A stretch of 59,684 nt of DNA. Source: Candidatus Omnitrophota bacterium (GTDB taxonomy: Bacteria > Omnitrophota > Gorgyraeia > Gygaellales > Profunditerraquicolaceae). Both the position numbers and the translations under genes were made by a program. The DNA is taken from positions 1-59,684 of the forward strand of contig JAQUMX010000007.1 in assembly GCA_028717885.1 (NCBI GenBank), written 5' to 3'. Of this stretch, positions 1 to 59,684 are shown piece after piece. The notes under the pieces are model-generated. The model did no database searches and was not told the origin of the DNA. It saw only the letters and a list, made by a program, of their open reading frames with translations. Numbering within the stretch: position 1 is the first letter of the stretch; each line of letters begins with the position of its first letter.

Positions 1-893
<893 letters not shown>

Positions 894-999
894 ATTTATT
901 CGAAGTATTATGATAACGGCTCTAATGATTTTTTGTTTTTTTACCTCTTGAAATTGACCCAGATAACTTGCGTTATCAAGGCCACGCTTGGCTATCCAA

Positions 1000-1012
1000 T
1001 TATCAAAAGAAC
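1000..1012 (-). promoter_or_regulatory. boxA-like antitermination element in the rrn leader
   Basis: GTTCTTTTGATAA on the minus strand about 110 nt upstream of 16S; resembles rrn boxA. Confidence 0.5.
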
Positions 1013-1080
1013 GGTGATTAAATCTATTGTATAAGACACCCGAACCTAAAGGATGGTTCGGTGTGCCGCCTTCTGCGGCA

Positions 1081-1115
1081 AACAAAAAGACGCCCCGACA
1101 ACTGCCGGGGCGTCT
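1081..1115 (-). terminator. GC-rich hairpin plus U-run inside the rrn leader
   Basis: AGACGCCCCG-N8-CGGGGCGTCT followed by TTTTGTT on the minus strand. Confidence 0.5.
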
Positions 1116-1232
1116 AAAATTTACAAAACGCCGCTAGTCGGTTTTTTAACTGCTATCCGAATTTGTCAATGCTGTTGTATTTAATATTCACTAATTTAAA
1201 CAGCCTACCCTTTCTTTAAGGATGGGATATTA

Positions 1233-1260
1233 AATATAACAGATAATTGTTTTTTGTCAA
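1233..1260 (-). promoter_or_regulatory. sigma70-type rRNA promoter
   Basis: TTGACA(1260-1255)-16 bp-TATATT(1238-1233) with a TGn extension and an AT-rich UP-like tract at 1261-1280. A second TTGACA at 1169-1164 has a weak -10. Confidence 0.75.
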
Positions 1261-1295
1261 GTATTTTTTTAATAAAATTATAAGTGATGTAATTA

Positions 1296-1328
1296 CATAG
1301 TGTTTATCGTCTATGATAATGCACTATG
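1296..1328 (-). terminator. Imperfect hairpin just downstream of pilC
   Basis: CATAGTG..TTATC / GATAA..CACTATG inverted repeat; no clear U-run. Confidence 0.35.
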
Positions 1329-1341
1329 GGGGGGTATTACG

Positions 1342-2547
1342 CTACTTAGAAATCAGCTGCGTAATCTTAAAGATCGGCAGGAACAGTGAGATTACGATTC
1401 CGCCGATGATAATACCCAGGAAAGAGATAACCAAAGGCTCGATCATGCTGGTTAGGCCGGAAACCGCGGCATCCACCTGGTCATCGTAGAAATCGGCTAT
1501 TTTGGTAAGCATTTTTTCCAACTGCCCGGTCTGCTCTCCTACGCTGATCATCCTGGTAACCATAGGAGGAAAAACTCCGCTCTTAGCTAACGGCGCAGAG
1601 ATCCTTTCGCCTTCGCGCACCGAAGTACGGCAATCCGAGATCGCTTGCTCAACTACCTTATTCCCGGCAGTCTTGGAAACAATATCCAGGGCGCTTAATA
1701 CCGAAACGCCACTCTTAACTAACGTAGAAAATGTCCGGGAAAATTTTGCTACTGCCACTTTACGGAAAAGCGGCCCTAAAATCGGCGCTTTCAATTTCTG
1801 CCCGTCAAACTGCATCTTCCCTTTTGGAGTATTGATATATTTCTTAAAAAGAAAACCTCCTGCAACGAAAACGCCTACCACCGGCAGGAAGAAATGTTTT
1901 AAGACATCGCTGATGCCAATCAATATGCGGGTAGGCAAAGGCAGCTCTCCTCCCAACATATCAAAGATCCCTTTAAATGTAGGTACGACTTTCAGCAGCA
2001 GAACCGCAGTAATCAAAAGCGACATGGAAACTACTACTGCGGGGTAAATCAGGCTGGAGGTAACTTTTCGGGTCAATGCTGCGGTTTTTTCCAGGTAAGT
2101 TGCCAACCTATCCAAAACCTCATCCAACATACCCGAAGCTTCTCCTGCCTGCGTCATATTGATAAAAAGATCGGAGAATACCGCCGGATGCTTGGCTAAA
2201 GCATCGGAAAAACTCAAACCGGCTTCGATATCTTTACGTGCGGCAGCTACCACTGCCTGAAGGTTTTTATTTTCGATCTGTTCGCTCAAAATCCCCAATG
2301 CCTGAACCACCGGAATACCTGCATCGATCATGGTGGCTAATTGCCGGGAAAAAATTACCAGGTCATCGAGTTTAACCTTGCCTCCGGCTTTTCCTTTTGC
2401 CGCAGCTTGTTTCTTAGCCTGCTTGACTGCCAAAATAATCAATTCTTTCTTATGCAAAGACTCGGTAACTTCCGCTTCGCTGTTTACTTCCAGCGTGCCG
2501 GTTACGGTTTGGCCGTTCCTGTCTTTAGCAGTATATTGGAAGATCAT
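1342..2547 (-). CDS. pilC: Type IV pilus inner-membrane platform protein PilC (GspF family)
   Basis: FSRQLATMIDAG, AGEASGMLDEVL and GEQTGQLEKML motifs; two GspF repeats with three TM helices. Confidence 0.95.
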   Translation of the reverse strand: MIFQYTAKDRNGQTVTGTLEVNSEAEVTESLHKKELIILAVKQAKKQAAAKGKAGGKVKLDDLVIFSRQLATMIDAGIPVVQALGILSEQIENKNLQAVVAAARKDIEAGLSFSDALAKHPAVFSDLFINMTQAGEASGMLDEVLDRLATYLEKTAALTRKVTSSLIYPAVVVSMSLLITAVLLLKVVPTFKGIFDMLGGELPLPTRILIGISDVLKHFFLPVVGVFVAGGFLFKKYINTPKGKMQFDGQKLKAPILGPLFRKVAVAKFSRTFSTLVKSGVSVLSALDIVSKTAGNKVVEQAISDCRTSVREGERISAPLAKSGVFPPMVTRMISVGEQTGQLEKMLTKIADFYDDQVDAAVSGLTSMIEPLVISFLGIIIGGIVISLFLPIFKITQLISK

Positions 2548-3617
2548 ATTTTATCCACAATCCTCAAGAAACATTCCACTACTTTGGGATCAAACTGCGT
2601 TCCGTTGTGTTTTTCGATTTCCCTGACAGCCGCTTCTTTGGTTAAAGGGATTTTTCGATAAGAACGCGCCGAGGTCATCGCTTCGTACGCATCTGCCAGA
2701 TGAATGATCCTGGCGCCTAAAGAAATCTCCTCTCCTTTTAAGCCATCAGGGTATCCCGAACCGTCAAAATGTTCATGATGCTGACGGATTAATTCTATCA
2801 CGCCATGCAGAAAAGTCAACGGCTCCAAAATCTGCGCTCCAGTCAAAGGATGCCGCTTCATCAGCTCCCATTCTTCCTTGTTTAATTCCGCAGGTTTGAT
2901 CAAAATATTATCTTGGATGCCGATTTTGCCCAAATCATGCAATTCACAGGCTTCCCGGATTAGCTCGATATCCTTGGCAGAAAGATGCATCTCTTCGGAA
3001 ATAAGCGTAGCGTATTTCGCGACATTCTGCGAATGGCTGTGCGTATAATGATCCCGGGCGTCGATTGCCTGGGCGAGTGCGCGGATCGTGCGCATATAAG
3101 TAGAGCGCAGGTCTTCGTAAAGCCGGGTTAAATTTTTCGTCGAGTCTTCGATGCGTTTAGCCAAAAGCGTATTCTGTTTTTGCAGGGACAAATTCTGTTC
3201 TCTGATACTATGCTGCAGCTTACGGTGCGCCAAAGACATCGTATGCAGGTCAATCCCTTTCTTCACTAAAAAATCCAATTTCCTGTCATCGATCGGCAAA
3301 CTGATAAAATCATAGATTCCTAACTGGAGGTTAGTTTTAATCAACACCGGGTCGTCCTGCTCGATTAAAGCGATAATCACCACGTCGGGATCGACTTTGC
3401 GTAATTGCGCCACGGTTTCCGCCGCATCAAAATAAGGCATATCTAACTTAATAATTACCAAATCAAAAGCAGTGGTTTTGAAAGTTTCGATTCCTGCCGG
3501 GCCGTTATGCTCCGCAAAGAAAGAAATACTGGCTTGCCCTTGCGCAGCCATCTTTGCCTTTAAATAAGTGGTAATTTCGCTGTTATTGTTAATCAGTAAA
3601 ATTTTCGGATCTGCCAT
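2544..3617 (-). CDS. Pseudo-receiver + coiled coil + HD-GYP cyclic-dinucleotide phosphodiesterase
   Basis: HS..V, LHDLGKI, HHEHFDGSGYP, AD..RSYR. The N-terminal REC-like fold lacks the acidic pocket and the phospho-Asp. Confidence 0.9.
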   Translation of the reverse strand: MADPKILLINNNSEITTYLKAKMAAQGQASISFFAEHNGPAGIETFKTTAFDLVIIKLDMPYFDAAETVAQLRKVDPDVVIIALIEQDDPVLIKTNLQLGIYDFISLPIDDRKLDFLVKKGIDLHTMSLAHRKLQHSIREQNLSLQKQNTLLAKRIEDSTKNLTRLYEDLRSTYMRTIRALAQAIDARDHYTHSHSQNVAKYATLISEEMHLSAKDIELIREACELHDLGKIGIQDNILIKPAELNKEEWELMKRHPLTGAQILEPLTFLHGVIELIRQHHEHFDGSGYPDGLKGEEISLGARIIHLADAYEAMTSARSYRKIPLTKEAAVREIEKHNGTQFDPKVVECFLRIVDKI

Positions 3618-3641
3618 AGTTGTTCTCCCCTTAAGTTGTAA

Positions 3642-5345
3642 TTATTCCTCGGTAGTTATCCTTAAGGCTTCGTCGAGAGAAGTTAGCCCATCTTTCACCT
3701 TTAGAAAAGCATCGTCCCTTAAGGTGCGCATGCCGCGTTTTTCGATTGCGTATTTTTTGATATCGTCGATGGATTTCTTGCGCATCACCAGGTCGCGGAT
3801 CTCATCATCAATCATAATTACTTCCAGGATTGCGATTCTTCCGTAAAAACCTGTATTATTGCAATAGGAACAGCCTTGCGCGGTATAAAATTTTGTTTTT
3901 TCCTTAAAACCGATTTTCTGCAAGAAATCAGGGCTGATCTCCGTAGGTTTCCTGCATTTCAGGCAAAGTTTGCGCGCCAACCTCTGGGCGCAGAGCATAA
4001 TCAGGCTCGACGCCACTAAAAACGGCTCAACCCCCATATCGATCAGGCGCGTAACACTGGAAATAGCATCATTAGTATGCAATGTAGATAATACTACCTG
4101 GCCGGTCAATGCCGCTTTTACCGCAATATCCGCGGTTTCTGCGTCCCTGATTTCTCCGATAAGAATGACATCCGGGCTCTGGCGCAGCAAGGAACGCAGC
4201 CCCGAAGAAAAATCCAGGCCGATATCCGGCCTTGCCTGCACCTGGGTAATACCTTCGATCTGGTATTCTACCGGGTCTTCAATAGTAATGATATTTCGTT
4301 CCGGAGTATTAAGCTGGTTTAAAACTGAGTACAAAGTGGTGGATTTTCCTGATCCCGTTGGGCCTGTAACCAGGATCATGCCAAATGGCTTTGCCACCGC
4401 TTCTTTAAAAACCCTCTTTGGCTCGTCGGAAAAACCCAGCTGCTCCAATCCGATCGAAAGGTTTGATTTATCCAGCAAACGCAAAACGAACTTTTGCCCG
4501 AAAGTCGTAGGCAAAGCAGAAACGCGAAAATCCACTTCCTTGTTTTCGAACTTCACTTTAAACCTGCCATCCTGCGGCAGCCGGTTTTCCGTAATATCCA
4601 AATTAGAGATAATTTTTAACCTCGCCAACACTGCATTCTGGTTTTTCTTCGGCAGTTTCAAAATATCATGCAGAGAGCCGTCAATGCGGTACCTGACCCG
4701 CAAACAATCCTCTTCCGGCTCGATATGGATATCCGAAGCCCGCTTTTTAAGCGCCTGGGTAAGCATTAACTCTACAATCTTGATAATCGGAGGCTTTTCG
4801 CTTTCTTTAATCGCACTGGAAAGCTCGATCTCCTCGGGCTTAATTCTCTGCGTATCATCAGAACCTTGCCCTTCGCCGCTCTCATCCAGGATCTGTTGAA
4901 TATCCTTGGTATCTTGGTGATACTGGGTTTCAATCATATGCATGATTTCTGTTTCCGAGCTTAAAACCGTATCTATATTGCATCCGGTAAGTGTCTTTAA
5001 ATCATCGAGCGCAAAAATATTCAAAGGGTCCGACATTGCTACGGTCAGGGTGTTGCCGATACGCGAAAGCGGAATAATTGAATATTGCTTGGCAAGGCGC
5101 TCCGGGATAAGGCTTAAGATTTCCGGGTCGAATTTATATTTTGCCAGATGTAAAGTCGGGATAAACAGCTCCTCGGAAAGGAGCGACAAAAGCTGATCCT
5201 CGGTAATTAATTTCTGCTGGATGAGGATTTTACGCAAAGGCGCTTGCTTGGCTTTCTGCGCCTCGATAGCCTTATCCAGCTGCTCTTTGCTCAGCTGTTT
5301 ACTCTTGATCAAGATTTCGACAATACTTTCTCTTAAACTATGCAT
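3642..5345 (-). CDS. pilB: Type IV pilus assembly ATPase PilB/GspE, paralog 2
   Basis: Walker A GPTGSGKST, Walker B ILIGEIRD, STLHT, tetracysteine CLKC..CSYC. Confidence 0.92.
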   Translation of the reverse strand: MHSLRESIVEILIKSKQLSKEQLDKAIEAQKAKQAPLRKILIQQKLITEDQLLSLLSEELFIPTLHLAKYKFDPEILSLIPERLAKQYSIIPLSRIGNTLTVAMSDPLNIFALDDLKTLTGCNIDTVLSSETEIMHMIETQYHQDTKDIQQILDESGEGQGSDDTQRIKPEEIELSSAIKESEKPPIIKIVELMLTQALKKRASDIHIEPEEDCLRVRYRIDGSLHDILKLPKKNQNAVLARLKIISNLDITENRLPQDGRFKVKFENKEVDFRVSALPTTFGQKFVLRLLDKSNLSIGLEQLGFSDEPKRVFKEAVAKPFGMILVTGPTGSGKSTTLYSVLNQLNTPERNIITIEDPVEYQIEGITQVQARPDIGLDFSSGLRSLLRQSPDVILIGEIRDAETADIAVKAALTGQVVLSTLHTNDAISSVTRLIDMGVEPFLVASSLIMLCAQRLARKLCLKCRKPTEISPDFLQKIGFKEKTKFYTAQGCSYCNNTGFYGRIAILEVIMIDDEIRDLVMRKKSIDDIKKYAIEKRGMRTLRDDAFLKVKDGLTSLDEALRITTEE

Positions 5346-5348
5346 GGA

Positions 5349-7055
5349 TTATTCGTCGGGAGCGGTGACGCGCACCACTTCTTCCAAAGTAGTCAAGCCT
5401 TTCAGCGCCGCTGCCACTCCATCCTCTCTTAAAGTATGCATACCTTCCTGCCTTGCTTGCTCTTTGATCAAATGCTCCTGCGCGCGGGACAAAATAAGTT
5501 CCCTGATCTTTGGCGTTAAAACCAGCATTTCCGCAATCCCCACCCTACCGCTGTAACCGGAATTAAAACACTGCGGGCAGCCTTTGCCTTTAAAGAACTG
5601 CGTTTGTGAAATGCCTAATTTAAGGTTTTGTGCTACTTCTTTATCCAAGGTATATTTTTCTTTACAGTGGTCGCAGATTTTTCTTACCAAACGTTGCGCC
5701 ACCACACAAATCAGGGAAGAATTAATCAAAAAAGGCTCGACCCCCATGTTTACCAAACGCACGATTGCACCCTGCGCAGTAGTGGTATGTAAAGTAGATA
5801 ATACCAAATGCCCGGTTAAAGCGCTTTTAATGGCAATATCCACGGTTTCAAAATCGCGGATTTCTCCGATCATGATTACATTCGGGTCCTGCCTTAAAAT
5901 AGAGCGCAAAGCGCTGGCAAAGGTAAGGCCAATGTCAGGCTTAATCGTCACCTGATTGATCCCTTCCAGCTGGAATTCAACCGGATCCTCAACGGTAACG
6001 ATATTTTTTTCCGGGTTATCGACAAATTTCAACACCGAATAAAGCGTGGTTGTCTTTCCTGCGCCGGTTGGCCCGCAAACCAAAATCATCCCGTGAGGCA
6101 TTATGGATAATTTTTTTAATTTAGCGACAAACTCCGAATTAAAACCTAACTTCTCGATATCGAGCATTGCCTGGGTCTTATCCAGAATACGAATCGCAAC
6201 TTTCTCTCCGAAGCTTGAAGGCAAAATAGAAACGCGAAAATCGATTTCCCTGCCGAAAAGGTGCGCCTTGAACCTGCCGTCTTGCGGAAGGCGGTGCTCG
6301 GCAATATCCAAATCCGACATGACCTTGATCCTGGAAATAATCATCGGGTGCATTGCCTTGGGAGGGGCGGTCTGCTCCTGTAAAATACCGTCAAGGCGGA
6401 AACGGATCCTTAATTTCTTTTCCAAAGGCTCAATCAGGATATCGGATGATTTCTTTTTTACCCCTTCCTGCACGATCATATTGGTAATTTTGATTACCGG
6501 CGCATCCCAGCTGGAACGGCCCAATTCCTGGTCGCTGGGCAGAGTTTCCCTTTCTTCCTTAATCAATTCGATGGAAGTTGCCGCCATCTCCCGCACCAGG
6601 TTATCGATGACCCCGCCGGTAGCATCGGGATAGTACAATTCTATAGTCTGGTTAATATCCTTGCTGGAAGAAATTATCGGATTGATTTTATAACCGGTAA
6701 ATAACTGCACATGGTCAATGGCAAAAATATTCAACGGGTCAGCCATGGCAAGGGTGATAGTGTCACCCATCTTAGAGATAGGCACGATCTGATAGTGGTG
6801 GGCAATATCGATTGGAATAGTCTTTACTACTTCGGGATCGACCTTGAAGCGTTTTAAATCGATCAGAGGAAAACCTAGGCCCTGGCTCAGCGCGGAAATT
6901 AAATCCTTCTCCTCGATGAATTTCAGCTCTACGATAATATCGCTAAGCCTGCCGCCTTTTTTCTTCTGCTCCTCCAGGGCCTGATGCAACTGATCCTGGG
7001 TAAGCAGTTTATTATTGATTAGGATTTCCGTAAGGCGGTCTTTTAGTGAAAACAT
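5349..7055 (-). CDS. pilB: Type IV pilus assembly ATPase PilB/GspE, paralog 1
   Basis: Walker A GPTGAGKTT, IMIGEIRD, HLVLSTLHT, CDHC..CPQC; MshEN-like N-terminus. Confidence 0.92.
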   Translation of the reverse strand: MFSLKDRLTEILINNKLLTQDQLHQALEEQKKKGGRLSDIIVELKFIEEKDLISALSQGLGFPLIDLKRFKVDPEVVKTIPIDIAHHYQIVPISKMGDTITLAMADPLNIFAIDHVQLFTGYKINPIISSSKDINQTIELYYPDATGGVIDNLVREMAATSIELIKEERETLPSDQELGRSSWDAPVIKITNMIVQEGVKKKSSDILIEPLEKKLRIRFRLDGILQEQTAPPKAMHPMIISRIKVMSDLDIAEHRLPQDGRFKAHLFGREIDFRVSILPSSFGEKVAIRILDKTQAMLDIEKLGFNSEFVAKLKKLSIMPHGMILVCGPTGAGKTTTLYSVLKFVDNPEKNIVTVEDPVEFQLEGINQVTIKPDIGLTFASALRSILRQDPNVIMIGEIRDFETVDIAIKSALTGHLVLSTLHTTTAQGAIVRLVNMGVEPFLINSSLICVVAQRLVRKICDHCKEKYTLDKEVAQNLKLGISQTQFFKGKGCPQCFNSGYSGRVGIAEMLVLTPKIRELILSRAQEHLIKEQARQEGMHTLREDGVAAALKGLTTLEEVVRVTAPDE

Positions 7056-7060
7056 TTTTT

Positions 7061-7109
7061 CAGCTATCAGCTATCAGCTATCAGCTATCAGCTATCAGCT
7101 GAAAGCTAA
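7061..7109. repeat. Heptamer tandem repeat (CAGCTAT)x5 plus 2 variants
   Basis: cagctat x5, cagctga, aagctaa fill the gap before the pilB start. Confidence 0.97.
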
Positions 7110-7113
7110 TTCT

Positions 7114-7563
7114 TTATTCCTTCTCCTTATAATATTTCTGAATTGCTCTTTTTACGTCCGAAGAAGTTGAAACAAAGGTCTGAACAGTGCAACCGGTAGT
7201 CATCTCCACATCTTCAATTGCCTGCACATTCAGTGGGTTTGACATTGCTATCGTAAGGTTATTGCCGATTTTATCGATCGGGATCAAAAGGAATTGTTTG
7301 GCTACCCTACCGGGGATAAGGCCGATTACCTCGGGATTGATTTCATAATTGGCTAACGGCAAATAAGGAAAACCGTATTGGGCGGTGAGTGCCTGGGCAA
7401 TATCTTCTTCCTTGCAGAAGCCCAGCTCAACCAAAACTTCTCCGATCAGTCCACCTTTCTCCTTCTGGTTGGCAAGGCCCTTCTCCAACTGCTGCTCATT
7501 AATGATCCCCCATTCTAAGAGCAGCTCGCCTAATTGCTTATTGGTATTCCTTCTGATCGGCAT
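7114..7563 (-). CDS. Stand-alone MshEN / GspE N-terminal domain protein (probable c-di-GMP receptor)
   Basis: QLGELLLEWGIINEQQLEKGLANQ and LIGEVLVELGF match the tandem MshEN motif; no ATPase domain. Confidence 0.85.
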   Translation of the reverse strand: MPIRRNTNKQLGELLLEWGIINEQQLEKGLANQKEKGGLIGEVLVELGFCKEEDIAQALTAQYGFPYLPLANYEINPEVIGLIPGRVAKQFLLIPIDKIGNNLTIAMSNPLNVQAIEDVEMTTGCTVQTFVSTSSDVKRAIQKYYKEKE

Positions 7564-7579
7564 AATATTTTACCGGCGC

Positions 7580-9001
7580 TTAAACTGCAATCCGGTTTTT
7601 TCCTTGTTGTTTTGCATGGTTAGCCCGGTCTTTTGCCCGCGCGACTAATTCTTCTGCCTCGACGCCATCGAGCGGATTTTCGCTTACACCGCCGCTGCAG
7701 GTAATCTTCTTATTGTTATCCTGCTCTTCGGAAAAAACAAACTCGATCTTTTTTCTGATTTCCTCGGCAATAGTCTGCGCCTGCCTTTTATTTTTTTCCG
7801 GAAGGACAATAGCAAATTCATTGTCTCCGATCCTTCCTACGCGGTCGATTTCCGTCACAGATTCCCTGATGATTGCCGCTACTCTTTTTAAGGCCGCCTC
7901 GGTTTGCAGCGACCCGAAATTATCGTGGAATTTACGGAAGTTATCCAAATTAAGCAAAACATAGGCACAAGGCCTTTGGTAAGTAATTGCGCGCTTGATC
8001 TCTTCCTGCAGGCGGTTATGAATGAAAGTCTCGTTATAAAGCCCGGTTAAGGCATCCTTGATTTCCAGCTTTTCGATCCTATGCAACAGAAGATCGTTCT
8101 CGACGGCAATGGCGATTTGCTTGGCAAAAACATCAAGTAGCTCGATGTCGTCTTTCATAAAATTAAATTGCTCTTTGATATTGCCCACGCCCAAAAGCCC
8201 GACTAACCTGCCGCGTAAATAAATCGGCAAGGCTAAAACATTCCTTAAGCGGAATTGTTCAAGAAATAGGCTTTTCACATTTTCCGGTTGCGGATTATCT
8301 TTATCCAGGATTAGGGGCCTGCCTGTCTTAGCCAGTTTAGAAAGCATAGCTTCTTCAAATTCCGCTTCCAGCTTATAAAGATGCTGGGCATTCGGCCCGT
8401 CGGCAATCTTGGTATGAAAAACCGCTTTGTTCTCGTCCCGGAAGAGCAAAAATGCCAGGTCGGAATTTGCGATAAAGCGTGATTTCTCTACGGTAAGCTT
8501 AAGGATTTCTTCCAGTTTTGCGCTTTGCGTAATCAGGGAACTGATTTGCAGCAGGCTGGAAAGCACCAAGATGCGCTTTTGAATTTCCAGGTTGATTTCG
8601 GTAGTTTTTTCGCTGTAGTTCTTAAGCTCATCCATATTATTACGGATGCGATTAGTCAGCTGGTTTAAAGCATCACCTAAATCACCCACCTCATCTTCGC
8701 GCTCGATATCGAGTTTACGGGTAATGTCTCCGGCGGCAATCATTTTTGCTTCCGTAGATACGGAAAGGATCCGGTCAAAGACTTGCTTTATCACAAAAAA
8801 CCCCAGGAAAGCGACAAAAAAACTTATTCCCAGGGTAGCCATGACTTCGAAACGCAAGCCAAAACGCGGCAGGATATAATTTGAAACCAAGTAGACCGAA
8901 ACCAATAACGGCAATACTGCCATCAAATACAATGCCAACCTTAATTTATATTTTAAACCCCGGGACGCAAAGGAGACTCTCTTACTGCTCTGTTTTTTCA
9001 T
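7580..9001 (-). CDS. Membrane HAMP-GAF-GGDEF protein with degenerate active site
   Basis: Two TM helices, HAMP (DEVGDLGDALNQL), GAF, DALTGLYN; signature reads RIGDNEF. Confidence 0.88.
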   Translation of the reverse strand: MKKQSSKRVSFASRGLKYKLRLALYLMAVLPLLVSVYLVSNYILPRFGLRFEVMATLGISFFVAFLGFFVIKQVFDRILSVSTEAKMIAAGDITRKLDIEREDEVGDLGDALNQLTNRIRNNMDELKNYSEKTTEINLEIQKRILVLSSLLQISSLITQSAKLEEILKLTVEKSRFIANSDLAFLLFRDENKAVFHTKIADGPNAQHLYKLEAEFEEAMLSKLAKTGRPLILDKDNPQPENVKSLFLEQFRLRNVLALPIYLRGRLVGLLGVGNIKEQFNFMKDDIELLDVFAKQIAIAVENDLLLHRIEKLEIKDALTGLYNETFIHNRLQEEIKRAITYQRPCAYVLLNLDNFRKFHDNFGSLQTEAALKRVAAIIRESVTEIDRVGRIGDNEFAIVLPEKNKRQAQTIAEEIRKKIEFVFSEEQDNNKKITCSGGVSENPLDGVEAEELVARAKDRANHAKQQGKNRIAV

Positions 9002-9015
9002 CTTCTTCTCCCCTT

Positions 9016-9147
9016 AATAAGCACATGACTTACGAACACGTAAGCGCGAGTAAGTCATTGTGCGAATTAATCCCCACGCCAATTTGCGTGGGGACAAATT
9101 CAGCCACAGGCTTACGTTCACTTTGTTCCGTAAGCCTAGGCTTTATT
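9016..9147. repeat. Multi-hairpin element, copy A (H1-H2-H3)
   Basis: TGACTTAC/GTAAGTCA, TCCCCACGC/GCGTGGGGA and AGGCTTACG/CGTAAGCCT, closed by AATAA/TTATT; homologous to copies at 18446, 51691 and 57156. Confidence 0.85.
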
Positions 9148-9150
9148 CGA

Positions 9151-9179
9151 ATTATATTACTTATTTGTTTTTTATGCAA
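9151..9179 (-). promoter_or_regulatory. Probable promoter of the GGDEF-MshEN-pilB-pilB-HD-GYP-pilC operon
   Basis: TTGCAT-17 bp-TAATAT on the minus strand; predicted start near 9144. Confidence 0.55.
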
Positions 9180-10917
9180 TGCTTTTATTATAATCATTAA
9201 GCAGGGCCTCTTTACTGACGCCGGAATCGATAAAATCCCAAGCCAATAATTCATTTTTTGATTTTTCTTTTAAAAAATCCTCTGGGGCGATTCCCGCCTC
9301 TTGAAAAGCTTCCATCCAGCGCGCAAAATTAAAATGTTCCTGCCAGCCGTCAAAACGCGCCCCCTTGCGAAAAGCTGATTCGATAACCTGGCTTAACCTG
9401 CGGTCGCCTCTGGCTATTACCCCCTCCAAGAAACTCGTTTCTGCATTATGGAAACTCAATTTTATTTTTTTATTCCGGTTGAGCTTGCGCAAGTATCCCT
9501 GCTTTTCTTTGATTTGCTCTATGCCTTCCATCCCGAACCATTGAAAAGCAGTGTGCGGCTTGGGGATCAAAGCATTTACACTTATATTTACCTGGGCATT
9601 AAACCCGCTTGTTTTTTTTCTTAACTGCGAAGCGTTATTGGCAAAATCCAAAATACTGCCTAAATCATCTTTTTCTTCTTTTGGCAGGCCGATCATAAAA
9701 TATAACTTCAAATGCTGATACCCTGCCTGATAAGCCTGTTCCAGGACGCGCAAAAACTCCGGAATATCAAAATCCTTATTCAGGACTTTGCGTAATTTTT
9801 CCGACGCTGCCTCAGGAGCAAAGGTTAAGCCGGTTTTTTTTATTTTAGAAATTAAAGACGCTAACTCTCCTACCATTTCACGCGGTTTTATCGAAGGCAA
9901 AGACACGCTTACCTTTTTTCCTTCGAACAAGGAAATTAAATTCCCCAGGATTTCTTTGATTTGCGGATGATCGCTGGCAGATAAACCGACGAGAGAAATT
10001 TCTTCATAGCCGGTATTTTGGTAAAGCTTGCAGGCTAAATCAGAGACTGCTTCCGTTTTTCTGATGCGAAACGGGGAATACAATGTGCGCGCCTGGCAAA
10101 AACGGCACTGATTAGGGCAGCCGCGCATAATTTCCAGGATCAGGCGGTCATGCACGACCTGGATAAAAGGAACCAGCCAATCCAAAGGAAAATATGACTG
10201 GTTAAGGTCTTTAACAGAGCGCTTCTTAACCACTGCTTTTAAATTGGCGTACTTTGGCTTAAATTCTTTTTGCTTGCCTTCCTGATCAAAAGAAACTGTA
10301 TAGAGCGAAGGCGCATAAACTCCTTCTATGCCGCAAAATTTTAAGAGAAATTCTTCTTTAGAGATTTTTCCCGCCTTAAAATCAGCGGCGTGGATTTTAT
10401 AAAGGCCGACGATTTCCTGAAGCGCTTCTTCAGCTTCTCCAATTACAAAGATGTCGATAAATTCATGCATTGGCTCCGGATTGAGCACACACGGCCCACC
10501 GGCAATCACTAAGGGAAAACTTGCATCGCGTAATGCGCTTTTTAAAGGAATGCCTCCCAGGTCCAAAAGATTCAAAACGTTAGTATAACTTAATTCATAT
10601 CCCAAAGAAAAGCCCACAAGATCGAATTCGCGCAAAGTTTTTTTAGACTCTAAGGAAAATAACTGGAGCTTGCCGCTACGCAACAACCCCTCCATGTCGA
10701 TAGCAGGAGAAAAGAATCTTTCACAAACAACCTGCGGCATTTGATTGAGAATGCCGTAGAGGATGCGGATTCCCAAATTACTCATCCCTACTTCATACAG
10801 GTCGGGAAAACAAAGCGCGAATTTTACCTCTGCCGCGTTAAAATCCTTATGCGAAATATTCCATTCTTCGCCGATATAGCGCGCCGGCTTTAATATTTGT
10901 AAAAGATAATCATCCAT
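9172..10917 (-). CDS. Radical SAM protein with B12-binding-like N-terminus (TIGR03960-like)
   Basis: FPDLYEVGMS N-terminus, CPNQCRFC motif, typical position after rodA; ATG overlaps the rodA TGA. Confidence 0.85.
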   Translation of the reverse strand: MDDYLLQILKPARYIGEEWNISHKDFNAAEVKFALCFPDLYEVGMSNLGIRILYGILNQMPQVVCERFFSPAIDMEGLLRSGKLQLFSLESKKTLREFDLVGFSLGYELSYTNVLNLLDLGGIPLKSALRDASFPLVIAGGPCVLNPEPMHEFIDIFVIGEAEEALQEIVGLYKIHAADFKAGKISKEEFLLKFCGIEGVYAPSLYTVSFDQEGKQKEFKPKYANLKAVVKKRSVKDLNQSYFPLDWLVPFIQVVHDRLILEIMRGCPNQCRFCQARTLYSPFRIRKTEAVSDLACKLYQNTGYEEISLVGLSASDHPQIKEILGNLISLFEGKKVSVSLPSIKPREMVGELASLISKIKKTGLTFAPEAASEKLRKVLNKDFDIPEFLRVLEQAYQAGYQHLKLYFMIGLPKEEKDDLGSILDFANNASQLRKKTSGFNAQVNISVNALIPKPHTAFQWFGMEGIEQIKEKQGYLRKLNRNKKIKLSFHNAETSFLEGVIARGDRRLSQVIESAFRKGARFDGWQEHFNFARWMEAFQEAGIAPEDFLKEKSKNELLAWDFIDSGVSKEALLNDYNKSIA

Positions 10918-12020
10918 CAAAATACCGACCTTTTCTTGGCGATATTCGCCAATATTCCTAATGCAATAAAAGTAGTAAATACCGATGATCCGCCGTAACT
11001 CATTAAAGGAAGCGGAATCCCCACCACCGGAGCCAACCCCAAATTCATGGCAATGTTAATAAAGACCTGTAAGCCCAACATAAGAGAAATCCCGAAAGCA
11101 AGCAGCCTGCCAAAATAATCGTGCGTATCCAAACCGATACGTATCCCCTCCCTGACTAAAGCACAGTATAATAATATCAGCGCGGAACTTCCGATTAATC
11201 CCCATTGCTCGGCAAAAGTAGCGAAGATAAAGTCCGTGTGTGATTCCGGCAAAAAATGCAATTGGCTCTGCGTGCCGGCAAGCCAGCCTTTTCCGAAAAT
11301 ACCCCCTGAACCAATGGCAATTTTTGATTGGATTACCGTATAGCCTGCGCCCAAAGGATCGACATTGGGGTTTAAAAATACCATTAGCCGGTCTTTCTGA
11401 TAGTCGTGCAAAAAATTCCAGAACAGCGGTAGCGAAATAAGCGCTATCGCCGCCAAGATCATGACATATTTCAATTTTATCCCCGCTAAATAAAGCATCG
11501 TGAGAAAAATCAATAAAACGACTATGGCGCTGCCTAAGTCAGGCTGCTCGATAATCAGCCCCATGGGAATAGCTACAAAAATAAACGGTAGGACGAATGC
11601 GCGTAGAATCCCGAATTTCGTCATCAGCAGAGAAACATCCCCGGAAGATTTTTTGCTGAAATATTTTGCCAAAAAAATTACCATCACGATCTTTGCCAAC
11701 TCAGTGGGCTGAAAATTAAACCAGCCAAACCTTAACCAGCGCTGCGCACCCAGCCTGATAGCCCCAAGCACAAAAACCAGGAAAAGCAAAAATACCACTA
11801 GCGCGTACAATAAATAAGAAGCGTCCCAAAGCCGGCGGTAATTAAAATTCGCCAGCAGAAAAAATAAAACTAAACCCAGAACCACCCAAAGAATTTGCCT
11901 GCGGTAAACCAGTTGCCAACCCGAGGCTTCCTTCTGATAGGTGCTGCTGTAAATCGACAAAATCCCGATCAAGGCAATTGTTAGTGCAACTATAATGATC
12001 AAAAATCCGCTTGCCTTCAT
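10917..12020 (-). CDS. rodA: Rod shape-determining SEDS protein RodA
   Basis: GAQRW, FQPTELAK, QPDLG, PESHTDFIF, LPLMSYGGSS; follows PBP2. Confidence 0.96.
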   Translation of the reverse strand: MKASGFLIIIVALTIALIGILSIYSSTYQKEASGWQLVYRRQILWVVLGLVLFFLLANFNYRRLWDASYLLYALVVFLLFLVFVLGAIRLGAQRWLRFGWFNFQPTELAKIVMVIFLAKYFSKKSSGDVSLLMTKFGILRAFVLPFIFVAIPMGLIIEQPDLGSAIVVLLIFLTMLYLAGIKLKYVMILAAIALISLPLFWNFLHDYQKDRLMVFLNPNVDPLGAGYTVIQSKIAIGSGGIFGKGWLAGTQSQLHFLPESHTDFIFATFAEQWGLIGSSALILLYCALVREGIRIGLDTHDYFGRLLAFGISLMLGLQVFINIAMNLGLAPVVGIPLPLMSYGGSSVFTTFIALGILANIAKKRSVF

Positions 12021-13732
12021 TAAACCAATCCTTGCTTAGACATTTCTTCGATAATCTGTTTGGCAACCATACAAGCACCATACCCTGAGCCGCCGTTTTC
12101 CAGAAAAACACAAATGGCAAATTTAGGATGATCAAAAGGGAAAAATCCACTAAACCATCCGTGCGGTTGCCCGCGCGTCACCTGAGCTGTTCCGGTTTTA
12201 CCCGCAACCGCCACGCTAAGGCCCGCTAAAACACTCGCCGTCCCCTGAGGATCAGCCACTACTTTTAGCTCTCCTTGCCGGATAGCATTAAGAAACCGCT
12301 CTTTAATCCCCAATGATTTATTCCCTTTTTGATACGCGGTAATATCCTGCCCGGCAATTGACTTGACGATATACGGATTAACTAAAAACCCGCGGTTTGC
12401 GAATACAGAAGCCATGCGTACAATTTGAATGGGTGTTGTCAACAAATCGCCTTGGCCGATGGAAAAATTTGCCGTATCTCCATCGTACCAGATCTGGGAG
12501 CGGGATGCTTTCTTCCAGCGCGGATGCGGTACAAACCCCGAAACTTCATAAGGCAAATCAATACCTGTGGGCTTGGAGAAACCAAACTTTAAAGAGTAAT
12601 CATGGATTAAGGGAGCGCCCAGCAAAATACCGGTGTGATAAAAAAAGACGTCGCAAGAATGGGCAATAGCCTGGATCAAATCCTGCTGGTTATGCGTATC
12701 CCAACACTTAAAATAGCGATTTCCGACCAGCATGCCGCCCGGGCAGTAAAAGCTCGTGCCTAAATTGATTTTACTTGTATCGAGCGCCGCTTCAGCCACT
12801 ACTAATTTAAATACCGAACCCGGAGCATAAGCCCCGGAGATCGCGCGGTTCATCAACACTGAATGAGAATTAGCAAAAATGTCCGCCAAAGAAGAGCCGG
12901 TTTTCTTGACAAAAACTTCCGGATTATACCCCGGCGAACTGGCGAGTGCGAAAATTTCTCCGCTAGCCGGGTCCATAATCACAACACTTCCTTTTCTTTC
13001 TCCAAGGCTACTTTCGGCAATTTTCTGGATCGCTAAATCCAGGGTGAGCTGGATATCTTTTCCGTTTTTTGCCGGCTTAAACCCTAAGGTACGCACAAAT
13101 CTTCCGCGATGGTCAACCTCTACGGAAAGCGCTCCCTCTTCTTCGCGTAAATAATAATCATATTTTTCTTCCACTCCGCCGTAACCGACAATATCCTTCG
13201 GATTATAGCCGTAATCTTGCAGCTTGCTTAGGCGCCACTGGTCAATCTCGCTTAAATAACCGGCTACGTGGCAGGCAAGTTTTCCGTAAGGATAGCTCCT
13301 TACCGGCCGCTGCTGTATCACTACGCCGGGATAATCCATTTTCAATTCTTCAAGAGCGACTGCCTTCTTGATATCGATATTTTTTGCCAAGGTAACCGGA
13401 ATAAAAGGGGCAGAGTAATTCTTACGGTAGGCTTTCTTTAATTCTGCCGGACTAATCCCCAATGTCCGTGCGATAATAGAAATTGCCTGGTCCAGCTCTT
13501 CTTTCTCCTCGGCAAGGACCATCACGTCAAAGGTAAGGTAATTATCTATAATCACCTGATTGTTACGGTCGAGGATCCTTCCCCGGGCACCGGGCTGCGC
13601 AAGTAAACGGATGTGGTTCTTTCGGCTTAGTCGGCTGAATTTATCATATTGTAAAACCTGCAGGTTGAAAAGCCCGCAGAATAAAAGCAGGAAAAGAACG
13701 CCTAAAAAAAATGTCGAGATTTTTATCCTCAT
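12020..13732 (-). CDS. mrdA: Penicillin-binding protein 2
   Basis: RGRILDRN, PGSVFK (SxxK), SCD, KTGTAQ; in mre operon. Confidence 0.95.
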   Translation of the reverse strand: MRIKISTFFLGVLFLLLFCGLFNLQVLQYDKFSRLSRKNHIRLLAQPGARGRILDRNNQVIIDNYLTFDVMVLAEEKEELDQAISIIARTLGISPAELKKAYRKNYSAPFIPVTLAKNIDIKKAVALEELKMDYPGVVIQQRPVRSYPYGKLACHVAGYLSEIDQWRLSKLQDYGYNPKDIVGYGGVEEKYDYYLREEEGALSVEVDHRGRFVRTLGFKPAKNGKDIQLTLDLAIQKIAESSLGERKGSVVIMDPASGEIFALASSPGYNPEVFVKKTGSSLADIFANSHSVLMNRAISGAYAPGSVFKLVVAEAALDTSKINLGTSFYCPGGMLVGNRYFKCWDTHNQQDLIQAIAHSCDVFFYHTGILLGAPLIHDYSLKFGFSKPTGIDLPYEVSGFVPHPRWKKASRSQIWYDGDTANFSIGQGDLLTTPIQIVRMASVFANRGFLVNPYIVKSIAGQDITAYQKGNKSLGIKERFLNAIRQGELKVVADPQGTASVLAGLSVAVAGKTGTAQVTRGQPHGWFSGFFPFDHPKFAICVFLENGGSGYGACMVAKQIIEEMSKQGLV

Positions 13733-14187
13733 CGTAAAACCTTAAAAATCAGAGGCGAAACTAATGCCGTATATAATGATTCAAGAATAATGACCTTTGA
13801 ATATACCCCTAAAGTAAAATAATTCCCTGCGGAAAATTGGAAAAATTTCTTTAATAAATCAATGAGGATAACTGCCAGAAAAATCAATACGGTACGCACA
13901 AGAGTGGTTTCGATGGGGATTTTCTTTGCCAAAAAAAACGTAACCGCCGCAAGAAAAGGAAAATAAAAAATGTGCGCCGCAAAAACTTGCGCGGTAAAAG
14001 CGTCTTTCAAGAACCCAAGCACCAGGCTAAAGAGCAAAGCATGCTTTAATTCAAAAACCAGCCCCACGAAAACTGCACAAATTAGCAACAGGTCAGGCTT
14101 AACGTTAAAAATGCGGAAATAATTTAAGAGGGTAGCCTGAAACAAAGCGAGCAAAACTATTACCAGGTAAAGCGTGCGCTTCTTCAT
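13729..14187 (-). CDS. mreD: Rod shape-determining protein MreD
   Basis: Hydrophobic, KPDLLL and GFLKD motifs, between mreC and mrdA. Confidence 0.88.
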   Translation of the reverse strand: MKKRTLYLVIVLLALFQATLLNYFRIFNVKPDLLLICAVFVGLVFELKHALLFSLVLGFLKDAFTAQVFAAHIFYFPFLAAVTFFLAKKIPIETTLVRTVLIFLAVILIDLLKKFFQFSAGNYFTLGVYSKVIILESLYTALVSPLIFKVLR

Positions 14188-14957
14188 GGAATAATTACCA
14201 GTACTTCTTCGATCGCGGATAAATCCGTAGCGGGTTTAATATTTGCGTAGCGGCTTAAACCGGAAAATTCCTCTCCCACCTCTACCACCGCGCCGATCAT
14301 CAACCCCTTCGGGTAAATGTCGGTGAGGCCGCTGGTAACGATGGTATCTGAAACCTGAATATCCGCGTCTTTGGGCAAATAGCGCATCACCAAAGTATTG
14401 CCGAGGGTGCCGCAAACCAGGCCTTCCTGGCGGCTGCGCTGATTAATGGCGGAAACGCTTAAAGCCGGGTCATTGATCAGCGCCACTTTACTGGTAGATT
14501 GGGAAACTTCGACTACACGGCCAAGTAAACCTAAATAACTGATCACCGCAAACCCGCGCTTGATCCCGGAATTGCTTCCTTTATCGAGGATCAAGGTCGA
14601 AGACCAATTGTCCGCCGAGTGGCCGATGACCTGCACAGGAATTACCCGATACGCGCTTTTCTGCTTAAAAGAGAGTAATTCCTTCAAGCGCTTATTTTCT
14701 AACTTGCACTCCTGCACGCTGTTAAGCCTGTTCTTCAATAACTCTACATCCTTAGTCAGGCGTTCATTCTCGGTATAATTTTGATGATAGAGCACGATCC
14801 CTTTGATCTCGCGGCCAATGGCTGTAGCAAAGTTAAGCGGTAATTTGAGCAGGTTAAGGGTAAAAGGCTTTAAGGCGGGGATAATGCTAAAAACAAGAAG
14901 CACCAATACTGCAACAACAATGAAAATGGTTAGATTCTTTTCGGCAAGCTTAAACAC
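14184..14957 (-). CDS. mreC: Rod shape-determining protein MreC
   Basis: TM, coiled coil (ENKRLKELL), IDKGS..G, GDTIVTSG-like motif. Confidence 0.93.
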   Translation of the reverse strand: MFKLAEKNLTIFIVVAVLVLLVFSIIPALKPFTLNLLKLPLNFATAIGREIKGIVLYHQNYTENERLTKDVELLKNRLNSVQECKLENKRLKELLSFKQKSAYRVIPVQVIGHSADNWSSTLILDKGSNSGIKRGFAVISYLGLLGRVVEVSQSTSKVALINDPALSVSAINQRSRQEGLVCGTLGNTLVMRYLPKDADIQVSDTIVTSGLTDIYPKGLMIGAVVEVGEEFSGLSRYANIKPATDLSAIEEVLVIIP

Positions 14958-14982
14958 ATTCTATTCTTGAATTGTGATAGTA

Positions 14983-16065
14983 TTAATTACGTATCTCGAC
15001 TTTTGTGGGAACCGCAACGTCCCGTAAGAAACGAATCTCATCCAGGTATTTTCCGGTGCCGTTAGCTACTGCGGTCGTGGGGTCATCGGCAATATGTACA
15101 GGTAAGCCTGTTTCTTCAGAGATTAATTTATCCAATCCTTTTAAGAGCGAACCGCCCCCGGCCATGACAATGCCGTGTTCGATCAGGTCCGCAGCTAATT
15201 CCGGAGGTGTGCGCTCCAGGGAAACTTTGGTAATTTCCAGGATCGCGCGTAACGGCTCCTGCAAAGCTTCGCGGATTTCTTCGGAAGTAATGGTGACAGT
15301 TTTCGGCAAGCCGGAAATTAAATCCCTCCCCTTTACTTCCAGGGTGAGTTCTTCTTCCAAAGGATAAGCAGAGCCGATTTTAATTTTAATATCTTCGGCC
15401 GTCCTTTCTCCGACCATCAAATTATAAGTCTTTTTTAGATATTCGATAACTGCCTCGTCCATTTCATCTCCGCCAATACGGATAGATTTGGAGAATACGA
15501 TTCCTTTTAAGGAAATAACTGCGATTTCCGTAGTGCCGCCGCCGATATCGATGATCATATTCCCGATTGGCTCGGCAATTGGCAACCCTACTCCGATTGC
15601 CGCAGCTACCGGTTCTTCGATCAGAATTACATCCCTTGCGCCGGCACGTTCTGCCGATTCCCTTACTGCGCGCCGTTCAACTTCGGTAATGCCGGAAGGA
15701 ATAGCGATTACGATACGCGGGCGGATCCGGAACCTGCGCGGGCGGATCTGCTGCGCTTTTTCGATAAATTTACGCAGCATTGCTTCGGTAATTTCAAAGT
15801 CCGTAATTACGCCGTCACGCATCGGACGGATAGCAATAATATTGCCCGGGGTACGGCCGAGCATGCGCTTGGCTTCATCGCCAACGGCTAAAACCTGGGA
15901 AGTGCCGCGCCTGACTGCCACTACCGAAGGCTCACAAAGCACAATCCCCTCCCCCTTTAAATAAACCAGGGTAGTGGCTGTACCAAGGTCTATACCTATA
16001 TCATTTGAGGATAAATCCTGAAAAAAACCGATGATTTTCTTAGGAATTTCTTTCATTTTCCACAT
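14983..16065 (-). CDS. mreB: Actin-like MreB
   Basis: [30 protein letters not shown]. Confidence 0.98.
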
Positions 16066-16094
16066 GCCTTCTCCCAGCTGGGTAGGTAAAAGGG

Positions 16095-16123
16095 ATTTTA
16101 ACAGAGTTTAAACCCTATGTCAA
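16095..16123 (-). promoter_or_regulatory. mreB operon promoter
   Basis: TTGACA-17 bp-TAAAAT with TGn extension; SD GGAGAAGG before the ATG. Confidence 0.75.
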
Positions 16124-16131
16124 ATAAAAAT

Positions 16132-17463
16132 TTAGGAAATTATTGACTTAAGAGAACTTAAGAAACCCGGGAAGGATTTGCTAATACAGCCTATATCATC
16201 TAAACAGCTATTTCCCTCTGCTGCTAAGGCCGCAATAATTACACTCATGGCTGTACGATGGTCACCAAAACTTTGTAAAGCAGCGCCTTTTAACCCTTTA
16301 CCCCCCTGAATTACTATACCTTCAGAAGACTGCTTTTTAATTACCTGTATATCAGCTCCCATTTTGCTTAAATTCTTTAACATTGAATTAATACGATCGG
16401 TTTCTTTTACCCGCAACTCCCCTACTCCTTCAAAAACAGTCTTTCCTTCGGCAAAACAAGCAGCTACCATAAGGATGGGCAGCTCATCAATTAAAAAAGG
16501 AATTTCGTTTTTCTTTATAGTAGCGCCTTTTAAAATACTGGTTCTTATAATCAGGTTGCCTATCGGTTCAGAGCTTGCTGCTTTACGGCTTAGTGGCTTT
16601 ATAACCTGAATATTTGCGCCCATTCTCTTAAACACGTTGATAATACCTGCGCGCGTTGGATTCAGGCTAATATTTTTAATAGTGATTTTCGATTTTGGCA
16701 AAATTGCACCTAAAACAATAAAAAAAGCGGCGGAAGAAATATCGCCGGGCACATAAATTTTTTTAGGAGAAATCAATTTTTTTTCCCCATTGATAGTTAT
16801 TGTCTTGCCTTTAACTTTTATCTTGGCTCCAAATAATTTAAGCATCCGCTCCGTATGGTCACGGGTAGGTAATGGTTCGCTAACTCTTGTTTGACCTTTT
16901 GCATAAAGTCCTGCCAAAAGAATGGCGCTCTTTACTTGAGCAGAGGCAACAGGCATCTTATAAGCGATGCCTTTAAGATTGCCGCCTTTGACAAGAACCG
17001 GAGGATACTCTTCCGGTTCTGCGTGATGCGTTTTGCGTAATGCGTTTATCGTAGCGCCCATCATTCTAAGCGGCAGGGTAACACGGCGCATCGGGCGTCT
17101 GGAAAGCGATTTTCCCGCAAGTAATTTAGTTTGGAAATTTTGTCCGGCTAACACGCCTAATAACAACCGAAAAGTCGTCCCCGATTCACCGATAAAAATG
17201 GGACCTTTGGGTGCGCGTAAGCCATACGGCCCTTTGCCAAATACAATAACCGTGGAAGGTTTTTCGTAAAGAATTCGTAATCCCAGTTTTTTGAAGACAT
17301 TTAAAGTAGCAAGGCAATCTTTATTGGAAGGAAAATTTTCGATCTGGGTTTTACCGGAAGTTAAAGCACTGAGGATAACACTGCGGTGGGCAATCGATTT
17401 GTCGCCTGCAAAACTGACCACGCCTTTAACGCAGCAGGCGGGCTTAAAACAATAAGGCTTCAT
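16132..17463 (-). CDS. aroA: EPSP synthase
   Basis: GDKSIAHR, GESGTT, ASAQVKS, RDHTERML, LIDELP, RVKETDRI, DHRTAM. Confidence 0.97.
   Translation of the reverse strand: MKPYCFKPACCVKGVVSFAGDKSIAHRSVILSALTSGKTQIENFPSNKDCLATLNVFKKLGLRILYEKPSTVIVFGKGPYGLRAPKGPIFIGESGTTFRLLLGVLAGQNFQTKLLAGKSLSRRPMRRVTLPLRMMGATINALRKTHHAEPEEYPPVLVKGGNLKGIAYKMPVASAQVKSAILLAGLYAKGQTRVSEPLPTRDHTERMLKLFGAKIKVKGKTITINGEKKLISPKKIYVPGDISSAAFFIVLGAILPKSKITIKNISLNPTRAGIINVFKRMGANIQVIKPLSRKAASSEPIGNLIIRTSILKGATIKKNEIPFLIDELPILMVAACFAEGKTVFEGVGELRVKETDRINSMLKNLSKMGADIQVIKKQSSEGIVIQGGKGLKGAALQSFGDHRTAMSVIIAALAAEGNSCLDDIGCISKSFPGFLSSLKSIIS
17020..17047. repeat. In-frame heptamer repeat (TGCGTnn)x4 inside aroA
   Basis: tgcgtga tgcgttt tgcgtaa tgcgttt; encodes NALRKTHHA. 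Confidence 0.8.
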
Positions 17464-18362
17464 TTAGAGGTACGCACAACCTTATCGCCTTCGCTAACGA
17501 TATCTTTCATTTCAGGAACGGAAAAATCCGCAGCTGCCATAGAGTCATGAACCTTGCTCACCTGGATATTCCCTAAAGATTTATTATCGCGATACACGCT
17601 GAAGGTGTCTCCCACAGCTACCCCGTCTTTAGTCCCAAGGTTGATTACGGCAAAGCTGTAATCTTTATTAATTACCAATATCTTTCCTTCTAATGCTGCG
17701 GGAGTTGCCGGTTCTTTCTTTGCGGCGGCCTTTGCCTTCTTGGCCGCTAACTTTTCTTCTTTTTCGGCTTCTTTAGCTCTTTTCGCGGCTTCTTTGGCTT
17801 CCTTGGCAGCTTCTTTAGCGCTCTTCCTTTCCTGCTCGGGGCTGACCACGATCTTGCCCAATTCAACACCTTGCATTTTCGTTTCCAGGTCTGCGGACTT
17901 ATTCTCCAAAACCGCGATCTTATCTTCCAGTTCCCTTCTCGTAGATTCTAAATCTTTTAATTGGCCCTGGGCTTGCCGCATATCGCTTTGCGCCGCGGTC
18001 AACTTTGCTTCCAGATCAGACCTTAAAGTTTTTTGTTGTTCTAATTCGCTTCTTAACTGGCCGATCTGCGATAAAGCATCCTGTTTGGCTTTCTTTTCTT
18101 TTTCCAGGTCCCCGCTTAAAAGGTCCATCTGCGCGCGGGTTTCTTTAAGTTTATTATCCAAAGCAGCAAGCATGCGCTTTGATTCTTCGAGCCGGGTTTC
18201 GGTAATTTTTTGCTTGGTTTTTAACTCTTCCAACTCATCCTGCAGAGCCAGATTTTTAGCATGTTCTTTCTGAAAAAAGAAAAAGCCTCCACCGGCCAGG
18301 ATTAAGGCAACAACGACTAATATGGTTAAAATAATTACGGGCGCTTTTGCTTTCTCAGACAT
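17460..18362 (-). CDS. Membrane-anchored long coiled-coil protein with Ala/Lys-rich linker and C-terminal beta domain
   Basis: N-terminal TM, heptad region, AKEAAK repeats, C-terminal INLGTKDGVAVGDTFSV (FlgT-C-like). Confidence 0.7.
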   Translation of the reverse strand: MSEKAKAPVIILTILVVVALILAGGGFFFFQKEHAKNLALQDELEELKTKQKITETRLEESKRMLAALDNKLKETRAQMDLLSGDLEKEKKAKQDALSQIGQLRSELEQQKTLRSDLEAKLTAAQSDMRQAQGQLKDLESTRRELEDKIAVLENKSADLETKMQGVELGKIVVSPEQERKSAKEAAKEAKEAAKRAKEAEKEEKLAAKKAKAAAKKEPATPAALEGKILVINKDYSFAVINLGTKDGVAVGDTFSVYRDNKSLGNIQVSKVHDSMAAADFSVPEMKDIVSEGDKVVRTSK

Positions 18363-18407
18363 GAAACTCCCCTCCTTTTATCATGATTTCGACCCATTTA
18401 TCTTTTT

Positions 18408-18435
18408 ACTATAACAATAGTTAGGAAAAAATCAA
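18408..18435 (-). promoter_or_regulatory. Promoter upstream of the coiled-coil gene/aroA
   Basis: TTGATT-16 bp-TATAGT with TGn. Confidence 0.55.
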
Positions 18436-18445
18436 GTTTTATTTT

Positions 18446-18580
18446 AATGAGCGCATAACTTACGAACACTGCCTAGCGGCAGGGCAGGCGTAGTGTGAGT
18501 AAGTTATATGCGCGAATTAAATCCTTGACGCGTAAGCTTCAAATTCATATTAGTTGTCGGTTTCGCGTCAAGGATAAATC
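18446..18580. repeat. Multi-hairpin element, copy B (H1-H2)
   Basis: ATAACTTAC-GA-ACAC..GTGT-GA-GTAAGTTAT, linker GAATTAAA, TCCTTGACGCG/CGCGTCAAGGA. Confidence 0.85.
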
Positions 18581-18587
18581 GAGTTTC

Positions 18588-19493
18588 CTATTTAAATATA
18601 ATTAAGAATTCTTGCGGGGTTTCCGAAGAAAAATCGATGAATTTATGCGTAGAGGGATGGATAAAACCCAGGTATTTCGCATGCAGGGCCAGGCGCGGAA
18701 AACTGTTATCTTTGCCATATTTGGTATCGCCTAAGATCGGGTGCCCCAAAAAAGACAAATGCACCCTTAATTGGTGGGTCCTGCCCGTAAAAGGCTCTAA
18801 CTCCAGCAAACTAATATCTTTGGTGCGCTTTAAAGTACGGTAGCGGGTCTTGGCGAATTTTGCCTCTTCGCTAAAACCGACTGCCATGCTTTTTCTTTTT
18901 ACCGGATGCCGCCCTATGGGCAGTTCAATCACATCTTCGTTGAATTTTACTTCTCCTTTAACCAGCGCCACGTATTTACGCAAAATACTATGCTCGGCAA
19001 ATTGTTTTGCCAGGTTAAGGTGAGCCGAATTATTTTTTGCTATTACCAGCAGCCCGGAAGTATCTTTATCCAAACGATGCACTATTCCCGGCCTCTGCGG
19101 ATTGATATCGGAGAGTTGCGTAAAACGATGCAACAGCGCGTTCACCAAAGTATGCGTATAATTCCCCGGCGCAGGATGTACGACCAAACCTATCGGCTTA
19201 TCGATGATTGCCAAATCCTTATCTTCGTAAACAACCGCCAAAGGAATGTCTTCCGCTTCGAGAGTATTTTCTTTTTTTTCTTCGATATGAAGGTGGATTT
19301 CGTCGCCGCTTTTAATTTTGTAATGCGCTTTAAGTTTGCCTGAATGCTTTAAAGAAACCGCGCCTTGCAGGATCAATTTTTGCAGCGACTGGCGGGATAG
19401 CCCTAAATCATTCTGACGGGAGTAATCTGCGAGAAAAACATCCAGGCGCTTGCCTGCGTCTTCGGGGAGGGCTACGAGAGAATATTCCTGCAT
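18588..19493 (-). CDS. rluD: RluA/RluD family pseudouridine synthase
   Basis: S4 domain, HRLDKDTSG, TGRTHQLRVH, GD..YG. Confidence 0.95.
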   Translation of the reverse strand: MQEYSLVALPEDAGKRLDVFLADYSRQNDLGLSRQSLQKLILQGAVSLKHSGKLKAHYKIKSGDEIHLHIEEKKENTLEAEDIPLAVVYEDKDLAIIDKPIGLVVHPAPGNYTHTLVNALLHRFTQLSDINPQRPGIVHRLDKDTSGLLVIAKNNSAHLNLAKQFAEHSILRKYVALVKGEVKFNEDVIELPIGRHPVKRKSMAVGFSEEAKFAKTRYRTLKRTKDISLLELEPFTGRTHQLRVHLSFLGHPILGDTKYGKDNSFPRLALHAKYLGFIHPSTHKFIDFSSETPQEFLIIFK

Positions 19494-19502
19494 TGGCGTT
19501 TT

Positions 19503-20195
19503 TTAAGGCTTTTTGCCTCTTAATAAAAGCAGCTTTATCGAAGCCGCTAAAAATAAACCAATGCTTAAAACCTGGAAGAGCGTTAACCCATGAAAGAATA
19601 GCGGATTATCCGTGCGCCAGAATTCGACAAAAAACCTTTTTATGGAATAAAGCAGCAGGTAAGAAAAAAACACCGTGCCTTCTTTGTGCCGCCTGTCCTG
19701 TATGGCGCGCAAAATCAAAAATATTACCAGTAAAAGCGCGGAAGAAATCAGCTGTATCGGTATAACGGTCTTGCCAAAGCAACATCCGTTCAGAAAACAG
19801 CCCACCCTGCCAAATGCCTGGCCAAGGGCAATAAAAGGTGCGAGCAAATCCAAAACTTTATAGACGGGTAATTTTTTCTTTCTGATATAAAAAAGGCAGG
19901 CGAGAAAACCTAAGATCAATCCTCCGAACCAAGACAACCCTCCGTGCTGCAGAATAATGATTTCCTTAGGGTACTGCAAATAGAACCTTATGTTTTCCAG
20001 GACATAAAAAATCCTTGCCCCGATTACCCCGAAAATAAGGCCGATAAAACACAAACTCAAAATGATGTCCGGGTTCATCTTCTGCTTTCTGGCTTCTAAA
20101 CCTGCCAGACCGCTTCCGATAATAAAAGCCAAAGCAAGCATTAAGCCATACGAATAAATTGCAATTGGGCCTATACGGCAGATTTCCGGGTACAT
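19503..20195 (-). CDS. lgt: Prolipoprotein diacylglyceryl transferase
   Basis: YSYGLM, GAR, GRVGCFLNGCC, RFFVEFWR. Start moved to the ATG of MYPEI. Confidence 0.9.
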   Translation of the reverse strand: MYPEICRIGPIAIYSYGLMLALAFIIGSGLAGLEARKQKMNPDIILSLCFIGLIFGVIGARIFYVLENIRFYLQYPKEIIILQHGGLSWFGGLILGFLACLFYIRKKKLPVYKVLDLLAPFIALGQAFGRVGCFLNGCCFGKTVIPIQLISSALLLVIFLILRAIQDRRHKEGTVFFSYLLLYSIKRFFVEFWRTDNPLFFHGLTLFQVLSIGLFLAASIKLLLLRGKKP

Positions 20196-20611
20196 ATGCT
20201 CCACCCCAGTAGTATTGCGCCGACTGTTATCGCACTGTCAGCGAGGTTAAATACCGGCCAGACACGAAAATCCAGAAAGTCAATCACATAACCGAAAAAT
20301 ATCCGGTCGATTAAATTGCCCAAGCCACCGGCCAGGATTAACCCTAAGGCAAATTTAAAAAGAAACGGGTTATCTTTGCCTTTATCCTTTAGGTTCAGGT
20401 AAATCACAACCAACGCTATCAAAGACGCCAGAATAAAAAGGAATAATTTTCCTTTTAAAATCCCAAAAGCCGCGCCGCGGTTATGCACCAGAGTCAGATA
20501 AAAAACCCCTTTGATTACCGCAACCGGATGATTAAGCTGCAAAAACTTGGTAAAAAGAAACTTACTGGCTTGATCCAAAAAAAGAATGGCAATTACAATC
20601 GGAAAAATCAT
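20171..20611 (-). CDS. lspA: Signal peptidase II
   Basis: DQASK, NRGAAFG, GNLIDR..GYVIDF, FNLADSAI. Confidence 0.96.
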   Translation of the reverse strand: MIFPIVIAILFLDQASKFLFTKFLQLNHPVAVIKGVFYLTLVHNRGAAFGILKGKLFLFILASLIALVVIYLNLKDKGKDNPFLFKFALGLILAGGLGNLIDRIFFGYVIDFLDFRVWPVFNLADSAITVGAILLGWSICTRKSAV

Positions 20612-20624
20612 CAAAAAGATTTAT

Positions 20625-20646
20625 CCCCACACCAATTGGTGTGGGG
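20625..20646. repeat. Perfect 22-bp palindrome CCCCACACCAATTGGTGTGGGG (isolated H2 module)
   Basis: Near-identical to H2 of copy A (9071-9095); lies between dksA and lspA. Confidence 0.9.
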
Positions 20647-20650
20647 GGAT

Positions 20651-21034
20651 TTACCTTTTTTCTTTTTTCTCCTGGCATTTGACGCAGAAGCGGGCATTCG
20701 GCACGGCCTTGAGCCTGGTCTTGGTGATGGTGGATTTACAGCTTTCGCAGATACCGAAAGTGCCGTCATCGATTCTTTTCAAAGCATCTTCTAATTCGTA
20801 AAGCAGTTCCCTGCCTGAAGAAGCTAGTCCTAAGGAAAATTCCCGGTCATAGGTATCGGTAGCTACATCCGCCATATGATAGGTATAGCCGGAAATATCT
20901 CCGGAAGCCTCTTTTTGAGATTTTTTAAGCGTATCATCGGAAATATGCTGGATTTCATCGAGAATTTCTTCCTTGCGTTTTAAAATCATCTTTTTGAAAT
21001 CAGCGAGTTCTTTTTTATTGAATTTCTTTTTCAC
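20651..21034 (-). CDS. dksA: TraR/DksA family C4 zinc-finger regulator
   Basis: Coiled coil with HMADVATD tip, [14 protein letters not shown]...RL...P....CVKC. Confidence 0.88.
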
Positions 21035-23784
21035 TTTTGACCCCCTATGGCTTCCAGACAGTTATCGCAGATTGCAGGGTGTTCTTTATTCTTTCCTACA
21101 GCCAGAGAATAATTCCAGCAACGTACGCACTTTTCGCCTTCGGCTTTAAGCACTTCCGCCGAAAATTCTTTATTGCCTTCTTTAAGAATCTCTACCTGAG
21201 AAACCTTGAATATTTCACAAAGATCAGCTGATAAGCTCGTTAAAACTTTATACCGATCTGAATTATTTGTCAATAGTTTTATTTTCGCATCAAAGGAGCT
21301 GCCGATTTGGCCTGCTGCGCGCTTTTCTTCGAGGGCTTTAGCAATGGCCGACGCTAAGGCTAACACTTCCTCTATATTATTACAATCCGCTTCCAGGGGC
21401 TGATTCGGCCAGGATAAAAGATGTACGCTTTTTAAACCGGCTTCATTTTTAAACTTAGGCAAATTCTGCCAGATCTCTTCGCAGGTAAAGGTAAGGATGG
21501 GGCTAGCTACCCTGGTTAAAAGATTCAAGATTTCAAAAATTGCGCTTTGTGCTTTGCGCCGCTGCGCTGAATTTGCCGCATAGGTATACAACCTGCCCTT
21601 TGCCATATCCAGGTAACGCATGGAAAGGTCCTCATTACAAAAATCATAGATCGCCTTGTAGGCTTTATGAAACTCAAAATCATCGTAATATTTTTCCAAA
21701 GCGGGCAGTAAAATATTATTCGCTTTCCAAACAATCCACTGGTCAATCTTTTTTAAGTCTGCGAATTTTACCATATCGGAATCAGGATTAAAATCATAGA
21801 GGTTGCTTAAAATAAACCGCGCAGTATTCCTGATTTTGCGATAGCCTTCGCTCAAGCGTAGTAAAATTTCCTTAGAGATCCGGATATCCTCATTATAATC
21901 GCTGGAAGCTACCCACATGCGTAAGATATCCGCGCCGTAATCCTTAATAATATCAAAAGGCGAAATTACATTGCCCGTAGACTTTGACATTTTACGGCCT
22001 TCTCCGTCCATCACAAAGCCGTGTGTAAGCACATTCTTAAAAGGCGCTTTTCCGTCAATACAGATAGCGGGGATAAGCGAAGATTGGAACCAGCCGCGGT
22101 GCTGGTCAGAGCCTTCCAAATATAATTCACAAGGCACACCACCCAGCTCTCCTCTTTTCTTTAATACTGCCTGAGAGCTTACTCCGGAATCAAACCAGAC
22201 ATCCAGAATATCCGTGCCTTTGGAAAAAGTTTTTCCTTTTTTACATAACGGGCAAACCAGGCCTTCCGGAAGAAATTCCTGAATATCACGGCTAAACCAA
22301 ACATCCGTGCCTTCTCGAATAACCATTGCGCGGAATTTTTCGATTACCCGCGCATCAAAAAATTCTTCTTTGCATTCATTGCAGGATAACGCCGGCACCG
22401 GCACCCCCCAATACCTCTGACGGGAGAGGCACCAATCCGGCCTTAATTCTACCATTGCCGAAATACGCTCTTTTCCCGCAGCAGGAATCCAGCAGACATC
22501 ATTATTTATCGACTGCAATAATTTTTTCCTTAAATCTTTCTGGTCAATGATCAAAAACCATTGCTTGGTTGCCCGGAAAATGATCGGGCTCTTGCAACGC
22601 CAGCAATGCGGATAAGAATGCTGTAATTTCCCGGCAAGAAGCAATGCCCCGATAGACTTTAGTTTTTCGATGATGGCATCATTGGCAGTAAGCACGTTTA
22701 TCCCGGAGAATTCTCCGGCACTTGCATCGAATTTTCCGCGCGTATCTACCGGCATGACAATTTCCAGTTTATATTTTAAACCGGTCAGATAATCTTCGCT
22801 GCCATGCCCGGGAGCAGTATGTACCAAGCCGCTACCTTCTTCTTTGGAAACGTAATCTGCCAAAACCACTTTCCCCTTACGTAGCCCGAAAGGATGATCG
22901 TAAATCAATCCTTCCAAATCCCTGCCTTTAAGTGTTTTACCGGCGCTATAATCATTAATCCCCATTTCCGATAATACTTGTAGCCGCAGATCAGCCAGGA
23001 TCAAATTTCCCTGGCTAGTTTTCACCAAAGAATAAGAAAAATCCGGATGCACTGCTACTGCCACATTGGCAATCAATGTCCAAGGAGTGGTAGTCCAGAT
23101 TACCAAGTATGTATCTTCGGAAAAAAGGCTGTTTTTCTCGAGCTTGAATTTTACGAAGATCGAAGGCGAACTATGGTCCTCGTATTCCACTTCTGCTTCG
23201 GCAAGCGCGGTTTCGCATTTAAAGCACCAGTTTACCGGCTTTAATCCCCGTTGGATATACCCCTGATTATTCAACTCATTAAAAGAACTGATAATTGCTT
23301 CCTCATAATCATGGCTTAAGGTCAAATACGGATGCTCCCAATCGCCTAAAACGCCCAGGCGCTTAAATTGCTCCTTTTGATTGGCAACATATTTCATCGC
23401 GTAATCATGCGCTTTTTTCCTGAATTCTACCTGCGAGATCTGGTATTTGGTAATCTTAAGCTCTTTGAATAGCTGATGCTCAATCGGCAGGCCATGGCAA
23501 TCCCATCCCGGGACATAAGGAGAATTAAACCCGCGTAAGGTTTTGTACTTGATGACAATGTCTTTTAAAGTTTTATTCAAGGCATGGCCAATATGGATAT
23601 CGCCGTTAGCATAAGGCGGGCCGTCGTGCAGGACGAATTTTTCTTTGCCTTTGGAATTTTCCCGGATCAAATTATAAAGACCGATCTCCTGCCAGAATTT
23701 CAAAAATTCCGGCTCACGTTTCGGCAGGCCTGCCTTCATCGGGAATTTGGTTTGTGGTAAATTGAGCGTATTCTTATAGTCCAT
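21031..23784 (-). CDS. ileS: Isoleucyl-tRNA synthetase (type 1)
   Basis: [26 protein letters not shown]-terminal CVRCW..CDNC. Confidence 0.98.
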
Positions 23785-23853
23785 CTTCAGTCGTCAGTCT
23801 TCAGTCGTCAGTCTTCAGCAAAAGCTGAAAGCTGATAGCTGATGGCTGAAAGC
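23784..23853. repeat. Ten consecutive heptamers in two roughly inverted blocks
   Basis: (tc[t/g]tcag)x5, then caaaagc tgaaagc tgatagc tgatggc tgaaagc; fills the whole mtnP-ileS gap. Confidence 0.95.
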
Positions 23854-24711
23854 TTAAACATATTTTCCAATTATGATTTCTAAATCTTTTTTTGCTTTCG
23901 CAGGAATCATTTTCCTGTCCGTAACAATTGCATATTTCAACGCTTCGCCGCAGGAACATTTGCGGTGCGGTTGGATATTTTTAATCACGCCAGAAATAAG
24001 TTTTTTCGCGTTCTCTACATTATTCTGTAAATTCCTGATCACCATTTCTACGGTTACGCTTTCGTGGCTGGGATGCCAACAGTCATAATCCGTTACCGCC
24101 GCTAAAGTAGAATAGCAAATCTCTGCTTCTCTGGCTAATTTTGCCTCTGCCAGATTTGTCATGCCGATTATATCCATTCCCCAGCTACGGTAAAGGTTGG
24201 ATTCTGCTAAAGTGGAAAATGCCGGGCCCTCCATATTCAGGTAAGTCCCGCCTTTATGGATATTCAAGTTCAAATTTTTTCCGCAAGAATAAATTTCACC
24301 GGCCAGTTCCGGGCAGACCGGTTGGGCAAAAACAATGTGTGCTACGATGCCATGGTCGAAAAAAGTCATTTCTCTGGCATTATTGGTGCGGTCAACAAAC
24401 TGGTCCACTACAACAAAATCCATGGGTTTTAAATTTTCCTTCAGGCTTCCGCAGGCAGCTACGGAGATAATCCGCTCCACTCCCAATTTTTTCATCCCGT
24501 AAATATTAGCACGGTAATTGATTTTACTGGGAGTTATCTTATGCCCCACATCATGCCGCGGCAAGAAAACTACTTCCTTGCCTTCCAAAGTCCCAACAAT
24601 AAATTTTCCGGAGGGTTTGCCAAAAGGTGTTGTAATAGAAACTTCTTTTACCCCCTTAATCCCTTCAATTTTATACAAGCCGCTTCCGCCGATAATGCCG
24701 ATGCGCCCCAT
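23854..24711 (-). CDS. mtnP: S-methyl-5'-thioadenosine phosphorylase
   Basis: IGIIGGSG, LPRH, EGPAFST, IGMT..EA.LAREA, VTDYDCW. Confidence 0.95.
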   Translation of the reverse strand: MGRIGIIGGSGLYKIEGIKGVKEVSITTPFGKPSGKFIVGTLEGKEVVFLPRHDVGHKITPSKINYRANIYGMKKLGVERIISVAACGSLKENLKPMDFVVVDQFVDRTNNAREMTFFDHGIVAHIVFAQPVCPELAGEIYSCGKNLNLNIHKGGTYLNMEGPAFSTLAESNLYRSWGMDIIGMTNLAEAKLAREAEICYSTLAAVTDYDCWHPSHESVTVEMVIRNLQNNVENAKKLISGVIKNIQPHRKCSCGEALKYAIVTDRKMIPAKAKKDLEIIIGKYV

Positions 24712-25550
24712 TATTTACTTACCTCCTTGGATAATTCTTGACTGCGTTTTCTGGCTGCCAGGACCGCCTCTTTTAAGGATCCCCCCTGGTTAAAAACTTT
24801 AAACGCTGCTTCAGTAGTCCCGCCTTTTGAACTAACCTGCCTAATTAATTCTTCGGGAGAAATTTTTGTTCTTTTTAAAAATTCCAATGCCCCGGTAAAA
24901 GTCGCAGTTGTCAATAAGCGCGCGCTTTCCGGATCAAAACCAACCGCGCCTGCCGCTTCCTCAAAAAGTGCCAAGAATTCTGTTTTTTTCTTATCCGGCA
25001 CACTACCGGCGCTTAGAGAATTATTCTTTAAAAAATTAGCGACATACGCCGGCCCGCTTCCGGAAACTGCGGTAATCGCATCTATCAGTTCTTCATTTAC
25101 GCGTAATGTTTCTCCGGAATAGCCAAATAATTCTTCGGCTAAATCAAGATCTTCTTCGCTAGCAAATTTGCCTTTACAAATCCCGGCCATTCCTGCGCCG
25201 ACTTTAGCTGCCAAATTCGGCATTGCCCGCACAACCCTGACAACACCTAAGCTTTGCTCGATAAAAGCGGTAGTGATTCCGGCAGCAATAGAAATAAATA
25301 ACTTATCCGATGAAACTACCGGCTTAATCTGGCCAAGCAATTCCTTAAAATCCTGGGGCTTTACTGCCAGCATAACCACATCGCTATTTTTTACCAGGTC
25401 GGGGATACAGGAAAAAACTTTAATTCCGGATAATTTTTCCAGCTTTGCGCTATCCTTATCAAAACAGCTTACCGGATAATCCTGCTCGATATACCCGGCA
25501 AGAGCCGAACCCATATTCCCAAAACCGATAATTGCGATATTTTTTTTCAT
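24711..25550 (-). CDS. proC: Pyrroline-5-carboxylate reductase
   Basis: GFGNMG, AVKPQ, RAMPN, AVSGSGPAY, SKGGTT. Confidence 0.93.
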   Translation of the reverse strand: MKKNIAIIGFGNMGSALAGYIEQDYPVSCFDKDSAKLEKLSGIKVFSCIPDLVKNSDVVMLAVKPQDFKELLGQIKPVVSSDKLFISIAAGITTAFIEQSLGVVRVVRAMPNLAAKVGAGMAGICKGKFASEEDLDLAEELFGYSGETLRVNEELIDAITAVSGSGPAYVANFLKNNSLSAGSVPDKKKTEFLALFEEAAGAVGFDPESARLLTTATFTGALEFLKRTKISPEELIRQVSSKGGTTEAAFKVFNQGGSLKEAVLAARKRSQELSKEVSK

Positions 25551-25552
25551 CG

Positions 25553-26242
25553 TTAATCAAAAATCGCCCTGCCGACCCTGACCATGGTCGAGCCTTCTTC
25601 TATCGCTACTGTAAAATCATTCGTCATACCCATGGATAAAATTCGTAAAGCGTACGGCGTACTGCGTAAAGCGTTAAGAGAATCTAATAAGTCCTTTAAC
25701 TGTTTAAAATAAGGGCGCGCCGCTTCCGGGCTGCCTACTAAAGGCGCTATTGTCATCAAGCCTTGAATCCGGATATTTTTTAAAGCGCCAGCTTCTTTGA
25801 TTACCCCTATACAATCTTCCGGGGATAAACCGAGCTTAGTTTCCTCGGGGGAAGTTTTTACTTCTAACAAAATATCCTGGAGCTTGTTTATTTTTGCCGC
25901 TTGCTTGTCAATCTCCTGCGCCAGGCGCAGGCTATCCACAGAATGGATTAACTCGGCAAACTTCACAGCTTCCTTAGCTTTATTGCTTTGCAGATGGCCG
26001 ATAAGATGCCATTTAATGCGTTCGGCGTATTGCGTTTGGCGTAGGGCGTTATACTTAAGAAGCGCTTCCTGGACCCGGTTCTCGCCGATATCAGTTGCGC
26101 CTGCGTCAACCGCTTCTTTAACCTGCTCAACTGTCCGGCCCTTGCTCACCGCTATAAGAGTGATTCCCGCAGGATCGCGCTTGATTTGAGCGCAAAGCCG
26201 CGAGATTTCCCCTTTTATCCGTGAAATATTGGCCCGAACCAT
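25553..26242 (-). CDS. yggS: PLP homeostasis protein YggS/PLPBP
   Basis: AVSK, GENRVQE, WHLIGHLQSNK, GLMTIAP, LSMGMT.D..AIEEGST.VRVG. Confidence 0.97.
   Translation of the reverse strand: MVRANISRIKGEISRLCAQIKRDPAGITLIAVSKGRTVEQVKEAVDAGATDIGENRVQEALLKYNALRQTQYAERIKWHLIGHLQSNKAKEAVKFAELIHSVDSLRLAQEIDKQAAKINKLQDILLEVKTSPEETKLGLSPEDCIGVIKEAGALKNIRIQGLMTIAPLVGSPEAARPYFKQLKDLLDSLNALRSTPYALRILSMGMTNDFTVAIEEGSTMVRVGRAIFD
25644..25678. repeat. In-frame heptamer repeat (CGTAnnG)x5 inside yggS
   Basis: cgtaaag cgtacgg cgtactg cgtaaag cgttaag; encodes LNALRSTPYALR. Confidence 0.85.
26018..26052. repeat. In-frame heptamer repeat (GCGTnnn)x5 inside yggS
   Basis: gcgttcg gcgtatt gcgtttg gcgtagg gcgttat; encodes YNALRQTQYAER. 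Confidence 0.85.
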
Positions 26243-26257
26243 GATTGTAAAGTAATT

Positions 26258-26285
26258 ATTATACTCTCAAAAGGCTTAAGGTCAA
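26258..26285 (-). promoter_or_regulatory. yggS-proC-mtnP-ileS promoter
   Basis: TTGACC-16 bp-TATAAT; predicted leader about 9 nt with no SD. Confidence 0.65.
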
Positions 26286-26320
26286 TTATTAAAATCGGCA
26301 AGAAAATCTATAGGCAGGCG

Positions 26321-27577
26321 TTAAAAATATTCCTGGTAAACTTCTTTTACCCGGCTGATCGCTTTTTTCAAAGGGTTTTGCGCCGGAGTTTCCAGCCGGG
26401 CCAATTGCGGTTCGTCATCGTCATGCAGGGCGCGATAAATCATACCCAGAGAAGTCAGATACGCCAGATATTTGTGGCCGGAAAGAAAATCTTCTTTGTT
26501 GATAAAAGGGGCGATTTCCGGATGGTTTACTTTGCCTAATTTTACCGGAATGCCCATATGCCCTTCCAGCATTTCCAGAAAACCTTCCAGCAAAACAGTC
26601 CTTCCGCAAACTACAAAATTATCTATTTCGTTTAATGCAATATGTTTTTCTACCGCATGTTTAATCTTTTCGCAGATTTCTCTGGCGTGGCTGGTCGCAG
26701 TCTGGGCAGCCAGCCTTTGTTTGATCGGCTTATACACTTTATCTTTTTTAATCAGGATCTCTTTTTCCTGCGGAATGGCGTCGAAATCCCCCACGCTTGC
26801 ATATGAGCGCTTCACATCTTCGGCTAAATCAAAAGGGACTACCAGCTCACGCGCTATTGCCTGAGTAATCGCATTGCCTCCGGTACGCAAAACTTCGATA
26901 TTGCGCACAGCAGCGTCTTTTAAAAAGATGATTTCTGTAATATCGCTGCCGATATCGCAAATTACCGCCTCCCCCGTTTTAAGCCCGGGGTTTAATACTG
27001 CGTAAGCCGTAGAAATCCCGGAAAGGAACAAGTCCTTTAATTCATAGCCTGCCTGGTTAACTACGCGGCTAAAACTCTGCAGAGAAGAAACCTTTGCGCA
27101 AACCAGGTAAAGGTCAACTTCCAATTTATGGCTGTAAAGCCCCAGAGGGTTAGAAATATTGCTCTTCGAATCGATGGAATAGCTGTAAGGAATCTGATGG
27201 ATAATCTCTTCTTCAAGGCTGGAACCTAAAACCCTGGCTTGTTCGTTTACTTTTTGCAGGTCGGATAATGTGACGACTTTATTGCCTCTTTCGGCAAGCG
27301 GGATGATTGCATGCGCGTGCTTTGTGGCGATATCCTGGCCGGAGACATTCAGGTAAAGTGATTTGATTTTTATTTCGGATTTTGCTTTGAGGTTCTTTAA
27401 AAGGCGGCTTAAGGACCCGATTAATTCCACGGAATCAACTATCGAGCCTTCGGCTATGCCTTTGGAGATTTCCGTTTCAAAAATAATGTCGCTGATTACG
27501 CCCTTCTTGGTCCTGGCTAACGCTGCCACTAATTTGCTCGAACCGATATCCAACGCACAGATGTAATTATTTAGCAT
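26321..27577 (-). CDS. ftsA: Cell division protein FtsA
   Basis: ALDIGSSK, SKGI..G, CDIGSDIT, C-terminal amphipathic helix; follows ftsQ. Confidence 0.92.
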   Translation of the reverse strand: MLNNYICALDIGSSKLVAALARTKKGVISDIIFETEISKGIAEGSIVDSVELIGSLSRLLKNLKAKSEIKIKSLYLNVSGQDIATKHAHAIIPLAERGNKVVTLSDLQKVNEQARVLGSSLEEEIIHQIPYSYSIDSKSNISNPLGLYSHKLEVDLYLVCAKVSSLQSFSRVVNQAGYELKDLFLSGISTAYAVLNPGLKTGEAVICDIGSDITEIIFLKDAAVRNIEVLRTGGNAITQAIARELVVPFDLAEDVKRSYASVGDFDAIPQEKEILIKKDKVYKPIKQRLAAQTATSHAREICEKIKHAVEKHIALNEIDNFVVCGRTVLLEGFLEMLEGHMGIPVKLGKVNHPEIAPFINKEDFLSGHKYLAYLTSLGMIYRALHDDDEPQLARLETPAQNPLKKAISRVKEVYQEYF

Positions 27578-28370
27578 CCTTATATTTTATTACAGGCTCC
27601 TTAAACCTTAAATCAATATAACTGATTTGTTTGTTCTTTTCGTTATTCTGAATCAACACGCTCTGTAAAATATCGATCTTATCCTGAATAAAGTCGCTGC
27701 CGATTTTTACCTCGAAAACCGACAGGGTCTCCGTCGGCTGTGTTGCCCTAAGCTTAGGCATGAGCATAAAACTTGTTTGAGCCGGGTTAGCCAGGTCTAT
27801 CCTTTGTAATTTGTAATTCTTTAGCTGCGCCCCCTTAGTTATCTCCTGAATAATATTTAAAGCAAGGTTCAATTCCCTGGAATTATATGCCTTGCCCGAC
27901 TTAGGCCCGAAAATCTTAGTTTCTAACCCCACGATAAGCGGCAATTGCGCCTGGTCAAATTCTTGCGGCAGGTCAAATAAAACCCCGTCTTTGTCCACGC
28001 AGAAATAGCGGTATAGCTTAATCATTGCCAGCGGCTGGCGCTTAAAAAATTCCACGGAAAGCCGGTCAGGCAAAATTCTGATAATCCGGATGGATTTGTA
28101 TGTCGGGTAATACTGCTTTAAATTTTGCGCGGCTGTTTCCAGGTCAAGGTCAAAAATATTATGCCCTTTTAGATAAGAAAGATCGATATTGTCATTACCT
28201 TTAATAATTACCTGCCTTACGGTAAAACAATCGAGGTTTTTTATTGCCCGGCCCAGGAGTAAAAATCCCAGGATCAACAGCCCAAAAACGATGATTACCG
28301 CCACCAAGTTAAGCGGGAATCCGCGCCCGCTGTTTCTCGGCTGCTTAAGGCTCAACTTATGTCTTTTCAT
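27567..28370 (-). CDS. ftsQ: Cell division protein FtsQ/DivIB
   Basis: Single TM, POTRA-like region, R.LPD.L.V, C-terminal YIDLRFKEPVI. Confidence 0.85.
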   Translation of the reverse strand: MKRHKLSLKQPRNSGRGFPLNLVAVIIVFGLLILGFLLLGRAIKNLDCFTVRQVIIKGNDNIDLSYLKGHNIFDLDLETAAQNLKQYYPTYKSIRIIRILPDRLSVEFFKRQPLAMIKLYRYFCVDKDGVLFDLPQEFDQAQLPLIVGLETKIFGPKSGKAYNSRELNLALNIIQEITKGAQLKNYKLQRIDLANPAQTSFMLMPKLRATQPTETLSVFEVKIGSDFIQDKIDILQSVLIQNNEKNKQISYIDLRFKEPVIKYKDAK

Positions 28371-29292
28371 ACGCCAGCCGGATCAACTCCAGGCAAAGCT
28401 GCCCAAACTCTATGCCTGCGACCCTTGCCGCTTTTGGAAAAAGGCTGGTTTGGGTAAACCCGGGAATAGTATTTGCTTCAAGAATAAAAGGTATATTTTT
28501 TTCGTTTAAAATCAGGTCGACGCGCGAATAAGCATAACAGCCTAAAAGGCGGTGCGCTTTTAGGGCCGCAGCCTGGATTTTCTCTGCCAGCTTCTGCTCT
28601 ATTTTTGCAGGAACGATATATTCGGTCAGGCCCGAACTATACTTTGCTTCGAAATCAAAAAAACGTTTCTTCGGCACGATCTCAATCAAGGGAAGCGCGC
28701 GGTCATTCAAAATACCGACTGTTAATTCCCTGCCTTTAATATATTCCTCGACCAAAACCTTCTGGTCAAAATCAAAGGCTAAACAAATCGCCGCAGCTAA
28801 ATCTTCTTTTTTATCGACGATTGACAGGCCTATGCTCGAGCCCTGAGTAGCCGGCTTGACCACTACGGGAAAATGAAAATTCTTAAAATGCGGTAAGTCC
28901 GCTTGAACCGGCCTCTTCTGCAGGACCAGGTATTTCGGCACGTGGAGCTTATAGGCTTCAAGGATTTTTCGGGAAGCGATTTTATCCATTGCCAGGCTGC
29001 TGGCAAATTTCCCCGAACCGGTATACGGAATCCTGGCTTCATCGAGAATTGCCTGCATCTGGCCGTCTTCTCCGAAACGGCCGTGCAGGGTGAGAAAGGC
29101 GCAATTAATATTCTGCTCTTTGATTAAACGCAGGTTTTCTTGCGGGTCATCGGTTTTAATATCGATAGGGATAATATCCAGGTTAAGCTCTTTTAAAGCA
29201 TCCAAAACCGCCCTGCCGCTTTTTAGCGAGATCTCTCTTTCCGAGGAGGGCCCTCCCATCAATATGCCGACCTTACCAAACTTCACTGCCAT
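28357..29292 (-). CDS. ddl: D-alanine--D-alanine ligase
   Basis: GGPSSEREIS, LHGRFGEDG, GSSIG, LEANTIPG. Confidence 0.97.
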   Translation of the reverse strand: MAVKFGKVGILMGGPSSEREISLKSGRAVLDALKELNLDIIPIDIKTDDPQENLRLIKEQNINCAFLTLHGRFGEDGQMQAILDEARIPYTGSGKFASSLAMDKIASRKILEAYKLHVPKYLVLQKRPVQADLPHFKNFHFPVVVKPATQGSSIGLSIVDKKEDLAAAICLAFDFDQKVLVEEYIKGRELTVGILNDRALPLIEIVPKKRFFDFEAKYSSGLTEYIVPAKIEQKLAEKIQAAALKAHRLLGCYAYSRVDLILNEKNIPFILEANTIPGFTQTSLFPKAARVAGIEFGQLCLELIRLAYEKT

Positions 29293-30164
29293 ATTTTCAC
29301 TTCCGGTTGCAGATCTATCTTAAATTTCTTCTTTACTTCTTTTTTTGCCAAAGCCATCAGCCTTAAGACATCCGCGGCTTTCGCATGGCTTTGATTCAGG
29401 ATAAAGTTTGCGTGTTTCGAAGAAATACGGGCTCCGCCGCTCTGCCTGCCTTTTAACCCGCAGGCATCGATTAATTTTCCGGCGGAAGAGCCTTGCGGGT
29501 TCTTAAAAACACAGCCGCAAGACGGCTTGCCTAAATCCTGGGTAGAAACTTTTTGTTCGCGAAACTTTGCGAGCTTACGCGCAATTTCTACGCGGCTGGA
29601 TTTTTTAAGTTTAAAAATTGCATTCAAAATAATATATTTTTCCAGGCCGCTTGAGCGGTAGGTAAAATTTAAATTCTTGCCTTCTAAAACTACCCTTTTG
29701 CCATTATAATCCAAGAGGTTTATTTTTTCAACATAATCTACGATTGAATCTCCCCATGCCCCGGCATTCATAAAAAGCGCGCCCCCTACTGTCCCGGGGA
29801 TACCGCTTAAGAATTCCAGGCCCGACAATCCATGGGCTTTGGCCGCATTCACCAAACTAGCCAATGCCGCCCCTGCTCCGGCATGCAGGTACCTATCCTG
29901 AAGGGTAATTTTTTTAAAATCCGGGGAATTTAAACGAATTACCGCCGCCTTGATACCTTTATCCCCGGCTAAAATATTGCTTCCCGCACCAATGAGCAAA
30001 ACGGGGATTTTTCTCGCTTTAAAAAATACCAATGCGGATTCCAACCCTTGCATATCATAAGGCTCGAAAAATATTTTTGCTGCTCCGCCAATCTTATAAG
30101 TAGTATGGCGCTTTAGCGGTTCAGCGAGCTTAACATTTCCCTTTAAGCGCTTCTGCCAGTTCAT
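29283..30164 (-). CDS. murB: UDP-N-acetylenolpyruvoylglucosamine reductase
   Basis: GAGSNIL, IPGTVGGA..MNAGA, GCVFKNP, HANF. Confidence 0.97.
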   Translation of the reverse strand: MNWQKRLKGNVKLAEPLKRHTTYKIGGAAKIFFEPYDMQGLESALVFFKARKIPVLLIGAGSNILAGDKGIKAAVIRLNSPDFKKITLQDRYLHAGAGAALASLVNAAKAHGLSGLEFLSGIPGTVGGALFMNAGAWGDSIVDYVEKINLLDYNGKRVVLEGKNLNFTYRSSGLEKYIILNAIFKLKKSSRVEIARKLAKFREQKVSTQDLGKPSCGCVFKNPQGSSAGKLIDACGLKGRQSGGARISSKHANFILNQSHAKAADVLRLMALAKKEVKKKFKIDLQPEVKIWQ

Positions 30165-31509
30165 CGTTAATCTTAGTAATATCTCCGGCGCCTAAAGTAA
30201 TTACCAGGTCACCGGGTTTAATCTCGGTTAAGATATGGCGCACGATCTCTTCTTTCTTCAAACAGTCTACTGCCTTATCCGGCGCATAATCTTTAATTTT
30301 TTGACAGAGTAAACCACTGCTGATTCCGGCTAAGGCTGGCTCTCCAGCAGGGTAAATTTCCGTGAGCACCAATTTATCTACAAAATCGAAACTCCTGGCA
30401 AAGTCATCCGCCAAGATTTGCGTGCGGCTGTAACGGTGCGGCTGAAAAACCGCAATTAGCCGGTTGTATTTTAAATTTTGTACGGCAGCTAATGTCGCTT
30501 TAATCTCGGTAGGATGATGCGCATAATCATCGATCAAAAGGTAATTATCGTTTTTAAACTTTACCTCCAGCCTGCGCTTTGCCCCCTGATAATCAGCAAG
30601 TACTTTTTGCATGACCTTCAAATCGATTTTTAATTCCATTCCCAAAGCAATCACTGCCAGGGCGTTTGAAATATTATGCCTGCCGCCTAATGACAAAGAA
30701 AAACGAGAAACAAATTTCCCTCGATAGAAACAATCGAATTCGGAACTTAAGCCTTTTACGGCGATGTTTTCCGGATAAATATCGGCATTCCGGCTTAACC
30801 CGAAAAAGACATGCCTATTATTATAATCTTTCATGATTTTCTGCAAATGCAGGTCATCCGCGCAGGCAAAAACACAGCCATCCGGCTGACCACACTCCAG
30901 GAATTGCCGGTACGCAAGCAAAGCATTATCGAAATTCTTGTAGTAATCCAGGTGTTCGCGGTCAATATTGGTGATAATGGAATATTTAGGCTGATAATAA
31001 AGGAATGAGCCGTCGGATTCATCGGCTTCCGCCACGAAAAATTTCCCTTCCCCTAAGCAAGCGTTGGAATTGATATTCTTAAGGATCCCCCCTACCGCGG
31101 CAGTCGGAGACAGGCCTGCTTCCAGTAAAAGCAGTGCCGATAAAGAAGTTGTGGTAGTTTTACCATGGCTGCCGGTGACTGCAATCACTGTTTTCTCCCG
31201 CATCAGCTCTGCCAGCGCCTGAGCCCTTTTAATAATCGGCAGGCCCTTTTTTTTTGCCTCGATAATCTCCGGATTATCTTCTTTTACCGCAGAAGAATAA
31301 ATCACCACATCCGTTTCCTGAATATTGCTAGCCGCATGCCCGAGAAAAATCTGCGCCCCGAGCGCCTTTAAGTCGCGGACGATTTTGCTTTCCTTCAAGT
31401 CGGAACCGCTAACAGTTTTACCGCAGGATAAAAGCAACTGTGCTATCCCGCTCATGCCGATCCCGCCGATACCGATCAAATGATAGTGAATCGAATTTTT
31501 AGTTTTCAT
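30130..31509 (-). CDS. murC: UDP-N-acetylmuramate--L-alanine ligase
   Basis: GIGGIGMS, GSHGKTTT, EADESD, DDYAHHP, FQPHRYSR. Confidence 0.97.
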   Translation of the reverse strand: MKTKNSIHYHLIGIGGIGMSGIAQLLLSCGKTVSGSDLKESKIVRDLKALGAQIFLGHAASNIQETDVVIYSSAVKEDNPEIIEAKKKGLPIIKRAQALAELMREKTVIAVTGSHGKTTTTSLSALLLLEAGLSPTAAVGGILKNINSNACLGEGKFFVAEADESDGSFLYYQPKYSIITNIDREHLDYYKNFDNALLAYRQFLECGQPDGCVFACADDLHLQKIMKDYNNRHVFFGLSRNADIYPENIAVKGLSSEFDCFYRGKFVSRFSLSLGGRHNISNALAVIALGMELKIDLKVMQKVLADYQGAKRRLEVKFKNDNYLLIDDYAHHPTEIKATLAAVQNLKYNRLIAVFQPHRYSRTQILADDFARSFDFVDKLVLTEIYPAGEPALAGISSGLLCQKIKDYAPDKAVDCLKKEEIVRHILTEIKPGDLVITLGAGDITKINDELAEALKGKC

Positions 31510-32596
31510 AAGCTGCCAAAGAGATTACTTCTTCTGCCAATAATTCATTCCCATGGTTCATTGTTTTCCCCTCATAGCTGCGGCGCATTTCAGCTAATCT
31601 TTCCGGAGAACTCAACAAAGCTTCCATGGTATTCTTTAAAACTCCCGAATCAAGTTTACTCTCCTCAATAATGATTGCCAAGTTATCTTTCTCCAATACC
31701 CGGGCATTTTTCAATTGATGCTGGTAGGCGTAAGGATAAGGAATAATAATCCCCGGAAGCTTAAAAAAGATAAGCTCTGAAATACTAACCGCCCCTGCAC
31801 GGCTAACCGCTAAATCTGCCGCGCTATAAGCATAACGCATTTCTTCCAGAAAAGCAAAAACCCGGGCGAGAATTCCCGCTTTTTTATATTCTTCTTCCAA
31901 GCGAGAGAAATCTTTTTTGCCTGCCAGATGGATCACCTGAAGGTTATTTTTTTGCGGAATATCAATAACAGCCTTCAGGAATGCAGCATTGATCCTTTCG
32001 CTGGCTTGGCTGCCGCCCATTATCAGGATTGTCAATTTATCGCGGCTAAAACCAAAAAACCTCAGGGCCTCTTCTTTTTCTACGCGAAAAATCTCTTTAC
32101 GCAAAGGATTGCCGGTTAAAACTATCCGCTTTGGGCTGATTTTAAGGTAATCTCTTGTCTGCGGAAAAGAAATCGCGGTCTTGTCCGCAAAATACGCCAG
32201 GAGCCTGTTTGCCCGGCCCGGAACGACATTCTGCTCATGAATGACAGTGCTGATGCGCATTAACCAAGCTAAGCTCACGGCCGGCAGGCTTGTGAGGCTA
32301 CCGAACCCCACTACCACATCGGGATTAAAGCGCAGGAGTATTTTAGCGCAAAGCACACTTGCCCGAAGAAAATGCGCCAGCTTCGCAAAATTTTCCAGGC
32401 TCAATTTTTTACTCGGCGAGGAAACTCCCAGGTATTGCACTTGATACCCTGAATTCTCCAAATGCAACTCGAGATTCTTTTTGGGCAAAAGCAAAAATAC
32501 TTCCAGGGCCTTTGATTTTTCTTTTAACGTATCCAAAAAGCCTAAAGCGGGAAAAATATGCCCGCCGCTGGAACCTGTAACTACCAAAACTTTCAT
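31499..32596 (-). CDS. murG: Lipid II GlcNAc transferase
   Basis: GGHIFP, HEQN, GNPLR, GGSQ, SRAGA, HQ..NA. Confidence 0.95.
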   Translation of the reverse strand: MKVLVVTGSSGGHIFPALGFLDTLKEKSKALEVFLLLPKKNLELHLENSGYQVQYLGVSSPSKKLSLENFAKLAHFLRASVLCAKILLRFNPDVVVGFGSLTSLPAVSLAWLMRISTVIHEQNVVPGRANRLLAYFADKTAISFPQTRDYLKISPKRIVLTGNPLRKEIFRVEKEEALRFFGFSRDKLTILIMGGSQASERINAAFLKAVIDIPQKNNLQVIHLAGKKDFSRLEEEYKKAGILARVFAFLEEMRYAYSAADLAVSRAGAVSISELIFFKLPGIIIPYPYAYQHQLKNARVLEKDNLAIIIEESKLDSGVLKNTMEALLSSPERLAEMRRSYEGKTMNHGNELLAEEVISLAAYEN

Positions 32597-33690
32597 GGGT
32601 ATTCTCCGGTGCGCGCAATATTTAAAAGTATCCCCACGCTTACCATATCAAAAATAAACGATGAGCCTCCGTAGCTGATAAAAGGAAGCGGCAAGCCTTT
32701 GGTCGGAAGCACTCCGCAGGAAACTCCGATATTTACCATTGCCTTGAAGGTAATCATCAAGACTAGCCCTAAACTTAAAAAGTAACTGAATTTATTCGGC
32801 GCATGCTTGATAATTTTCAGGCACTGTTGAATAAACATAATGAATAATATTATTACCCCTATTGTCCCTAACAGCCCTAACTCTTCGGCAATAATCGAAA
32901 AAATGAAATCTGTGTGTGCGGCAGGAAGATAAAATAATTTCTGTTTGGAATGCCCCAGGCCTACGCCAAAAACCCCTCCGGAACCGATAGCAATCTGCGA
33001 CTGAATAATCTGAAAACCGCTTCCCTTCGGGTCTGCCCAGGGGTTTAAAAATGACAAGATACGCGACCTGCGGTAAGCAACGTGAAAAATCAACAGATAA
33101 AGCACCGGTAATGCCAACAAAACCAGCGATAATAAATAATGGAACCTGGTACCGGCAATGTAAAGCATCACCAAGACCACCATCGCTATTGACAATGTTG
33201 TCCCCAAATCCGGCTCAGCCAAAATCAATAAGGAAACCAGGCCTAATACCGCTAAAGGCGGTAAAAACCCCTTCCAAAAATTTTTGATTAATTTTCCCTT
33301 ACGGCTTAAGAAATCCGCGGTATAGATAATTACCGCCAGGCACGCTAAACCCGAAGGCTGAAAACTTAAAAACTTGAACCTAAACCATCTTCTGGCGCCG
33401 GAAACTTCGCGGCCGATACCGGGGATCAAAACCAGGAGCAACAAAATAATCGAAACGATCAAAAACGGCTTAGCATAGTGCGCTAATTTTTTATAATCAT
33501 AATTCATTACCCAGTAAGTAAGCAGGATCCCGATTAGAAAAAAGATAAAATGCCTTTTTAAGAAAAACGCACCGTCCTTATACCTTTCCCAGGCATAAAT
33601 ATTGGAGGCGCTATAAATCATCACTACACCCAGGCAAACAAGGATAAGGGTGATTGCAAACAAATTAATCCTGATATCGCGTAAGACCAT
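32593..33690 (-). CDS. ftsW: SEDS protein FtsW
   Basis: GARRW, EPDLG, LPAAHTDFIF, LPFISYGGSS; in dcw cluster. Confidence 0.96.
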   Translation of the reverse strand: MVLRDIRINLFAITLILVCLGVVMIYSASNIYAWERYKDGAFFLKRHFIFFLIGILLTYWVMNYDYKKLAHYAKPFLIVSIILLLLVLIPGIGREVSGARRWFRFKFLSFQPSGLACLAVIIYTADFLSRKGKLIKNFWKGFLPPLAVLGLVSLLILAEPDLGTTLSIAMVVLVMLYIAGTRFHYLLSLVLLALPVLYLLIFHVAYRRSRILSFLNPWADPKGSGFQIIQSQIAIGSGGVFGVGLGHSKQKLFYLPAAHTDFIFSIIAEELGLLGTIGVIILFIMFIQQCLKIIKHAPNKFSYFLSLGLVLMITFKAMVNIGVSCGVLPTKGLPLPFISYGGSSFIFDMVSVGILLNIARTGEYP

Positions 33691-34959
33691 TTATTCTTTT
33701 TTCGCCTTTAGTTCTAAAACCGCTTTTTTAAATGCCCTGCCTCTGGCTTCATAGTCGCTGAACATATCGAAGCTTGAACACATCGGAGACAATAATACCG
33801 AATCCCCCGGTTTTGCTTTATTAAATGCCAGGCCGATTGCCCCGTCCAGGGAACCGGCTTCGCTGATTAACAAGGCCCCTTTAAGCGCTGCCTTAATTTT
33901 TTCTTTTGCTTCGCCGATCAGGATGACTTCCCTGACCTTGTTTCTTGCCGAATCCAAAACCACTTTGTAATCTAAGCCCTTATCTTTTCCGCCGGCAATT
34001 AAAACCACCTGCCCGGCAATACTCTCCAATGCCCAAACCGCAGAATCAACAGTAGTAGCCTTGGAATCATTGATAAATTTTATTCCGCTGATTTCAGCTA
34101 CATATTCCATGCGGTGCTCCACACCGTTAAATTGCTTAAAGACCTTCAGGCAAGTTTCTTTTGTGACGCCTAAGATCACCCCCACTGCTACAACTGCTGC
34201 CTGATTTGGGTTAAGACCTTCAGTTTTAGAAAAATAAACAATATTCCCCCTGGCTTCTTGAGCGAGGGCTTGCGACACCGGGCAGTCGGAGTTGAGAATA
34301 AGGTAATCGTTTTTATCCTGGTTAAGGTAGATGCGTTTTTTCGCCTCCAGGTATTCCTGCATATCCTTGTACCTATCCAGGTGATTCCTGCTGAAATTTA
34401 GAATCAGGGAGATTTTTGGCTTAAAATCTCTGATATTTTCTAACTGGAAAGAACTCACCTCCAGGGAAACAAAATCCCCTTCTTTAATTTTACTGACCTC
34501 TCCGCTAAAAGGATTGCCGATATTTCCGCAGGTAAAAACTTTTTTTCCCGCTGCCTCTAAAATCTTCCCGACTAAAGTAGTAACTGTGGTTTTTCCGTTA
34601 GAGCCGGTAACGGCAATAATCGTACCGGGGCAGAGCATACTGGCAACCTCAATTTCGCTAACTACCGCAATATTCAGCTCCCGGGAAAAAATCATGGCCT
34701 CACTGGCCGGGGGCACGCCGGGAGAAACAACCACCAGGTCTCTTCCTTCGATAAAAGCGCGGCTATGTTTACCCAGCTCAATTTTAATTTCTTCGGAGAT
34801 TAGTTTAGCGCAATTGCGGCGGGTTACCTCATTGTCTTGGGCGTCGGTTACGCTGACCTTTGCCCCTAAATTATACAGCAGGTTGGCACACTCAATGCCA
34901 GACCGCGCCAGGCCGATGATAGTAATCTTTTTATTCTTGAAATATTCGGTATTACGCAT
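33691..34959 (-). CDS. murD: UDP-MurNAc-L-Ala--D-Glu ligase
   Basis: GSNGKTT, EVSSFQL, HLDRY, NDSKAT, LSPMCSSFD. Confidence 0.97.
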   Translation of the reverse strand: MRNTEYFKNKKITIIGLARSGIECANLLYNLGAKVSVTDAQDNEVTRRNCAKLISEEIKIELGKHSRAFIEGRDLVVVSPGVPPASEAMIFSRELNIAVVSEIEVASMLCPGTIIAVTGSNGKTTVTTLVGKILEAAGKKVFTCGNIGNPFSGEVSKIKEGDFVSLEVSSFQLENIRDFKPKISLILNFSRNHLDRYKDMQEYLEAKKRIYLNQDKNDYLILNSDCPVSQALAQEARGNIVYFSKTEGLNPNQAAVVAVGVILGVTKETCLKVFKQFNGVEHRMEYVAEISGIKFINDSKATTVDSAVWALESIAGQVVLIAGGKDKGLDYKVVLDSARNKVREVILIGEAKEKIKAALKGALLISEAGSLDGAIGLAFNKAKPGDSVLLSPMCSSFDMFSDYEARGRAFKKAVLELKAKKE

Positions 34960-34964
34960 GGAGC

Positions 34965-36053
34965 TTATCTAATCTTTAGTGTAACTATCGTCAACAACGC
35001 AAGGAGCGCTGCTACAATCCAGAACCTGACAATCACTTTATTTTCTTTCCAGCCTAAAAACTGAAAATGATGGTGCAAAGGAGCAATTTTAAAGATGCGT
35101 TTTTTTCGTAAGCGGAATGAACCCACCTGTAAAATTACCGAAAGCGCCTCTAAAACGAAAATCCCTCCCACAATAACCAGGAGCATTTCTTTCTTGATAA
35201 AGAGTGCCACTGCCCCCAATGCCCCGCCTAAAGCCAATGACCCCACATCCCCCATAAAAATCGTCGCCGGATGGCAATTAAACCACAAAAAGCCCAAACC
35301 CGCTCCGAGGATAGCTGAGCAAAATACGGTGAGCTCTCCGCTGCCCCTTATATAAGGTATAAGCAGGTAGTCGCTAAATTTTACGTTTCCCGAAACATAA
35401 CTTAAAATACTAAAAGCCACGGCAGCCATAATTACGCAGCCGATAGCCAAGCCATCCAAACCGTCAGTCAAATTTACCGCATTGGAGGTCCCGGTAATTA
35501 CCAGGATCACAAAAATAATATAACAAACCCCGAGTTCGATAGAAACATCTTTTAAGAAAGGAATATCCAGCCTGGTATTATAAGAAGGATGCAGAAAAAG
35601 TATCGTCCCGAGGATTAACCCCAAGATAATCTGGCTGGTAAATTTTGCCGTGGCAGTCAAGCCTTTGGAACGCTTTTTGATCTGTTTCAGGTAATCATCC
35701 ATAAAACCGGTTAAGCCCAGCCAAATAGTCACGAATGCGCTCATCAGGATAAAACGATTGGTCAAGTCAGCCCAGAGCAAGGTTGCGAATAACACCGCAC
35801 CCAAAATTAATATCCCGCCCATAGTCGGAGTATCCTGTTTTTCACGGTGCAATTCATGCAACTTGACGCTATCCTCTTTACGGATGTTCTCTCCGATTTT
35901 CAATTCCTGAAGCTTTCTGATGAGGACCGGCCCAAAAATCAAGCTAATGACGAATGCGGTTAAAGCAGCCATTGCCGCGCGAAAGGTAATGTAGCGGAAA
36001 ATATTTAAGGTAGAAAATGTTTCGTGTAAAGGATAAAGCAGGTTGTATAACAT
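34965..36053 (-). CDS. mraY: Phospho-MurNAc-pentapeptide transferase
   Basis: TPTMGG, DDYLK, NAVNLTDGLDGL, FMGD.GS, APLHHH. Confidence 0.98.
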   Translation of the reverse strand: MLYNLLYPLHETFSTLNIFRYITFRAAMAALTAFVISLIFGPVLIRKLQELKIGENIRKEDSVKLHELHREKQDTPTMGGILILGAVLFATLLWADLTNRFILMSAFVTIWLGLTGFMDDYLKQIKKRSKGLTATAKFTSQIILGLILGTILFLHPSYNTRLDIPFLKDVSIELGVCYIIFVILVITGTSNAVNLTDGLDGLAIGCVIMAAVAFSILSYVSGNVKFSDYLLIPYIRGSGELTVFCSAILGAGLGFLWFNCHPATIFMGDVGSLALGGALGAVALFIKKEMLLVIVGGIFVLEALSVILQVGSFRLRKKRIFKIAPLHHHFQFLGWKENKVIVRFWIVAALLALLTIVTLKIR

Positions 36054-36059
36054 ATGGTA

Positions 36060-37427
36060 TTAAATTTCCTTTAATACTTCTTCCATGCGCATCGAACGAG
36101 AGCCCTTGATTAAAACTACGTCTTCCCTGTTCGGGGAGAGCTTCTTAAAAAGGAATTCCCGCGCTTCTGCGCAAGAGCCGCAAGAAAAAATAAAACTGTC
36201 AGCCAGGCCGGAATCGCGCGCAGACGAAGCAGCCAGATGCGACAACTTCCCCACTGCAATAAAAGCGTCGCAAGCCTTGGCGATTTTTTCGCCGAAATTA
36301 CGGTGTAGGGAACTTTCTTCTTCGCCTAATTCCAGCATGTCGCCCATCACAAAAATTTTCCTCCCCTTAACCTTTAAATCCGCCAAGGTGTCCAGCGCCT
36401 GGCCTAAAGAGAGCGGGTTGGAATTATAGGAATCGTCGATAAAACGCACCCCCTTAAAGCTTAAAGGGTTTAACCTGCTTTTCGGCAAAGAAAATTTAGA
36501 AAGCTGCCTTGCAATCTGCTTGTAACTTAAGCCAAAAATACGCGCCACACCGATTGCCGCTAAGGCATTATAAATATTGTGCTTGCCTAAGGCCTTAAGC
36601 AGAATTTCATCTTTTTTATTGACGCGAAAACGCATGCCCTTGGAACTAAGGCTGCCCTGGCCGGCAAAAAAATCGGCATTTTTTTTAAGGCCGAAGGACA
36701 AGGTAAAATTTTTCTTGGAGCGCGCCAACAACTTACTTAAATAAGCGTCATCGGCATTAAGCACGGCTATCGCCGGATGCTCTAGATATTTCAACAAAGA
36801 AATTTTTTCCCTGAAGACGCCTTCTAAATTTCCGAAATATTTCAGGTGTGATTGGCCGATATTCGTAATGATGGCGATATTGGCACGGCAAACTTTTGCC
36901 AGGTATTCCACTTCCCCAAAATGGTTGGTGCCGATTTCTAAAACCGCAATATCATGTTTGGCATTTAGCTCCAATAAAGTCAAGGGCAAACCTATGTGAT
37001 TGTTAAAGGTGCCGGAGTTTTTCAAGACATTAAAACTCGCGGAGAGGACGCTAGCGACCATTTCCTTAGTCGTAGTCTTCCCGTTCGATCCGGTAATTGC
37101 AATTACCGGGATATCAAATTTTCTCCGGTGCAAGCCGGCAATTTCTCCTAATGCCTTCACCGTATCCTCGACTTCGATAATAGCAATCTTTTTATCTATG
37201 GGTAACGTGTACCGTGTACCGTGTACCGCGATGATACAGGATGCACCTTTCTTAACCGCATCAGCGATAAAATCATGGCCATCGAACTTTTCGCCTTTAA
37301 TGGCGATAAAAATTCCGCCTCTTTTTACTTTCCGGGAATCAATGGAAACACCCTTAAGAAGAAGGCCGTTTCTTCCGGAGACTAACCGCCCATTAGTTGC
37401 CTTGACTAATTCATTGCATTTAAACAT
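36060..37427 (-). CDS. murF: UDP-MurNAc-tripeptide--D-Ala-D-Ala ligase
   Basis: ITGSNGKTTTK, NNHIGLP, DDSYNSNP, GDMLELG, KGSR. Confidence 0.96.
   Translation of the reverse strand: MFKCNELVKATNGRLVSGRNGLLLKGVSIDSRKVKRGGIFIAIKGEKFDGHDFIADAVKKGASCIIAVHGTRYTLPIDKKIAIIEVEDTVKALGEIAGLHRRKFDIPVIAITGSNGKTTTKEMVASVLSASFNVLKNSGTFNNHIGLPLTLLELNAKHDIAVLEIGTNHFGEVEYLAKVCRANIAIITNIGQSHLKYFGNLEGVFREKISLLKYLEHPAIAVLNADDAYLSKLLARSKKNFTLSFGLKKNADFFAGQGSLSSKGMRFRVNKKDEILLKALGKHNIYNALAAIGVARIFGLSYKQIARQLSKFSLPKSRLNPLSFKGVRFIDDSYNSNPLSLGQALDTLADLKVKGRKIFVMGDMLELGEEESSLHRNFGEKIAKACDAFIAVGKLSHLAASSARDSGLADSFIFSCGSCAEAREFLFKKLSPNREDVVLIKGSRSMRMEEVLKEI
37206..37226. repeat. Perfect heptamer repeat (CGTGTAC)x3 in frame inside murF
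   Basis: 21 bp; encodes VHGTRYT. Confidence 0.85.
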
Positions 37428-38869
37428 TGCTCTGCAACCTCCCGGTCGTCAAAATGAATCGTCTGAGCCTTAAAAACCTGGTAATTCTCGTGCCCCTTGC
37501 CGGCAATCAAAACGATATCCCCTGCCTTAGCCAACTGCAGGGCCTTTTTGATTGCCTGGCCTCTTTCCGGAACAATGGAATAATTGTCTTTTACGATTCC
37601 CGCTTCTATCTCTTTGATAATCTGATTGGGGTCTTCGCAACGCGGATTATCACTTGTAATAATAGCGTAATCTGAGAGTTCTGTCACTACTTTTCCCATT
37701 TTCGGCCTTTTTGTTTTATCGCGGTCCCCTCCGCAGCCAAAAACTACGATCAGCTTTCCGGAAGCAACCTGCCGCAGGCTTGAGATGACATTTTTTAAAG
37801 CATCGTCAGTATGGGCATAATCAACATATACCGCAAAATCCTTTTTGCAATTAACCCTCTCCAACCTGCCCGGCACCGCAGAAAAATTTTCGATTACCGG
37901 CTTAAAATCTTTAAGTTTTAGGCCCTGCCTGTCTGCCCAGGCAAGGCTGGCCAGGATATTTAAAACATTGTGTTTTCCGATAAGCGGTGTTTTTAATTTA
38001 TATTTGCCTCCGGGAAAGATAAATTCAAACTCCGTTCCGCTTACATTAAGTTTTAAATCCGTAGCCATATAGTCGGATTCATTCTCTATCCCGTAAGTAA
38101 CTATTTTTCCGCCGGCTTCTGCCTTTAACCTTTTGCCGAAAGCGTCGTCATTATTGATAATTTTCAATATATCAGGATGCGCATTTTGAAAAAGTTTACG
38201 CTTGGCCTGGAAGTATTCCTCCATGGAAAGATGATAATCCAAATGGTCCTGAGTCAAGTTAGTAAAGATTGCGGATTGAAAATCTATCCCCTCAGTCCGG
38301 CCTTGCGACAAGGCATGCGAAGAAACTTCCATCACTACGTAATCAACGCCTGCCTTATGCATTTCGGAAAACAATTCCTGTAGCTCCAATGGGCCAGGCG
38401 TAGTATTTTTTGCGGGGAGCTCTTGATCTTTAAAACGATAACTTACCGTACCGATTACTCCCGGATGGAAATTGGCAGACTTTAAAATCGCTTCGATCAA
38501 GTAAGAAATCGTGGTTTTGCCGTTAGTGCCGGTAATCCCGATAAACTTCATTTCTTTGGCAGGATAACCGTAAAATACGGCAGCTAACCTTGCCAGCGCC
38601 TTGCGCGTATCAGCTACTTTAATGAAAATAATTTTCTCGGTAATCGGTTCTTGGTACGCGGCACCTTCTAGTATTACTGCCTTAGCCCCCTTATTAATCG
38701 CTTCTGCGATGTATTTATTCCCGTCCTCTTTTGCGCCTCTCACCGCCACAAAAATATCCCCCGGTTTAACGGATTGGGAATTACAACTGATTCCCGTAAT
38801 CTCAAAATCCTGCGCTAAAGCCGTGCCGGAGAAATCATCCAAAACCTTAATCAGAGATTTGATCTTCAT
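37406..38869 (-). CDS. murE: UDP-MurNAc-dipeptide--diaminopimelate ligase
   Basis: ITGTNGKTT, EVSSH, DHLDYH, DYAHT, DNPR (meso-DAP specificity motif), AGKGHE. Confidence 0.97.
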   Translation of the reverse strand: MKIKSLIKVLDDFSGTALAQDFEITGISCNSQSVKPGDIFVAVRGAKEDGNKYIAEAINKGAKAVILEGAAYQEPITEKIIFIKVADTRKALARLAAVFYGYPAKEMKFIGITGTNGKTTISYLIEAILKSANFHPGVIGTVSYRFKDQELPAKNTTPGPLELQELFSEMHKAGVDYVVMEVSSHALSQGRTEGIDFQSAIFTNLTQDHLDYHLSMEEYFQAKRKLFQNAHPDILKIINNDDAFGKRLKAEAGGKIVTYGIENESDYMATDLKLNVSGTEFEFIFPGGKYKLKTPLIGKHNVLNILASLAWADRQGLKLKDFKPVIENFSAVPGRLERVNCKKDFAVYVDYAHTDDALKNVISSLRQVASGKLIVVFGCGGDRDKTKRPKMGKVVTELSDYAIITSDNPRCEDPNQIIKEIEAGIVKDNYSIVPERGQAIKKALQLAKAGDIVLIAGKGHENYQVFKAQTIHFDDREVAEQCLNAMN

Positions 38870-40571
38870 TTACATAAACCTGTTCCCGTTGCGACTGTTT
38901 AATCCTTAAGTATTTTAAGGTATCGGCTGCGACATTCTTGAATACCGGAGCGGAAACAACACCGCCAAAATAGTACGGATGCGGCTGGTCGAGAATCACG
39001 GCAATGGCGATCTTCGGGTCCTCTGCGGGCGCAAAACCGATAAAAGAAGCGATGTATTTGGAATGTGAATAGGTGCCATTAGGCTCCAGCTTCTGGGCAG
39101 TGCCGGTTTTTCCGGCGGCGCTAAAACCGGGAACCTTGGCAAGCTTTCCTGTCCCCTTCTCTATTACGCCTACAAGGATCTTTTTTACCCTTTCCGCAGT
39201 ATCCAGCGAAATTACCTTGCGGATCATTTGAGGAGAACCTTTTCTGATCGTTACCCCTTCTTTATCGCGCACCTCTTTTACCAGGTACGGCCGCATAAGC
39301 TGGCCTCCGTTGGCAATCACAGAAATTGCGCTCGCCAGCTGCAAAGCAGTAACGCCCACTTCCTGCCCCATTGGCACGCAGACGATAGAAATCTTCGACC
39401 AGAAACGCGGTTCCCTGGTTATGCCGCCGACTTCACCCGGCAAATCAATGCCGCTCTTCGAACCAAAACCAAAAGACCTGATATAATGGTAAAGCGAATT
39501 AGCTCCCAGGAGCTGCGCTACTTTAGAAGTGCCGATGTTGCTTGATTGTTCGATTACCTCCCGAAAAGTCAGCGTTCCGTGCGCCTGATGATCATGCAAA
39601 ACATGGCTGTAAAATTTATAAGCGCCGTTCTCGCAGAAAAACTTATCCTGCTCATCCACTTTGCCTTCTTGCAGCGCTCCGGAAGCTGTGACAATTTTAA
39701 ATACTGACCCCGGCTCAAAGATATCGGTGATAGCGCGGTTACGCCTTTGCTCCAGATTAGCCTTGGTATATTCATTTAAATCAAAGTTGGGACGATTGGC
39801 AAGAGCAAGCACTGCCCCGGTGTGCGGATCAAGCACCACGATACTTGCCGCCAAAGCATTGTTCTTACGATATGCTTTGTCTAATTCGCGTTCCGCGATA
39901 TATTGAATTACTTCATCGATGGTCAGCACCACATCATAGCCGTCTTTCGGAGCAACCATCCTATCCTGCAGGTCGAGTTTTTTCTGCCTGGCATCGCGCA
40001 ATAATTGCGCCCAGCCGGCTTCACCCTTAAGGAATTTATCGTACATTAGCTCGATCCCATCAAGCCCGGAATTATCCAACCCGGCAAACCCAAGCACGTG
40101 GCCGGCAAGATAGCCGTTATGATATGAACGCCTGGTTTCCTTTAAGAAACCAATCCCTTTTAAGTTCAATCTTTTTAACGCTTCGCTTTGTTCGGCATTG
40201 ATTTTGCGCGCTAACCAGACAAAGGCCTTATTGCGGCTAAGCCTATCGCGCAAAAACGGATGGTCAAGATTTAATACGGGGGCAACCTGACGGATGATCG
40301 CCTCTTTTTCGTTATCGCGCAATTCGTTAGGAGTGGCAAAAACCGAATCTACTGCCAGGTTAATTGCCTGAGGCTTCAGGTTCGTATCAAAGATTGTGCC
40401 CCGGCGGGGCTCTAATTCCACGAAAAGATTATGCTGCCTCTTGGCAATTGCGGAAAGGTAGCTGGAGCGGAAAAACTGGATAAAAAGCAGGCGCGCAATA
40501 CAGAAGAGAAAAAAAAGGAAAAAGAATAGGAATACCGCTTTGATCCTGCGGCGATAATTGCTTATATACAC
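38847..40571 (-). CDS. ftsI: Division transpeptidase PBP3
   Basis: RGTIFD, EPGSVFK, SSN, KTGTAQK. Confidence 0.93.
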   Translation of the reverse strand: MYISNYRRRIKAVFLFFFLFFLFCIARLLFIQFFRSSYLSAIAKRQHNLFVELEPRRGTIFDTNLKPQAINLAVDSVFATPNELRDNEKEAIIRQVAPVLNLDHPFLRDRLSRNKAFVWLARKINAEQSEALKRLNLKGIGFLKETRRSYHNGYLAGHVLGFAGLDNSGLDGIELMYDKFLKGEAGWAQLLRDARQKKLDLQDRMVAPKDGYDVVLTIDEVIQYIAERELDKAYRKNNALAASIVVLDPHTGAVLALANRPNFDLNEYTKANLEQRRNRAITDIFEPGSVFKIVTASGALQEGKVDEQDKFFCENGAYKFYSHVLHDHQAHGTLTFREVIEQSSNIGTSKVAQLLGANSLYHYIRSFGFGSKSGIDLPGEVGGITREPRFWSKISIVCVPMGQEVGVTALQLASAISVIANGGQLMRPYLVKEVRDKEGVTIRKGSPQMIRKVISLDTAERVKKILVGVIEKGTGKLAKVPGFSAAGKTGTAQKLEPNGTYSHSKYIASFIGFAPAEDPKIAIAVILDQPHPYYFGGVVSAPVFKNVAADTLKYLRIKQSQREQVYVNEDQISD

Positions 40572-40610
40572 GGAGATCAGCCAGTCTGGTTAACTTGCTG
40601 CTTATAATTT

Positions 40611-40979
40611 TTAAGGATTGATGGTTTTTGCCTGCGCTTCGCGCTTGATGCTAAAAATGCGCGCGATCAGGTTCTCTTTTTTCGGCGCACGCGTATTGAC
40701 TTTCAGGTTCTCCAGGGGGTAAGCTAATTTCACCAGCTGATAGTTCGCCGGGATTTCATAATCCTGGTTCTGTGAGAGCCTTGAACCGATGCGCACCAAA
40801 GAGGCATTTGCTTCTATATTGTATCTTAGAAGGGTATTCTTATCAAGCAATTCCTGGAACATTGCCTGCCTCTTCTGGGCCATATACGCGAGCCGGAAAA
40901 TTTCTGATTGCTGATAGACGTAAAGCACGGAAAAGAATGTGGTAAAAATACAGAAATTGATAAATTTGGAAAGCTTCAT
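40611..40979 (-). CDS. ftsL: FtsL-like protein
   Basis: TM plus leucine heptad; between rsmH and ftsI. Confidence 0.7.
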   Translation of the reverse strand: MKLSKFINFCIFTTFFSVLYVYQQSEIFRLAYMAQKRQAMFQELLDKNTLLRYNIEANASLVRIGSRLSQNQDYEIPANYQLVKLAYPLENLKVNTRAPKKENLIARIFSIKREAQAKTINP

Positions 40980-40981
40980 GC

Positions 40982-41878
40982 TTAGGCCCTTTCTCCAACG
41001 CGCAATTTGCTGCTGCGGCTCGAAGGATTGTTCTTTATCTCCTCGTCCGTAGGCACCAGCGGTTTGGGTGTAATAATTTTAATTAAGCCATCCGAGGCAA
41101 ATTTACGGAAACTGAATTTTACGATCCTATCTTCCAGCGAATGAAAAGAGATTACGCAGATCCTCGCCTTATGATTAAGGAAACTAATCGTTTTGTCCAA
41201 TGCTGCCTGTAAAGTTTCTAGTTCGCGGTTAACGGCAATACGTATTGCCTGAAAAGTGCGGGTCGCAGGATGGATACGGTAATAGCGGAACTTATAAGGA
41301 AGGGCTTTGATCACGACTTCGGATAATTCACGAGTAGTGCTAATAGCATGCTTCTGCCTTTCCCGGACCAAATACCTGGCAATGCGGTTCGACCATCTCT
41401 CCTCGCCGAAATTACGCAAAAGAGTAGAAATTTCTTCTTCGTTGAGGTTATTCACCAGGTCATAGGCGGAAATATAACTATTCTGGTCTAAACGCATGTC
41501 CAAAGGCCCCTCGCTCTGAAAACTAAAACCGCGCTGCGGGTCTTCCAGCTGCACGGAAGAAATCCCCAAATCGAAAATAATCCCGTCGATTTTTTTTACT
41601 TTCAAATCGCCGAGAATTTTATCGATCTGCGCGAAATTCCCGTAAACTAACTCCGTAGAATCCTTAAATTTACTCAGCCTCTCCCCGGCAATTTTCAATG
41701 CGTCCTGGTCACGGTCAATGCCGATAAGCCTTCCTCCCGGAGTAATTTTCTCCAGTATTGCCAGGCTATGGCCTGCCGTGCCTAAAGTAGCGTCGACAAT
41801 TACTTTGCCAGGAGCTAAATTCAAATGATCTATAACTTCCCCCAGCATTACGGGGAGATGGTATTTCGCTTGGATCAT
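40982..41878 (-). CDS. rsmH: 16S rRNA m4C1402 methyltransferase
   Basis: HLPVML, DATLGTAGHS, DLGISS.Q, FQAIRIAVN, SFHSLEDR. Confidence 0.97.
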   Translation of the reverse strand: MIQAKYHLPVMLGEVIDHLNLAPGKVIVDATLGTAGHSLAILEKITPGGRLIGIDRDQDALKIAGERLSKFKDSTELVYGNFAQIDKILGDLKVKKIDGIIFDLGISSVQLEDPQRGFSFQSEGPLDMRLDQNSYISAYDLVNNLNEEEISTLLRNFGEERWSNRIARYLVRERQKHAISTTRELSEVVIKALPYKFRYYRIHPATRTFQAIRIAVNRELETLQAALDKTISFLNHKARICVISFHSLEDRIVKFSFRKFASDGLIKIITPKPLVPTDEEIKNNPSSRSSKLRVGERA

Positions 41879-42315
41879 CAGACATCCATTAATTTTTCGG
41901 CAATCTCTTCAAATGATGACCGGGAATTGCCGTAAAATTCTTTCCATTTATCCTGGGACCAAATCTCTATCCTATTAGAAACGCCGACGACCATCACGTC
42001 TCTTTTGATCTCGGCAAAATCTTTCAGGTACTGCGGCAAAAGGATCCTGCCCTGGCGGTCAGGCGCAAGCTCCACAGCTCCGGAAAAATATAATCGGTTA
42101 AAAACACGCGCCTGTTGCTTGGTAAAGGGAATAGATTTAAATTTTACTTCCTGGGCCTTCCATTCTTCTTCTGCAAACATGAAAAGGCATTTGTCTAAAC
42201 CGCGGGTAGCAAAGAATTTTTCTACGAAATTACCTTTGGCAACTTCGCGGAACTTAGCAGGCAAAATCAACCTACCCTTACGGTCTATAGAATGTTGGTA
42301 CTCACCGTAAAACAT
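41878..42315 (-). CDS. mraZ: Division/cell wall cluster repressor MraZ
   Basis: MFYGEY.H.ID.KGR, D.QGRI..P, EIW. Start set at ATG 42315 rather than GTG 42330. Confidence 0.96.
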   Translation of the reverse strand: MFYGEYQHSIDRKGRLILPAKFREVAKGNFVEKFFATRGLDKCLFMFAEEEWKAQEVKFKSIPFTKQQARVFNRLYFSGAVELAPDRQGRILLPQYLKDFAEIKRDVMVVGVSNRIEIWSQDKWKEFYGNSRSSFEEIAEKLMDV

Positions 42316-42340
42316 ACCACTCCCCTCCACTTTATTCCAC
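42316..42340 (-). promoter_or_regulatory. MraZ operator: three GTGG(A/T) boxes at 10-bp period
   Basis: GTGGA-ATAAA-GTGGA-GGGGA-GTGGT immediately before the ATG. Confidence 0.85.
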
Positions 42341-42351
42341 TGTGTATGCCA

Positions 42352-42380
42352 AGTATAGGAAGAATCTTAATTTTTGTCAA
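42352..42380 (-). promoter_or_regulatory. dcw (mraZ) promoter
   Basis: TTGACA-17 bp-TATACT. Confidence 0.85.
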
Positions 42381-42458
42381 GATAAATATTTTCCTAACTT
42401 GAATAAATACAATAAATAGTGGTTTTTGCTTAAAAAATGGGCATATCTTGTGGTATGC

Positions 42459-43385
42459 TTAAGGGTGGGAAAATCTGGTTTTAGCGGTTTTTAAATCTTT
42501 TTTTACCTGGTTAATTAAAGCGGCGGTATTGCCGAATTTCCGTGCTTGCCTTAGCTTTTTAAAAAAAAGCAGTTCCAAATCTTTTCCGTAAAGATTCCCC
42601 TTAAAATCAAAAATATGTACTTCGATATGCGTGTCCCTTTCTAATTTTGTTTCTATGCGCTGTTGAATAAAGGTTGGCTTCGGGCCAATGTAGCAAACCG
42701 CGTTAAATTTTTTCTTTTTAAGCGCAGTCCTGACTAAATACACTCCCGCCGGAGGCAAAACTTCATGATGCGGATCCAGGTTTGCCGTAGGAAACCCAAA
42801 TTTTCTCGCTAAAGAAGTGCCATGGATTACCGTCCCCAAAACGCTTACCGGGCGCAGCAGCAATTTTTCTGCGGTTTTTAAATTTCCTTTTCTGATTAAT
42901 TCGCGTAAAAATGTGCTGCTAACGGGCTTGCCACGATAATACATTATTCGGTATGTTTTTAACCCGTAGGAATAAATTTGCGAAAACTTTTTTAAAAGCT
43001 TAACACCTCCTGCGGCGTAACGGCCGAAACGAAAATTTTCTCCGACAAAAATATATTTTGCGCCGATTTTTTTTACTAAGATTTTGCTGATGAAATCTTG
43101 CGCGGATAGTTGGGAAAACTTGCGGTCGAACCTAATCACTATTGCTGCATCTGCGCCTAATCCTGCGATTAAATTCAGGCGGTGATTCAGGGAATAAAGG
43201 CTCTTTGCCTGGCGCGGGTGCGGCCAAAAAGTAACTACCAGGCTCGTGCCTTTAATTAGGCGCGCCCTCTTTACCGCGTCCCCAATAATCTTGCGGTGCG
43301 CCAGATGCACGCCGTCAAATATCCCCAGCGCTACTACTGGCCGGGTAAATTTTTTAATCTTGCTAATGCCGTTAATAATTTGCAT
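42459..43385 (-). CDS. ribF: Bifunctional riboflavin kinase/FAD synthetase
   Basis: GIFDGVHLAH, GENFRFG, SST..R, GFPTANL, EVHIFDF. Confidence 0.96.
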   Translation of the reverse strand: MQIINGISKIKKFTRPVVALGIFDGVHLAHRKIIGDAVKRARLIKGTSLVVTFWPHPRQAKSLYSLNHRLNLIAGLGADAAIVIRFDRKFSQLSAQDFISKILVKKIGAKYIFVGENFRFGRYAAGGVKLLKKFSQIYSYGLKTYRIMYYRGKPVSSTFLRELIRKGNLKTAEKLLLRPVSVLGTVIHGTSLARKFGFPTANLDPHHEVLPPAGVYLVRTALKKKKFNAVCYIGPKPTFIQQRIETKLERDTHIEVHIFDFKGNLYGKDLELLFFKKLRQARKFGNTAALINQVKKDLKTAKTRFSHP

Positions 43386-43402
43386 AATCTCTCTATTCTT
43401 TT

Positions 43403-43567
43403 TGTTGTGTGCATTTGCTCGCGCACTGAAAATTTTTGCCGTGCACTACGGTTTACGCCTCACTCTCGCGCAGTAGGCTAACGCAGGTCGCGAGCTCTCG
43501 TTCGGCGTATATCCTTGTGCACTTTTGCCAAAAATTTTCTTATGTGCGCTCCCAAACGCCCACAACA
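43403..43567. repeat. 165-nt nested imperfect inverted repeat (rod hairpin)
   Basis: TGTTGTG/CACAACA, GCGCAC/GTGCGC, GAAAATTTTTG/CAAAAATTTTC, GTGCAC/GTGCAC, TACGCC/GGCGTA, CTCGCG/CGCGAG, nested in order. Confidence 0.9.
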
Positions 43568-43611
43568 GCGACTTTGAGCGAGAAGCCACGACAGATTCAT
43601 TTAGATACTTT

Positions 43612-44589
43612 TCAAATAGCGGCGACTGCGGCTTTGACTTTGCTCAAGACTTTGCTGCGGACAACAGGCAATCGGCCGTGAATGGTGGCACCTGCCGCGG
43701 TTTTATGCCCGCCTCCGCCAAATATGCGCGCAATCTTATTCACATCCACCCTGCCGTGCGAACGGAAATTTACCCTGATCTCGTTTTTTGCGCCTAAATT
43801 TTCCTTAAACAAACAGACAACCTCTACGCCTTCGATTGCCCTGCCGAAACTCAAGATATGCTCGGAAAGGTCAAAGGATATTTTCTTCCCTGCCCATAAT
43901 TTCCGCTCTAACTCGAACCAAACAACCCTGCCCGCAAACGCGCGTTTTATTCCCGGCAGTATGTTGCCTAATAATTTCATATCCGAGAAGGGAATAGTTT
44001 CATAGATTTGACGGTAAATGGCATTGACCTTTAAACCGCATTCCATGAGCTCTGCGGCTGCGCGGTGTGTTGCGCCGGAAGTATTCGAATAATGAAATGA
44101 ACCCGTGTCTGTAAGTATCCCGACATACAAAGCAAGCGCGCTGTTTTTTTCGAAAGGAACGCCCATTTTCTTATAAAGCTTATAAACCATTTCCGATGCC
44201 GAAGAAGTATCGGGCTCTACCCAGTTTACATCTGCGAATATTTCATTACTGATATGATGGTCGATATTAATAACGGCCTTGCCTTTTAAATCGATCTTCC
44301 CGACTTCCCCTGCCCGCCTTAAGTCCGAACAATCCAATATTACCAAACAATCGAAATCAATTTTTGTTTTCCCTCTTCTGAACCTTTTGATAATCTTACC
44401 TTCCGGTAAAAACTCGTAACCATAGGGAATAGTATCGTCGTCTACGATAACGGCGCGCTTTCCGATGGCTTTAAGTAAATAGTAAAGCCCGATCTGGGAA
44501 CCCAACGCATCTCCCTCCAGGTTAACGTGGCTGGTAATCAAAAAGTTATTTTCTTTTTTTAGGCTTGCGATTACTTTTTTTAGACTCAT
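43612..44589 (-). CDS. nrnA: DHH/DHHA1 nanoRNase / pAp phosphatase
   Basis: H...GDALGS, DC, IDHH, DTGSF, GGGHKTAAG. Confidence 0.92.
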   Translation of the reverse strand: MSLKKVIASLKKENNFLITSHVNLEGDALGSQIGLYYLLKAIGKRAVIVDDDTIPYGYEFLPEGKIIKRFRRGKTKIDFDCLVILDCSDLRRAGEVGKIDLKGKAVINIDHHISNEIFADVNWVEPDTSSASEMVYKLYKKMGVPFEKNSALALYVGILTDTGSFHYSNTSGATHRAAAELMECGLKVNAIYRQIYETIPFSDMKLLGNILPGIKRAFAGRVVWFELERKLWAGKKISFDLSEHILSFGRAIEGVEVVCLFKENLGAKNEIRVNFRSHGRVDVNKIARIFGGGGHKTAAGATIHGRLPVVRSKVLSKVKAAVAAI

Positions 44590-44938
44590 CTCTCTCCTTA
44601 TCTAGTTCTTTTATTTCATCCAGGACCTTCTGGATATGCACGCTATATTCGCTGGACCTGTCTTCCCTGAAGGATAACTCCGGGACAAAGCGCAGCTGGA
44701 TCCGTTCGGCAATTAATTTGCGGATAAACCCTAAGCCGGAATCCAGCGCTTTTTTGGTTTTTGCGTAATCCTCGTCATTACCCAAGACGCTAAAAAAAAT
44801 CTTAGCGTAGCGCAAGTCAGCGGTAACCTCTACATTGGTAATCGTCACAAAACCTAACCTCGGGTCCTTTAACTCCCCCTGCAGGATAATGCTCACTTCT
44901 TTCCTGATTGCTTCCGCTACCTTTTCGTTTCTTGCCAT
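44546..44938 (-). CDS. rbfA: Ribosome-binding factor A
   Basis: KDPRL.FVTIT.V, DLRYAKI, LR..PEL.F..D.S. Confidence 0.96.
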   Translation of the reverse strand: MARNEKVAEAIRKEVSIILQGELKDPRLGFVTITNVEVTADLRYAKIFFSVLGNDEDYAKTKKALDSGLGFIRKLIAERIQLRFVPELSFREDRSSEYSVHIQKVLDEIKELDKERDESKKSNRKPKKRK

Positions 44939-44945
44939 TTTATCT

Positions 44946-46274
44946 TTAACTTCCTTTCTTGGTTAATTTCGTAATCAAGGCAATCTCTTCTTCCTTGGTC
45001 TTTACCTTGCCGTTTAACCTGGCCTTTAGGAGAGAATCGAATATTTTTTTATAATGCGGCCCGGGCTCAATCCCCAACTTGCGCAGGTCTTCCCCCTTTG
45101 TGTGCGGCCGCAAGCCATTAAACTCTTTGAAAAAAACCTGAATATTTTTTTGCAAGCAGATATTTCTGTATTTAGCCTTCAGCGCAATCAGGACTTCGTA
45201 ACTTAATGGCTCAAGGGCCTGAAAGATCTGCGATGGCTTAATATTCTTGCCGCATAAATTCTTGATTATGCGCGGGCTTAAATCTTTAAAACTTAAAATT
45301 CTTTTCTTCACTCCCGAAGGAAAAGCAAACCTCCGGCAAAAATCTCTTACCTGTGCCAATTTCAAAACATCCAACATGCCTATTAGATAAACCAACCAGC
45401 TCTCCAGCTGCCGGCGATGGGCATACTGGCGCTCAAACCAGCTAATTTCCCGGCTGATGCCCTTAAGCAGCTCCAACTGCTTATCGGATAAGGTTAAACG
45501 AGGGTGCATAAAAGTAAAACCGGACAGTTTTCTTACCCTGTTAACCTGGCGCACCGGATCATACTCTTTTAAAACCAGGACCAGCTCATCGCGCAATCTT
45601 TGCGGCTCGACACTATTTAATGCTTTTTCCCTGCAGCTTTTTTGCAAAAGCTTAAGCGTATGCGGCTCGATCCTGAAATTAAAGCGCTGTTCAAAACGGA
45701 TTGCCCGCAAAATACGCGTCGGGTCGTCAACAAAACTTAAATCGTGCAAAACGCGGATCTTTTTATGCGCTAAATCTGCCTTGCCGTTAAAAATATCGAC
45801 CAGCTTGCCGTAATTTTTTCCCGAGATAGATATTGCCATAGCGTTAATCGTAAAATCCCTGCGAAAGGCGTCGTCTTCCAGGCAACCGGGAGTTACTTCG
45901 GGCAGAGATGCCGGGTGCGGGTAAATTTCTTTTCTCGCGGTAGCAATATCGATCTTTCGAATACTCTCAAGATCGATGGTGAGCAAGGGCGAACCATCGA
46001 TTTTTAATTTATGCGCCAAGGCCAAGGTAGCAGTGCCAAACCTCCGGTGGCGGGTGATCTTGGCGTTGAATTTTTCGCCTAATTTTTCTGCGAAAGCTAT
46101 GCCATCCCCCTCAATTACGATATCCAAATCGAAATTATCCACTCCCAAAATCAAATCCCGGACAAAACCGCCCACCAGATAAGCAGGCATATCCATCTCG
46201 GCAGCAAGCTTTCCGATTAAATGCAATATTTCCTGAAGGTCTTTAGGCAATTTTTCCAAATATTCTTTCATCAA
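44946..46274 (-). CDS. cca: CCA-adding enzyme / poly(A) polymerase family nucleotidyltransferase
   Basis: VGGFVRD, DLD, FGT, DIATAR.E, RRDFTINAMA, DDPTRILRAIRF. Confidence 0.9.
   Translation of the reverse strand: MMKEYLEKLPKDLQEILHLIGKLAAEMDMPAYLVGGFVRDLILGVDNFDLDIVIEGDGIAFAEKLGEKFNAKITRHRRFGTATLALAHKLKIDGSPLLTIDLESIRKIDIATARKEIYPHPASLPEVTPGCLEDDAFRRDFTINAMAISISGKNYGKLVDIFNGKADLAHKKIRVLHDLSFVDDPTRILRAIRFEQRFNFRIEPHTLKLLQKSCREKALNSVEPQRLRDELVLVLKEYDPVRQVNRVRKLSGFTFMHPRLTLSDKQLELLKGISREISWFERQYAHRRQLESWLVYLIGMLDVLKLAQVRDFCRRFAFPSGVKKRILSFKDLSPRIIKNLCGKNIKPSQIFQALEPLSYEVLIALKAKYRNICLQKNIQVFFKEFNGLRPHTKGEDLRKLGIEPGPHYKKIFDSLLKARLNGKVKTKEEEIALITKLTKKGS
45948..46001. repeat. Back-to-back hairpin doublet inserted in frame in cca
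   Basis: Three ATCGAT at exact 24-nt spacing (45948, 45972, 45996); two hairpins share the middle copy; adds GSPLLTID-LESIRKID. Confidence 0.85.
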
Positions 46275-46289
46275 AATTTTTCCTTCTAC

Positions 46290-47177
46290 TTAAGGCCTGG
46301 GATGATACATCCGATGTATTGCCTTGAGCCGCTCCTTATTTACATGCGTGTAAATTTGGGTCGTGGAAATATTCGCATGCCCCAGCATTTCCTGAACCGA
46401 ACGTAAATCTGCCCCTCTTTCCAAAAGATGGGTTGCAAAAGAATGCCTCAACAAATGCGGCTTGATCGCTTTTTTGATCCCGGCGCTCCTGGCGTATTTT
46501 TTGATTAACTTCCAGAATGATTGCCGGGAAATTTTCCCGCCCATGCGGTTTAAAAAAAGGAATTCGCTTGTCTTTTTGCCTAACAGCTTAGGCCGGCTTG
46601 CTTCCAAGTAGCGTTTAATCGAAGCAATTGCCTTTTTTCCCAGCGGGATTACCCGCTCCTTATTGCCTTTGCCGATGCAGCGCAAAAAACCGATCTCTAA
46701 ATTTACATTATCCTGCCTTAAGTTTACTGCTTCCGAAACGCGCATTCCCGAAGCATATAGAGTTTCCAGGATTGCTTTGTCCCGGAGCCCCTGGATATGG
46801 CGGCTATCGGGCTGGTTAAGCAACATTTCCACTTCGCCTACGGAAAGCGATTCGGGAATCCGTTTCCAGAGCTTAGGAGTTTCTACCAGGCTGGTAGGAT
46901 CCGTGTTCAGAATTCTTTCCCTGACGCAAAAACGGTAAAATGATTTTATCGCTGCCAAACGCCGGGCAATGGAATTTGCTCCGATGCCTTTATTTTTTTG
47001 AAAAAGCATGAAATCGGTGACATTGTTCCTATTCGTCTGCGATAAAGCATTAATGGATTTTCCGGTAATATAATCGAAGTAGGCATTCAGGTCCTGGCGA
47101 TAGGAAGAAATCGTATTATTCGCTAACCCTCGCTCTACCGAAAGATAATCTAAAAAAGTATTAATAAATTCTTTCAT
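46290..47177 (-). CDS. xerD: Tyrosine recombinase XerD
   Basis: SVERGL..NT, G.R..E, GKGNKER, HLLRHSFATHLL, LGHA..STTQIYTH. Confidence 0.92.
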   Translation of the reverse strand: MKEFINTFLDYLSVERGLANNTISSYRQDLNAYFDYITGKSINALSQTNRNNVTDFMLFQKNKGIGANSIARRLAAIKSFYRFCVRERILNTDPTSLVETPKLWKRIPESLSVGEVEMLLNQPDSRHIQGLRDKAILETLYASGMRVSEAVNLRQDNVNLEIGFLRCIGKGNKERVIPLGKKAIASIKRYLEASRPKLLGKKTSEFLFLNRMGGKISRQSFWKLIKKYARSAGIKKAIKPHLLRHSFATHLLERGADLRSVQEMLGHANISTTQIYTHVNKERLKAIHRMYHPRP

Positions 47178-47800
47178 CTTTCGCGCAAGAACTGGTTGTG
47201 TTTTTTCTCCAGGCCGATAGTAGAATCCGGGCCGTGCCCAGGATAAATAATCGTTGTATCGGCAAACCCAAGCAGCCGCGCCTTAATCGCATCAATGAGC
47301 TGTTCGTGGCTGCCCCCGGGAAAATCGGTCCTGCCGACACTACGGTAAAACAAGGTGTCTCCGGTAAATATAATGTTATTCTCCGGGCGGAGCAAATGCA
47401 GGCTGATGCCTCCCGGAGTATGCCCTGGGGTATGGATTACTTCCAGCTCGATGCCTTCAAATTGGATCTTTTGCCCGTCTTCCAAAGGGTTAATTTCCGC
47501 AGCCACGGCAAATGAATTCCCCAGAAAAGTGGAAAAATTCCTGCTGGCATCCCTTAACAGTTCCACATCGTCTTTGTGCACAAAAATCGGCACCCCAAAT
47601 TTTTCATCGCAGCCGATATGGTCGTAATGGCCGTGGGTATTGACTACCATTGCCGGCTTAAGCCCATGCTTGTTTAAGGCGCGGCGAATCTTCTGTTCGT
47701 CAGCTCCTGGATCTATGATGATTGCCGCAGAATTTTCTTTAGCCGCCAAAATATAACAATTAGTTTCCAAAGGCCCGACGGAAATAGTTTCTAAAATCAT
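47174..47800 (-). CDS. MBL-fold hydrolase (glyoxalase II-like)
   Basis: THGHYDHIG, TPGHTPG, GDTLF, PGHG. Confidence 0.92.
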   Translation of the reverse strand: MILETISVGPLETNCYILAAKENSAAIIIDPGADEQKIRRALNKHGLKPAMVVNTHGHYDHIGCDEKFGVPIFVHKDDVELLRDASRNFSTFLGNSFAVAAEINPLEDGQKIQFEGIELEVIHTPGHTPGGISLHLLRPENNIIFTGDTLFYRSVGRTDFPGGSHEQLIDAIKARLLGFADTTIIYPGHGPDSTIGLEKKHNQFLRER

Positions 47801-48291
47801 GCGATATGCCCTTTTACTTTATCATAAGAAAACTCGCGCTTGATGCGCATCTTCAGCCGGTCAGCAGTGCCGCGATTGATAAAAGCATTGGTTCCGTATG
47901 TATCCAGCTTCACCGCATCCTGCAGGTCTTTTAGCTGGGCGACAAGGACATCTAGCTGTTTTTGTTTTTCACCGCCAAGCATATTCCTTAAGTAAATCAG
48001 GTTTTTCATCGCCTGGTCAGCACAGCTTACCTGTTTTTTATGGTTTGTCGAACGGGCCAATGCCTCGACCAACTCATCCTGCCAGCTTTGCCAATATAAA
48101 AAGTACTGGCGGTAAAGCTGCTCTTTAGACATTGTCTGTTTATATTCCTGAGGCTCGAGCACCATTTCTTCCCGGGGAAGATTCTCCTTTTTTTTCTTCC
48201 GGGTGAATTTACGCACAAAAGCATCGCATCCGGAAAGAAGCACGGCAAATGACAAAATCCATACCAGCAAACATAAATTCTTCCTGCTCAT
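47797..48291 (-). CDS. Hypothetical lipoprotein
   Basis: Signal peptide with lipobox LSG-C; tightly coupled to its neighbours. Confidence 0.75.
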   Translation of the reverse strand: MSRKNLCLLVWILSFAVLLSGCDAFVRKFTRKKKKENLPREEMVLEPQEYKQTMSKEQLYRQYFLYWQSWQDELVEALARSTNHKKQVSCADQAMKNLIYLRNMLGGEKQKQLDVLVAQLKDLQDAVKLDTYGTNAFINRGTADRLKMRIKREFSYDKVKGHIA

Positions 48292-48330
48292 TTTATCATC
48301 TCCTTTCCCACCAAATTATCTAATTATCGG

Positions 48331-48342
48331 GCGGGATCCCGC
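48331..48342. repeat. 12-bp perfect palindrome GCGGGATCCCGC
   Basis: Intergenic, directly after the ligA stop. Confidence 0.55.
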
Positions 48343-48349
48343 AAGCTAT

Positions 48350-50344
<1,995 letters not shown>

Positions 50345-51073
50345 TTATCTCCCTTTAAGCAGGCGTTCGCCAAAAAAAAGCGGCAAATCCTCCTGATAAA
50401 TTTTTTTGCGCGTTTCCTTGCTATCGTAAGGAACCCTTTTTAGCTCAAAGGTTTTTTTCTCGGAATCGAATATGCCGTAACTGGGTGTGGGGTTAGCGTC
50501 GCGCGGCTGGCCGACGCTTCCCACGTTTATAATATATTTATTGCCGCGCTTAATTCCTATAAGGCTCTCTTTGCTATACCTTAAGTTTTGATTTTCTTCT
50601 TGGATAAAAGTGCCGGGGAAATGGGTGTGCCCCACAAAACAAATTTCTTTATTCATCAACGCAAGGGTACGTTGTGCGATATATTCGTCGTTCATGTAGT
50701 TGAAATCACCCGGGTCGTTTAATGACCCGTGTACGAGGATAAAATCTTCTTCTTCGTAAAGTAATTTCAAGGACCTAAGAAAGGTACTTGCGCTATGGGA
50801 AATATTCTTCTCTGTCCACAGGATAGCTTGAGCCGCTTCGGGATTAAAAAAATCCAAAGAGAACAAGCCTACGCTTGCCCAGTCATGGTTTCCGGCAACC
50901 GTAACCTCTGCCAGTTCCTTTATCCTTTCCACACATTCATTCGGGTTAGCGGCATACCCTACCACATCACCGATACAGAGATATTTGTCTATAGATTCTT
51001 TTTGGTAAGCCTGGATCACGGCATCTAGCGCTTCCAGATTGGAATGAATATCGGAAAAAATACCGTAGCGCAT
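50345..51073 (-). CDS. Calcineurin-like metallophosphoesterase
   Basis: SDIHSN, GDVVGY, GNHD, HG, GHTH, NVGSVGQPRD. Confidence 0.92.
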   Translation of the reverse strand: MRYGIFSDIHSNLEALDAVIQAYQKESIDKYLCIGDVVGYAANPNECVERIKELAEVTVAGNHDWASVGLFSLDFFNPEAAQAILWTEKNISHSASTFLRSLKLLYEEEDFILVHGSLNDPGDFNYMNDEYIAQRTLALMNKEICFVGHTHFPGTFIQEENQNLRYSKESLIGIKRGNKYIINVGSVGQPRDANPTPSYGIFDSEKKTFELKRVPYDSKETRKKIYQEDLPLFFGERLLKGR

Positions 51074-51346
51074 TTAGAATTTGATTTCAAAATCCTGCAG
51101 GTATTCGTCGACTTCCAGCCACTTTATTTCAAAATCTTTGATATAAGGAGAGAAATGATCGTGAATTTTTTTTAAATATTCCTTAAGCACTGCTTCTTCT
51201 GCCTGGGCAATGACCTCAACCTTGCCGTCCTTTAAATTCTGCACCCAGCCGCTTATATCCATTGCTTTAGCGAGGTGCTCGGCAGTAAAACGAAAACCCA
51301 CCCCCTGAACATTACCTCTATAAAAAACACGGATACGTTTCTTCAT
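51074..51346 (-). CDS. acyP: Acylphosphatase
   Basis: GNVQGVGFR, GWVQN..DG.VE. Confidence 0.94.
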   Translation of the reverse strand: MKKRIRVFYRGNVQGVGFRFTAEHLAKAMDISGWVQNLKDGKVEVIAQAEEAVLKEYLKKIHDHFSPYIKDFEIKWLEVDEYLQDFEIKF

Positions 51347-51388
51347 ATATTAAATTTCTCCCCAGAAAAAAGCTAACAAACGGACATG

Positions 51389-51592
51389 CTAGGAAGAGTA
51401 ATAGTCGCTATAGCAGACGCTGCAGTACTGCTGATCCCAAGCTTTTTGTTGACAGGCGTCGTTTTGAATATCGGGAGAGTTGCCGCCCTGATAACTCTTA
51501 CAGGTATTCAATACCTTTTCAGGGCCATCTTCCTTTCTGGTTAAAACCGTGATTATCGGACTGCCCCATTTTCTTTTTTGCTGTTTTGGCAT
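51389..51592 (-). CDS. Cys-rich small peptide P1 (putative RiPP precursor)
   Basis: KRKWGSPIITVLTR...EKVLNTCK, 4 Cys; SD GAGGGA 7 nt upstream; paralogous to the two ORFs at 51868 and 52104. Confidence 0.75.
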   Translation of the reverse strand: MPKQQKRKWGSPIITVLTRKEDGPEKVLNTCKSYQGGNSPDIQNDACQQKAWDQQYCSVCYSDYYSS

Positions 51593-51618
51593 CATCACAT
51601 CCCTCTAAAATGAATTAG

Positions 51619-51693
51619 TCGGGGCGAGTGGACTTGAACCACCGACCTCAGCGTCCCGAACGCTGCGCTCTAGCCAAACTGAGCCACGCCCCG
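51619..51693 (-). tRNA. tRNA-Pro (anticodon CGG), CCA not encoded
   Basis: CGGGGCG/CGCCCCG acceptor stem, D-loop AGTTTGGCTA, CAGCG-TTCGGGA-CGCTG, TTCAAGT T-loop; 3' flank is A-CTA. Confidence 0.97.
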
Positions 51694-51778
51694 TTTTGCA
51701 ATCATTTTTCTTCAGGCAAACGGATAAATTCGGCCAATAACTTACGTCGTTTTAAACTCCGTAAGTTATGGCCTGATT
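51691..51778 (-). repeat. Multi-hairpin element, copy D (H1-H2), in the tRNA-Pro leader
   Basis: GGCC-ATAACTTACG..CGTAAGTTAT-TGGCC, GAATTTA, CCGTTTGC/GCAAAACGG; the last arm overlaps the tRNA 5' end. Confidence 0.75.
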
Positions 51779-51779
51779 T

Positions 51780-51808
51780 ATTATATCAAAAATCGTGAAA
51801 ATTCGCAA
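51780..51808 (-). promoter_or_regulatory. tRNA-Pro promoter
   Basis: TTGCGA-17 bp-TATAAT. Confidence 0.7.
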
Positions 51809-51867
51809 TAAATTATGGCAGGAGGAAGTTTACATAATCTTATTATGGGTGGGAATAAAAGAAAGGA

Positions 51868-52080
51868 TTAACTAGCTCTCATCTCCATGCATACCCAACT
51901 TGGGCAATATCCGCGTTCACTCCATGAAGTACAGTTGCTTGCATCCAAGTTCGGTCCTGCTACATAAGTAGTAATATTCCCCTTGCACGTTGATAATATT
52001 CTTTCTGCTTCCTTGCCAAAGGGGCGCAATAATCTGATTAATTTTGGGGTATTCCAGTTTTTCTGCTTTTTTTCAGGCAT
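51868..52080 (-). CDS. Cys-rich small peptide P2 (putative RiPP precursor)
   Basis: QKNWNTPKLIRLLR...ERILSTCK, 4 Cys, ends C-x5-S. Confidence 0.78.
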   Translation of the reverse strand: MPEKKQKNWNTPKLIRLLRPFGKEAERILSTCKGNITTYVAGPNLDASNCTSWSERGYCPSWVCMEMRAS

Positions 52081-52103
52081 TTTTTGATATCCTGCAGCCT
52101 AAA

Positions 52104-52382
52104 TCAACTATAAGATAACGCAGCGCAAGCCCATGATACAGGCTGATCTACTGGGGGCGGACAATTCCAACCACCTCCTCCAGGAGGAGATCCTCCAGGA
52201 ACAATACAAGGCACAGTCAAGTATTTTACCACAGTACAGCCCCCATAAGTGCTAAAATCTCCGGGGCCATTGACGCCATCAGCCTTACAAAAATCCAATA
52301 CCCCGCCCGCAGAACTATCCCTAACTAAGATAAATATTTGCGGCTTCTGCCATTTTTTTCTTTGAACGTTTTTGATACTCAC
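52104..52382 (-). CDS. Cys-rich small peptide P3 (putative RiPP precursor)
   Basis: RKKWQKPQIFILVR...GGVLDFCK, 5 Cys, Pro/Gly-rich insert, ends C-x5-S. Confidence 0.78.
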   Translation of the reverse strand: MSIKNVQRKKWQKPQIFILVRDSSAGGVLDFCKADGVNGPGDFSTYGGCTVVKYLTVPCIVPGGSPPGGGGWNCPPPVDQPVSWACAALSYS

Positions 52383-52388
52383 AAACTT

Positions 52389-52416
52389 ATCATAATACTT
52401 GCAAAAATATTGTCAA
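52389..52416 (-). promoter_or_regulatory. Promoter of peptides P3-P2, probably leaderless
   Basis: TTGACA-16 bp-TATGAT; the -10 ends 7 nt before the GTG at 52382. Confidence 0.65.
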
Positions 52417-52423
52417 GCTGATT

Positions 52424-53002
52424 CTAAAACGGCTGGTTCCTTTTAGCGAGGATATCGAATTCCAAATTCACTTTATCGGAAGGCATTTTTGCTTTAAGGT
52501 TGGTGTTTTCCAGGGTATGCGGAATAATACAAACCGTAAAGGTATCGGCTTTTTTTTCAGCTATGGTCAGGCTTATGCCATCTATGGCAATTGCCCCTTT
52601 AGAAAGGCAATATTTAGCAAATTCCGAAGGGATCGCAATCTCAAAACAAGGATTATTCTGCCGGAAGGTTTTTTTACGGATCACCCCGACGCAATCGATG
52701 TGCCCGTAAACAAAATGCCCGGATAACCTATCGCCGATTTTTAAGCTGCGCTCAAGATTAACCTTATCTGCTGTTTTTAGCGCGGCTAGATTAGTTACTT
52801 TGAAAGTTCGCGGCATCACTTCGAAACTTAAAATATTTTTCGCTATCTTTACTACGGTAAGACAAACGCCATTTAAAGCAATACTATCCCCGATTTTAGT
52901 GCCATCCAATACTTTCTTTGCAGCAATCTCCAAAAGCACAATATTGGGCCGCCGCGAAATACCTTTTACAACTCCCAACTCTTCGATTATGCCGGTGAAC
53001 AT
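52424..53002 (-). CDS. ribE: Riboflavin synthase (alpha type)
   Basis: MFTGIIEE start, GDSIALNGVCLTV, VNLERS, GHFVYGH, VNLEFD. Confidence 0.97.
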   Translation of the reverse strand: MFTGIIEELGVVKGISRRPNIVLLEIAAKKVLDGTKIGDSIALNGVCLTVVKIAKNILSFEVMPRTFKVTNLAALKTADKVNLERSLKIGDRLSGHFVYGHIDCVGVIRKKTFRQNNPCFEIAIPSEFAKYCLSKGAIAIDGISLTIAEKKADTFTVCIIPHTLENTNLKAKMPSDKVNLEFDILAKRNQPF

Positions 53003-53003
53003 A

Positions 53004-54095
53004 TTATTTAACAAACCCCTCAATCAGAAAATCTTCGCCGAAATGTCGGAATGAAACATCTTTAAGCTTAATTGCATTATCGATGCGCGAAATCCCTTTC
53101 CCCATTACCGAAGAAATCGCATTTTTCCCTCCGATAATCTTCGGGCTAATAAAGAAAAGCACCTTATCCACTAGCCCTTCATCGAATAGTGCCCCGACCA
53201 AAGTCCCTCCTCCTTCAACAAGGATATTGGAGATCTCCAGCTGCGCCAGCTTCTTCATCATATTTTTTAAATTTACCTGCCCGGCCTTTTCTTTAACTTC
53301 CATAATTTTTGATTTTTGTGCCAGGATTTTCCGGTTTTCCGTTTCCTGCCCCGGGCGCGAAGGCAAAGTAGCGATAATTACCCGGCTATCCAAAGAAAAA
53401 ATATTCGCTTTTTGCGGAGTGCTTAATTGGCTATCCACCACGACTTTTATGGGTTGCCTGCGGGAAAACCAGGCGTTTAGCCGCGGGTTATCGCGTAAAA
53501 CCGTATTAATTCCCACCATGACCGCATCATAATCCTTACGGATTTTATGGGCAAAAGAACGCGATTTATCGGAAGTAATCCACTTAGAATCGCCGTTTTC
53601 CGTGGCAATCTTGCCGTCTAATGATTGCGCGATCTTTACCGTGACAAAAGGCATGCCCTTGGTAATATATTTAATAAAAGGCTGATTGATCTTTTTCAGG
53701 CGGTCTTCCAGGACACCGACTTCGACTTTAATTTTATTTTGCTTGAGCAAGTTGATGCCTTTACCGTTATTACGCGGATTCGGGTCAACCATGCCGACGA
53801 TAACTTGTTTGATCCCGCTTTTAATAATCCTGTCCACGCACGGCGGCGTACGGCCAAAATGCGCACAAGGCTCCAAGGTCACATAGAGTGTTGCATTCTT
53901 TGCATTATTGCCGGCTTCATCTAAAGCGATAACCTCTGCGTGTGCCAGGCCGGCTTTTTCATGATACCCCTTGCCGATAATTTTATTATTTTTTACTACC
54001 ACTGCCCCTACAAGCGGATTCGGAGAAGTTTCCCCTTTTGCCTTTAAAGCAAGCTTTATTGCCAGGCCCATATAATAATCGTGATCCTTTAGCAT
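53004..54095 (-). CDS. ribD: Bifunctional pyrimidine deaminase/reductase
   Basis: PNPLVG, HAE, LEPCAH.GRTPPC, SLDGKIA, LVEGG. Confidence 0.97.
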   Translation of the reverse strand: MLKDHDYYMGLAIKLALKAKGETSPNPLVGAVVVKNNKIIGKGYHEKAGLAHAEVIALDEAGNNAKNATLYVTLEPCAHFGRTPPCVDRIIKSGIKQVIVGMVDPNPRNNGKGINLLKQNKIKVEVGVLEDRLKKINQPFIKYITKGMPFVTVKIAQSLDGKIATENGDSKWITSDKSRSFAHKIRKDYDAVMVGINTVLRDNPRLNAWFSRRQPIKVVVDSQLSTPQKANIFSLDSRVIIATLPSRPGQETENRKILAQKSKIMEVKEKAGQVNLKNMMKKLAQLEISNILVEGGGTLVGALFDEGLVDKVLFFISPKIIGGKNAISSVMGKGISRIDNAIKLKDVSFRHFGEDFLIEGFVK

Positions 54096-54904
54096 TTTGC
54101 TTCCTTTAATTTTTCCACCAACTCATAAGGAATCTTGATTGAGCCAATCCGGACCTCCGGCTTGGCCTTGCCGTGGCAGTCAGAGCCTCCTGTAGCCACC
54201 AAATGATATTCTTTTGTAAGGTTTAAATAATAGTTACGCATCGATTGCGTATGCTCCGGGTAATAAACCTCTAACCCCATTATTCCCGCTTTAATATAAT
54301 CGAGGATAAGGCTATCATTATGGACACTGTAGGGATGCGCCAAAACAGGTATACCTCCTGCTGACTTAATCAAACCGATTGCCTGCTGCACGGAAAGCCT
54401 AAAACCCAATACATAAGCCGGGCATTTATCTCCGATATATTTATGAAAAGCTTCGAAAATACTGGAAACGATTTTTTCCTTTAGCATTGCCCTGGCTACA
54501 TGCAGCCTCCCTACTGTGCCGCCTCCGGAAATCTCAAATACCGATTCCGCATTCAAATCAATACCTATATTTTTAAGTTTCTCGGTAATTTTGTAAATCC
54601 GTTGGATACGGTTTTCCTTTAAGGAAGCCAATTGTTTAAGCAATGCGCTATTCCTATAATCAAGACAATAGCCTAAAACATGCACTTCCTGATTATCTTG
54701 CTCGGCAGTCAGCTCAATCCCCGGGACAACTTCCAAATCCACTGCCTTAGCAGCTTCTACGGCAGGGATAATTCCGCCTACGGTATCATGATCGACTACG
54801 GCAATAGTAGAAAGCCCCACACGGTGCGCTTCTTGAATCAGCTGGGAAGGAGTATAGGTACTGTCAGAGTAGGTAGTGTGCAGATGCAGGTCAGCATATC
54901 TCAT
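54089..54904 (-). CDS. PHP-domain phosphoesterase (TrpH/YciV-like)
   Basis: DLHLHTTYSD, DHD, GIELT, HVLGY, LAHP, GGSDCHG. Confidence 0.92.
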   Translation of the reverse strand: MRYADLHLHTTYSDSTYTPSQLIQEAHRVGLSTIAVVDHDTVGGIIPAVEAAKAVDLEVVPGIELTAEQDNQEVHVLGYCLDYRNSALLKQLASLKENRIQRIYKITEKLKNIGIDLNAESVFEISGGGTVGRLHVARAMLKEKIVSSIFEAFHKYIGDKCPAYVLGFRLSVQQAIGLIKSAGGIPVLAHPYSVHNDSLILDYIKAGIMGLEVYYPEHTQSMRNYYLNLTKEYHLVATGGSDCHGKAKPEVRIGSIKIPYELVEKLKEAKC

Positions 54905-54978
54905 CCTTCGCTCGTTTCATGTTTAGTTAATTTCTTTCGCTCAGGATGACCCTGAGCAGATTTTTGCGAATGGGTCAT
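54901..54978. repeat. Back-to-back hairpin doublet filling the nusB-PHP gap
   Basis: Minus strand TCATCCT-GA-GC..GC-GA-AGGATGA abuts plus strand TGACCCT-GA-GC..GC-GA-ATGGGTCA. Confidence 0.8.
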
Positions 54979-55395
54979 CTATTTTTTTATTTCTATCTTT
55001 ATCTTGTCCAATATACCATTCACGAATTTTCCCGCTTCTTTGCCGGAAAATTTCTTTGCCAGCTCCACCGCTTCGTTAATCGTTACTTTAGGCGGAATAT
55101 CGGGCCGGAAAGCCAGCTCAAAAACCCCCAGGCGCAGGATATTCCTGTCTACAAACGCCATGCGTTCTAATTGCCAATTAGTGGCGAATTGGGTGATTTT
55201 TTCATCGATCGCTGCCAGGTTATCTACCGTGCCCTTTACCAAATCAGCGCTAAATAGTTTCACCTCTTCCTCTATTTCTTCATCCGCTTTTGCCTGCCAG
55301 AATTTTTTTAAGACCTCTTCGCAGCCTTCATGGCAGATATCGATCTGGTAGAGGATTTGTAAAGCGAATTCCCGGGCAAGCGTGCGTTTTTTCAT
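54979..55395 (-). CDS. nusB: Transcription antitermination factor NusB
   Basis: R..ARE.ALQ.LY, W..ER...[22 protein letters not shown]. Confidence 0.97.
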
Positions 55396-55850
55396 ATTTT
55401 TTCGACTAAGTTCGCCATTTCAATTGCCGAAAGCGCGGCATCCCTGCCTTTATTACCGTCTTTTGTGCCGGCGCGCTCGATTGCCTGCTCGATAGTATCA
55501 GCAGTAATCACGCCAAAAATTACCGGTACGCCCGTATCCAAAGAAACCTTGGCAACCCCCTTGGAAACTTCCGCGGCAATATAATCAAAGTGAGGAGTAG
55601 CGCCTCTAATCACTGTGCCCAAACAAATTAAAGCATCGTATTTTGCCTTAGCTAATTTCAAAGCAATTGCAGGAATTTCGAAGGCGCCCGGAACCCAGGC
55701 AACGGTAATATCCTTATCGTCAATACCATGCCTAACTAACGTATCCTGGCAGCCTGAAACTAGGTCCTTGGTAATAAAATCATTGAAACGCGACGCAACA
55801 ATACCGATTTTTTTCCCTTTAGCGATCAGATCACCCTGAATAACCTTCAT
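55392..55850 (-). CDS. ribH: 6,7-dimethyl-8-ribityllumazine synthase
   Basis: [40 protein letters not shown]. Confidence 0.98.
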
Positions 55851-55868
55851 TATGCTGCTCCTTTCGTT

Positions 55869-57077
55869 TTATAATTCCAATTGGTGGCCGAGTTTTTCTT
55901 TTTTGGTTTTAAGGTAATGATAATTTTTCGGATTCGGCTGGGTTTCCAAAGGCACTCGCTCCACTACTTTTAAACCATAGCCTTCAAGACCAACGATCTT
56001 CCTTGGATTATTGGTGAGCAAACGGATATTTTTCAATCCCAAGTCAGCTAAAATCTGCGCGCCGATCCCATAATCGCGTAAATCCGCCTTATGCCCCAAG
56101 GCCTCGTTAGCTTCTACGGTATCCATCCCCTGGTCCTGCAAACTATAGGCGCGGATTTTATCAACCAGCCCGATACCACGCCCTTCCTGGTTCATATAAA
56201 GCACCACGCCTTTTTTTGCGCTACCGATAGCCTGCATGGCTTTTTCCAGCTGCCTTCCGCAGTCACAACGCAAAGAACCAAAAACGTCTCCGGTCAAACA
56301 CTCGGAATGCACGCGTACCAGCGTCGGTTGATTATCCAAATCGCCGATAGTAAGCGCGGTGTGCGCCTTATTATTAGTGAGGTCCCGGTAAACATGCAAA
56401 GTAAAATTCCCGGAATCAGTAGGAAGATTGGCTTGGGCGACTTTTTCAATTAATTTTTCCGAACGCCTGCGGAATTCTATCAGGTTGGCAATCGAACAAA
56501 TCTTTAAACCGTGGCTGCGGGAAAATCCCAATAATTCCGGCAGGCGGCTCATTGTTCCGTCGTCATTCATAATCTCGCAGATCACTCCCGCAGGATACAA
56601 ACCGGCAAGCTTCATTAAATCAATAGCTGCTTCAGTGTGCCCGCTACGCACCAAAACACCGCCGCGGCGCGCCTTGAGCGGAAAAATATGCCCCGGCCTG
56701 ATTAAATCCTCCGGCTTACTTTGCGGATTAATCAGGACTTCAATGGTTCTTGCCCGGTCAAAAGCAGAAATTCCGGTAGTAATACCCTTGGCTGCGTCAG
56801 TTGACATCATCCAGGCGGTAGCAAAGGGGTCCTCTTGGTTAATTTTAAGTTTATCCTTAAGCATTGGCTCTAAACTTAAATTTTTAAGGCGCTCTTCCTC
56901 CATCGGAACGCAAATCAGGCCCCTGCCATATTTAGCCATAAAATTGATCTCCTGCGGCTTAAGAAAGGCGGCGCTCATCACCAGGTCGCCTTCGTTTTCG
57001 CGGTCTTCATCATCAACCACAATCACCATCTTGCCGTTCTTCAGATCATCTAGGATTTCCGGAATAGAATTAAACAC
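55869..57077 (-). CDS. ribBA: DHBP synthase / GTP cyclohydrolase II
   Basis: DDEDRENEGD, GHIFPL, RVHSECLTGDVFGSLRCDCG, QEGRGIG, LLTNNP. Confidence 0.98.
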   Translation of the reverse strand: MFNSIPEILDDLKNGKMVIVVDDEDRENEGDLVMSAAFLKPQEINFMAKYGRGLICVPMEEERLKNLSLEPMLKDKLKINQEDPFATAWMMSTDAAKGITTGISAFDRARTIEVLINPQSKPEDLIRPGHIFPLKARRGGVLVRSGHTEAAIDLMKLAGLYPAGVICEIMNDDGTMSRLPELLGFSRSHGLKICSIANLIEFRRRSEKLIEKVAQANLPTDSGNFTLHVYRDLTNNKAHTALTIGDLDNQPTLVRVHSECLTGDVFGSLRCDCGRQLEKAMQAIGSAKKGVVLYMNQEGRGIGLVDKIRAYSLQDQGMDTVEANEALGHKADLRDYGIGAQILADLGLKNIRLLTNNPRKIVGLEGYGLKVVERVPLETQPNPKNYHYLKTKKEKLGHQLEL

Positions 57078-57088
57078 TAAAAACCTCC

Positions 57089-57122
57089 AAAAAAGAAAAA
57101 ACCCGAAGAAAAATCTTCGGGC
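57089..57122 (-). terminator. Riboswitch expression-platform terminator
   Basis: CCCGAAGA-N4-TCTTCGGG plus TTTTTTCTTTTTT; its 5' arm is complementary to the aptamer 5' P1 strand (AATCTTCGGG). Confidence 0.9.
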
Positions 57123-57131
57123 AAATAACCG

Positions 57132-57502
57132 TTAACCTTCTCCCATCTGGACTTTAATGAGCACTTGACTTATGGAGTCTTCAGACGACATAAGTCAATG
57201 AGCGAATTAAATCCTTAACATTTACCTTAATTTTTGAATTTAGGTAGATGTCAAGGATCAAATTCAGGCAACAATTTATGTTCACTTTGTTCCGTAAATT
57301 GTGCCTTCATTTGACCATCGGCTCTGGAATCTCACCAGCTCATGTCCGCCACGAACCGTGGCGGACTCGCGGGCTTTACACACGGCCATATGGCACCCCG
57401 CCATATTGGATTGGCGGGTGCGCCGCTTACTGCGGCGATTGGTCGGTGTGCGCATCTAGCGCGACCGCCGGTCGAGGAATTTCACCTCTCCCCGAAGATT
57501 AA
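57132..57502 (-). ncRNA. FMN riboswitch aptamer, expanded to about 370 nt by insertions
   Basis: TCTTCGGGG..GGTGAAATTCC..GACCGGCGGT, AAAGCCCGCGAG, CTGGTGAGATTCCAGAGCCGATGGT, AAGTCCAGATGGGAGAAG in order; P1 TTAATCTTC/GAAGGTTAA; upstream of ribBA. Confidence 0.93.
57156..57311. repeat. Multi-hairpin element, copy C (H1-H2-H3), inside the riboswitch P6 loop
   Basis: TGACTTATG/CATAAGTCA, GAATTAAA-TCCTT../..AAGGA-..AATTC, H3 loop TTCACTTTGTTC identical to copy A. Confidence 0.88.
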
Positions 57503-57510
57503 TTGTGTTA

Positions 57511-57538
57511 ATTATAACACAAAGGAAATGCTTGTCAA
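57511..57538 (-). promoter_or_regulatory. rib operon promoter
   Basis: TTGACA-16 bp-TATAAT with TGn; predicted start near 57504, 2 nt before P1. Confidence 0.88.
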
Positions 57539-57560
57539 GCGAATTAGGAGCAACTATAAT
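57532..57560 (+). promoter_or_regulatory. Divergent cinA-thpR promoter
   Basis: TTGTCA-17 bp-TATAAT; the -10 ends 7 nt before ATG 57567. Confidence 0.7.
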
Positions 57561-57566
57561 AGCCTT

Positions 57567-58037
57567 ATGCCGCAAGATATTGTAAAACAAATACATAAGC
57601 TTCTGATGGAAAAACGCTCTACCCTGGCAAGCGCAGAATCCTGCACTGGCGGATTCTTGGCAAAACTGCTTACTGACTTGCCGGGAAGTTCAAAATATTT
57701 CCTGCTGGGAGTAGTTAGTTACAGCAACCGGTCAAAAACGAAAATTTTAAAAGTTCCGGCAAAGCTAATTACAAAATACGGCGCAGCTTCCCGGGAAGTA
57801 GCGTTAAAGATGGCTATTGGTGCGCAAAAATTAGCCAAAAGCGATTTCGCCGTTGCTATTACCGGCATTGCCGGCCCAACCGGCGGCTCAATTGCCAAAC
57901 CAATTGGCACAGTCTTCATCGCAGTTTGCGCTAAAAGGAAAAAAACCTGCAAAAAATTTAAATTTACCGGCAATCGGGAGAGGATCCGAAGGTTAAGCGC
58001 ACTTAAAAGCCTAGAAATGCTAAAAGGCCAGATATGA
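57567..58037 (+). CDS. cinA: CinA C-terminal domain / NMN deamidase (PncC-like)
   Basis: AESCTGG, SYSN..K, MA.G, AITGIAGP.GG, GTVFIA. Real start is MPQDIV; the longer ORF runs through the riboswitch. Confidence 0.9.
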   Translation: MPQDIVKQIHKLLMEKRSTLASAESCTGGFLAKLLTDLPGSSKYFLLGVVSYSNRSKTKILKVPAKLITKYGAASREVALKMAIGAQKLAKSDFAVAITGIAGPTGGSIAKPIGTVFIAVCAKRKKTCKKFKFTGNRERIRRLSALKSLEMLKGQI

Positions 58038-58603
58038 GGACTTTTATCGCTATTGAATTACCCAAGGAAATCAAGCTCGAGCTGGCTAAATTGCAGGAAT
58101 ATTTAAAACAAAGCGGCGCGGATGTCAAATGGGTCGCACCAGAAAATATCCATCTTACTTTAAAATTCTTAGGCGAGCGCGACGATAAAAAAATCAAAGA
58201 AATCGAACTGATTGCCGAAGAAATAGCTAAAAATCATGCCGGTTTTGAAATCAGCCTTTCTTCTCTGGGCACTTTTCCCGGTACCAATTATCCGCGTGTA
58301 GTCTGGATCGGAATTACTCAAGGCGCCGAACAAACCGAAAAAATTGCCGCAGAATTAGAAGAAAGAATCGCTAAAATCGGCATCCCCAAAGAAGAACGCG
58401 GATTTTCTGCGCATATTACAATCGGCAGGGTAAAATCGAATTTAAACAAAGAAAAGCTGATTCAAGAATTAAGCTCTACGCAGTTAATGGCAGGAAAAAA
58501 TTTGAAATTTAAGGCCGGCCAGATTACCCTCTTCAAAAGCACGCTCACCCCTAGGGGCCCGATTTACGAAATCTTAAAGACGGCAAATCTTACCAACAGC
58601 TGA
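58034..58603 (+). CDS. thpR: RNA 2',3'-cyclic phosphodiesterase
   Basis: MRTFIAI, HLTLKFLG, PRVVW, HITIGR, LFKS.L. Confidence 0.94.
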   Translation: MRTFIAIELPKEIKLELAKLQEYLKQSGADVKWVAPENIHLTLKFLGERDDKKIKEIELIAEEIAKNHAGFEISLSSLGTFPGTNYPRVVWIGITQGAEQTEKIAAELEERIAKIGIPKEERGFSAHITIGRVKSNLNKEKLIQELSSTQLMAGKNLKFKAGQITLFKSTLTPRGPIYEILKTANLTNS

Positions 58604-59031
58604 AGCACCAGGTTAGCCAAAAGCGCGGCAACCACATCATCCCCCATCACTCCGATTGCGCCTTTAGTATGCTGAAAACTGGAAACTGGAAATGGTTTCA
58701 GGGTATCGAAGAGGCGAAAAAGAAAAAACCCGATTAAGATTAACCGCAAGTCAAAAGGCACTAAAAATAAGGTGATCAACATCCCCACCACTTCATCGAT
58801 CACCACATATTTAGGGTCTTTTTTCCGAAATACCCTTTCTGCCTCTTTGCTGGCCCATAAACCTATGATCAATAAAACAAGGGTAAACAAGAAATAGAAC
58901 AACGGGTTATTTTTGATGAAGAAATATACCACGAGGCCGGCAAAGCTGCCGAAGGTACCCGGCATAAGCGGCAGGTAACCCACATAAAAAAACGTAGAAA
59001 TCAATTTTACCAACCGGGAATGCCCAGGCAT
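58564..59031 (-). CDS. pgpA: Phosphatidylglycerophosphatase A
   Basis: G..P..PGTFGS, KDP..VVIDEVVG, FRLFDTLKP, GVMGDD. Confidence 0.94.
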   Translation of the reverse strand: MPGHSRLVKLISTFFYVGYLPLMPGTFGSFAGLVVYFFIKNNPLFYFLFTLVLLIIGLWASKEAERVFRKKDPKYVVIDEVVGMLITLFLVPFDLRLILIGFFLFRLFDTLKPFPVSSFQHTKGAIGVMGDDVVAALLANLVLQLLVRFAVFKIS

Positions 59032-59037
59032 TATATT

Positions 59038-59622
59038 TTAAAATTTGGCGATAATCTTGCGGTTTTCCCAAAGATAAGAAAGCCCGGAATAAAGTGTCAC
59101 CCCCACCGTAAAAAGCATAAGCAGATAAACACTCCATTTAAAGAGATTGTCCCAGTCGGGATTCCAGGTGTAGAACCTGACCATAAGTTCCTTAAAAACG
59201 ATGAAACCTAAGATCAGGAAAATCACCGACATCTGGGAAACAGTCTTATGTTTGCCTGCGCGGCTGGCGGAGAGGACTTTTCCTTTATTGAGCGCAAAAA
59301 GCCTTAAAGAAGTAATCAGGATTTCGCGCGAAACTATCACCATGAACATCCAGACATTGATGATTTGCAGCTGTAAAAATGCCGCAAAAGCGGAAAGCAC
59401 CAGGATCTTATCGGCAATCGGGTCCATCAGCTTGCCGAAATCGGTGATCATGTTCATGCGTTTAGCAATCAGGCCGTCAAAGAAATCGGATAAGGCGGCA
59501 ACGGTAAAAACTATCAGGCTGATTACTTTTGTCCACCAGACTTTTTCCCACCACAATAAAAACCACAAAAAGACAATCGTCAAAAAAATCCTCGACATAG
59601 TAATTTTATTGGCAGTATTCAT
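59038..59622 (-). CDS. pgsA: CDP-diacylglycerol--glycerol-3-phosphate phosphatidyltransferase
   Basis: N.ANKIT..R, D..DG..A.......FG..MDP.ADK, GK.KT. Confidence 0.96.
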   Translation of the reverse strand: MNTANKITMSRIFLTIVFLWFLLWWEKVWWTKVISLIVFTVAALSDFFDGLIAKRMNMITDFGKLMDPIADKILVLSAFAAFLQLQIINVWMFMVIVSREILITSLRLFALNKGKVLSASRAGKHKTVSQMSVIFLILGFIVFKELMVRFYTWNPDWDNLFKWSVYLLMLFTVGVTLYSGLSYLWENRKIIAKF

Positions 59623-59684
59623 CGTGTCTTCCTTCCTTCTCCACTGCTGTACCGACGAGATCGTATTCCAGGGTATCGGTAATC
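59606..59684 (-). CDS. rimO: 3' end of a gene entering from outside the window, probably the RimO TRAM domain
   Basis: Frame reads ITDTLEYDLVG..., typical of the RimO C-terminus; rimO-pgsA adjacency is common. Confidence 0.6.
   Translation of the reverse strand, partial: ITDTLEYDLVGTAVEKEGRHDEYCQ

Follow-up and report, generated by a model that had tools for sequence, protein, structure and literature searches.

The class II tRNA nucleotidyltransferase gene (cca) of a Candidatus Omnitrophota bacterium carries 48 additional nucleotides in the part of the gene that encodes the catalytic head domain, and this insert is very probably an old, single copy of a tiny mobile palindromic element found widely in Omnitrophota and referred to here as type A. 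The insert is an RPE-like in-frame palindromic element, present at this site as a solitary and partly decayed copy. Positions are given in the coordinates of the window, the whole stretch of 59,684 nucleotides that was analysed.

Host gene and geometry of the insert

44946–46274, minus strand: class II tRNA nucleotidyltransferase (CCA- or A-adding type), 442 aa, intact; PF01743, E = 3.9e-25
45945–45953, minus strand: codons for K107-I108-D109 in the KIDIATAR strand; D109 kept in all 119 homologues
45948–46001, plus strand (antisense to cca): palindromic element including both flank hexamers, 54 nt; net insertion 48 nt
45948–45977, no strand assigned: hairpin 1, ATCGATCTT (45948–45956), 12 nt, AAGATCGAT (45969–45977); flank hexamer plus CTT pairs with AAG plus centre hexamer
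45972–45977, no strand assigned: centre hexamer ATCGAT, self-complementary
45972–46001, no strand assigned: hairpin 2, ATCGATGGT (45972–45980), 12 nt, ACCATCGAT (45993–46001); centre hexamer plus GGT pairs with ACC plus flank hexamer
51618–51693, minus strand: tRNA-Pro(CGG), predicted by ARAGORN; no encoded CCA, 3' end ...CCCCGAC followed by TAATTC

As the first-pass annotation had described, the hexamer ATCGAT occurs three times at 24-nt spacing (45948–45953, 45972–45977 and 45996–46001), and it takes part in two perfect 9-bp inverted repeats with 12-nt loops that have the middle hexamer in common. The arms of hairpin 1 are 100% complementary in an inverted repeat search, those of hairpin 2 are fully complementary with the stem present in predicted folds, and the insert hairpins, folded as DNA, reach a fold z of about −3.8. 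ATCGAT itself is not rare, with 36 copies in the window against 16 expected. The combination of two 9-bp stems, 12-nt loops and a common hexamer, allowing up to two mismatches, is found at this site alone in the 1.47-Mb genome and at no site in five shuffled genomes, and chance is ruled out as an explanation of the hairpin pair. A search of Rfam with positions 45700–46300 gave no match, and assignment of the insert to a known RNA family was rejected on that basis.

The minus-strand open reading frame reads ...KLKID GSPLLTID LESIRKID IATAR..., the same protein that had been read from this site before, with two extra units ending in ID; the peptide produced by antisense reading of the element is IDGSPLLTIDLESIRKID. 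The closest solved relatives, collinear over the full length, are the T. maritima CCA enzyme (3h37, E = 8e-66) and the A-adding enzyme of Aquifex aeolicus (4wby/1vfg, E = 5e-57). In both, the ...L(K/R)I(D/E) turn leads straight into the (I/F)ATAR strand, whereas the window enzyme has 16 further residues there, which alignments against 3h37, 4wby and 1vfg place in one gap, exactly 16 residues long, at IDGSPLLTIDLESIRK. With 67% identity and the same synteny, P0003 is the closest orthologue; its sequence at this point is KLKIDIATAR, in agreement with the PDB homologues and with the earlier statement that class II enzymes pass directly from KID to ATAR, and 97 of 119 near homologues have no insert at this loop. 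Orthologues free of the palindromes also lack the 16 residues, and the insertion reading therefore stands. These alignments establish the borders of the insertion, the exact positions of which are ambiguous inside the repeated ATCGAT.

The enzyme is otherwise intact and very probably functional. Its PolyA_pol head domain has the GGxVRD, DxD and RRD motifs and is collinear with the solved CCA- and A-adding enzymes; all 45 columns invariant across the 119 homologues are kept, as are the invariant residues G35, G36, R39, D40, D49, D51, D109, R138, R139 and D140, and the gene order xerD-cca-rbfA-nrnA is common to the window and the orthologues. In the protein, the element maps to a beta-hairpin tip in the catalytic head domain, where the I-D codons form the ATCGAT hexamer; empty sites in orthologues read ATCGAT (6), ATTGAT (6) or ATAGAY (6). 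An AF2 model of the window enzyme has a mean pLDDT of 92.7, with values below 50 confined to residues 96–101, which belong to the insert and fall between strands 81–85 and 107–112, and to the last C-terminal residues. We infer that the 16-residue insert is translated and tolerated by the enzyme. The tRNA-Pro that had been noted as lacking an encoded CCA is indeed of this kind; in the host genome as a whole, about 23 of the 38 tRNA genes have no encoded CCA (3' ends read by eye); because most tRNA genes lack CCA, the host genome needs CCA addition.

The type A family

A covariance model (R1), trained on 14 copies from other Omnitrophota genomes (alignment A4) with the window excluded, matches 45948–46001 on the plus strand over its full length (model positions 1–54; 57.3 bits, E = 1.7e-14) and on the minus strand with 42.8 bits; the next best match in the window reaches 12.3 bits. 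By manual count, 41 of the 54 bases are identical to the A4 consensus in a gapless alignment and 13 differ. Membership in a dispersed family is thereby established, which agrees with the earlier proposal of a repeat-derived, in-frame insertion of 48 nt (16 aa) with duplication of ATCGAT beside the catalytic strand.

Type A copies have the layout H - arm - H' - arm' - H, in which H is a hexamer, the central H' is its reverse complement, and the arms of about 18 nt each (consensus CCTTCGACTTCGCTCAGG and GGTGAGCGnAGTCGAACC) are mutually complementary. Since the arms are complementary to each other and H' to H, a copy can form, as DNA or RNA, either one long hairpin or two short hairpins that share the centre. 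The two hairpins of the reported palindrome doublet are thus both present in the window, but they are not two independent palindromes, being parts of one 54-nt antisense element. The GA-GC..GC-GA symmetry that had been noticed corresponds to the conserved GAGC....TCGA arm of the family; since the arms are mutual complements, this arm is seen on one strand in hairpin 1 and on the other in hairpin 2. Likewise, the middle ATCGAT is a repeat of the hexamer, as claimed, and can be specified further as the centre of the element, always the complement of the flanks in this family; in the window, it is identical to both flanks because ATCGAT is self-complementary. Elsewhere, flanks and centres read ATTGAC/GTCAAT, ATTAAC/GTTAAT, ATGAAC/GTTCAT and ATCAAT/ATTGAT. 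Among 23 further type A copies, flank and centre show a mean of 1.26 mismatches versus 3.72 for permuted pairs, which establishes their covariation. The family stem equivalent to hairpin 1 is 91% paired, with four pairs changed on both sides and a covariation score reached by 0 of 500 shuffles, and the stem equivalent to hairpin 2 is 92% paired, with two pairs changed on both sides.

The type A arm pattern has 20 occurrences in 14 of 401 Omnitrophota genomes, against none for the reversed control pattern. With R1, a rough count of places after matches on both strands are collapsed gives about 25 in genome G365, 20 in G281, 14 in G380, 10 in G061 and 4 in G419 (raw matches 41, 26, 18, 17 and 6, respectively). 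According to Pfam, copies lie inside the domain match in PBP transpeptidase, CobT, DegT and GvpL/F hosts and at the N-terminal edge in T2SS ATPase, AnmK and radical-SAM hosts. The reading frame is kept in cca and in at least seven other host genes; four of the six frames of the element are open, and intragenic copies all keep the frame and avoid the two closed ones. Sense copies read PSTSLRVNGERSRT and antisense copies INGSTTLTIDPERSRR, the latter having 10 of 18 residues in common with the window peptide. Two alleles that are 94.6% identical (L037/L038) differ by exactly 48 nt between ATTGA repeats. The literature searched for palindromic elements in Omnitrophota yielded only mentions of CRISPR and unrelated papers, and no description of type A. 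When other loci were compared with L042 for an empty site matching its PBP copy, the PBP genes there proved to be a different paralogue.

In the window copy, 6 of the 12 loop-to-loop pairs of the long hairpin are left, compared with 92% paired in the 14 other copies, and this loss of arm-to-arm pairing is read as decay of an old copy. Both short stems are nevertheless perfect, and simple neutral decay fails to explain perfect short stems beside a decayed long hairpin. This feature bears on the proposal that the insert has been kept for a function, either in the enzyme, where it would be a useful surface loop, or in the mRNA or DNA, where a hairpin would tune cca expression. The seven consensus differences in the 30 stem positions all compensate one another, whereas the six among the 24 loop positions break up the long hairpin, and the fold z also accords with a maintained structure. 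Such a role is nonetheless improbable: the closest orthologue and the 97 homologues without any insert do without it, AF2 confidence is lowest at the insert, and the compensating changes could equally have been inherited from a subfamily or from an ATCGAT target, the empty site of the sister P0003 being ATCGAT.

Two other explanations of the insert are scarcely credible. According to one, the 48 nt have a local origin, either as chance palindromes or through tandem duplication of 24 nt (8 codons) with ATCGAT at the end, which would fit the exact spacing of the three hexamers, the recurrence of ...ID every eight residues and the over-representation of ATCGAT in the window. However, outside the hexamer the 24-nt units match at 5 of 18 positions, the random level, and tandem duplication is rejected since the units are unrelated there; moreover, all 54 nt match a model from other genomes with no comparable score elsewhere in the 59.7 kb of the window, and the same layout occurs with other hexamers in unrelated genes. 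The other supposes that the insert is removed after transcription or translation, in the manner of an intron or intein, leaving a mature enzyme of normal length. The hairpins would give a compact RNA structure, an indirect point in its favour, but there is no Rfam match, 16 residues are far too few for an intein, and keeping the frame and avoiding closed frames would be needless if the element were spliced out.

Recurrent occupation of the cca loop and proposed mobility

The loop is occupied repeatedly in other lineages. Inserts of at least three kinds are found there in 22 of the 119 close homologues, including sense-oriented type A copies and one copy into which a second element is nested. 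Three codons upstream lies an unrelated hairpin element of 57 nt, which also occurs in frame in the neighbouring xerD of locus L036. On the cca gene tree, the presence of inserts is scattered (18 changes versus 20.5 for shuffled labels), with at least nine presence/absence changes forced by the well-supported branches alone, and cca alleles that are 95–98% identical differ by exactly 48 or 57 nt. In one pair that is 98.3% identical (L039/L040), 11 substitutions, most of them synonymous, are concentrated within the 57 nt immediately upstream of the insert, compared with about 0.9 per 60 nt elsewhere.

It is a real, if somewhat doubtful, possibility that this scatter reflects one or a few ancient insertions, which homologous recombination and precise deletion between the hexamer repeats later carried into other lineages or erased, rather than many independent transpositions into a hot spot. 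The clustered, mostly synonymous substitutions of L039/L040 are as expected of an imported tract, and the direct repeats that flank the hairpin are classic substrates for precise deletion. On the other hand, this view has to accommodate three or more unrelated types of insert, type A in either orientation, a nested copy and the forced changes on the tree, and the I-D codons (ATTGAT/ATCGAT) match the element hexamer in many empty sites, which favours repeated targeting. For a mobile type A element, repeated insertion or precise loss would account for part of the scatter, and homologous recombination between alleles for another part.

Each type A insertion adds 48 nt, or 16 codons, and since four of the six frames are open, a copy landing in a tolerant surface loop would yield a longer, working protein and could persist. 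Mobility may proceed through a single-stranded, hairpin-folded intermediate in which the centre hexamer pairs with the target hexamer. It is conceivable, though rather unlikely, that type A is a minimal self-guided ssDNA transposon composed of a 42-nt hairpin with a 6-nt loop guide that pairs with the target hexamer. If so, the element itself would program its insertion site and be left with the target on either side; the I-D codons of the catalytic strand would form a permanent landing pad, which would explain the repeated colonisation of one loop in an essential gene; and the driving enzyme, a Y1 transposase or another, would be encoded elsewhere. The hexamer repeated on both sides may represent a duplication, or the left target plus the right end of the element. 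With regard to whether the centre hexamer travels with the arms, as a guide would, or is renewed upon each insertion, similarity of arms and centres is correlated at r = 0.44 in a Mantel test of 31 copies, 14 of which were ascertained by a centre-containing pattern, and weakly at r = 0.15 in the less biased set of 16 model-found copies (508/5000 permutations). Genes of the Y1 family (PF01797, IS200/RAYT-type) are present in six of six genomes tested and also in 6 of 14 control genomes. No Y1 gene lies within a few kb of a type A copy in the six genomes, the nearest being about 5 kb away (G380, contig C11), and a RAYT-style arrangement was rejected because Y1 genes, although present, are never adjacent to copies there. 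With its inverted arms around a 6-bp centre, type A is also reminiscent of a tyrosine-recombinase core site, and cca has xerD next to it on the upstream side; the variable targets, which have no arms, speak against such a site.

Relation to known systems and significance

IS200/IS605 single-strand transposons cause no target duplication, carry or depend on TnpA and have subterminal hairpins, and a short internal guide reportedly pairs with their cleavage and target sites. Type A resembles these elements and their miniature derivatives in its hairpin-based ends and in an internal sequence complementary to the flank or target, and they offer the best available analogy for flank/centre complementarity; type A differs in having the hexamer on both sides, a total of 48 nt and no linked enzyme.

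RPE elements (Ogata et al. 2000, 2002) are described in a later review (PMC10969869) as about 100–150 bp long and confined to Rickettsia. They are palindromic selfish DNA lying in frame in protein genes, including essential ones, are read through as an extra surface segment and vary in presence among close relatives. Type A resembles them in its palindromic nature, its in-frame position and its variable presence, and it would likewise be read through. Type A differs in adding 48 nt, in its two-hairpin layout with a flank-complementary centre and in its occurrence in Omnitrophota; no sequence is common to the two, and any likeness is confined to function.

Short (20–40 bp) palindromic units also make up intragenic REPs and REP doublets (REPINs), the mobilisation of which is attributed to RAYT tyrosine transposases (Di Nocera et al. 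2013, PMC3733652). These units occur in inverted pairs, can form larger folds and are in some cases intragenic (PMC3733652). Like them, type A occurs in genomes that contain Y1-family genes. Their unpaired GTAG or CGTC end tag (PMC3733652) is absent from type A, in which the ends are variable hexamers and GTAG, present in some copies, is internal to one arm. Further differences are that no Y1 gene is flanked by type A in the six genomes and that the flanking hexamers of type A are repeated and complementary to the centre.

Type A provides a second clear case of in-frame selfish DNA in essential genes, outside Rickettsia, in a free-living or episymbiotic phylum and with an element about three times smaller. 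A single stretch of residues separates the insertion from an invariant Asp in an enzyme indispensable to the organism, and loops able to accommodate 16–33 extra residues would therefore exist even in core catalytic domains. Strict complementarity between centre and flank, kept through about two dozen hexamers, offers a clue to how gene-less mini-elements choose their sites. In addition, type A inserts lengthen proteins, are a source of recurrent PSTSLRVNGERSRT-like database peptides and can lead astray any annotation of Omnitrophota genomes that relies on alignment.

In the host genome itself (G000), R1 at E ≤ 0.1 identified no copy besides the cca site, and BLAST and strict arm patterns likewise found none beyond it, either in this genome or across 227 kb of orthologous loci; detection required the covariance model because the arms are too diverged for exact patterns. 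More distant relatives are present at C6:23524, at C6:56439 and in the window:

54901–54978, minus strand: distant type A relative, ATGACC...CTCAGGGTCATCCTGAGCG...AGGATGA, just after a TAG codon

This last sequence corresponds to the weak R1 match at 54926–54979 (12.3 bits, E = 0.09) and has the flank/centre/flank layout ATGAC / GTCAT / ATGA.

The ATCGAT doublet and its host enzyme

Direct reading of window positions 45700-46300 places ATCGAT at 45948, 45972 and 45996 and, together with an inverted-repeat search (pair I5), resolves two perfect inverted repeats of 9 bp each, with 12-nt loops and the middle hexamer in common, confirming the hexamer triplet and paired palindromes described by the first-pass annotation. 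The plus strand is laid out as ATCGAT CTT TCGAATACTCTC AAG ATCGAT GGT GAGCAAGGGCGA ACC ATCGAT. ATCGAT alone is frequent in the window (36 copies vs 16 expected). The doublet architecture, scanned for as two such hairpins with a common hexamer and at most two mismatches, is rare, occurring at one site (the window's) in the whole 1.47-Mb assembly and at none in five shuffled genomes. Only one long ORF crosses the site, reading ...FGTATLALAHKLKID GSPLLTID LESIRKID IATAR... around it.

Features of the window
44946-46274, minus strand: ORF of 442 aa, tRNA nucleotidyltransferase (cca)
45948-46001, plus strand: hairpin doublet, assigned here to the type A element
51618-51693: tRNA-Pro(CGG), no CCA encoded at the gene end
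54901-54978, minus strand: more distant relative of the element family, directly after a TAG codon

The cca product belongs to the class II tRNA nucleotidyltransferases (PF01743, E = 3.9e-25). Among proteins of solved structure, its best relatives are the CCA-adding enzyme of T. maritima (3h37) and the A-adding enzyme of Aquifex (4wby/1vfg). HMMER aligns each of them with one gap, exactly 16 residues long, facing IDGSPLLTIDLESIRK, as expected from the in-frame 16-aa insertion proposed earlier. Judging by homologue names, the genome is an Omnitrophota MAG; in representative species of its family and order, nearly all orthologues have the short FGTA...ATAR spacing of 20 residues. The family-invariant columns are all kept in the window protein, including D49, D51 and D109, the last a putative metal-binding carboxylate by analogy with the Pol-beta-type fold. 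The AlphaFold2 model suggested as a check, computed from an alignment of 119 sequences, has a mean pLDDT of 92.7 and a pTM of 0.87. Apart from the last C-terminal residues, pLDDT falls below 50 only at residues 96-101 (block 91-100 averages 49), and because this low-confidence segment sits between strands 81-85 (FGTAT...) and 107-112 (KIDIAT), the insert is modelled as a floppy excursion at the tip of a beta-hairpin, with the remaining fold predicted to be intact.

The tRNA-Pro gene indeed lacks an encoded CCA, as had been claimed, and about 23 of the 38 tRNA genes of the genome end likewise on a reading of their 3' ends; this genome thus needs CCA addition. Another of its contigs (C8, about 1400-2830, minus strand) encodes a second class II nucleotidyltransferase, 478 aa long and carrying an HDIG domain. 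Nearly all relatives encode both class II enzymes, and a split pair of CC-adding and A-adding enzymes, perhaps phylum-wide, is possible.

Family membership, covariation and the target hexamer

The covariance model R1, trained on 14 copies that all come from other genomes, matches 45948-46001 over its full length on the plus strand (57.3 bits, E = 1.7e-14; R1 E-values are approximate because calibration was short), which upholds the repeat-derived origin of the insertion. The minus strand of the site scores 42.8 bits and the next match in the window 12.3 bits. On this sequence evidence, the insert is assigned to the type A element (hexamer-arm-centre hexamer-arm-hexamer, net insertion 48 nt or 16 codons), and the higher plus-strand score indicates that its canonical strand is antisense to cca. 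By manual count, the window copy equals the family consensus at 41 of 54 positions without gaps. It shares its doublet layout with the sense copy of L034, a fetched cca locus, which reads ATTGAC CCT TCGACTTCGCTC AGG GTCAAT GGT GAGCGGAGCCGA ACC ATTGAT and is the only other doublet found by the scan among all fetched loci. Antisense copies elsewhere read INGSTTLTIDPERSRR(A/V)N, with 10 of 18 residues common to the window's IDGSPLLTIDLESIRKID.

Across the alignment of 14 copies, pairing stands at 91% in hairpin 1, where four pairs are altered on both sides and none of 500 shuffles reaches the covariation score (0.281 vs 0.157 for shuffles). In hairpin 2, pairing stands at 92%, with two pairs altered on both sides and a score reached by 12 of 500 shuffles. 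The long hairpin between the arms, although 92% paired, does not vary and is therefore silent on covariation either way. The covarying columns are the hexamers.

Examples of hexamer sets (flank, centre, flank)
ATTGAC, GTCAAT, ATTGAT
ATTAAC, GTTAAT, ATTAAA
ATGAAC, GTTCAT, ATGAAC
ATCAAT, ATTGAT, ATCAAA
Window: ATCGAT in all three positions

Another 23 copies, fetched from five genomes and representing 22 hexamers, show a mean of 1.26 mismatches between the left flank and the complement of the centre, vs 3.72 for permuted flank/centre pairs (minimum over 5000 permutations, 2.74); these copies were found by a model that rewards such pairs, most of its score coming from the arms. In the window copy, half of the complementarity between the arms is gone and both short stems are still perfect, the seven stem-position differences from the consensus all being mutually compensating. 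Possible sources of such compensation are an origin in a subfamily or target with ATCGAT, correction inside the hairpin, and selection. The empty-site hexamer is also the flank hexamer of filled alleles (ATTGAT in locus L038, ATCGAT in locus L033). Since the Ile-Asp codons of insert-free orthologues are mostly ATCGAT, ATTGAT or ATAGAY, the conserved K-I-D codons appear to be a standing target for the element.

Occupation of the same loop in other lineages

Alignment with orthologues, also proposed by the first-pass annotation, located the empty site: the nearest homologue, P0003 (67% identity, sister at 97% SH-aLRT, xerD-cca-rbfA-nrnA synteny in common), reads AAG ATC GAT ATT without an insert. 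The insert is absent in 97 of the 119 closest database homologues, and 22 of 119 carry an insert in this loop.

Inserts in the cca loop
16 residues, KID-PSTSL(RVN/EGH)GERSRTID-IATAR: 10 homologues
Longer forms of the PSTSL type: 4 homologues
Unrelated 19 residues, NPVRD...VSNGV, three codons upstream: 4 homologues
Other kinds: 3 homologues

On a tree computed without the insert columns, insert presence is scattered as if random (18 changes, where shuffled labels give 20.5), and a minimum of nine changes is required by the well-supported branches on their own. Loci L037 and L038, 94.6% identical at the nucleotide level, have a length difference of exactly 48 nt, AAAATTGA[C CCT...ACC ATTGA]TATT, and four substitutions are clustered in the 12 nt upstream of this insert. 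A segment of exactly 57 nt, with TA(A) at its borders, distinguishes loci L039 and L040, which are 98.3% identical along 4.9 kb. The 57 nt directly upstream of it hold 11 substitutions (background rate, about 0.9 per 60 nt), and as these are mostly synonymous, the cluster points to an imported recombination tract. Such clusters 5' of inserts look like either a short co-transferred recombination tract or an insertion scar.

The NPVRD-type element (57 nt) forms a simple hairpin on a 14-bp stem and is unrelated to type A. Copies of it (AACCCCGTTAGA...TCTAACGGGGT, bounded by TA/TAA) lie at L036:4636-4692, in xerD, the neighbour of cca (in frame, 314 aa vs 295 aa), and in cca, both at L036:5268-5324 and in L039; in L036, another Omnitrophota contig, it is in frame in two adjacent genes, adding 19 residues, NPVR(D/N)...(V/I)SNGV. 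In the cca copy of L035, a second, related element is nested in the right arm of the type A copy (L035:10301-10351, palindromic, peptide SFDIAQDASKDAEPVEA), bringing the insert to 33 residues. In the orthologous locus L034, the conserved ligA-xerD-cca cluster has a block of phage- or defence-like genes upstream of it (403-4040; Terminase_5/HTH, RhuM).

Spread and mobility

With up to three mismatches allowed, a search of 401 Omnitrophota genomes gave 20 occurrences of the arm pattern, spread over 14 genomes, and none of its reversed control. Five of these 14 genomes hold roughly 25, 20, 14, 10 and 4 R1 places, rough counts obtained by collapsing both-strand matches from 41, 26, 18, 17 and 6 reported. 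Many copies lie within long ORFs in either orientation, the hosts per Pfam including a PBP transpeptidase, CobT, a DegT aminotransferase, GvpL/F, a T2SS ATPase, AnmK and a radical-SAM enzyme. As read from the consensus, the element has four open frames out of six, and these are the four that gene-borne copies use.

The element is a 48-nt unit with a repeated hexamer at its borders and a flank-complementary centre; it occurs in both orientations, nests, and persists in frame. Genes for Y1 (IS200/RAYT-type) proteins occur in all six genomes tested, including that of the window (C21:1011-1355 and C15:17721-18020), and the family is also present in 6 of 14 control genomes; none adjoins any element copy in the six genomes. 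The preferred reading, put forward tentatively and itself rather improbable, is that the intermediate would be a single strand folded as a hairpin, the centre of which would pair with the target. The centre may be either an inherited guide or a copy of the target hexamer. Similar arms go strongly with similar centres (r = 0.44) only in an ascertainment-biased sample; among the copies found by the model, the relation is weak (r = 0.15, 508 of 5000 permutations).

In behaviour, the Rickettsia palindromic elements and intragenic REPs come closest to type A (PMC10969869, PMC3733652); it belongs to neither group, differing in size, sequence, end tags and transposase association. The literature searched contained no account of such elements from Omnitrophota.

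Besides the cca site, the genome holding the window contains no other R1 copy; its contigs C13, C18, C20 and C54 contain masked runs of N. Three distant relatives in this genome, two on contig C6 and one in the window, all have ATGA-type hexamers. The window relative reads ATGACC-arm-GGTCAT-arm-AGGATGA, keeping the flank/centre/flank complementarity with a longer second loop. Those at C6:23524-23585 and C6:56439-56505 lie at gene starts and read ATGACC...GGTGCGCGAG...GAGTCGAACC ATGA; one directly precedes an ORF starting MKISIIGAGNVGG, which probably encodes malate dehydrogenase.

Follow-up and report, generated by a model that had tools for sequence, protein, structure and literature searches.

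We found that a leader in the window (the whole 59,684-nt stretch of Candidatus Omnitrophota DNA analyzed in this study) most likely encodes, at a probability of roughly 0.8, a genuine transcription-termination FMN riboswitch that controls ribBA-ribH-nusB-PHP-ribD (PHP denoting a PHP-domain gene) and that has been enlarged by dispersed repeats in two of its loops. The riboswitch and all of its parts lie on the minus strand, within a 490-nt gap that separates ribBA (GTG start at 57077) from a divergent cinA-like gene (ATG at 57567). When this gap was read along the minus strand, a promoter was followed by the P1 5′ strand, the FMN motifs, a terminator, GGAGG and ribBA, and ribH, nusB, the PHP-domain gene and ribD follow in the operon 3′ of the riboswitch. 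The promoter (57511..57538) is of the sigma-70 type and comprises TTGACA (57538-57533), a 16-nt spacer and a TG-extended TATAAT that ends at 57511; 12/12 positions were found to match. The TTGACAAG-N-TATAAT layout was also present in the promoters of relatives, and the transcript should start at about 57504, right at P1. The Shine-Dalgarno sequence GGAGG (57088-57084) and the annotated ribBA gene together occupy 55869..57088, and the reading frames of ribBA, ribH and ribD are all intact.

The FMN (RFN) aptamer was delimited by motif parsing, folds and alignment to 57132..57502. Because the P1 5′ strand, TTAATCTTC, lies at 57502-57494 (57491..57502 when the antiterminator overlap is included) and the P1 3′ strand, GAAGGTTAA, at 57140-57132, the aptamer is 371 nt long, which is the length that an earlier note on this DNA had given. 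P1, which is present in both the sequence and the MFE fold, consists of UUAAUCUUC paired with GAAGGUUAA through 9 pairs, one of which is G-U. Between the P1 strands, the series of motifs from J1/2 to J6/1 was found to be complete, with L2, J2/3-P3, J3/4, P5/L5, J5/6-P6 and J6/1 placed in order by motif parsing with zero mismatches. Moreover, the 3′ core (57132..57153), which is made up of AGT, the P6 3′ strand CCA, J6/1 GATGGGA and the P1 3′ strand, matches relatives at every invariant column.

When positions 57463-57378 and 57313-57156 were removed from the aptamer in silico, a core of 127 nt remained. This core retained 56/56 of the columns that do not vary among nine compact Omnitrophota relatives, whose aptamers score 82-117 bits with the Rfam FMN model RF00050. 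In an alignment of these 10 sequences (the core of the window plus the nine relatives), P1, P2, P3, P5 and P6 were 94% paired, compared with 37-59% when the 3′ partners were slid by 1 to 3 columns; one P6 pair and one P5 pair varied on both sides. After excision, the core adopted the canonical six-helix P1-P6 structure as its MFE fold. In the MFE fold of the full-length leader, P1 and the terminator formed, and each insert folded on itself. The earlier note had also reported that the 3′ core reads GTCCAGATG rather than GTCYGGATG. This variant is indeed present; it is compensated by GATGG, such that P6 carries a U-A pair in place of C-G, and it is the norm of the lineage, having been found in 10/10 sequences of the alignment. 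In P4 (57344..57366), as judged by sequence and fold, GTCCGCCACG (57366-57357) pairs with CGTGGCGGAC (57353-57344) over 10 bp without a mismatch, around a GTT loop. Although this hairpin is as perfect as was first described, its inclusion among the palindromic elements that had colonized the aptamer could not be upheld, as P4 is free to vary among relatives and is an ordinary variable stem rather than an insert. Given that all of the positions invariant in relatives are kept and that ribBA lies downstream, a chance resemblance to the FMN aptamer was excluded. The 56/56 invariant columns, the canonical fold and the downstream rib genes also confirm the earlier view that this is an FMN riboswitch with all core motifs preserved.

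The expression platform was examined in the same way. An intrinsic terminator, recognized by motif and fold and of a design common to relatives, occupies 57091..57122 including its T-tract (stem-loop, 57122-57101). The 5′ half of this terminator, CCCGAAGATT (57121-57112), is an exact 10-bp complement of AATCTTCGGG (57500-57491), the antiterminator 5′ strand, which overlaps the P1 5′ strand. Because AATCTTCGGG is complementary to the terminator 5′ half, the leader has the usual choice between P1 with the terminator and the antiterminator, and the same P1/terminator overlap design recurs in relatives. The promoter, terminator, P1 and 10-bp antiterminator match that had been described as preserved were thus all recovered. 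When FMN is bound, P1 would keep its 5′ strand UUAAUCUUC and the downstream terminator would form; when FMN is absent, UUAAUCUUC would pair with CCCGAAGAUU in the terminator 5′ half, which would permit readthrough. Judging from these sequence features, the switch probably still binds FMN and terminates transcription.

When the window was searched with Rfam at the gathering score (66.2 bits for RF00050, a model of 138 positions), no FMN riboswitch was returned, and the only matches were to 16S rRNA and a tRNA. In a permissive search, RF00050 was the best family, with scores of 40.1 and 38.8 bits. The permissive alignment was correct for the 5′-most two-thirds of RF00050, as far as the 5′ side of P6, but it missed the 3′ core at 57132..57153 and closed on a false 3′ end near 57295. 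The sub-threshold score is attributable to the 158-nt insert in L6, which forces RF00050 onto that false end. The expectation that standard covariance searches would miss or split this aptamer was therefore correct.

The insert in L3 is 86 nt long (57378..57463) and lies between CGGCGGT and AAAG-CCCGCGAG; it contains CACCCGCCA..TGGCGGGGTG and folds autonomously (z = -4.1). It is built from a two-hairpin module of ~44 nt that is present twice, with one copy nested in the other. In the outer module, hp1 is at 57462-57450, and the two halves of hp2 are at ~57448-57438 and ~57393-57379; the loop of this hp2 holds an inner, complete module (57437-57394), which was matched at 57394-57435 by the covariance model R1. 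Hairpin hp1 has a stem of 4-6 bp and a purine-rich loop of 4-5 nt and is usually followed by a linking A. Hairpin hp2 is composed of CACC, a variable 5-bp stem, a AUCNNNUA loop, the stem again, a bulged G and GGUG. R1 was built from an alignment of 28 module copies drawn from this genome and from the FMN loops of relatives, with 16 of the 28 seeds coming from FMN loops. In this alignment, 98.6% of cells were paired and 10/13 pairs covaried, while the bulged G and the AUCNNNUA loop were conserved.

Paralogues of the L3 insert were found dispersed through the genome by using blastn and nhmmer, and a similarly nested composite at an unrelated site (C19:29347-29424) was 87.5% identical to the insert over 80 nt. 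R1 detected 41 module copies in this genome. Of the 24 further genomes sampled from this GTDB family, 23 contained 1-56 copies (0-56 across relatives), but R1 matched in only 5/16 genomes from the order's other families. About 21 of the 33 clean copies in this genome directly adjoined a Shine-Dalgarno sequence in one orientation, with the arrangement hp2'-hp1'-(U/A)AGGAGG-N-AUG; the remaining copies were located after terminators, in a row of three ahead of an Amt gene, or in the 16S leader. All of the copies examined, from either of the two repeat families described here, were situated between genes.

The insert in L6 (57156..57313) is ~158 nt long and constitutes a full copy of a three-hairpin, REPIN-like repeat that has paralogues and folds autonomously (z = -9.3). 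Its hairpins are H1 (~57306-57266), H2 (~57265-57204) and H3 (~57203-57161). The insert lies between GATGGT (GAUGGU) and AAAGTCCAGATG (RNA, AAAGUCCAGAUG), and its ends are joined by a 5-bp closing stem, AAUGA/UCAUU; by virtue of this self-closure, the GGU and AAAG loop residues remain adjacent. Members of this family are AT-richer than the module and contain H1, a variable H2 and H3, the linkers GAAYTTATCC and GGATTTAATTCGCAC, and the end GTGCTCATTAAA. Because H1 resembles the reverse complement of H3, the element has the form of an inverted doublet around H2 and is in this respect REPIN-like. Paralogues were located at C12:6319, C18:475, C7:9013, C6:21837, C1:1830, C59:1069, C27:3704 and C9:46052, and in two copies on C43, the best of them being 81% identical over 115 nt. 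An nhmmer search of this genome with the H3 unit gave 24 matches, of which about 15-20 are real copies. The H3 unit was also found in 20 of the 40 relatives searched, with up to 95-96% identity across genera. Several copies of the L6 family were seen between the promoter and the ribosome-binding site (RBS) of groEL-like, nusG-like and rpsT-like starts, the translations having been judged by eye.

As the earlier note had proposed, a full copy of a palindromic family with dispersed paralogues sits in the P6 loop (57313-57156), and the L3 hairpins are likewise repeat copies, as blastn, nhmmer and R1 all indicated. However, its reference to a single repeat family did not hold, since the module in L3 and the doublet in L6 are two unrelated families.

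Both inserts lie between the GGU and the AAAG of their loops, so that no conserved loop nucleotide and no junction is lost. The aptamer would thus measure 371 nt, instead of ~125 nt, by carrying self-folding DNA repeats on two outward loops, with the inserts projecting outward at GGU^AAAG of L3 and L6 and the loop residues left undisturbed. The inserts probably arrived as DNA, through insertion, duplication or recombination of dispersed repeats. The extra 244 nt would delay the binding pocket and P1 during transcription, which could alter a kinetically driven switch. Any retuning of sensitivity or second input arising from the inserts, as had been suggested, is speculation.

To place this aptamer among those of relatives, FMN aptamers were parsed from genomes and metagenomes by using relaxed motif chains, which yielded 53 distinct sequences (one 701-nt parse, L025, was an artefact and was left out). 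These aptamers were 117-309 nt in length, with a median of ~188 nt, and six of them were at least 250 nt. Inserts were present in L3 in 23 of the relatives and in L6 in 29, and P4/P5 was enlarged in 14. At least one insert was found in 44/53; the 9 insert-free aptamers had the highest Rfam scores. In the insert-bearing relatives, cores and operons were intact. Most of the L3 and L6 inserts in relatives proved to be one to three copies of the two-hairpin module, in tandem or nested (L042, for example, carries two identical tandem copies), and the closest relatives (RibBA 75-80% identical) differed in which loops were filled.

The giant size of this riboswitch had been regarded as exceptional. 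At 371 nt it is indeed the largest, but with inserts in 44/53 relatives and lengths of up to 309 nt, it represents the largest case of a lineage-wide habit rather than a singular one. That inserts of this kind might turn out to be common had been named in the note as grounds for refutation, and within this lineage this was borne out in part. The riboswitch stands out by its size, by combining two different repeat families, and by the family found in its L6. The L6 inserts of relatives are at most 146 nt long and come from a different family than the L6 repeat of the window, and none of the L6 loops in the 53 parsed aptamers contained the three-hairpin family. Here, 161 nt separate the core motifs at L6, compared with a maximum of 146 nt in relatives. 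In other phyla considered as controls for length, ribBA did not come directly after the riboswitch. A search of genome and metagenome collections for a same-species genome with empty loops returned none. The nearest RibBA was only 79-80% identical, too distant for insertion to be observed directly or for target duplications to be delimited.

The distribution of the module was assessed by scanning 75 rib loci (239 kb) with R1. Of the 52 matches obtained, 51 were inside FMN aptamers, a figure in which four matches outside by the motif test were counted within FMN coordinates or the rib leader; the single match outside FMN aptamers was in the 16S leader of the window. About 41 of the 51 aptamer copies were in the sense orientation and ~10 were antisense (~4:1), and the notion that modules in FMN loops are always sense was accordingly rejected. 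Genomes with only 2-5 module copies still held one in the riboswitch (e.g., G043, G012, G002 and G008). The concentration of modules in FMN aptamers is far above that of chance insertion into tolerant DNA and, together with the sense bias, is not what purely neutral insertion predicts; it should be borne in mind, however, that FMN loops supplied 16 of the 28 seeds of R1. Concentration and persistence in low-copy genomes point to targeted insertion (a hot spot), preferential retention, or function. The earlier description of riboswitch loops as safe havens for repeats is right insofar as the inserts are tolerated, but it understates this pattern. Also, at 174 nt (93.7 bits) the cobalamin riboswitch of this genome was of normal size and not colonized, as was the case for its RNase P RNA of 326 nt; no TPP riboswitch was found in this genome. 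The effect is therefore not general to structured RNAs in this genome, and the broader idea that riboswitch loops at large serve as havens was not supported there.

Differences in occupancy between relatives, the tandem in L042, the existence of both orientations and the composite shared by L3 and C19 suggest that the modules have moved at the DNA level. In this genome, FMN copies were homogenized with dispersed copies, which was not clearly so in G017 or G010. When the L3 and L6 sites, the RBS-adjacent sites and the nested sites were compared, no common insertion target was found beyond a T on the left. Two PF01797 Y1-transposase-like genes were identified (C21:855-1574 and C15:17652-18671), and both repeats were absent from the 300-nt flanks of both genes; a RAYT linkage was thus rejected. 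One tentative interpretation, which we consider possible but well short of probable, is that the FMN hairpin loops (L3, L6 and P4) and the hp2 loop of the module are specific landing sites for a structure-directed mini-element that homes on hairpin loops in Omnitrophota or, conversely, that the module began as a riboswitch domain and then spread to RBS-adjacent sites. Either way, if this were true, the variable insertions of riboswitches would derive from a dedicated mobile-hairpin process and not from random drift, and the modules might share an RNA-level function between the riboswitch and 5′ UTRs.

The same distribution could also arise if the module, and perhaps the L6 element as well, were a selected accessory domain, for example one that binds a protein, assists folding or pausing, or supplies a second regulatory input, with the dispersed copies reflecting secondary spread or a shared RNA function. 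Confinement of 51/52 R1 matches in 239 kb of rib-locus DNA to FMN aptamers, retention of the riboswitch copy in genomes with 2-5 copies, the sense orientation of ~41/51 aptamer copies, the conserved bulged G and AUCNNNUA loop within covarying stems, and the fixed position and orientation of dispersed copies adjoining ribosome-binding sites are all consistent with such a domain. However, both its presence and the loop that it occupies (L3, L6 or P4) vary between close relatives, and the 9/53 relatives that are insert-free have the top Rfam scores. Moreover, a loop may hold 0 to 3 copies, tandem or nested, antisense copies exist, and the L6 family of the window occurs in no other relative's L6. 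We consider a selected accessory domain unlikely, and favor the interpretation that dispersed repeats have enlarged a genuine FMN riboswitch.

L6 makes contact with the L2 T-loop in the known FMN structure, and a 158-nt insert at this place might weaken folding. Had the large L6 insertion disrupted either the L2-L6 contact or the pathway of folding, the riboswitch would have decayed and, unable to sense FMN, would be locked or bypassed. In keeping with decay, no other L6 insert is as large (161 nt separate the core motifs, compared with at most 146 nt elsewhere), the Rfam score is only 40 bits, and in a free-energy calculation P1 plus the terminator was favored by ~12 kcal/mol over the antiterminator state. 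Yet the invariant core positions, P1, the terminator and the antiterminator are all intact, and the intact ribBA, ribH and ribD frames argue against a locked-off state. In addition, 29 relatives accommodate inserts at this point of L6, the 5-bp stem by which the insert closes on itself keeps GGU and AAAG adjacent, and the low Rfam score is accounted for by the wrong 3′ end. Decay of the riboswitch thus appears quite improbable. Lastly, although the genome is a 66-contig MAG of 88% completeness and the inserts are repeats, a misjoining of repeat copies into the riboswitch during MAG construction is scarcely credible, given that collinear halves of one aptamer flank both inserts with exact loop junctions, that the inserts are 73-88% identical to their paralogues and hence too divergent for assembler confusion, and that independent assemblies of relatives show like inserts at the same sites.

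When the enlarged riboswitch was compared with RF00050 (e.g., Bacillus subtilis ribD), the six-helix core, the conserved junctions, the T-loop sequences, the position upstream of rib genes and the terminator/antiterminator logic were the same. In contrast, the aptamer here is 371 nt long, as against 138 model positions, and scores below the gathering threshold; it has a large P6-loop insert where the Rfam consensus has a fixed 6-nt loop; and its inserts are identifiable copies of dispersed repeats, one of them nested. It was reported by Barrick and Breaker in 2007 that certain sites of riboswitches can accommodate long stem-loop insertions that are not conserved, that a helix in some cases breaks into the T-loops capping P2, P3 and P5 of the FMN aptamer at one position, and that such insertion variants score low (PMC2258182). 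Our literature search retrieved no paper on repeats inside an FMN aptamer or linking such inserts to dispersed repeats. The present case provides a concrete source for the variable insertions of riboswitches, namely identifiable dispersed repeats, with two families in one aptamer. It also offers a natural experiment on kinetic control, in which the same core carries from 0 to 244 extra nt between the P1 strands.

REP, BIME and REPIN elements are repetitive extragenic palindromes that are mobilized by RAYT Y1 transposases in Proteobacteria. The repeats described here are likewise short, palindromic and intergenic, are present in tens of copies per genome with copy numbers that vary between relatives (0-56), have covarying stems, and occur as singles, tandems and inverted doublets. 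However, no GTAG-type head was recognized in them, no RAYT gene was flanked by them, and most module copies are in one orientation beside a Shine-Dalgarno sequence and are concentrated in one structured RNA gene; for these reasons, membership in the REP/RAYT system is not established. Nesting of the module in the loop of its own palindrome recalls IS1397, which reportedly inserts into palindromes in a loop-specific manner. Small structured repeats inside transcribed regulatory regions are also represented by the streptococcal BOX, RUP and SPRITE elements, whereas the repeats here lie within a ligand-binding aptamer, at tolerant loop positions, and recur across a bacterial family. A BOX element with T-box riboswitch motifs is mentioned in a review (PMC3184786). 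The concentration of the module in one RNA gene, along with its RBS-adjacent placement, points to an unstudied mechanism of insertion or retention in an uncultured phylum.

Finally, an FMN match was obtained in 55/60 relatives, seven of which were under the gathering score. The aptamer of the window and at least 8/56 of those in relatives are either below the Rfam threshold or wrongly delimited, so that riboflavin regulation in Omnitrophota is under-called. A covariance model permitting long inserts in L3, P4 and L6 would repair this annotation.

Most copies of the two-hairpin module, a dispersed repeat of about 44 nt made up of hairpins hp1 and hp2, were found to adjoin a Shine-Dalgarno sequence directly and in a single fixed orientation in the window's own genome (about 21 sites, among them C1:111075, C10:27593, C11:3031, C24:15026, C30:2001, and C14:26013). 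The order at these sites was hp2'-hp1'-(T/A)AGGAGG-N5-9-ATG, and the same hp2'-hp1'-Shine-Dalgarno layout was present in a relative's genome, G010. One reading suggested by this fixed placement is that the ribosome-binding site is part of the unit or its target; another is a role for the module in 5′ UTRs. Module copies were also located at other kinds of loci. One copy (window 1037-1078, minus strand; 40 bits with R1, the module's covariance model) lies in sense orientation some 150 nt before the 16S rRNA 5′ end, which places it inside the rRNA leader. In addition, the module was found three times in tandem, repeating about every 47 nt (C39:28-161, sense), upstream of an ammonium-transporter-like gene.

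The module was also found nested within the hp2 loop of a second copy of itself in relatives, both at G010:C2:95844-95944 (locus L234) and in L6 of the aptamer at L060. The loop position of this nesting was the same as in the window's L3 and at C19:29347; the hp2 loop is a recurrent insertion point. Relatives' FMN aptamers were further interrupted within their T-loops, by a helix in L2 at L025 (genome G054) and by a long insert in L5 at both L031 (G014) and L150. Taken together, these inserts indicate that all FMN aptamer T-loops can be interrupted in this lineage.

Besides the L6 insert, the window contained three more copies of the REPIN-like three-hairpin family (H1, H2, and H3): a full copy between a promoter and the start of the GGDEF gene (9013-9165, minus strand), an H2+H3 copy with an extra hairpin nested in its H3 loop (18443-18524, minus strand), and an H3-like unit (51722-51775, plus strand) adjoining the tRNA at 51619-51693. 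Elsewhere in the same genome, an H1-type unit (C44:2778-2843) lay 3′ of a cobalamin riboswitch of normal size (C44:2538-2711; 93.7 bits), past its terminator. When relatives were compared (G008:C79:338-399, G022:C1:34460-34513, and G044:C27:3357-3419), the 63-nt H3 unit retained 91-96% identity across genera, against a RibBA identity of only about 75% between those genera. Such conservation is unusually strong for a selfish repeat and may be a sign of function or of a recent horizontal spread. Candidates for mobilizing the palindromic repeats are two Y1_Tnp (PF01797) genes in the window's own genome, C21:855-1574 and C15:17652-18671, the second of which has a long C-terminal extension; no palindromic repeats were found flanking either gene.

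Beside the riboswitch, the divergent cinA/pncC-like gene had a TTGTCA-17-TATAAT promoter (window 57532-57567, plus strand) matching at 11 of 12 positions. Because only 7 nt separate the promoter's end from the ATG (57567), the cinA/pncC-like gene may give rise to a leaderless mRNA. The riboswitch promoter and the cinA/pncC-like promoter diverge with their −35 boxes back to back.
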